Source of the DNA: an uncultured archaeon
Lineage (GTDB): Archaea > Asgardarchaeota > Lokiarchaeia > Sigyniarchaeales > SOKP01
DNA length: 18,911 nucleotides
Assembly: GCA_964388035.1 (NCBI GenBank)
Contig: CAYLZE010000099.1
Span: 1 to 18,911, forward strand
Direction of reading: 5' to 3'
Shown here: positions 1 to 18,911 of the stretch, piece by piece
Position numbering within the stretch: the first letter of the stretch is position 1
Layout: each line of letters opens with the position of its first letter
Notes under the pieces: generated by a model
Database searches by the model: none
Seen by the model: the letters and a program-made list of their open reading frames with translations, nothing else
Told to the model about the DNA's origin: nothing
Position numbers and translations under genes: made by a program

Positions 1-672
1 TATGATGCTAAGTTTACTGTCAAAAACAATCTTCCGGAAATTAAAGGATTCACGATAAACAATCAAACTTTGAATAATAGTATTACCGTTCTTTATGGAG
101 ATCCTTTAATATTTGCATTCAATGTTTCTGATGTGGAAGGAATTGCTTATGTGACGGTTTCCTTAGTAAATGGTGAAAATGAATACTTTAATATTACTGA
201 AGCATATGTGGAAGATCTTAACATTACTATTAGAACGGTGGATTTAAGCACGGGTTCTTGGTTTGTCTATGTTAATGTTACTGACACGGATGGGGCAAAC
301 GTCGGGCTCGGGGCGGATTATCTATTAGCCCCCCAAGAAATCATAATAGTGCCAAATCTGTTACAAGAAAATTTTCCTATCTCCATGTTCTTTATAGGAA
401 TATCTATCGGAGCCCTGGTGGGTATTGGAGTTGTAATTGCCTTTTTTAAAACCAGATTATTAAAGAAGCAAGAAATACAAGCAACTCAAGAAACCAAAGA
501 ATTAAAACCAGAAAAAAAGAAAGTTAGAAAAACTAAAAAAGCAGCTCAAGAAAAGAAACCGGAGAAAGAACCGGAGAAAAAAGAAGAAAAGAAACCTGAG
601 GAGAAAAAGGAAGAGATGCCTAAAGAAGAGAAAGAAGAAGCTACCAAAAAAAGAATACGAAGAAAACTATAA
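1..672 (+). CDS. 5'-truncated single-pass (type I) membrane/surface protein: beta-rich Ig-like extracellular region, C-terminal TM helix, Lys/Glu-rich cytoplasmic tail
   Basis: Frame is open from base 1 (YDAKFTVKNNLPEI...), so the TTG at 70 is probably internal. Beta-rich region with several N-x-S/T sequons, hydrophobic ISMFFIGISIGALVGIGVVIAFF (~379-447), then KKPEKEPEKKEEKKPEEKKEE tail ending KKRIRRKL. Confidence 0.75.
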   Translation, partial: YDAKFTVKNNLPEIKGFTINNQTLNNSITVLYGDPLIFAFNVSDVEGIAYVTVSLVNGENEYFNITEAYVEDLNITIRTVDLSTGSWFVYVNVTDTDGANVGLGADYLLAPQEIIIVPNLLQENFPISMFFIGISIGALVGIGVVIAFFKTRLLKKQEIQATQETKELKPEKKKVRKTKKAAQEKKPEKEPEKKEEKKPEEKKEEMPKEEKEEATKKRIRRKL

Positions 673-736
673 TCCTATAAAAAAATAAAAGTAGAATATA
701 ATTTTAATAAAATACGATTTTTTCTTACTTACTTTT

Positions 737-1648
737 TTATCCTAAAAGTTCATGTAACTTATATAAATAAGTGCCAAGCTTACCTCCATAATTACCTGCA
801 GAGATGCGATTAACTCCGGGTACCTTTACGGCAGCTTCAATTCCTATTTTAATTGCTTTTTTGACAGCATCTTCCGTTGCTCCATCCAAAATTACTTCAT
901 AGACGCAATTATCTCCTTGCCTTAGATTCGAATTCTCAATTTTGCTTTTTAATGTAGGACAAAAAGGATCGTTGGTGCTTGCGCCCAAAAAACTATATTT
1001 AGAGCCCACTTTGGAACCAGAACGAGCTACTCCCCCTGGAAAAGGAGCTATGACATTTTCAATTACGCTTATAGCTTCAATTGCTTTTTCTGAAGCAATT
1101 AACCCCGATTCTTGATCCTTGGCAATGATTAAAAAATTACCCCCTGCCACTCCCTTTCCAGCTTTTGCTTCACTTTGGCAAATAAAATCTCCATCCATTA
1201 CGGGAACTTTCCAAGCTTCAAAATTAAATTTTTCTTCGAGTTTTTCTTCAAACTTATCTCCAAAATATCTTAGATTCGCACCTATTTTAATAGCAAAATC
1301 TTTTGCAGGATCTAAGGATTGAGTCAATCCGTCAAAACATGCCGTCGTAGGACATGTTAACACGCATTGACCTAATCGATTCATCACGATGTTTCCCACC
1401 TTTTTCTTATCTCCAATGAAGAACATTAATGCCACTCCCGGTCTTTTATCAGGGGTTTTGTCTGCGGAAAGAAATACATCGATACCTGCTTCAGCATCGC
1501 AATGAATAGTAGATGTTCCATACCCGGTGGCAACTTGCGCTGCAATTTTCGCCCATTTTTCGTTTCTTGCCGTGACTATAATCCGTGAAAAGTAGTTTCC
1601 AAATGCCTCGCAATAAGTATCCTCAATTTCCACTCCATTTAATTCCAT
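737..1648 (-). CDS. ftr: Formylmethanofuran--tetrahydromethanopterin N-formyltransferase
   Basis: N-terminus MELNGVEIEDTYCEAF; motifs TPDKRPG, RLGQCVLTCPTTACFD, GVAGGNF, PFPGGVARSGSKVGS, ISAGNYGGKLG; GGTGGA SD-like motif before the ATG. Confidence 0.97.
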   Translation of the reverse strand: MELNGVEIEDTYCEAFGNYFSRIIVTARNEKWAKIAAQVATGYGTSTIHCDAEAGIDVFLSADKTPDKRPGVALMFFIGDKKKVGNIVMNRLGQCVLTCPTTACFDGLTQSLDPAKDFAIKIGANLRYFGDKFEEKLEEKFNFEAWKVPVMDGDFICQSEAKAGKGVAGGNFLIIAKDQESGLIASEKAIEAISVIENVIAPFPGGVARSGSKVGSKYSFLGASTNDPFCPTLKSKIENSNLRQGDNCVYEVILDGATEDAVKKAIKIGIEAAVKVPGVNRISAGNYGGKLGTYLYKLHELLG

Positions 1649-1808
1649 ATTCCACCATCTAATTATTTTTTTATTTTAATTATTTCTATATCATCTATTT
1701 GTAATATAAGTTTAGATTGCATTTTATTAAAACTTAAAAAAAAATTAAAAATATTAATTATATTAAAAACCTTAAATAGTATAAATTATACAATTTTAGT
1801 TGACTATC

Positions 1809-2648
1809 ATGAGCGAAAGTAAGAAATTAAAAATTGGTGTTCTTAAAAACGGTACGATTGGCAGTTCTCTGTTGCTCGCATTTCTTCTGGATGAGAGAGC
1901 GGAAGGAGAACGAATTGATGTCCGGGAAGTAACATCTGGTCCAAGCATGCATCCTCCAGAAATCTGTGTTAAGGCAATGGAGGAATTATTGGCTTGGAAA
2001 CCCGAATTAATCATAATGTCTTCCCCTAATGCCGCATTAAAAGGACCCAAAGCCGCAAGAGATATGGCAGGAGGTATTCCGACTATTGTGGTATCAGACG
2101 CTCCTGCTAAAAAGGCAATTGATGAATTAAAAGAAAAAAATATGGGCTACATCATCGTGGAATGTGATTCCATGATAGGCGCGCGACGTCCATTTTTGGA
2201 TCCTATTGAAATGAGTCTATTCAATTCAGATTTATTAAAAGTTCTAGCCATTACGGGAGCACTCCAAGTGATTGTTGTAGAACTGAATAAAGTCATAATG
2301 GACATGTTGGATGGAAAAACACCCACTCTTCCACAACTAGAGATAAAAGCAGATAATGCAACGGAAGCTGCAAGTTTTTCTAATCCCTATGCAAGAGCAA
2401 AAGCAATTGCAGCCTTTGAGTTAGCTAGCTCTGTATCAAAAGTGACTGGCAGAGCTTGTTTTGTCTTGAAGGAGAGAGATGAATACATGCCCTTGCTGGC
2501 GGGAGCTCATGAAATGATGAGATATGCTGCCAAAATGTGTGATGATGCCCGGGAAATAGAAAAGTCAAATGATACCGTATTAAGAACTCCTCACCGTTCA
2601 ACCCAAGAACTCTTATCTAAACGGGCTTTATATGATAAAGAGAGTTAA
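1809..2648 (+). CDS. mtd: F420-dependent methylene-H4MPT dehydrogenase
   Basis: KIGVLKNGTIGSS, LLDERAE, SPNAALKGP, DSMIGARRPFLDPIEMSLFNSD, FSNPYARAKAIAA, AHEMMR, AREIEKSNDTVLRTPH match Mtd. ATG at 1809 preferred; TTG at 1800 is the alternative start. Confidence 0.96.
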   Translation: MSESKKLKIGVLKNGTIGSSLLLAFLLDERAEGERIDVREVTSGPSMHPPEICVKAMEELLAWKPELIIMSSPNAALKGPKAARDMAGGIPTIVVSDAPAKKAIDELKEKNMGYIIVECDSMIGARRPFLDPIEMSLFNSDLLKVLAITGALQVIVVELNKVIMDMLDGKTPTLPQLEIKADNATEAASFSNPYARAKAIAAFELASSVSKVTGRACFVLKERDEYMPLLAGAHEMMRYAAKMCDDAREIEKSNDTVLRTPHRSTQELLSKRALYDKES

Positions 2649-2716
2649 ATAATTTGAATATAAGTGTTATATCTTTTTTATTTTTATTTTTATGACAATT
2701 GGAATGATTTTAAAAG

Positions 2717-3691
2717 TTAGGTCCCTCCTTCTTCCAATAGCATCTCGATTGTTTTAAGATTCTGGTTGGAAATCGTTTTGATTACTTCTAAAAGTACTTC
2801 AGGGCTTTTATTTTTTGTTATCGCAAGTAATATTACCCCATTTTTCACTTCTTTAGCGATCACATAGCTTGAATCCGATTCAAACATGATCGTGGAAAGA
2901 TATAATGGAGAGGGGGGAGAATCCATCAATTTAACTATTTTTTCATAAATTTGGTATAAATTCGAATCGGGAGCACTTATTTTGAATGTCATGAATTTAA
3001 GTGGTTCACTATCGAATTTCCCTAAAGTTGAGGAGATCAATAATCCATCGGGTTGATTGAATAATAAATATTCCGAAAGTGTCGTGCTTTTCAATTTATC
3101 AAGGAAGTGCCTAATCTTGCCCATTCTTGCCATGCTCACCGTGCTGTTTGTTATCTCAAAATCTAAAATTTCAATTAACCGATGTTGAGCACTTCCTTCC
3201 TTTACGGAAACAGGAGTAAAGACGACCTTCTTTTTAAAGTCTTCTTCCATATCTTTTATAAGATACTCATATAATTCGTCTTCTTTGGAGTTAGGAAGAT
3301 CTATTTTATTTAAAAGACAATAAACCTTACTCACTTGCGGACTATACTCAAATAGATACTTCACAAAGCTAAAAAATATATTCTTAATTCTTTCTTCAAT
3401 AATGGTAGAATCCACCATGAATACAGCTATTGAGCATTCAGAAAATATTAATTCCCTCTGTGACTCCGAAAAATATCTTTCTATGTAATGAGTTTGGCCC
3501 CCTGCATCCCAAATACTAATTTCACATAGGCCTCTAAAGATATAATTCTCTCTACTAATCCCTTTAGTAGGTTTTAGGTTAATTACCTTCATAAAATTGT
3601 AGCCTAAGCAGGTGGTTCTCATGAGACTAGTCTTTCCCGCATTTTCAGGCCCGAATAAAAGCAGCTTCAATTTTTTAGACCTTTTAATCAA
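2717..3691 (-). CDS. RagA/Gtr1-like small GTPase with probable C-terminal roadblock domain
   Basis: G1 GPENAGKTS, G2 LKPTKG, G3 IWDAGGQ followed by Rag-like YIERYFSESQRELIFS, G4 NKID. C-terminal ~140 aa show a roadblock-like pattern (helix, YLLFNQPDGLLISST, helix, three strands, helix). Confidence 0.85.
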   Translation of the reverse strand: MIKRSKKLKLLLFGPENAGKTSLMRTTCLGYNFMKVINLKPTKGISRENYIFRGLCEISIWDAGGQTHYIERYFSESQRELIFSECSIAVFMVDSTIIEERIKNIFFSFVKYLFEYSPQVSKVYCLLNKIDLPNSKEDELYEYLIKDMEEDFKKKVVFTPVSVKEGSAQHRLIEILDFEITNSTVSMARMGKIRHFLDKLKSTTLSEYLLFNQPDGLLISSTLGKFDSEPLKFMTFKISAPDSNLYQIYEKIVKLMDSPPSPLYLSTIMFESDSSYVIAKEVKNGVILLAITKNKSPEVLLEVIKTISNQNLKTIEMLLEEGGT

Positions 3692-4089
3692 TTTATTGAA
3701 ATTTTATTTTACATTATTAAGAAGAAAAATCTTCTTTTTAAAGTTATTTTATTTGGAATATCTCTGATACTTATTTTATTTTAGTAAAAAATATCCAAAA
3801 TTCATTATTTAATTTTTCCTAAGGATTTGGATTGCTTTCTTTATTAAGAAAACTTGGTATTATTTTAATTTAGGTAAATCCCTTGATCATTTAATTCGTT
3901 CTTTATACTCAGTTAGTTAGATTACATAAAATCGACTTGCTATAGAGACAATCATACCCGATTTAATTTAATATATTAAAAAGCATTTATAGTTTGAAGG
4001 AAGGAAATAGATCATAATTAAATACTCTAAAAAATTTATAGAACTGTACTAATATAAAACAATTTATCTCATGGAAAAAGGATATTAAT

Positions 4090-4617
4090 ATGAATTTAGA
4101 AAAGTACATTAGAAACGTACCCGATTTTCCAAAACCCGGAATTCAATTTAAAGATATTACTACTCTATGCAAGGAGTATAAAGCTTTTAAAGAGTCGTGT
4201 GATCGCATCGTTAAACATTACAAGGGGAAAGGGATTACAAAAGTTGCAGCAATAGAAGCCCGGGGTTATGTTTTTGGCGGAGTGTTAGCTTATCAATTAG
4301 GAGCAGGTTTTGTGCTAATAAGAAAACCGGGGAAGTTACCATATAAAACATTGTCTGAAACTTATGAATTGGAGTATGGAACTGATACCATTGAAATGCA
4401 TGTTGATGCCATTGAAAAAGATGATAAAGTATTATTATTTGATGATCTATTAGCTACGGGAGGAACCGCGGAAGCTGCCTGTAAACTAATTGAAAAAGCA
4501 GCTGGCAAAGTAGTGGGAGTAGCTTTCGTCATTGAATTGACGAGAAGTTTACACGGACGTGATAAGCTTAAAGATTATGAAATTTTTACTTTAGTTGAAA
4601 TTCCTGTAGAAGAATAA
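4090..4617 (+). CDS. apt: Adenine phosphoribosyltransferase
   Basis: IRNVPDFPKPGIQFKDIT, EARG, RKPGKLP, YELEYG, PRPP-binding LLFDDLLATGGT. Confidence 0.97.
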   Translation: MNLEKYIRNVPDFPKPGIQFKDITTLCKEYKAFKESCDRIVKHYKGKGITKVAAIEARGYVFGGVLAYQLGAGFVLIRKPGKLPYKTLSETYELEYGTDTIEMHVDAIEKDDKVLLFDDLLATGGTAEAACKLIEKAAGKVVGVAFVIELTRSLHGRDKLKDYEIFTLVEIPVEE

Positions 4618-4694
4618 AAAATAGAAAAAAAAAGGGAAGTACTAAAATAAAAACTAATATTTTTTTTACTACATTATAGCATGGCGTTGAATTT

Positions 4695-5558
4695 TTAAAT
4701 GATAGCTCCATCAAGTGTATGCTTGCAGGGGCAATCCCGTTCTGTATCTATTTCTGGGATGGTTTTTTCTAACATTGTTTTAAGGTTTTTCTCATTCTTT
4801 TCCATGGTTTCTAAAATTTCGCTAATACTTACTGCTAATTTTTGGACGGGCCCCCCACAGATATCACATTTTTCTTTTAGTTCCACGACACCACAATTTT
4901 TACACGAACCGGCCCATACATCTAAATCAGTTACCATGGCTATGCAACAATAACATATCTCCTTTTCTGCCGCAAGAACAACTTCTGGATATGTCGTCAT
5001 TCCGATAATATCGCCACCCCATGATTTAAACACTTTTGATTCCGCTCGAGTGGAAAATCGCGGACCTTCTATACAAACGTAGGTGCCTCCTTTTTGAATA
5101 TCCAATCCCGCTATAGATTTACTTTTTTCGTAAAATAAATCATTTAAGTATGAGCAATAAGGATCAGCTTGGCTAATATGGCAAACTTGGCCCCCTTCGT
5201 AAAAAGTGTCTATTCGTTTTCTGGTTCTATCAATATATTGATCGACTAAGACGAATTTACCCTTATCGTGTTCCTTTTTTAGAGAACCGACTGCCGAGGG
5301 AGAAATGATGCATTTCACGCCTAACTCCTTTAATGCCCATACATTTGCCCTAAAATTTAACTGATGGGGGGGAATCGTATGACCCCGGCCATGACGGGAT
5401 AAAAAAGCCACTCTCTTGCCCTTAAAATCTCCAATTTGTATAAAGTCAGAGGTTCTTCCATATGGAGTGTAAATTTTAACTTCTTCAGCATTTTCCAGTT
5501 GGATATCGGAGCCTGTCCCCCCAATAATTCCTATACTTGCTTTTCCTTCGAATTTCAT
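4695..5558 (-). CDS. mtnP: S-methyl-5'-thioadenosine phosphorylase (MTAP/PNP family) with inserted Cys4 zinc ribbon
   Basis: IGIIGGTG, TPYG, FLSRHGRGH, NFRANVWALKELG, SAVGSL, YVCIEGPRFSTRAES, IIGMT, VTDLD (D-x-D typical of 6-aminopurine-accepting MTAPs), C-terminal CPC. Confidence 0.93.
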   Translation of the reverse strand: MKFEGKASIGIIGGTGSDIQLENAEEVKIYTPYGRTSDFIQIGDFKGKRVAFLSRHGRGHTIPPHQLNFRANVWALKELGVKCIISPSAVGSLKKEHDKGKFVLVDQYIDRTRKRIDTFYEGGQVCHISQADPYCSYLNDLFYEKSKSIAGLDIQKGGTYVCIEGPRFSTRAESKVFKSWGGDIIGMTTYPEVVLAAEKEICYCCIAMVTDLDVWAGSCKNCGVVELKEKCDICGGPVQKLAVSISEILETMEKNEKNLKTMLEKTIPEIDTERDCPCKHTLDGAII

Positions 5559-5824
5559 GTTTTTACACTTAATGTAGTATTTTTTAAATTATATTTTCTT
5601 TTTATTTTACCTTAATAAAAAACTTTATAGCAATTAATATTTCTACACTAAAATGAAGTTTATAATTAATTTTAATATTAAAGAAATTCTGAAATACTGT
5701 TGTTGTTTTTCGTTAATCATAAACTCTCAATTTATTTCAGATAATCCAAAAATTAATCTTTTTCTAAAGATTAATTTAAATAGAATGACATATATATTTC
5801 CAAAATTTCATAAAACATGCGATC

Positions 5825-7129
5825 ATGACGAAAATTGCATTCTTAGGAAGCTGTAGAGAAGTTGGACGCTCTGGAATTTTGATTACCTCAAATAATGGAA
5901 CGAAATGCGTGTTGGATTACGGGATTAGATTTCATAGTGAAGAGAGGTTACCGCAAGATTTTAATCGAGATAAACTTAAAGCTGTTGCTCTTACTCACGC
6001 TCACGTGGATCATTCGGGAGCTTTACCTTATCTCTATAAGAAAAATAATATTCCTTTCCTAACAAATCCGATTTCCTTAAGAATTGCAGAAATCTTAATT
6101 AAAGATACCTTAAGAATATCTAAGTATAATTATCCTTTTGGATATGAGGAATTAGATAATCTGAGAAAAAATGCAACTTTTTTGAACGAACGGGTAAGGC
6201 AGAGAATTGAGGATGATTTTTATATCACCTTCTTTAATGCAGGGCATATTCCTGGTAGCGTCTCCATTCTGGTAGAAGTCGATGATAAAGTTATCCTTTA
6301 TTCGGGGGATATTAACACCCAAAATACAAATTTATGCACATCCGCCGAAGCAAGAGACTTTCCCCCAATTGACGCTCTTATCATTGAATCGACCTATGCT
6401 CTACGAAATCATCCTCCAAGAGAAACATTGGAGAAAGACTTTGTAGAGAAAATAATCGATATTATTAGCAACGGTGGACGAGTACTAATTCCTGCTTTTG
6501 CAGTCGCACGATCTCAAGAAGTATTACTGATTTTGAACAAATATTTTTATAAAGAGAAAATATATATTGATGGATTGGCCAGAAAGATAAGCAATAAATA
6601 TCTAAACCATCCAGAAGCGATAAAAGATTTTAAGGTCTATAAAAAGGCATTGAAAAAAGCTAAATACGTGTCAAGAAGCACGGAAAGAAACTCAATCAAG
6701 AAGAGGAATGCAGTATTTATTGCTTCGAGTGGAATGCTAAAGGGTGGTGCTGTGATGGAATACATGGGATCCATCTTAAAAGACCCAATGTCGGCAATCT
6801 ATATTGTAGGATATCAAGTAGAAGGAAGTCCCGGAAGAGTCTTATTAGATACGGGAGTATTTGAATTTAACAATAACGGAAAAACTGAGGAACGGAATAG
6901 TCTTGAAAAAATACAGGCTGAATGTGAATACGAGTATTTCGATTTCTCAAGTCATGCAGATGCGAACAATTTGCAGCAATATGTAAAAGATTTACAGTTT
7001 CGTAATGGTGCCAAAGAGGTATTCTGTGTTCACGGGGATGAGAAATCCACGACCAATTTAGCTAGTGTTTTGAGTAAAGATGGATTTAATTCAGTAGCAC
7101 CTGAGACAGGAGAAGAATACCGCATTTAA
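5825..7129 (+). CDS. Metallo-beta-lactamase beta-CASP ribonuclease without KH domains (aCPSF2-like)
   Basis: LGSCREVGRS, THAHVDHSG, AGHIPGS, YSGD, ESTY, PAFAVARSQE, SGMLKGG, GYQVEGSPGR, FSSHAD, VHGD. 434 aa with no N-terminal KH extension, so not aCPSF1/FttA. Confidence 0.9.
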   Translation: MTKIAFLGSCREVGRSGILITSNNGTKCVLDYGIRFHSEERLPQDFNRDKLKAVALTHAHVDHSGALPYLYKKNNIPFLTNPISLRIAEILIKDTLRISKYNYPFGYEELDNLRKNATFLNERVRQRIEDDFYITFFNAGHIPGSVSILVEVDDKVILYSGDINTQNTNLCTSAEARDFPPIDALIIESTYALRNHPPRETLEKDFVEKIIDIISNGGRVLIPAFAVARSQEVLLILNKYFYKEKIYIDGLARKISNKYLNHPEAIKDFKVYKKALKKAKYVSRSTERNSIKKRNAVFIASSGMLKGGAVMEYMGSILKDPMSAIYIVGYQVEGSPGRVLLDTGVFEFNNNGKTEERNSLEKIQAECEYEYFDFSSHADANNLQQYVKDLQFRNGAKEVFCVHGDEKSTTNLASVLSKDGFNSVAPETGEEYRI

Positions 7130-7168
7130 AAAAACGGAGATCTAATTCCCCTTATTAAATTAAAATTA

Positions 7169-8686
7169 TCAAGAAGATAGTTGTTTTCCAATAATTTCAT
7201 TACAATTATTCAAAAAAGTTTCAGCTTGCTCAACGGGAACTTTTGTCCCTGCCGCGGGTGGATGTCCCCCTCCTAAAACATTTAAATTTATTTGTTCGCA
7301 AGCTTCTCTAATAACCTCTGAGAGATTTACTCCTTTTTCCACAAGCTCTTTGCTGGCACGACTGGAAACTTTGTACATGTTTTCTTCTTTCCTCAATGCA
7401 AGTCCAAAAATAGGCTTATTCAAATCAATATCCTTCCCTTTATCAAAAATTAGCATCGAAGCTATTGTCCCAACGATATTTTCACCAATCACATCTTCTC
7501 CGAAAAAATATTGGAGATTCTCTTTCTGTTGAATTTTATTATTTTCTTTTAGCCAATGCAAAGCCTTCATTAATGATTTTTTATACTCTTTCAAGTTTTC
7601 TTGGGCTTTCGATAAAGCATCTGTTCTATTTCCTAAGGCGATAGCAATGCCCAATGAGGCATTATCTGTTCTTCCGCATGAATTTAATAAATTCGAAAAT
7701 TCGTTTAAATCCTTTAGAACTGAATTTTCTGGTTCATTAACAAGCAAATATTTTTGTACAATTAATTTATCAATAATACTTGCCGGGTCTACATCCAATT
7801 TCATTGATATGAACTCTATTATTGCTGATGTTAAAACTTGTTTTTCTTTTTGATCCAGTTCAGCTAATGTTTTAATAGTCCCTTCAGGAGTTTCCATTAA
7901 AATTCCTAACGACTGTAAAAATTTTAAAGATTTATTGATATCTTTAGTTATACCGGGTAATAGAAGATCAGAAGAATATGCAAGAGCTTCATTCAAAGGT
8001 CTAAAAGGAGGAAAATTTAAATCACTCACAATCTCTATAAGTTTTTTTTCTCTGGCATCCTCCAAAATCAACCTATTCATGCCTTTAAATGATTTATTAG
8101 GACCTTGATTTTGTATATCACCTATAGCCCCAATAATGGCAATAGGGGATAGATCAATATTAGCATCATTCAAACCCCTTGAAAAATAATAACAAACTCC
8201 CGCGCCAGAAATTTCAACACTTCCATCAATTCCATAGAAATAGGGATTAATATGGAAAGGGGAAGTGTTCTCATGAATCTCTCTTATAAGTTCAATATCA
8301 TCTTTACTGGAGACTTCTTGAGGTAAATGATGATCCAAGATAATGTGAGGTAAACGCTCCTTTCCATCTCGAAGCTGTTCTTGTAATTCCAAATATTGAC
8401 CGCTGCCAAAATCCGAAAAAATGATGAAATTTCTTGAACTCAATGCGGAATCAACGATCTTTTTTATTTCTGTCTTTTCTAATTGCTTTAACACGCGTAT
8501 TTGAAATGGTATGCTTTCTCTAAAAAGTGCTTTACCTAGAATCGCGCCTGATGTTAATCCATCTGCATCTAAATGAGTGTAAATCTGGACTAATGAGTCC
8601 CTGTTTTTAAGATGTTCAATGAGAATATTTATTGCATGAGATATATCTTCTTTTAATTTTTTGAGATTCTCCTCTAGCACGCTCAT
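7169..8686 (-). CDS. DHH-family RecJ/Cdc45-like nuclease (GAN-type)
   Basis: HLDADG, DFGSG, DHH, GDIQ and DHHA1 GGGHPPAAG motifs all intact. Internal RPLNEALAYS..LPGIT insertion resembles the GAN/Cdc45 CMG-interaction domain. Confidence 0.88.
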   Translation of the reverse strand: MSVLEENLKKLKEDISHAINILIEHLKNRDSLVQIYTHLDADGLTSGAILGKALFRESIPFQIRVLKQLEKTEIKKIVDSALSSRNFIIFSDFGSGQYLELQEQLRDGKERLPHIILDHHLPQEVSSKDDIELIREIHENTSPFHINPYFYGIDGSVEISGAGVCYYFSRGLNDANIDLSPIAIIGAIGDIQNQGPNKSFKGMNRLILEDAREKKLIEIVSDLNFPPFRPLNEALAYSSDLLLPGITKDINKSLKFLQSLGILMETPEGTIKTLAELDQKEKQVLTSAIIEFISMKLDVDPASIIDKLIVQKYLLVNEPENSVLKDLNEFSNLLNSCGRTDNASLGIAIALGNRTDALSKAQENLKEYKKSLMKALHWLKENNKIQQKENLQYFFGEDVIGENIVGTIASMLIFDKGKDIDLNKPIFGLALRKEENMYKVSSRASKELVEKGVNLSEVIREACEQINLNVLGGGHPPAAGTKVPVEQAETFLNNCNEIIGKQLSS

Positions 8687-8877
8687 TTTTTTTAGTTTTT
8701 TCTTAGAAGTAAGTGATATAATATTAATTTTTTATCAGATATAATAAACTAACCATATTTTACTTTTTGAATAAGTTTATGATCATTTAATTGAAAAACT
8801 AAGAAAGTTTTGGGGAATTCTAAAAATTTAAAAATCATTCTAACTAAAAAATTATAAACAGATTTATTGGTGAAAAA

Positions 8878-9873
8878 ATGGAAGAAGTAAAAATCAATGA
8901 ATTAGCCCTAAACCTCGTTAAAGGTATAATGGTCAACCCTATCCATTATGGTGCTAAAATTATTAAATTAAATTCGGGTGCAACTGTCATAGATATGACT
9001 AATGCGGGTTGGAAGGGAGGAAAGCTAGTGGGTGAGATTTGCATGGGGGGATTAGGAAATGTAGAATTTACATCATATAAATTAGACGAACATTATCTTC
9101 CTGCCGTGAACGTCTATACCTCTCATCCCGTTATTTCCTGCATGGCGTCACAATTGGCAGGATGGAGTGTAAAACTTAAAAAAGATGTCGAAAAAGATGG
9201 AAAAGTTAAGAATAAAGTAGTTTTCCAATCTTTAGGCTCTGGACCTGCTCGAGCTAAGGCAAGAAAGGAAAAATTGTTTGAGGAATTAACGTACGTGGAT
9301 AGTTCAAATTGTGCCGTTATAGTATTCGAAACCAGACAAATGCCTGATGAAGAAGTCATGCAAATAGTTACAGAAAAGTGTAATGTAGCTCCTGAAAATA
9401 CCTATGCAGTTTGTGCTCCTACGGCATGTTTGACCGGGTCAATTCAAGTTGCTGCCCGAATTGTTGAAACGGGTATTCATAAACTTCATGAAATTCATTT
9501 TCCTCTTGAAGTTTTAAAAGAGGGATTTGGTACCACCACGATTGCTCCAATTGCCAAGGATGATTTTGCTGCCATGGGTACGACAAATGATTCCATCATC
9601 GCTGCAGGTTCGACTTTTTATATTATCAACGTTGATAAGGAAAAAGAACAAGAGATATTTGAATTGCTGAAAAAAGCACCCTCTAACCAATCCCCGAGTT
9701 ATGGAAAACCATTTAACGTTATCTTCAAGGAAGCGGAGTATGATTTCTATAAAATTGATCCTGGATTATTTGCTCCCGCAACTTATACTATAAACAACAT
9801 GAAAACGGGAAAATCTATAACCGTGGGAAAGCTAAACCATGAATTATTGAAAAATTCTTATGGATTCAATTAA
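8878..9873 (+). CDS. mch: Methenyl-H4MPT cyclohydrolase
   Basis: GATVID, EICMGGLG, CMASQLAGW, GSGPARA, APTACLTGSIQVAARIVETGIHK, AMGTTND, DFYKIDPGLFAPA; GGTGA SD motif 4 nt before the ATG. Confidence 0.97.
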   Translation: MEEVKINELALNLVKGIMVNPIHYGAKIIKLNSGATVIDMTNAGWKGGKLVGEICMGGLGNVEFTSYKLDEHYLPAVNVYTSHPVISCMASQLAGWSVKLKKDVEKDGKVKNKVVFQSLGSGPARAKARKEKLFEELTYVDSSNCAVIVFETRQMPDEEVMQIVTEKCNVAPENTYAVCAPTACLTGSIQVAARIVETGIHKLHEIHFPLEVLKEGFGTTTIAPIAKDDFAAMGTTNDSIIAAGSTFYIINVDKEKEQEIFELLKKAPSNQSPSYGKPFNVIFKEAEYDFYKIDPGLFAPATYTINNMKTGKSITVGKLNHELLKNSYGFN

Positions 9874-9936
9874 AATTTCTATTTTTTTTATATCTAAATA
9901 AATCTATTAGGAGTGCTATTAAACGTAAAAGATGTA

Positions 9937-11022
9937 TTAGATATTTGTCAATTCATCTTGATATTTTAAAATCTCCGTGATTGGGATGTCTCTATCAAAT
10001 TCAATATTCATTTGAATTCCTAAATAAGCACATGCTAATTTTGCAGCTGCGGCGATTTCGGCTTTCTTTAAAGTAACTGAATACTCATCGCCAGAAGGTT
10101 CATTATTCTGACCGATATCTTGATTTATATAACTCTTATTAACGGAACCTCCTTGAGTTGTATTTTTAAATTTATTTTCTTGCACTTGAATTGCTCTTTC
10201 TGATTTCATTTTAGAAAGAAGCGATGCCATTTTATCTGCGACGTTAAAAGGCAATTGATTTTTAGTCACAACTCTGATGATATTATTCACATCGAAATAA
10301 TTTAATGTTTTATATTTAGCACGTAAGAAACCTTTGAGATTCTCAGAATCCTTTTCACACTCAATTTGGATCCAATCATGAATCGCTAAGCCACGCCTAA
10401 AAAAGATTAATTCCCAATCAATTCCTAATTCTTTTAAGAATTTTAGAAAATTATCATCTTCTTGTTCTCGAGAAGCGATAATTAGATAAAGCTGAAGTCC
10501 ATAATATTTATGTTCTTGTTGTAGAAATAAACCCCTTTGCTGCATTGAGGCTAATATTTTCAATTTAATAGATAAGATATTCTCAGAAACACTTTCCCTG
10601 CCACAATTTAAATAAATTACGTTCCCTTCCTCGTTAATATATTTGGCATTTAAAAAACCTAAGATACTTTCATTATTTTCTTCAACAAATTCCATTAAAC
10701 CGCTCAATGTGGGAGTTACATCAAACTTAATTAAATCGCTTTTTTCGATAGTCACATAATCTGATATACCTCCCCCAATCGCTAACTTTATTGTCTTTAA
10801 TTTAAGTTCTTTATCAATACCAAACAGCTTTTTGATACTTTCATTAATTGGGAATACTTCCTCCTCCAAGATCTTAAGATCTGCAATAGTTATCTCATAG
10901 GGATCTGGAATTTTGGTCAATTTATTAATGATAGGTGCTTCCGAGGCATCTACCTCTACTTCATAGGGTTTGGATAAATCTTTACGAATGATACAATAAA
11001 ATCTATCCTTTTTCTTATACAT
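9937..11022 (-). CDS. Hypothetical soluble protein (361 aa; possibly 391 aa from ATT at 11112)
   Basis: Long ORF in AT-rich DNA with globular composition; no family recognised. Frame stays open upstream to 11148. Confidence 0.75.
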   Translation of the reverse strand: MYKKKDRFYCIIRKDLSKPYEVEVDASEAPIINKLTKIPDPYEITIADLKILEEEVFPINESIKKLFGIDKELKLKTIKLAIGGGISDYVTIEKSDLIKFDVTPTLSGLMEFVEENNESILGFLNAKYINEEGNVIYLNCGRESVSENILSIKLKILASMQQRGLFLQQEHKYYGLQLYLIIASREQEDDNFLKFLKELGIDWELIFFRRGLAIHDWIQIECEKDSENLKGFLRAKYKTLNYFDVNNIIRVVTKNQLPFNVADKMASLLSKMKSERAIQVQENKFKNTTQGGSVNKSYINQDIGQNNEPSGDEYSVTLKKAEIAAAAKLACAYLGIQMNIEFDRDIPITEILKYQDELTNI

Positions 11023-11412
11023 TGATAAGGAAGTATTTTCACTAACCGCAGCTCTGAATAATTCCGTTGACTTACTTTCCGTATCGTTTGAAGATATCCT
11101 TCTTCTTTGAATATTTATCCACTTAACCAGGTATTTGAAAATATAAGTTTACTAATTTATATAAAAAAATTTTCTCTTAAATTCTTATCTATAAAGGGAT
11201 TATTAAGATTTATGATTTCAATTTATAACCGCTTAAATTAACATTTTTTCCTTTATCATGAAAAAAGTCCTCATATTTAACCCTTTTGATTTTAAGAAAC
11301 ATATCACGGATAAAAAATGAATTGCTTTTTAACCATCTAACTTGGATGGTCAAAGATTTTGAAAAGAGGTTTATTTTAAAATAAGTAATATAAGTAATAA
11401 AAAATTAAAGTT

Positions 11413-11589
11413 TTAAAGTTCCTCTTCTAGAAAATAATCTTCGTCCTTTTTTATATAAGTTATAGTCGAACCAAAATTATTAATAACTATATATTTATCT
11501 CCCTCTACTTCTACTAAATCTAAGGAATAGGGTAACCTTCTTTTCTTTATAATATCTTGGATAATTTTCCTTTTCTCTGTTTCTTCCAT
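11413..11589 (-). CDS. Small hypothetical protein, 58 aa (not in the ORF track)
   Basis: Manual translation: MEETEKRKIIQDIIKKRRLPYSLDLVEVEGDKYIVINNFGSTITYIKKDEDYFLEEEL*. Protein-like composition; TATA-like TTTTAAAA 28-35 nt upstream of the ATG. Confidence 0.75.
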   Translation of the reverse strand: MEETEKRKIIQDIIKKRRLPYSLDLVEVEGDKYIVINNFGSTITYIKKDEDYFLEEEL

Positions 11590-11613
11590 GATAATTCAAT
11601 TACAAGAATCCTT

Positions 11614-11627
11614 ATCTTTTAAAAGAT
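11614..11627 (-). promoter_or_regulatory. Putative TATA box inside the perfect palindrome ATCTTTTAAAAGAT, serving the 58-aa gene
   Basis: TTTTAAAA at 11617-11624 lies at the spacing expected for an archaeal leaderless or short-leader transcript starting near ATG 11589. Confidence 0.4.
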
Positions 11628-12127
11628 TTGGTTCCAAAAAAAATTTCCTACTAATAAATAATTATTCTCTATTTCTAATTTTTTCCAAATCTTGCTAAAG
11701 AGCCGAACATATTCCATGATTTTCTTTAAGTGTGAAATTGATAAATATTCAAGAATAAGTTCTATCAAGGATTATTTTTTTAAACCAAATTTAATAAAAA
11801 ATAATCATTCCATAAACGTTTCTCTCCATTTTTATAATCATATAGATTAATATATAGCTATTTGAATTCCAAATACTTGTAATAGAATTGCTTGAACCTA
11901 TAATTCTCTCTTTAGATCTACAATTATAATATAAATTCATAAAAAATTTAATAAGATTTTATTAAGAATGCTTTAGATTTTTAATAAATGTCTGGCTTTT
12001 TTAATAAAACGATTATTTATACAAAGTAACTATATCTTGAATTTTGATATCAAAAATTTGACTCCTTAAGTTTTTAATATAATCTTATTTGTGTTTCACT
12101 TATAAACCATTTAAAGAATGAATTTAC

Positions 12128-13375
12128 ATGGCTAAACAAGTTCTTAACATTGGATTCTTTTCTTGCATGTATTCACAAATTAATGGAACGGCACATTCTG
12201 TTAGATTTTTAAGTGAAGCAATTGCTAGAACGGGGCATAACGTTCACGTGTTCGCCCCAAGAATTGAAAATGGATATAAAATTCCCAAAAATTTATATTT
12301 TCATGAATTAGGAGGCGCCCGAATATCCAAGGATACCGGGTTTATTCTAAGTTTACCGCTTCATAAGTTTTTCTTTTGCCAAGAAGATTATCTTGATATT
12401 GCTCATATTCATACTCATGCCACCATTGGTTCCATGGCAATTAATTGGGCTAAGTTCCTGGGAATACCGATGGTAGGTACTCATAATAGTCCCATGTCTT
12501 TTTATACGGCACAATACGTTCCCCTTTTAGGCAATTATCTTGCAAAGAGTGATTTAATTTGGCGATATGAACGGCACGTAATCGATAAATATGATTTGGT
12601 TCATGTAGCCACGAAATCGAAAAAAGAACTATTGCGAGAAAAAAAGTGTAAAGAGCCAATAATTTGTCTTACCAATGGGATTCATGACTATTACTTTCAA
12701 AATGTCAAAAAAAACGGGATCCTTGCTAAATATGATTTAGAAGATAAAAAGATTTTGTTGAGCGCCGCCCGATTATCCCCGGAGAAGCATCCTTTAGCTC
12801 TGATAAAATCCTTTAAAAATATTCATAAAAGAGATCCGGATGCTCATTTTGTTTTAGTAGGCAATTCTGGCCCCTCTACGCTAGTCGTGCAAAAATATAT
12901 TAAAAGTTTTCATCTCCAAGATTATGTATCCTATTTGGGGAGGGTGCCTTTTGAGGATTTATTGAAACTTTATAATGCAGCGGATTTGACATGCTTATGG
13001 AGTTGGGTAGAAGCGGAAGGATTAGTTCTTATTGAAGCAATGGCTCAAGGTACTCCCAATGTTGGTGCTAATGGGTATGGGATTCGTGATGTTATTCGAC
13101 ATGGCGAAACGGGATATCTGGCGAATAATTTAAATGAATTTGAAAATTATGTTGTAAATTTATTAAAGGATGACGATTTACGACAACAATTTGGAGCAAA
13201 TGCGAAAAAGGCAGCAGCACAATATAAAGTAAGTGAGGTCGCCAAGACTTGGGTTAAGTTATATAAGTTTGTCATTAATGAACTTTATCCAATGCGTTAT
13301 TATAGACGTGATAGGAAAGATCGTGTAAATTTAGTTAAAGATTTTATCCAACGGTTACCTAATGTACAATTTTGA
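12128..13375 (+). CDS. Glycosyltransferase family 4 (GT-B), resembling monoglycosyl-lipid synthases
   Basis: YSQINGTAHSV, GHNVHVFAP, DIAHIHT, GTHNS, RLSPEKH, EAEGLVLIEAMAQGTP (E-x7-E), DVIRHGETGYL. Confidence 0.9.
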   Translation: MAKQVLNIGFFSCMYSQINGTAHSVRFLSEAIARTGHNVHVFAPRIENGYKIPKNLYFHELGGARISKDTGFILSLPLHKFFFCQEDYLDIAHIHTHATIGSMAINWAKFLGIPMVGTHNSPMSFYTAQYVPLLGNYLAKSDLIWRYERHVIDKYDLVHVATKSKKELLREKKCKEPIICLTNGIHDYYFQNVKKNGILAKYDLEDKKILLSAARLSPEKHPLALIKSFKNIHKRDPDAHFVLVGNSGPSTLVVQKYIKSFHLQDYVSYLGRVPFEDLLKLYNAADLTCLWSWVEAEGLVLIEAMAQGTPNVGANGYGIRDVIRHGETGYLANNLNEFENYVVNLLKDDDLRQQFGANAKKAAAQYKVSEVAKTWVKLYKFVINELYPMRYYRRDRKDRVNLVKDFIQRLPNVQF

Positions 13376-13389
13376 ATTAATTGGAACAA

Positions 13390-14172
13390 TTAAATATTAA
13401 ACTCTTTTTTAATACCATTCAATTTCTCAGCACATTTATTGCATAAATGGATGGATTTATTATCGATATCATCTACTATTTTTGAAGATTTCATCACGCA
13501 GGAATTTTCTTCACAATGTTCATGTCCCAGAATAAGATGACCTATTTCATGTATTATCTCCTTAGTGATTCTTTGCTCTAGAATGTGATTATTCTCTTCT
13601 CTGTTATAAAACCCTTCTTTTAATTTCAGAGTTGAAATGATGCAACAATCGTGCATTAAATGCGCTTCTCCAAATAAAAAATAAATATCATTATGATTAC
13701 TGGAATAAAGAGGTAAAGAAGTAATTGCTGCGATCATATCCAGGTTATTTTCAATACGTTTATCAATTAGAAGTTGGTAGAATTTATTTGTGGGGTGAAG
13801 ATTGAACTTTCTCTCAGTTTGAGTATGGGCACTTTTCTCGGTCTTGGTTCCTTTTTTTAACATGGCTTTTGAAAAATTATAAGATCCGAGATTTTGAATG
13901 TTATATAAGAAGGTACCAAAAATTTTATTCAATTTATCAGAAATTGCATCAAATAATTCATGATTTAAATCTTGTTCGCAAAATAAAATTCCGAGATGGC
14001 AAGGAAATACGAGTTTCTGTTTATCAGGTAAATCTTCTAGTTGAAATTCTTTATCACTATATATTCCTACACGATACACTAAGCTTGACAATTTTTGTCT
14101 GAATTTAATATTCGAAAGTTTTGATCTATACTTTCGAATCTTCTTTTCCAAACGTTTATATTTAGAAGCCAT
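13390..14172 (-). CDS. Archaemetzincin-like zinc metalloprotease (peptidase M54)
   Basis: FLFGEA, ISTLKL, RITKEIIHEIGHLILGHEHC, Met-turn CVM, terminal LCNKC completing the Cys4 site; basic N-terminal extension. Confidence 0.88.
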   Translation of the reverse strand: MASKYKRLEKKIRKYRSKLSNIKFRQKLSSLVYRVGIYSDKEFQLEDLPDKQKLVFPCHLGILFCEQDLNHELFDAISDKLNKIFGTFLYNIQNLGSYNFSKAMLKKGTKTEKSAHTQTERKFNLHPTNKFYQLLIDKRIENNLDMIAAITSLPLYSSNHNDIYFLFGEAHLMHDCCIISTLKLKEGFYNREENNHILEQRITKEIIHEIGHLILGHEHCEENSCVMKSSKIVDDIDNKSIHLCNKCAEKLNGIKKEFNI

Positions 14173-14393
14173 TTAATTGGAAATTATTTTCGTATTTAGT
14201 GAAATATTACTAGCGAAAATTTATTTTTTTAGTCTTTAACTTATAAATGTAGGGAGCATTTTTAATTTTGTTTAGAATTTTGTCACGAAAGAAGGGATAG
14301 ATAAAACATAAACCGTAAGTTTAATAATTATACCTATTTATGATAATTTAAAATTAATTAAGATTCTAATCACCAAAATTTCTTATTTCAGCT

Positions 14394-15452
14394 ATGTCTA
14401 ATAACCCTGAAAGCAAAGATAAAAACTCCAAGGATGCAGAACATGGGCATAAAACCATTCAAGGACCCAATAATGAAAAGCAAATGGTAGAAAAATCTGG
14501 TGTGCCAAATTTCTTTCCTACGTATCGAGTAAAACGCAATATATATCCGTTACCTATTTTAATTGTCGTTGTTTTTGCAGGAATTCTGGCTTATCTAACT
14601 TACGTGCAGGCGGGAATACAAATTGATGCGGGATATGTTTCTGAACAACAATATGGCGCGACCGCAGGATTATTAAATGGACTAATCTTCGTTTCCTTTG
14701 CTGCTATTTCTTCCTTCATTATTATTTTTCTGATTAGAAAGGGCGGGATAAATGTCTTAAAATATATCTTTGGGTTTAGCTTTGGCTTCTTATGTTTTTT
14801 CTTGACCTTGTTTTTTGGAGATATAATTCTTTATCTCAGCTTCTATAATTTACCCTCTACAGAATTCATCTACAATCTATATAATACCCTTTTTTACTTA
14901 ATGTTTGCATTTATCATAGGATATACTATTGTCATGCTTTACAAATACTTCACTGCAAAAACATATCGCGTCAAAAATTTCTTTGTACTTTACGTTAGTT
15001 TATTGACAGGAGCCTTACTTGGCGTGAGTATGCCTTTATGGACCACTCTCGCTATTTTAATAGGAATTTCTTTATGGGATATTTACGCTGTTAAATCAAA
15101 AAAGGGGCCAATACGCAAGATGATGGATATCGTGACATCTGAATATGACGGTGAATTATCAGAAGAAGAAATCAAGCAAAAAATCAAATCGGGAGAAATT
15201 GAATATGATAGCTCACAGTTAGAAATTGGAATCGGAGATCTCACTTTTTATAGCATGCTTACTTCCAGTGCTTTAATTCAAAGTGATAGTCTAATTGTAA
15301 TGATATTAACTGCAATTGCGATAATAATTGGAACAGGTATCACGATTTCTGGTTTGAAGCGTAATAAAATATTGCCCGGGTTACCCATTTCCATATTTTT
15401 AGGGATTGGAACGATGCTACTATCTTGGTATATCCTCCTAACTTTTTTCTAA
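14394..15452 (+). CDS. Presenilin-family GxGD intramembrane aspartyl protease (peptidase A22)
   Basis: About nine hydrophobic segments; ISLWDIYAV (Asp229), [12 protein letters not shown] (Asp282), [11 protein letters not shown] (PAL-equivalent). Confidence 0.92.
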   Translation: [352 protein letters not shown]

Positions 15453-15546
15453 TTCTTTAGCTTTTATGGGACAGAATTAAATTTTTTTTAAGTTCAACTT
15501 TTTGTTATTTAACATCATGAAGAGTTATAACAAGAAATGAAAAAAA

Positions 15547-16737
15547 ATGACCGAGCTCTCTAATATTAAAATCATCACTGTCATTGGAGCGGGAACCATG
15601 GGCCGTGAAATTGCCCAAGTAGCTCTCATGGCGGGATTTGAGAATGTATTTTTGAATGATATCTCCCAAGAAGCGTTAAAAAATGCTCAAAAGTATATTG
15701 AAAATGGGATTAAAAAAATTGAAGGAAAGGGTAAGTTATCTCCCTCATTGAATACCGATTTATTAATGAAAAGGTTAATTCTCGAGCAGGATCTGAAAAA
15801 AGCTGTTGATGAAACTGATTTTATCATAGAAGCGATTCCTGAAAAAATGTCTTTAAAACAGGATTTATTTGAAAAATTAGGAAAACTGGCCCCAGCTCAC
15901 TCAATTTTAGCAACAAATACATCTACCATGAGCATAACAAAAATTGCAGAAAAGTGTAGTAGACCTCACAAATTAGTTGGAATGCATTTTTTCATTCCCA
16001 TTCCTCTGTTGAGGTTAATTGAAGTTACTAAAGGTGAAAAAACGTCGGAAGAAACCATGAATATCGCCATTGCTGTTGGTGAAAAATTTCCTGCTCTTAA
16101 GGGAAAAAGGATATGTGCTCGAATCGAAAAGGAAAGTCCGGGGTTCATTGCAAATCGAGTCATGATTCCCACCAGCGTGTATATTGGCTGGCTTCTCGAT
16201 AAAGCACAGGAAAAAGGAATTCCTCTCAGAAATGTCGATGCCGACGTTGATTCTTTGCAAGGACTCGGACCATGTGCGAAATGGGATTATTTGGGCTTAG
16301 ATGTTCAACTAAATGTTTTAAAATATTTTGAAAAAACTCTTTCACGAGATTTTACCCCAGGAAAAGTTTTAGTGAAATTTGTTCAAGATGGGAATCTAGG
16401 AAGAAAGACGGGCAAGGGAATTTATGAATGGACCGAAGATGGTAAAATTAAAAATCCACCAACACAGAAGGCTAATCTTTTTGATATAGATTTAAACATG
16501 GCATTAATGCTTAATGAAGGTTGTAGGTTATTGGAGGAAGAGATTGTATCGGGATATAAAGAAATAGATGATGTGATTTTAGCAGCTTATGACATTCCCG
16601 GTCCTTTTGGTCCTGGGAAAAAGAATTTTGAAGAATGGTGTAAAAAGCTAGAAAACTTCGTAAAGGAATCAGGAAAAAGTTACTTCTTGCCATGTGAATT
16701 GATGAAATCGGGAACTTTTAGAAAACTTCGGAAATAA
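15547..16737 (+). CDS. 3-hydroxyacyl-CoA dehydrogenase family protein (NAD-binding domain plus two C-terminal dimerisation-type domains)
   Basis: VIGAGTMG, IIEAIPE, LATNTS, GMHFF, LIEV, PGFIANRV, LGRKTGKGIYEW, then second unit LNEGCRLLEEEIVSGYKEIDD..PGPF. No enoyl-CoA hydratase domain. Confidence 0.92.
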   Translation: MTELSNIKIITVIGAGTMGREIAQVALMAGFENVFLNDISQEALKNAQKYIENGIKKIEGKGKLSPSLNTDLLMKRLILEQDLKKAVDETDFIIEAIPEKMSLKQDLFEKLGKLAPAHSILATNTSTMSITKIAEKCSRPHKLVGMHFFIPIPLLRLIEVTKGEKTSEETMNIAIAVGEKFPALKGKRICARIEKESPGFIANRVMIPTSVYIGWLLDKAQEKGIPLRNVDADVDSLQGLGPCAKWDYLGLDVQLNVLKYFEKTLSRDFTPGKVLVKFVQDGNLGRKTGKGIYEWTEDGKIKNPPTQKANLFDIDLNMALMLNEGCRLLEEEIVSGYKEIDDVILAAYDIPGPFGPGKKNFEEWCKKLENFVKESGKSYFLPCELMKSGTFRKLRK

Positions 16738-16823
16738 TGATAAAAACGGAAGAGATACCATTTAACCCTATAAATTATTTAAATTTATGATTTTTTAGAG
16801 TTGAATAAGAATTGGATAAGAAA

Positions 16824-18083
16824 TTAAAACCAAACTTCAGCATTTTTTGCTAAAAATTCATCCGGTATCCTTGAAATAGAATTATAACTAAAATCAATCA
16901 CAGCTAAAGATTCCATCTCTAAAAGTAATCGGGGAATTTCATGAAATTGGTTTTTCATCAAATCTATTTTTTTTAAATATTGTAAGTTCTTGAGAGAATT
17001 GGGAACGGAATGCATGTTTTGATCTCGAATGACAATTTCCTCTAAGAAAGTTAGGTGGTCACATATCTGTTTGGGAAATTTTGGAATCTGGAAGAAATAA
17101 TAGCCGTATATATACAAGCCTATCACTCTCCCCTTCGCATTGATCATGTAATGGCAAGCGCAAGTAGGAGAAAGGGATTCTTTATTTTTGAGTAATTTTA
17201 ATTTTTGACCCGTGAGTATCTGGAGTAATCCTAACACGATTGCATCCTTTTCTTTTACACCTTCATCCACATAATTCTTGGAGACTGTCCTTTCAGATAA
17301 TTTTAACAATAAATCAGGGATTTCTTGTAGGTAAGAATTATTCATAAGGCTAATTTTCTTGAGTGATTTCATTTTCGCTAGAAAAGGTGGCAGAGCGGAA
17401 AATCTATTCCAATCCAAGTATAGAGATTCTAATTGTTCAAGATTCCCTAATGAACTTGGTAATGAGGATAAGTTATTATCCCATAAATTCAGTAATTTTA
17501 ATTTTTTTAAATTGCCTATACTGGAAGGTAATTCTTTCAGATGCCATCCCGGTATTTCTAAAGCGATAACATGATTATTTTTGATTAGAAGCTTATAATT
17601 GGGAGCCATGTAAACTTTTTTCTTCAAAGCATCTAACTCAAGGAGAAATCTTCCCTCGTTGGAATCCACTTTATAAATGGATGCTAATTGTTTATCTAAA
17701 ACAGAACGCAATAAACATGTTTGGGAAGTATTATAAGTAGCTATCATTTTATCAATAGTATTTAATATACTAGCTGACTTTTCATGTTGAATTGCCCAAA
17801 TTAACGGATTTAAACTCTCTTTAGAAAAATTTTGATATAATACTAAGGCAGCAGAACTTCTAATTGACGCACTCTCATCAGAAATTAACAAATATTCTAA
17901 AAATTTATAAATTTCATCACGATTGATAGGTATTTCCTCAAATAACTCCAAGCAATTTTCATTATATCTTAAAGCATCAGAGTGACATATCAACGCGAGG
18001 AGCACATTCCTAAATTCAGATTTATCTATTTCCTTCAAATCCATACTTTCAAAAAGTTCCGAAAATTTAATTGATTGACTCAA
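16824..18083 (-). CDS. Cytoplasmic leucine-rich-repeat protein with N-terminal HEAT-like helices
   Basis: LxxLPxxIGNLxxLxxLxLxxN repeats in two blocks; HEAT-like SDESASIRSSAALVL..LNPLIWAIQHE; TTG start preceded by AAGGTGG, with an in-frame TAG just upstream. Confidence 0.88.
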   Translation of the reverse strand: MSQSIKFSELFESMDLKEIDKSEFRNVLLALICHSDALRYNENCLELFEEIPINRDEIYKFLEYLLISDESASIRSSAALVLYQNFSKESLNPLIWAIQHEKSASILNTIDKMIATYNTSQTCLLRSVLDKQLASIYKVDSNEGRFLLELDALKKKVYMAPNYKLLIKNNHVIALEIPGWHLKELPSSIGNLKKLKLLNLWDNNLSSLPSSLGNLEQLESLYLDWNRFSALPPFLAKMKSLKKISLMNNSYLQEIPDLLLKLSERTVSKNYVDEGVKEKDAIVLGLLQILTGQKLKLLKNKESLSPTCACHYMINAKGRVIGLYIYGYYFFQIPKFPKQICDHLTFLEEIVIRDQNMHSVPNSLKNLQYLKKIDLMKNQFHEIPRLLLEMESLAVIDFSYNSISRIPDEFLAKNAEVWF

Positions 18084-18319
18084 GAAGCAAAAACCACCTT
18101 TCTATTCACGCATAATTATATAGGATAAAAACATGCTTATCAAACTGTAGACCCTTTCAATAATGTATTACTTCATGATACTGAGGTTTTCCAAATCTAA
18201 GAATTTAAGTATCAAGTATAATAATCTTCCTAAAACATTTAATTTCTTACGTTTAATAATATAATTTTTAATAAATTTTATGTTATACCTTATTAACTGC
18301 TATCTTTTTATATAATAGT

Positions 18320-18326
18320 AAGGTGA
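18320..18326 (+). promoter_or_regulatory. Shine-Dalgarno-like motif AAGGTGA
   Basis: Same GGTGA core as before mch; 6 nt upstream of the in-frame ATT at 18333. Confidence 0.55.
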
Positions 18327-18332
18327 ATTAAT

Positions 18333-18632
18333 ATTTCATCAGAGTCTGAAGATTCTTCTCCAAAAACAGGTTTTGAAAAAATAATTGAATTTTTTAATGA
18401 CGAATTGAAAGTTAATAAACCAATAGATATTCAAGAAGTTGTTAAAAAAACGGAATTATCTTGGACGTATGTAAAAAGAATGTTAGAAAAACTTAAGGAA
18501 GATAAATATTGCGGGTTCCATTTTGAAAAACTAGGGAATAGTTGGGTCACATGGAAAGATAAGATGAAAATCACCAAACCACTTGATAATACATGTTCCC
18601 AGTTTTTAGATAAGAGCGAAGAAAATATTTAG
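18333..18632 (+). CDS. Small winged helix-turn-helix protein (99 aa if started at ATT 18333; track gives TTG 18405)
   Basis: GFEKIIEFFNDEL (helix 1), PID, IQEVVKKT-ELS-WTYVKRMLEKLKE (HTH), GFHFEKLGNSWVTWK (wing hairpin). Confidence 0.7.
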   Translation: MSSESEDSSPKTGFEKIIEFFNDELKVNKPIDIQEVVKKTELSWTYVKRMLEKLKEDKYCGFHFEKLGNSWVTWKDKMKITKPLDNTCSQFLDKSEENI

Positions 18633-18796
18633 AGGTATTATTACTTAGCAAAAAGATATTTTTATGAAATTTTGCCATTTTTTCGCCTTTTAATTAGGAT
18701 ACACATAGTGTGAAATTTCAAACTTTTTAAACGGTGAATCATTTCAAATTATAAATAATTAAAATTATTTTAAAACAAGTATTGTGGAAAAAGTAA

Positions 18797-18911
18797 ATGA
18801 AGGTCGAAAAATCTAGTCAAGATCTTGAAAATGAGGTAATTTATGCGAGCCTTTGCATTCATTGTGGAAGTTGCAATGCCTTTTGTCCGCACATGGATTT
18901 TAATAAGGAAA
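18797..18911 (+). CDS. 3'-truncated 4Fe-4S protein, probably F420 hydrogenase/dehydrogenase beta-subunit (FrhB-like) family
   Basis: Manual translation MKVEKSSQDLENEVIYASLCIHCGSCNAFCPHMDFNKE...: L-x2-EVI-x3-LC-x2-CG-x-C-x3-CP, the N-terminal ferredoxin motif typical of this family. Runs off the window. Confidence 0.75.
   Translation, partial: MKVEKSSQDLENEVIYASLCIHCGSCNAFCPHMDFNKE

Follow-up and report, generated by a model that had tools for sequence, protein, structure and literature searches.

A Lokiarchaeal methylthioadenosine phosphorylase with a predicted Cys4 metal-binding ribbon in its gate loop

The window, by which we mean the whole stretch of 18,911 nucleotides from an uncultured archaeon, encodes an S-methyl-5'-thioadenosine phosphorylase (MTAP) at positions 4695..5558 on the minus strand. 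We identified the gene from its open reading frame, its matches to PF01048 and TIGR01694, and its similarity to solved structures; the product, P0001, has 287 amino acids, followed by a stop codon. The gene lies tail-to-tail with apt, an adenine phosphoribosyltransferase-like gene (4090..4617, plus strand; PF00156) whose product carries out the next step of adenine salvage after MTAP, and the two genes sit between those for a Rag/Gtr1-like GTPase (2717-3691) and a beta-CASP nuclease (5825-7129). Much of this arrangement recurs among 37 related loci (L002-L038): apt adjoins the insert-bearing MTAP described below in 21 of them (22 of 38 if the window's own locus is included), a beta-CASP gene is beside MTAP in 33, and the order Rag-like GTPase, apt, MTAP is found in about 19 (window positions 2717-7129). 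Genes for H4MPT-dependent one-carbon metabolism (Ftr, Mtd, and Mch) are also present around the MTAP locus, at 737-1648 (minus strand), 1800-2648 (plus strand), and 8878-9873 (plus strand); scattered genes of this pathway are typical of the Wood-Ljungdahl metabolism of Lokiarchaea. An open reading frame of 361 amino acids at 9937-11022 (minus strand) has no Pfam match at an E value of 0.001 or better.

The unusual feature of P0001 is found directly C-terminal of M-V-T-D-L-D-V-W (residues 208-215). This stretch includes the TDxD base-binding motif (T210-D211-L212-D213; 4920..4931, minus strand), which aligns to the TDYD of solved MTAPs and precedes the gate loop. After T-D-L-D, the protein reads AGS-CKNC-GVVELKEK-CDIC-GGPVQKL, with the pattern C-x2-C-x8-C-x2-C. 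We delimit the inserted module to residues 217-241 (GSCKNCGVVELKEKCDICGGPVQKL; 4836..4910, minus strand), and its core, C219-x2-C222-x8-C231-x2-C234 (4857..4904, minus strand), consists of two CxxCG knuckles, as seen both in the translation and in the alignment of orthologs. On the minus strand, 4836-4913 translates to AGSCKNCGVVELKEKCDICGGPVQKL and 4857-4904 to CKNCGVVELKEKCDIC. The first-pass annotation of this DNA had described an in-frame Cys4 module right after the base-binding motif, and the translation agrees: the module takes the place of a loop of 4-6 residues, for a net gain of about 22 residues. An antisense open reading frame of 84 amino acids (4699-4953, plus strand) runs opposite the MTAP gene and spans the insert; since the conserved frame is that of MTAP, this one is most likely spurious.

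Apart from the insert, P0001 is a normal MTAP: its family score, catalytic residues, predicted fold, and predicted trimer are all canonical. It matches Pfam PF01048 (PNP_UDP_1) with an E value of 4e-36 (125 bits versus a cut-off of 25.1) and scores 292.4 bits against the NCBIfam equivalog model for MTAP (TIGR01694), which is above the cut-off of 274.85. Its score against the archaeal MTAP model NF006334 is below the cut-off (326 versus 382), because the insert splits the match. The nearest solved structures are archaeal MTAPs (1v4n, 2a8y/3t94, and 1wta; E values of 1e-74 to 1e-76), and human MTAP is found with an E value of 1e-62. P0001 is 45-46% identical to 1v4n and 3t94, and an AF2 model superposes on these structures with TM scores of 0.84-0.86. 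The model, which was built from an alignment of 90 MTAP sequences, has the NP-I fold (mean pLDDT 92.3, pTM 0.90). In the same alignment, R55, H56, F168, and M187 are invariant, and S169, T188, D211, and D213 are nearly so and match the corresponding residues of solved MTAPs. P0001 thus has the full set of phosphate-, ribose-, and base-binding residues (R-H, F-S, M-T, and D-x-D), and D211 and D213 are invariant among 143 orthologs that carry the insert.

When we modeled P0001 as a homotrimer with zinc, the ipSAE was 0.93, as compared to 0.02 for the best control. The mark that we used for such models was reached by 20 of 30 solved pairs and by 1 of 23 single chains. The contacts agreed at the level of at least 97% across runs, and the pLDDT of the partner chains was at least 90. 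The high score is probably due to the likeness of P0001 to solved MTAP trimers; it shows that the canonical interface is kept, and nothing beyond that. Among the residues that the trimer model names at the interface are V214 and none of residues 216-241, and the status of residues it does not name is uncertain. A role for the ribbon in the trimer interface is rejected on these grounds, if weakly.

The MTAPs of Sulfolobus and Aeropyrum (SsMTAPII of Sulfolobus solfataricus, 2a8y/3t94; Sulfolobus tokodaii, 1v4n; Aeropyrum pernix, 1wta) have the same phosphate, ribose, and base residues as P0001. The C135/C202 pair of P0001 aligns to C138/C205 of SsMTAPII, and the C-terminal CXC motif and the NP-I trimer interface are common to both proteins. 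The third cysteine of the CSCC motif and its partner C200 are missing from P0001. The clear difference is at the gate loop, which has 2-6 residues in these enzymes, as opposed to a segment of 27 residues with a Cys4 ribbon in the Lokiarchaeal enzyme. A separate C-terminal CPC motif had also been pointed out, and it is indeed present (C276-P-C278; 4725..4733, minus strand), where it aligns to the CSC of Sulfolobus MTAPs. It is not new, however: the CXC disulfide motif of SsMTAPII and its role in thermostability have been published (PMC3787623). C276 and C278 are nearly invariant in the MTAPs of Asgard archaea, with or without the insert. The CPC motif is a known trait of the archaeal family and lies outside the novelty of this protein.

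The function of the loop in which the insert lies is best described for the MTAP of Schistosoma mansoni (SmMTAP), whose gate loop (residues 231-242) comes right after the base-binding residues D230 and D232 (PMC5147791). This loop is open or disordered without ligand and shuts upon base binding; in some structures, a disulfide between C233 and C242 holds it open (PMC5147791). The gate loop of human MTAP is less plastic, and gate-loop dynamics have been proposed as the basis of the adenosine activity of SmMTAP (PMC5147791). D211 and D213 of P0001 correspond to D230 and D232 of SmMTAP, and therefore the ribbon (residues 219-234) lies in the middle of the gate loop. The description of this segment as a substrate-gating loop thus holds for the MTAP family. 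The two proteins share the site, and SmMTAP also has cysteine chemistry in the gate loop (C233-C242), but its loop has 12 residues, is metal-free, and is often disordered, while the prediction for the Lokiarchaeal loop is an ordered mini-domain that binds metal.

We compared this segment across MTAPs. For all 13 distinct sequences of solved MTAPs, none of which has the insert, the alignment to P0001 breaks off at residues 216-220; for S. tokodaii MTAP (1v4n), it restarts at residue 242, so that 2 residues face 25. At the place that holds 27 residues in P0001, solved MTAPs and those of other Asgard archaea have 4-6. The Asgard proteins with such a short loop include the MTAPs from two families of the same class (f31 and f32) and from all other Asgard lineages that we sampled, which are around 50-57% identical to P0001 and read, for example, T-D-x-D-V-Y-G-x-x-P-V; their alignments to P0001 end at residues 215-217. 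A 209-residue fragment from a representative library (P0145) comes from an unrelated MTAP in which about 25 residues without any cysteine are inserted at this site of the gate loop (CWKSQNYASLGQDIGRNSDDAQGSQRSLTEHNV...), which suggests that insertions there may be tolerated in more than one lineage. A literature search returned nothing relevant on an MTAP with a zinc ribbon or on Asgard MTAPs, and public annotations label the insert-bearing proteins as plain MTAP. The variant appears to be undescribed, as had been supposed.

The insert is strongly conserved in the proteins that have it. The four cysteines are invariant in 143 non-redundant orthologs (59-86% identity to P0001), so we rejected the idea that the insert arose by chance or is an oddity of a single genome. 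All of the 120 closest proteins in the database (68-86% identity) carry C-x2-C-G-[IV]-V-E-x4-C-x2-C-G in the same place, and wherever their source is named, it is Promethearchaeota or Lokiarchaeota. Across the 143 orthologs, G223, V225, E226, K240, and L241 are near-invariant, and the protein has some of its most variable positions at 218, 220, 227-230, 232, 233, 237, and 239 (2.1-2.8 bits). Judging from the alignment, fixed cysteines with ten variable positions between them are what one expects of a structural knuckle whose surface is free to vary. Members of family f2 have an extra (fifth) cysteine at position 217 (W-A-C-E-C). A few divergent or degenerate ribbons are found in deeper branches, where they are rare. 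In L076 (G296:C36; CKKCGIVPFGHCCDAGD), the ribbon reads C-K-K-C...H-C-C, with the second knuckle reduced to CC, and in P0125 (CVKCKSVVELPGPCPCGG) it reads C-x2-C...C-P-C; L077 (G026) and P0123 have a first hairpin that is one residue longer. Since the degenerate forms in L076 and P0125 exist, the canonical geometry is not absolutely required.

The insert is restricted to one clade inside the class Lokiarchaeia. Whole-genome searches found it in families f1-f4, which belong to the window's own order, and in f30, which is of the same class; it was not found in f31 and f32 or in the approximately 150 genomes of other Asgard lineages that we searched. With the C-terminal 98 amino acids of P0001 as the query against 1.84 billion cluster representatives, the insert was found in only one full-length cluster (at 50% identity) and in five fragment clusters. 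Given these few clusters, and the short loop in other Asgard classes and in f31 and f32, the possibility that the insert is widespread across MTAPs is rejected. For a maximum-likelihood tree of MTAPs, we first removed the insert columns. A single branch of this tree separates the 34 insert-bearing rows from all the others, with an SH-aLRT of 92, which is not decisive, and therefore a single gain is the simplest history. The tree would thus place this one gain inside the class Lokiarchaeia. The closest insert-less MTAP is L037 (G092:C75:495-1280), which is 60% identical over residues 4-217 and has the loop ADKP. It is from another Asgard family (f18) and from a genome with 11% contamination, and the tree leaves its placement beside the insert clade unsettled.

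The predicted structure of the insert is a small beta-ribbon. Within the AF2 model of P0001, the insert has a pLDDT of 94-95 and forms beta-hairpins (strands 216-219, 223-226, and 237-240); predicted in isolation from 117 orthologous segments, it is again a beta-ribbon, with a pLDDT of 85. Two CxxC(G) knuckles on beta-hairpins define a Cys4 zinc ribbon or zinc knuckle of the CPxCG type. The insert has both knuckles, on predicted strands, and C-x2-C-G ... C-x2-C-G is invariant among the 143 orthologs. In profile and structure searches, the solved proteins that matched the insert were Cys4 knuckles only. A shape search of the ESM Atlas with the whole P0001 model returned only generic bacterial MTAP clusters.

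The first-pass annotation had compared the insert to the zinc ribbons of Nop10 and Spt4. Part of the comparison to Nop10 stands. The Nop10 of Methanocaldococcus jannaschii has the same C-x2-C-x8-C-x2-C spacing and aligns without gaps (K-C-P-K-C-G-L-Y-T-L-K-E-I-C-P-K-C-G), and archaeal Nop10 (2aus, 2ey4, 2hvy, and 2apo) ranks first for the isolated insert in both VIA-align (Z of 4.0 and rmsd of 2.6 Å, with 34 residues aligned) and Foldseek (E value of 0.2 and rmsd of 0.5-0.6 Å over 24 columns). However, the likeness is weak and non-specific. The match of the insert profile to M. jannaschii Nop10 (E value of 0.005) is on a par with that to an unrelated zinc-ribbon protein of the archaeal ribosome (0.004). 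The runners-up in VIA-align are within one Z unit of Nop10 (3.7 for aIF2-gamma, 3.3 for MCM, and 3.2 for PolD), and the tool itself cautions that a Z below 8 may stem from a widespread arrangement. Against the Pfam model for Nop10p (PF04135), the insert scores 16.9 bits, as compared to a cut-off of 27.2, and matches only positions 7-28 of 52. The 117 orthologous inserts match 101 zinc-ribbon families, and the 25 families that they match most often do not include Nop10p. The linker and C-terminal helix of Nop10, which is the half that binds Cbf5, are missing from the insert, as the chain re-enters the MTAP helix after residue 241. The Nop10 encoded by the same genome (L059:1501-1707) has the spacing C-x2-C-x11-C-x2-C, so that a gap is needed to align it with the insert, and it was missing from the 15 best matches of the insert profile within this genome. 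The shared 'LKE' was not borne out as a sign of kinship: it corresponds to positions 227-229, which vary freely among the 143 orthologs and are among the most variable of the insert, and therefore the match is coincidental. For Spt4, the matches are marginal (E value of 1.5 in a profile search against the PDB; rank 47 in Foldseek with an E value of 2.0). Given the sub-threshold scores, the ties with many knuckle families, the variable 'LKE', and the x11 spacing of the genome's own Nop10, we rejected descent from Nop10 or Spt4 as unsupported. Because the likeness to Nop10 is weak and tied, we consider the module to be a generic Cys4 knuckle of the CPxCG type. It shares a fold class with the Nop10 ribbon, and nothing that we found points to common descent or a common function.

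Two other matches illustrate Cys4 elements in globular enzymes. The zinc knuckle in the G domain of aIF2-gamma (1s0u and 1kk0) is the second-best structural match of the insert (Z of 3.7; Foldseek rmsd of 0.7 Å over 27 columns) and is also a short Cys4 knuckle that is inserted in a loop of a globular enzyme domain, although the host protein differs and no sequence relationship is shown. The Cys4-zinc LID of adenylate kinase (e.g., 1zin) matches with Foldseek E values of 1-2. Its Cys4 metal site lies in a mobile segment that shuts over the substrate and has a structural, not a catalytic, role. The knuckles of the LID are spaced further apart, and adenylate kinase belongs to another enzyme family; this is an analogy only.

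Several relatives encode a second MTAP paralog of about 250 amino acids, head to head with the insert-bearing form. It has a short loop like that of human MTAP (T-D-Y-D-C-W-K-E-D-E) and no C-terminal CXC (L013:616-1374, L017:2454-3212, L028:619-1395, L029:2463-3212, L030:621-1367, L031:630-1376, and L034:633-1379). Genomes of genus g11 have mostly the short-loop paralog only, with the insert region matched in 7 of 50 genomes. The short-loop paralog was not found in the window's own genome, which keeps the insert form only. Across the class, 132 of 138 genomes have a match to the MTAP family, with the proviso that the query would also catch other genes of the PNP family. That almost every genome has one MTAP form or the other fits with both being working housekeeping MTAPs, and would fit with the two forms being interchangeable in that role.

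How might the insert affect the enzyme? From the sequence, P0001 should be a catalytically competent, trimer-forming MTAP in which a small beta-ribbon with a Cys4 metal site has taken the place of the gate loop, which runs from the base-binding aspartate pair to the C-terminal helix lining the 5'-alkylthio pocket. Zinc is the likeliest metal, with iron as an alternative in these anaerobes. We infer the binding of metal, the rigidification of the loop, and any effect on gating from the sequence and the models. Our preferred reading, in which we have about even confidence, is that the insert is a structural metal ribbon that turns a flexible gate loop into a rigid lid. Strong purifying selection would act on the metal ligands and on the residues that pack the ribbon against the body of the enzyme, and a short, flexible, often disordered gate would have become a rigid lid, stapled by metal, at the active-site mouth. 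Fixing the geometry of the loop could affect stability, substrate access, or selectivity for the 5'-substituent; on this reading, the ribbon would not serve to bind RNA or protein. The Cys4-zinc lid of Gram-positive adenylate kinases would be a comparable case. We prefer the structural lid because the ligands and the packing residues are fixed while the surface is free, because the catalytic residues are intact, and because the insert form appears to be redundant with the short-loop paralog. On the other hand, the acidic E226 and the basic K240, which are near-invariant, could mark a functional contact rather than packing. Furthermore, a structural staple alone does not explain why a working ancestral short loop was replaced and the insert then strictly kept.

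Four other readings partly overlap with the structural lid. The ribbon could be a redox or metal switch, in which oxidation or loss of the metal unfolds the ribbon and alters closure of the gate, so that the salvage of MTA and adenine is tied to the redox or zinc status of a strict anaerobe. Cys4-zinc sites are known to act as redox switches in Hsp33 and RsrA. The invariant cysteines are in the gate loop, with one more at position 217 in family f2, and the gate of SmMTAP can be locked open by a disulfide within this loop (C233-C242; PMC5147791). Yet what speaks for a switch here is position alone, most Cys4 ribbons that are inserted in archaeal enzymes are structural, and the C-terminal CXC and C135/C202 already supply redox-active cysteines without the insert, so we consider a switch to be unlikely. 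We hold a similarly low opinion of the idea that the enlarged lid determines specificity by reshaping the pocket for the 5'-substituent or the purine, with a preference for 5'-deoxyadenosine, methylthioinosine, or adenosine and a division of labor with the short-loop paralog. The insert does end four residues ahead of the helix start V243-I245-I248-L249, which aligns to V233/V236/L237 of human MTAP, presumably residues of its 5'-alkylthio pocket. Also, the two paralogs are head to head in several genomes, and the proposed link between gate-loop dynamics and adenosine activity in SmMTAP (PMC5147791) points in the same direction. Against this, D211 and D213, which specify the base, and the ribose and phosphate residues are unchanged, and many genomes, including this one, have the insert form only. 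As the sole MTAP in those genomes, the insert form must cover the housekeeping role there.

Two further readings give the outer face of the ribbon a role in binding, and we rate each of them as quite improbable. In one, the ribbon is a docking surface that recruits a protein or RNA, such as APRT, MTR-1-P isomerase, or the Rag/Gtr1-like GTPase, for channelling or signalling (moonlighting). The ribbon is predicted to be outside of the trimer interface and may be exposed, its top look-alike is Nop10, and the gene order described above recurs. But the ribbon's exposed residues rank with the most variable ones of the whole protein, unlike a conserved interface; membership in the Nop10 family fails, with a variable 'LKE' and a likeness that is tied with many unrelated knuckles; and gene neighbourhood by itself is weak evidence. 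In the other, the ribbons mediate or block contacts between trimers, as in the hexamers of SsMTAPII and PfMTAP, or in higher assemblies. Related archaeal MTAPs are hexamers (PMC5738077), and E226, K240, and L241 are conserved. If, as the trimer model suggests, the ribbon is not used within the trimer, it would be free for other contacts. The variable surface speaks against a fixed interface, however, and the relatives from S. tokodaii and A. pernix are listed as trimers. Considered more broadly, the ribbon might be a regulatory handle on the gate loop, either as a switch that is sensitive to redox or metal or as a site where the syntenic Rag/Gtr1-like GTPase, or some other partner, docks. This is the long shot among our readings. 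If it were true, then sensing of a by-product of SAM, by way of MTA and adenine salvage, would be linked to signalling in the archaeal lineage that is closest to eukaryotes.

In MTAPs and PNPs, the gate loop governs the access of substrate, and inhibitors are designed against it. To our knowledge, there is no earlier description of a natural MTAP whose gate loop holds a folded metal-binding module. As the insert is fixed across most cultured and uncultured Lokiarchaeia, these enzymes would offer a clean natural experiment on loop rigidification, and the insert is a simple clade marker for Lokiarchaeal MTAP. If the ribbon is only structural, then it is one more case of the common insertion of zinc knuckles into archaeal enzymes, in this instance strictly conserved and on a mobile loop that is important for function. 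If it is instead a regulatory or docking site, it would be an Asgard-specific control point in the salvage of methionine and adenine.

Follow-up and report, generated by a model that had tools for sequence, protein, structure and literature searches.

A Lokiarchaeial presenilin of the PF01080 type and its place relative to eukaryotic presenilins and archaeal PSH

Gamma-secretase, which takes part in Notch signalling and in amyloid production, has presenilin as its catalytic core, and the human enzyme is related to Alzheimer's disease. To our knowledge, PSH is the only prokaryotic presenilin model studied so far, and it belongs to a different, more distant family. The question raised by an open reading frame on a Lokiarchaeial contig is whether it encodes a presenilin that is closer to the eukaryotic protein (PSEN) than to PSH of the Methanoculleus type, as an earlier note on the bare sequence had claimed, and, if so, where it stands relative to the eukaryotic presenilins and how it would work. 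Presenilin homologues of Asgard archaea (Loki, Heimdall, and MK-D1 genomes) were reported in a transporter census under TC 1.A.54 (Russum et al., 2021; PMC7997004). However, that report and the NCBI records hold only a statement of homology, with no phylogeny, structure, cofactor search, or gene context, and our literature search found no paper on the phylogeny or biochemistry of Asgard PF01080-type proteins. The archaeal presenilin family is known but barely studied.

The window, i.e., the whole stretch of DNA that was analysed (18,911 nucleotides), is a complete 18.9-kb contig. The genome it comes from spans 5.47 Mb, with completeness at 96.7% and contamination at 7.3%. The features of the locus are as follows:

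14394..15452, plus strand: presenilin-type gene (PF01080, MEROPS A22A-like) encoding 352 amino acids with nine predicted transmembrane (TM) helices (open reading frame, Pfam, AlphaFold2 model)
13390..14172, minus strand: gene for a soluble archaemetzincin (Peptidase_M54) of 260 amino acids with an intact HExxHxxGxxHC...C...CxxC motif (Pfam, linkage survey, alignment)
14173..14393, no strand: AT-rich intergenic region of 221 bp, common to the two divergent genes and holding their presumed promoters (sequence reading)

The same contig also encodes Ftr, Mtd, and Mch of the H4MPT pathway, a Gtr1/RagA-type GTPase, a beta-CASP nuclease, and an LRR protein. No TM segment was predicted in the archaemetzincin, and tRNA and Rfam scans of the whole window returned no matches. 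Among the 20 members of the window's family that were sampled, the same GT4 glycosyltransferase gene adjoins the presenilin gene in all 20, and a 3-hydroxyacyl-CoA dehydrogenase (3HCDH) gene lies 3' of it in 15. Given the conserved orthologues and these GT4 and 3HCDH neighbours, the presenilin gene is a stable resident of the genome rather than contamination, and its open reading frame is an intact, real gene.

We then determined to which family the 352-residue protein belongs. Pfam matched it to PF01080 (Presenilin) with 83.7 bits (cut-off 34.3, E 1.5e-23) in two stretches, one from TM2 to TM6 and the other from TM7 to TM9, and a six-frame search of the genome was concordant; the PSH family, PF06550, gave no match at E ≤ 1, and the signal peptide peptidase (SPP) family, PF04258, gave none. 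A phmmer search of all PDB sequences returned only human PSEN1 (E 1.2e-13) and PSEN2, and no PSH chain in the PDB matched at E ≤ 1. In profile comparisons with hhalign, the Lokiarchaeial family scored 208 against the eukaryotic presenilins (E 6.8e-28) and 48.7 against Bathyarchaeial PSH (E 4.9e-6), and the eukaryotic presenilins themselves scored 49.1 against PSH (E 7.4e-6). In rooted trees inferred under a mixture model, a long branch with 100/100 support separated PSH from all PF01080-type sequences, and FastTree was concordant. The AlphaFold2 model, built from a 118-sequence alignment (pLDDT 89.4, pTM 0.86), has nine TM helices; Foldseek placed ligand-bound human PS1 at the top (E 6.8e-9), followed by PSH (7e-5) and SPPL2a (4e-3), and VIA-align superposed the model on PS1 with a Z of 27.6 (rmsd 2.5 Å over 273 residues, 22% identity) and gave a Z of 21.2 for SPPL2a and 20.7 for PSH. 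The claim of a closer kinship to eukaryotic PSEN than to Methanoculleus-type PSH is therefore borne out by Pfam, PDB, hhalign, Foldseek, VIA-align, and the 100/100 branch. Judged by sequence, profile, and predicted structure, the Lokiarchaeial protein is a PF01080-type presenilin that stands much closer to eukaryotic PSEN than it does to either PSH or SPP.

The likeness to human PSEN1/PSEN2 (PF01080, A22A; PDB 5A63, 6IYC, 6IDF, 9K95) comprises the Pfam family and, by prediction, the nine-TM fold. It also extends to a catalytic Asp in TM6 and another in the GxGD of TM7, the ..ISxxD..AV...KGP.. context of TM6/6a, GD..FYS, LP.LPIS before TM9, and an N-in topology, which is predicted for the Lokiarchaeial protein. 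The differences are an identity of only ~21–22%, the motifs WD/GIGD/PGL in place of YD/GLGD/PAL of PS1, and an inter-Asp loop of 53 residues, compared with 128 in PS1. PSH (MCMJR1) of Methanoculleus marisnigri (PF06550, NF041679; PDB 4HYC, 4HYG, 4Y6K), an archaeal stand-alone GxGD protease, has the same overall nine-TM fold and is the best functional model for cofactor-free activity; however, it belongs to another Pfam family, carries YDAISV, GMGDLIMP, and AGL, and is a paralogue of the PF01080 type. SPP and SPPL2a (PF04258, A22B; PDB 9K92, 9K93) have the GxGD aspartyl intramembrane protease fold in common with the Lokiarchaeial protein, which nevertheless is only 14% identical, has no PF04258 match, and lacks GxGDxxxPG. 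Furthermore, the topology of SPP is inverted relative to presenilin, whereas the distribution of Lys and Arg predicts that the Lokiarchaeial protein is N-in like presenilin.

The catalytic motifs were located as follows:

15075..15080, plus strand: TM6 catalytic motif WD (residues 228–229, with D229)
15228..15239, plus strand: TM7 catalytic motif GIGD (residues 279–282, with D282)
15375..15383, plus strand: PGL (residues 328–330), the equivalent of the PAL motif before TM9, inside LPGLPIS (alignment)

D229, G279, G281, D282, and P331 are invariant across the 118 archaeal and eukaryotic sequences of the alignment, and P328 and L330 are nearly so. GIGD is followed by LTFYS, as in presenilins, and not by the GxGDxxxP pattern of PSH and SPP. 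Both WD and PGL depart from the canonical motifs, YD and PAL: YD occurs in eukaryotes and most archaea and WD in the Lokiarchaeial homologues, and among the best 120 of 478 homologues WD is present in 117, GIGD in 119, and PGL in 120. The sequences quoted in the earlier note (WD, GIGD, PGL, and [11 protein letters not shown]) are all in the translation at these residues, and the human PSEN1 strings that it had set beside them (...[32 protein letters not shown], lglgdfifysvl, ailiglclt, lpalpisitfg) were reproduced in the phmmer alignment to 5a63_B. The AGL that it ascribed to Methanoculleus PSH also proved right, as the alignment shows QAGLP together with YDAISV and GMGDLIMP. However, its description of PGL as intermediate between PAL and AGL does not hold, because PGL is what most PF01080-type proteins of archaea have, and the complete eukaryotic set of YD/GLGD/PAL is present in Njordarchaeales; PAL was also found in a GSGD group of the same order (family f2) and in Thermofilaceae.

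The hydrophilic N-terminal tail and the acidic TM6–TM7 loop that the sequence had suggested are both real by composition and pLDDT:

14394..14546, plus strand: hydrophilic N-terminal tail, predicted cytosolic, residues 1–51 (composition, positive-inside count)
15096..15230, plus strand: TM6–TM7 loop, predicted cytosolic, residues 235–279 (alignment to PSEN1, model, composition)

All 20 Lys and Arg residues of the non-membrane segments lie in the N-terminal tail and the even-numbered loops, which are predicted to be cytosolic, and none lies in the outer loops; the topology is therefore predicted to be that of presenilin, with the N-terminus and the TM6–TM7 loop in the cytoplasm. The tail has 9 K/R and 6 D/E in its 51 residues, and its first 19 residues have a pLDDT below 50. 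Residues 36–54 hold a motif conserved in the Lokiarchaeial family (..FFPTYR.KR..YP.P), in which P42 and P54 are invariant in the Lokiarchaeial alignment, and DSSP assigned short strands in the model at residues 30–32 and 43–47. The TM6–TM7 loop has 11 D/E versus 7 K/R and runs from KKGPIRKMM, the equivalent of TM6a of PS1, through an acidic stretch to short strands just before GIGD.

Is such a protein unusual for an archaeon, as the earlier note implied? A word-indexed protein search yielded 478 proteins at E ≤ 1e-3, the best 120 of which are all from Asgard archaea (Promethearchaeota/Lokiarchaeota MAGs), are 57–80% identical to the query, and all carry PF01080; an exhaustive search of representatives yielded 665 cluster representatives. 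The origin of the best 120 marks the host of the gene as a Lokiarchaeial Asgard archaeon. Of 201 Asgard genomes sampled, 145 had a PF01080 match, and so did 39 of the 40 genomes of the window's own family. No separate PSH-type gene was found in the Asgard genomes, the few weak PF06550 matches being genes that match PF01080 better. A scan of GTDB species genomes found PF01080-type relatives in other Asgard lineages (Njordarchaeales, Heimdall- and Hodarchaeia, and Baldrarchaeia) and outside Asgard archaea (Bathyarchaeia, Nitrososphaerales, Nitrosopumilales, Thermofilaceae, and one Aenigmatarchaeote); each of them scored higher with PF01080 than with PF06550, and all but one (33.4 bits) exceeded the PF01080 cut-off. 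On one Bathyarchaeote contig (L066), a true PSH gene (PF06550, 228.6 bits) lies directly upstream of a PF01080-type gene, and this tandem indicates that the two archaeal types are old paralogues. PSH, which the earlier note took as the typical archaeal homologue, is thus just one of two archaeal types. The PF01080 type is therefore normal in Asgard archaea and also occurs in TACK archaea, and the notion of an unusual homologue has to be dropped: the Lokiarchaeial copy is a typical member of a widespread archaeal family. The archaeal counterpart of eukaryotic presenilin is this PF01080-type family, not PSH, and the gene described here is its Lokiarchaeial orthologue.

The position of the Lokiarchaeial protein relative to the eukaryotic presenilins was examined in four trees, with Bathyarchaeial PSH, checked against 4HYC (E 1.9e-50), as the outgroup where one was used; the eukaryotes were represented by Thecamonas, Anaeramoeba, Apiculatamorpha, a nematode, a mite, and a tick. 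A FastTree of 126 rows agreed with the two rooted mixture-model trees on the PSH split, the eukaryotic clade, and the Lokiarchaeial clade with its sister. The other three trees were inferred with IQ-TREE under LG+C20+F+G4 (PMSF). A quick tree of 89 rows placed TACK at the base, recovered a clade of Asgard archaea and eukaryotes (SH-aLRT 94), and made the eukaryotes sister to Njordarchaeales (90). A careful tree of 49 rows had a basal trichotomy of Njordarchaeales, eukaryotes, and the rest, and a careful tree of 52 rows without an outgroup split TACK from Asgard archaea plus eukaryotes (86/95), with a polytomy inside the latter. Clades follow archaeal taxonomy, and the eukaryotic presenilins form one 100/100 clade outside the Lokiarchaeial one. 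The robust sister of the Lokiarchaeial clade (98–100) is the divergent GSGD/PAL group of ~460 amino acids (f2, or SGD), another family of the same order; in a first FastTree this group stood next to the eukaryotes, an artefact that gave way to the present position upon better sampling and a mixture model. The grouping of Njordarchaeales with eukaryotes joins two long branches and may itself be an attraction artefact. AU tests, the first three on the 49-row set, rejected none of four alternative groupings, i.e., eukaryotes with Njordarchaeales (dlnL 0.42, p 0.33), with all Asgard archaea (dlnL 4.08, p 0.28), with the Lokiarchaeial and SGD groups (dlnL 7.98, p 0.22), or with TACK (dlnL 11.8, p 0.21). 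On these sequence comparisons, the Lokiarchaeial protein probably falls within a superclade of Asgard archaea and eukaryotes.

Raw similarity and trees point in different directions on which archaeal form is nearest to the eukaryotes. Among the archaeal forms scored with PF01080, the Lokiarchaeial protein is exceeded only by the SGD group (87.1 bits) and another Asgard family, f16 (97.7 bits), with the Heimdall/Hod forms at 57–60 bits and Njordarchaeales at 40–48 bits; likewise, its hhalign score to the eukaryotes is above the 172 obtained for Njordarchaeales. These scores, and an AU test that tolerates the grouping, speak for the Lokiarchaeial protein as the specific sister lineage of eukaryotic presenilins, a reading that we nonetheless consider quite unlikely: no ML tree contains it, the eukaryotes being found beside Njordarchaeales, in a basal trichotomy, or in an Asgard polytomy, and the SGD group takes the sister position with 100/100 support. 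The earlier note had proposed a branch outside the generic PSH clades that is sister to the eukaryotes, of which the first half stood (100/100) and the second was not recovered in any ML tree. The best PDB and Pfam matches are eukaryotic, as they would be had the gene been acquired recently from a eukaryote or had eukaryotic DNA contaminated the bin. Such an origin is extremely improbable, however, as the identity to PS1 is only ~21%, archaeal H4MPT genes lie on the same contig, all 20 sampled family genomes have the orthologue in conserved synteny, and the clades track archaeal taxonomy with the eukaryotes outside the Lokiarchaeial clade.

Human presenilin works with nicastrin, APH-1, and PEN-2, and the earlier note had seen none of the three in the window. 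This was confirmed, and searches with Pfam profiles, which could miss membrane partners that are small or divergent (a PEN-2-like hairpin, for instance), were also negative in the genome itself and in the 201 Asgard genomes. In the genome of the Lokiarchaeial protein, nicastrin (PF05450) gave no match at E ≤ 1, APH-1 (PF06105) gave none, and PEN-2 (PF10251) gave noise only (E 0.17, the matched stretch being interrupted by stops). Across the 201 Asgard genomes, PEN-2 gave nothing above the cut-off; the nicastrin matches were at most 27.6 bits and mostly covered the first ~80 of 218 model positions in large unrelated open reading frames, and two longer ones in open reading frames of ~400 amino acids were also weak. 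The sole Aph-1 match was a YhfC/CPBP protein (52.3 bits with YhfC versus 26.6 bits with Aph-1). APH-1 has reportedly been proposed to derive from the YhfC/CPBP family; the genome studied here carries a tandem pair of YhfC genes, located on a different contig. A further difference from PS1 lies in the TM4 "NF" site, which we take to be the PEN-2-binding site: its Asn, invariant in eukaryotes, is not conserved and aligns with F173 of the Lokiarchaeial protein, a residue that fits an enzyme working without cofactors, as PSH does.

From these results we propose that the gene likely encodes a presenilin-type aspartyl intramembrane protease of the GxGD class, with nine helices, that acts as a stand-alone enzyme in this Lokiarchaeial Asgard archaeon. 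In the model, D229 of TM6 and D282 of TM7 would face each other as the catalytic pair, and PGL before TM9 would complete the active site, with the N-terminus and the TM6–TM7 loop predicted on the cytoplasmic side, as in presenilin. By analogy with PS1 and PSH, the enzyme would cut TM segments of single-pass membrane proteins and would do so without nicastrin, APH-1, and PEN-2. PSH (MCMJR1) is active alone, which makes work without cofactors plausible here too; proteolytic activity, cofactor independence, and substrates of this kind are, on that analogy, the most likely ones for the Lokiarchaeial presenilin.

The neighbouring gene bears on whether the protein acts alone. Archaemetzincins also have animal homologues. 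In the Lokiarchaeial family, 12 of 20 genomes have an M54 gene adjacent to, and divergent from, the presenilin gene, and the other eight keep the presenilin gene with no M54 at the site. In nine Bathyarchaeia loci, the two genes are co-directional, the tightest pairs having touching or overlapping stop and start codons; the pairs of Asgard family f4 are co-directional as well, and those of f21/Hod-type genomes are divergent. No such adjacency was found at the presenilin loci surveyed in Njordarchaeales, the Heimdall/Hod 370-aa type, Nitrososphaerales, or Thermofilaceae. Since the adjacency recurs in distant lineages and in varied arrangements, it suggests a functional link between presenilin and archaemetzincin, though not a universal one. 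The Lokiarchaeial archaemetzincins of these pairs form a clade of their own on a long branch and are extended at the N-terminus; a single dedicated subfamily for all presenilin-linked archaemetzincins was considered and rejected, as only the Lokiarchaeial ones form a separate long branch. A complex prediction for the presenilin and its neighbouring archaemetzincin gave a score of 0.00 and a mark of 0.32, which has no bearing for or against binding. Little is reported to be known about what archaemetzincins do biologically (PMC3427221), and our literature search found no paper linking one with an archaeal presenilin.

The recurrent neighbour hints that the presenilin may not act entirely alone. 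One could accordingly imagine a proto-gamma-secretase, in which the archaeal presenilin has partners, either within a complex or along a fixed pathway, such as the cytosolic archaemetzincin or small membrane subunits that have escaped recognition. The repeated pairing in Lokiarchaeial, Bathyarchaeial, f4, and f21/Hod-type genomes and the distinct Lokiarchaeial M54 clade with its extension are in its favour; yet it is unlikely, given the eight Lokiarchaeial genomes and the four other groups without the linkage and the three cofactors that Pfam found neither here nor among the 201 Asgard genomes. Moreover, adjacency within a family may be plain inherited synteny, and an M54 protein, being soluble and cytosolic, cannot be an ectodomain sheddase. 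We regard as similarly doubtful the wider scenario in which eukaryotic presenilin was vertically inherited from an Asgard ancestor whose enzyme was a cofactor-free gamma-secretase precursor, working with the neighbouring cytosolic archaemetzincin in a two-protease pathway. A different proposal gives the protein the main role of a passive leak channel for cations (Ca2+), not that of a protease. It draws on the transporter census that files the Asgard homologues with the presenilin ER Ca2+ leak channel family (TC 1.A.54) and cites reports of channel activity in PSH (PMC7997004), a listing that was repeated later (PMC9433394). We think this very unlikely as the main role, because both catalytic Asp residues, GxGD, and P.LP are strictly kept in more than 100 sequences, a sign of selection for catalysis; besides, one protein could be both channel and protease. 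The stand-alone presenilin-type protease remains our preferred reading.

PF01080-type archaeal enzymes could serve as a model for experiments on presenilin catalysis that is both simpler and closer, because they resemble the human protein much more than PSH does, seem to be free of the three cofactors, and are reported in a cultured Asgard archaeon, MK-D1, which carries a presenilin homologue (PMC7997004). They also bear on the timing of the origin of gamma-secretase in eukaryogenesis. What this particular gene adds is modest, as the family is already in print and in databases and the copy is neither unusual nor demonstrably the closest to eukaryotes. In the databases, an NCBIfam search of the 352-residue protein matched no model, and most NCBI records name its relatives "hypothetical protein" because NCBIfam has no model for them; one relative among the best 120 is already named by NCBI as "MAG: Presenilin [Promethearchaeota archaeon]".

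The PSH-type (PF06550) and PF01080-type presenilin families of archaea are paralogues that coexist in tandem. On the Bathyarchaeote contig L066, a true PSH-type gene, which matches PF06550 at 228.6 bits, is directly followed downstream by a PF01080-type presenilin gene.

L066 1900-2823, PSH-type gene
L066 2845-3693, PF01080-type presenilin gene

A GSGD/PAL form was found in f2 (genus g10), another family within the order of the window's organism (proteins P0144, P0145, and P0161).

L110 1243-2613 (-), f2 presenilin, GSGD/PAL form
L111 725-2116 (+), f2 presenilin, GSGD/PAL form

These presenilins are about 460 aa long, carry GSGD in place of GxGD with a hydrophobic x and PAL in place of PGL, and have a longer TM6-7 loop. 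The group evolves fast and is sister to the Loki clade; it misled the first FastTree, whose placement of it was rejected. A presenilin-type module resembling the window's protein also lies inside the much longer P0129 (1100 aa) and P0139 (855 aa), and thus fused forms exist.

Within the window's presenilin, a juxtamembrane N-terminal motif is kept across the Loki family.

Window 14499-14555, motif ..FFPTYR.KR..YP.P (residues 36-54 of the presenilin)

The model predicts a short strand for this motif with high confidence, and two more strands are predicted immediately ahead of GIGD, the region where human presenilin-1 and its substrate form a sheet.

An archaemetzincin (M54) gene is a repeated neighbour of PF01080-type presenilin genes.

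Window 13390-14172 (-) with 14394-15452 (+), M54-presenilin pair

Besides the window, the observation draws on loci L051, L054, L055, L059, L082, L091, L114, L115, and L130-L149. Of the 20 genomes sampled in the Loki family, 12 have the two genes in divergent orientation, as do f21/Hod-type genomes; the pair runs in the same direction in family f4 and at nine Bathyarchaeia loci, at the tightest of which stop and start touch or overlap. The Loki-linked M54 proteins group together on a long branch and carry a basic N-terminal extension; two further M54 paralogues are encoded elsewhere in the window's genome.

Asgard YhfC/CPBP-family membrane proteins slightly exceed the Pfam cut-off for Aph-1 (26.6 bits vs 52.3 for YhfC), and the window's genome holds a tandem pair on another contig.

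L150 1468-2196 (+), YhfC/CPBP-family membrane protein
G000:C22:17690-19292 (-), two YhfC/CPBP-family genes in tandem

Further features of the window were recorded.

2717-3691 (-), Gtr1/RagA-family small GTPase, 324 aa
9937-11022 (-), 361-aa ORF
11413-11589 (-), plausible 58-aa ORF

The 361-aa ORF has no Pfam family. The 58-aa ORF lies in a 1.1-kb stretch of 23% G+C (11023-12127), in which no longer ORF and no tRNA or Rfam match was found. The GTPase is a eukaryote-like signature protein typical for Asgard genomes.
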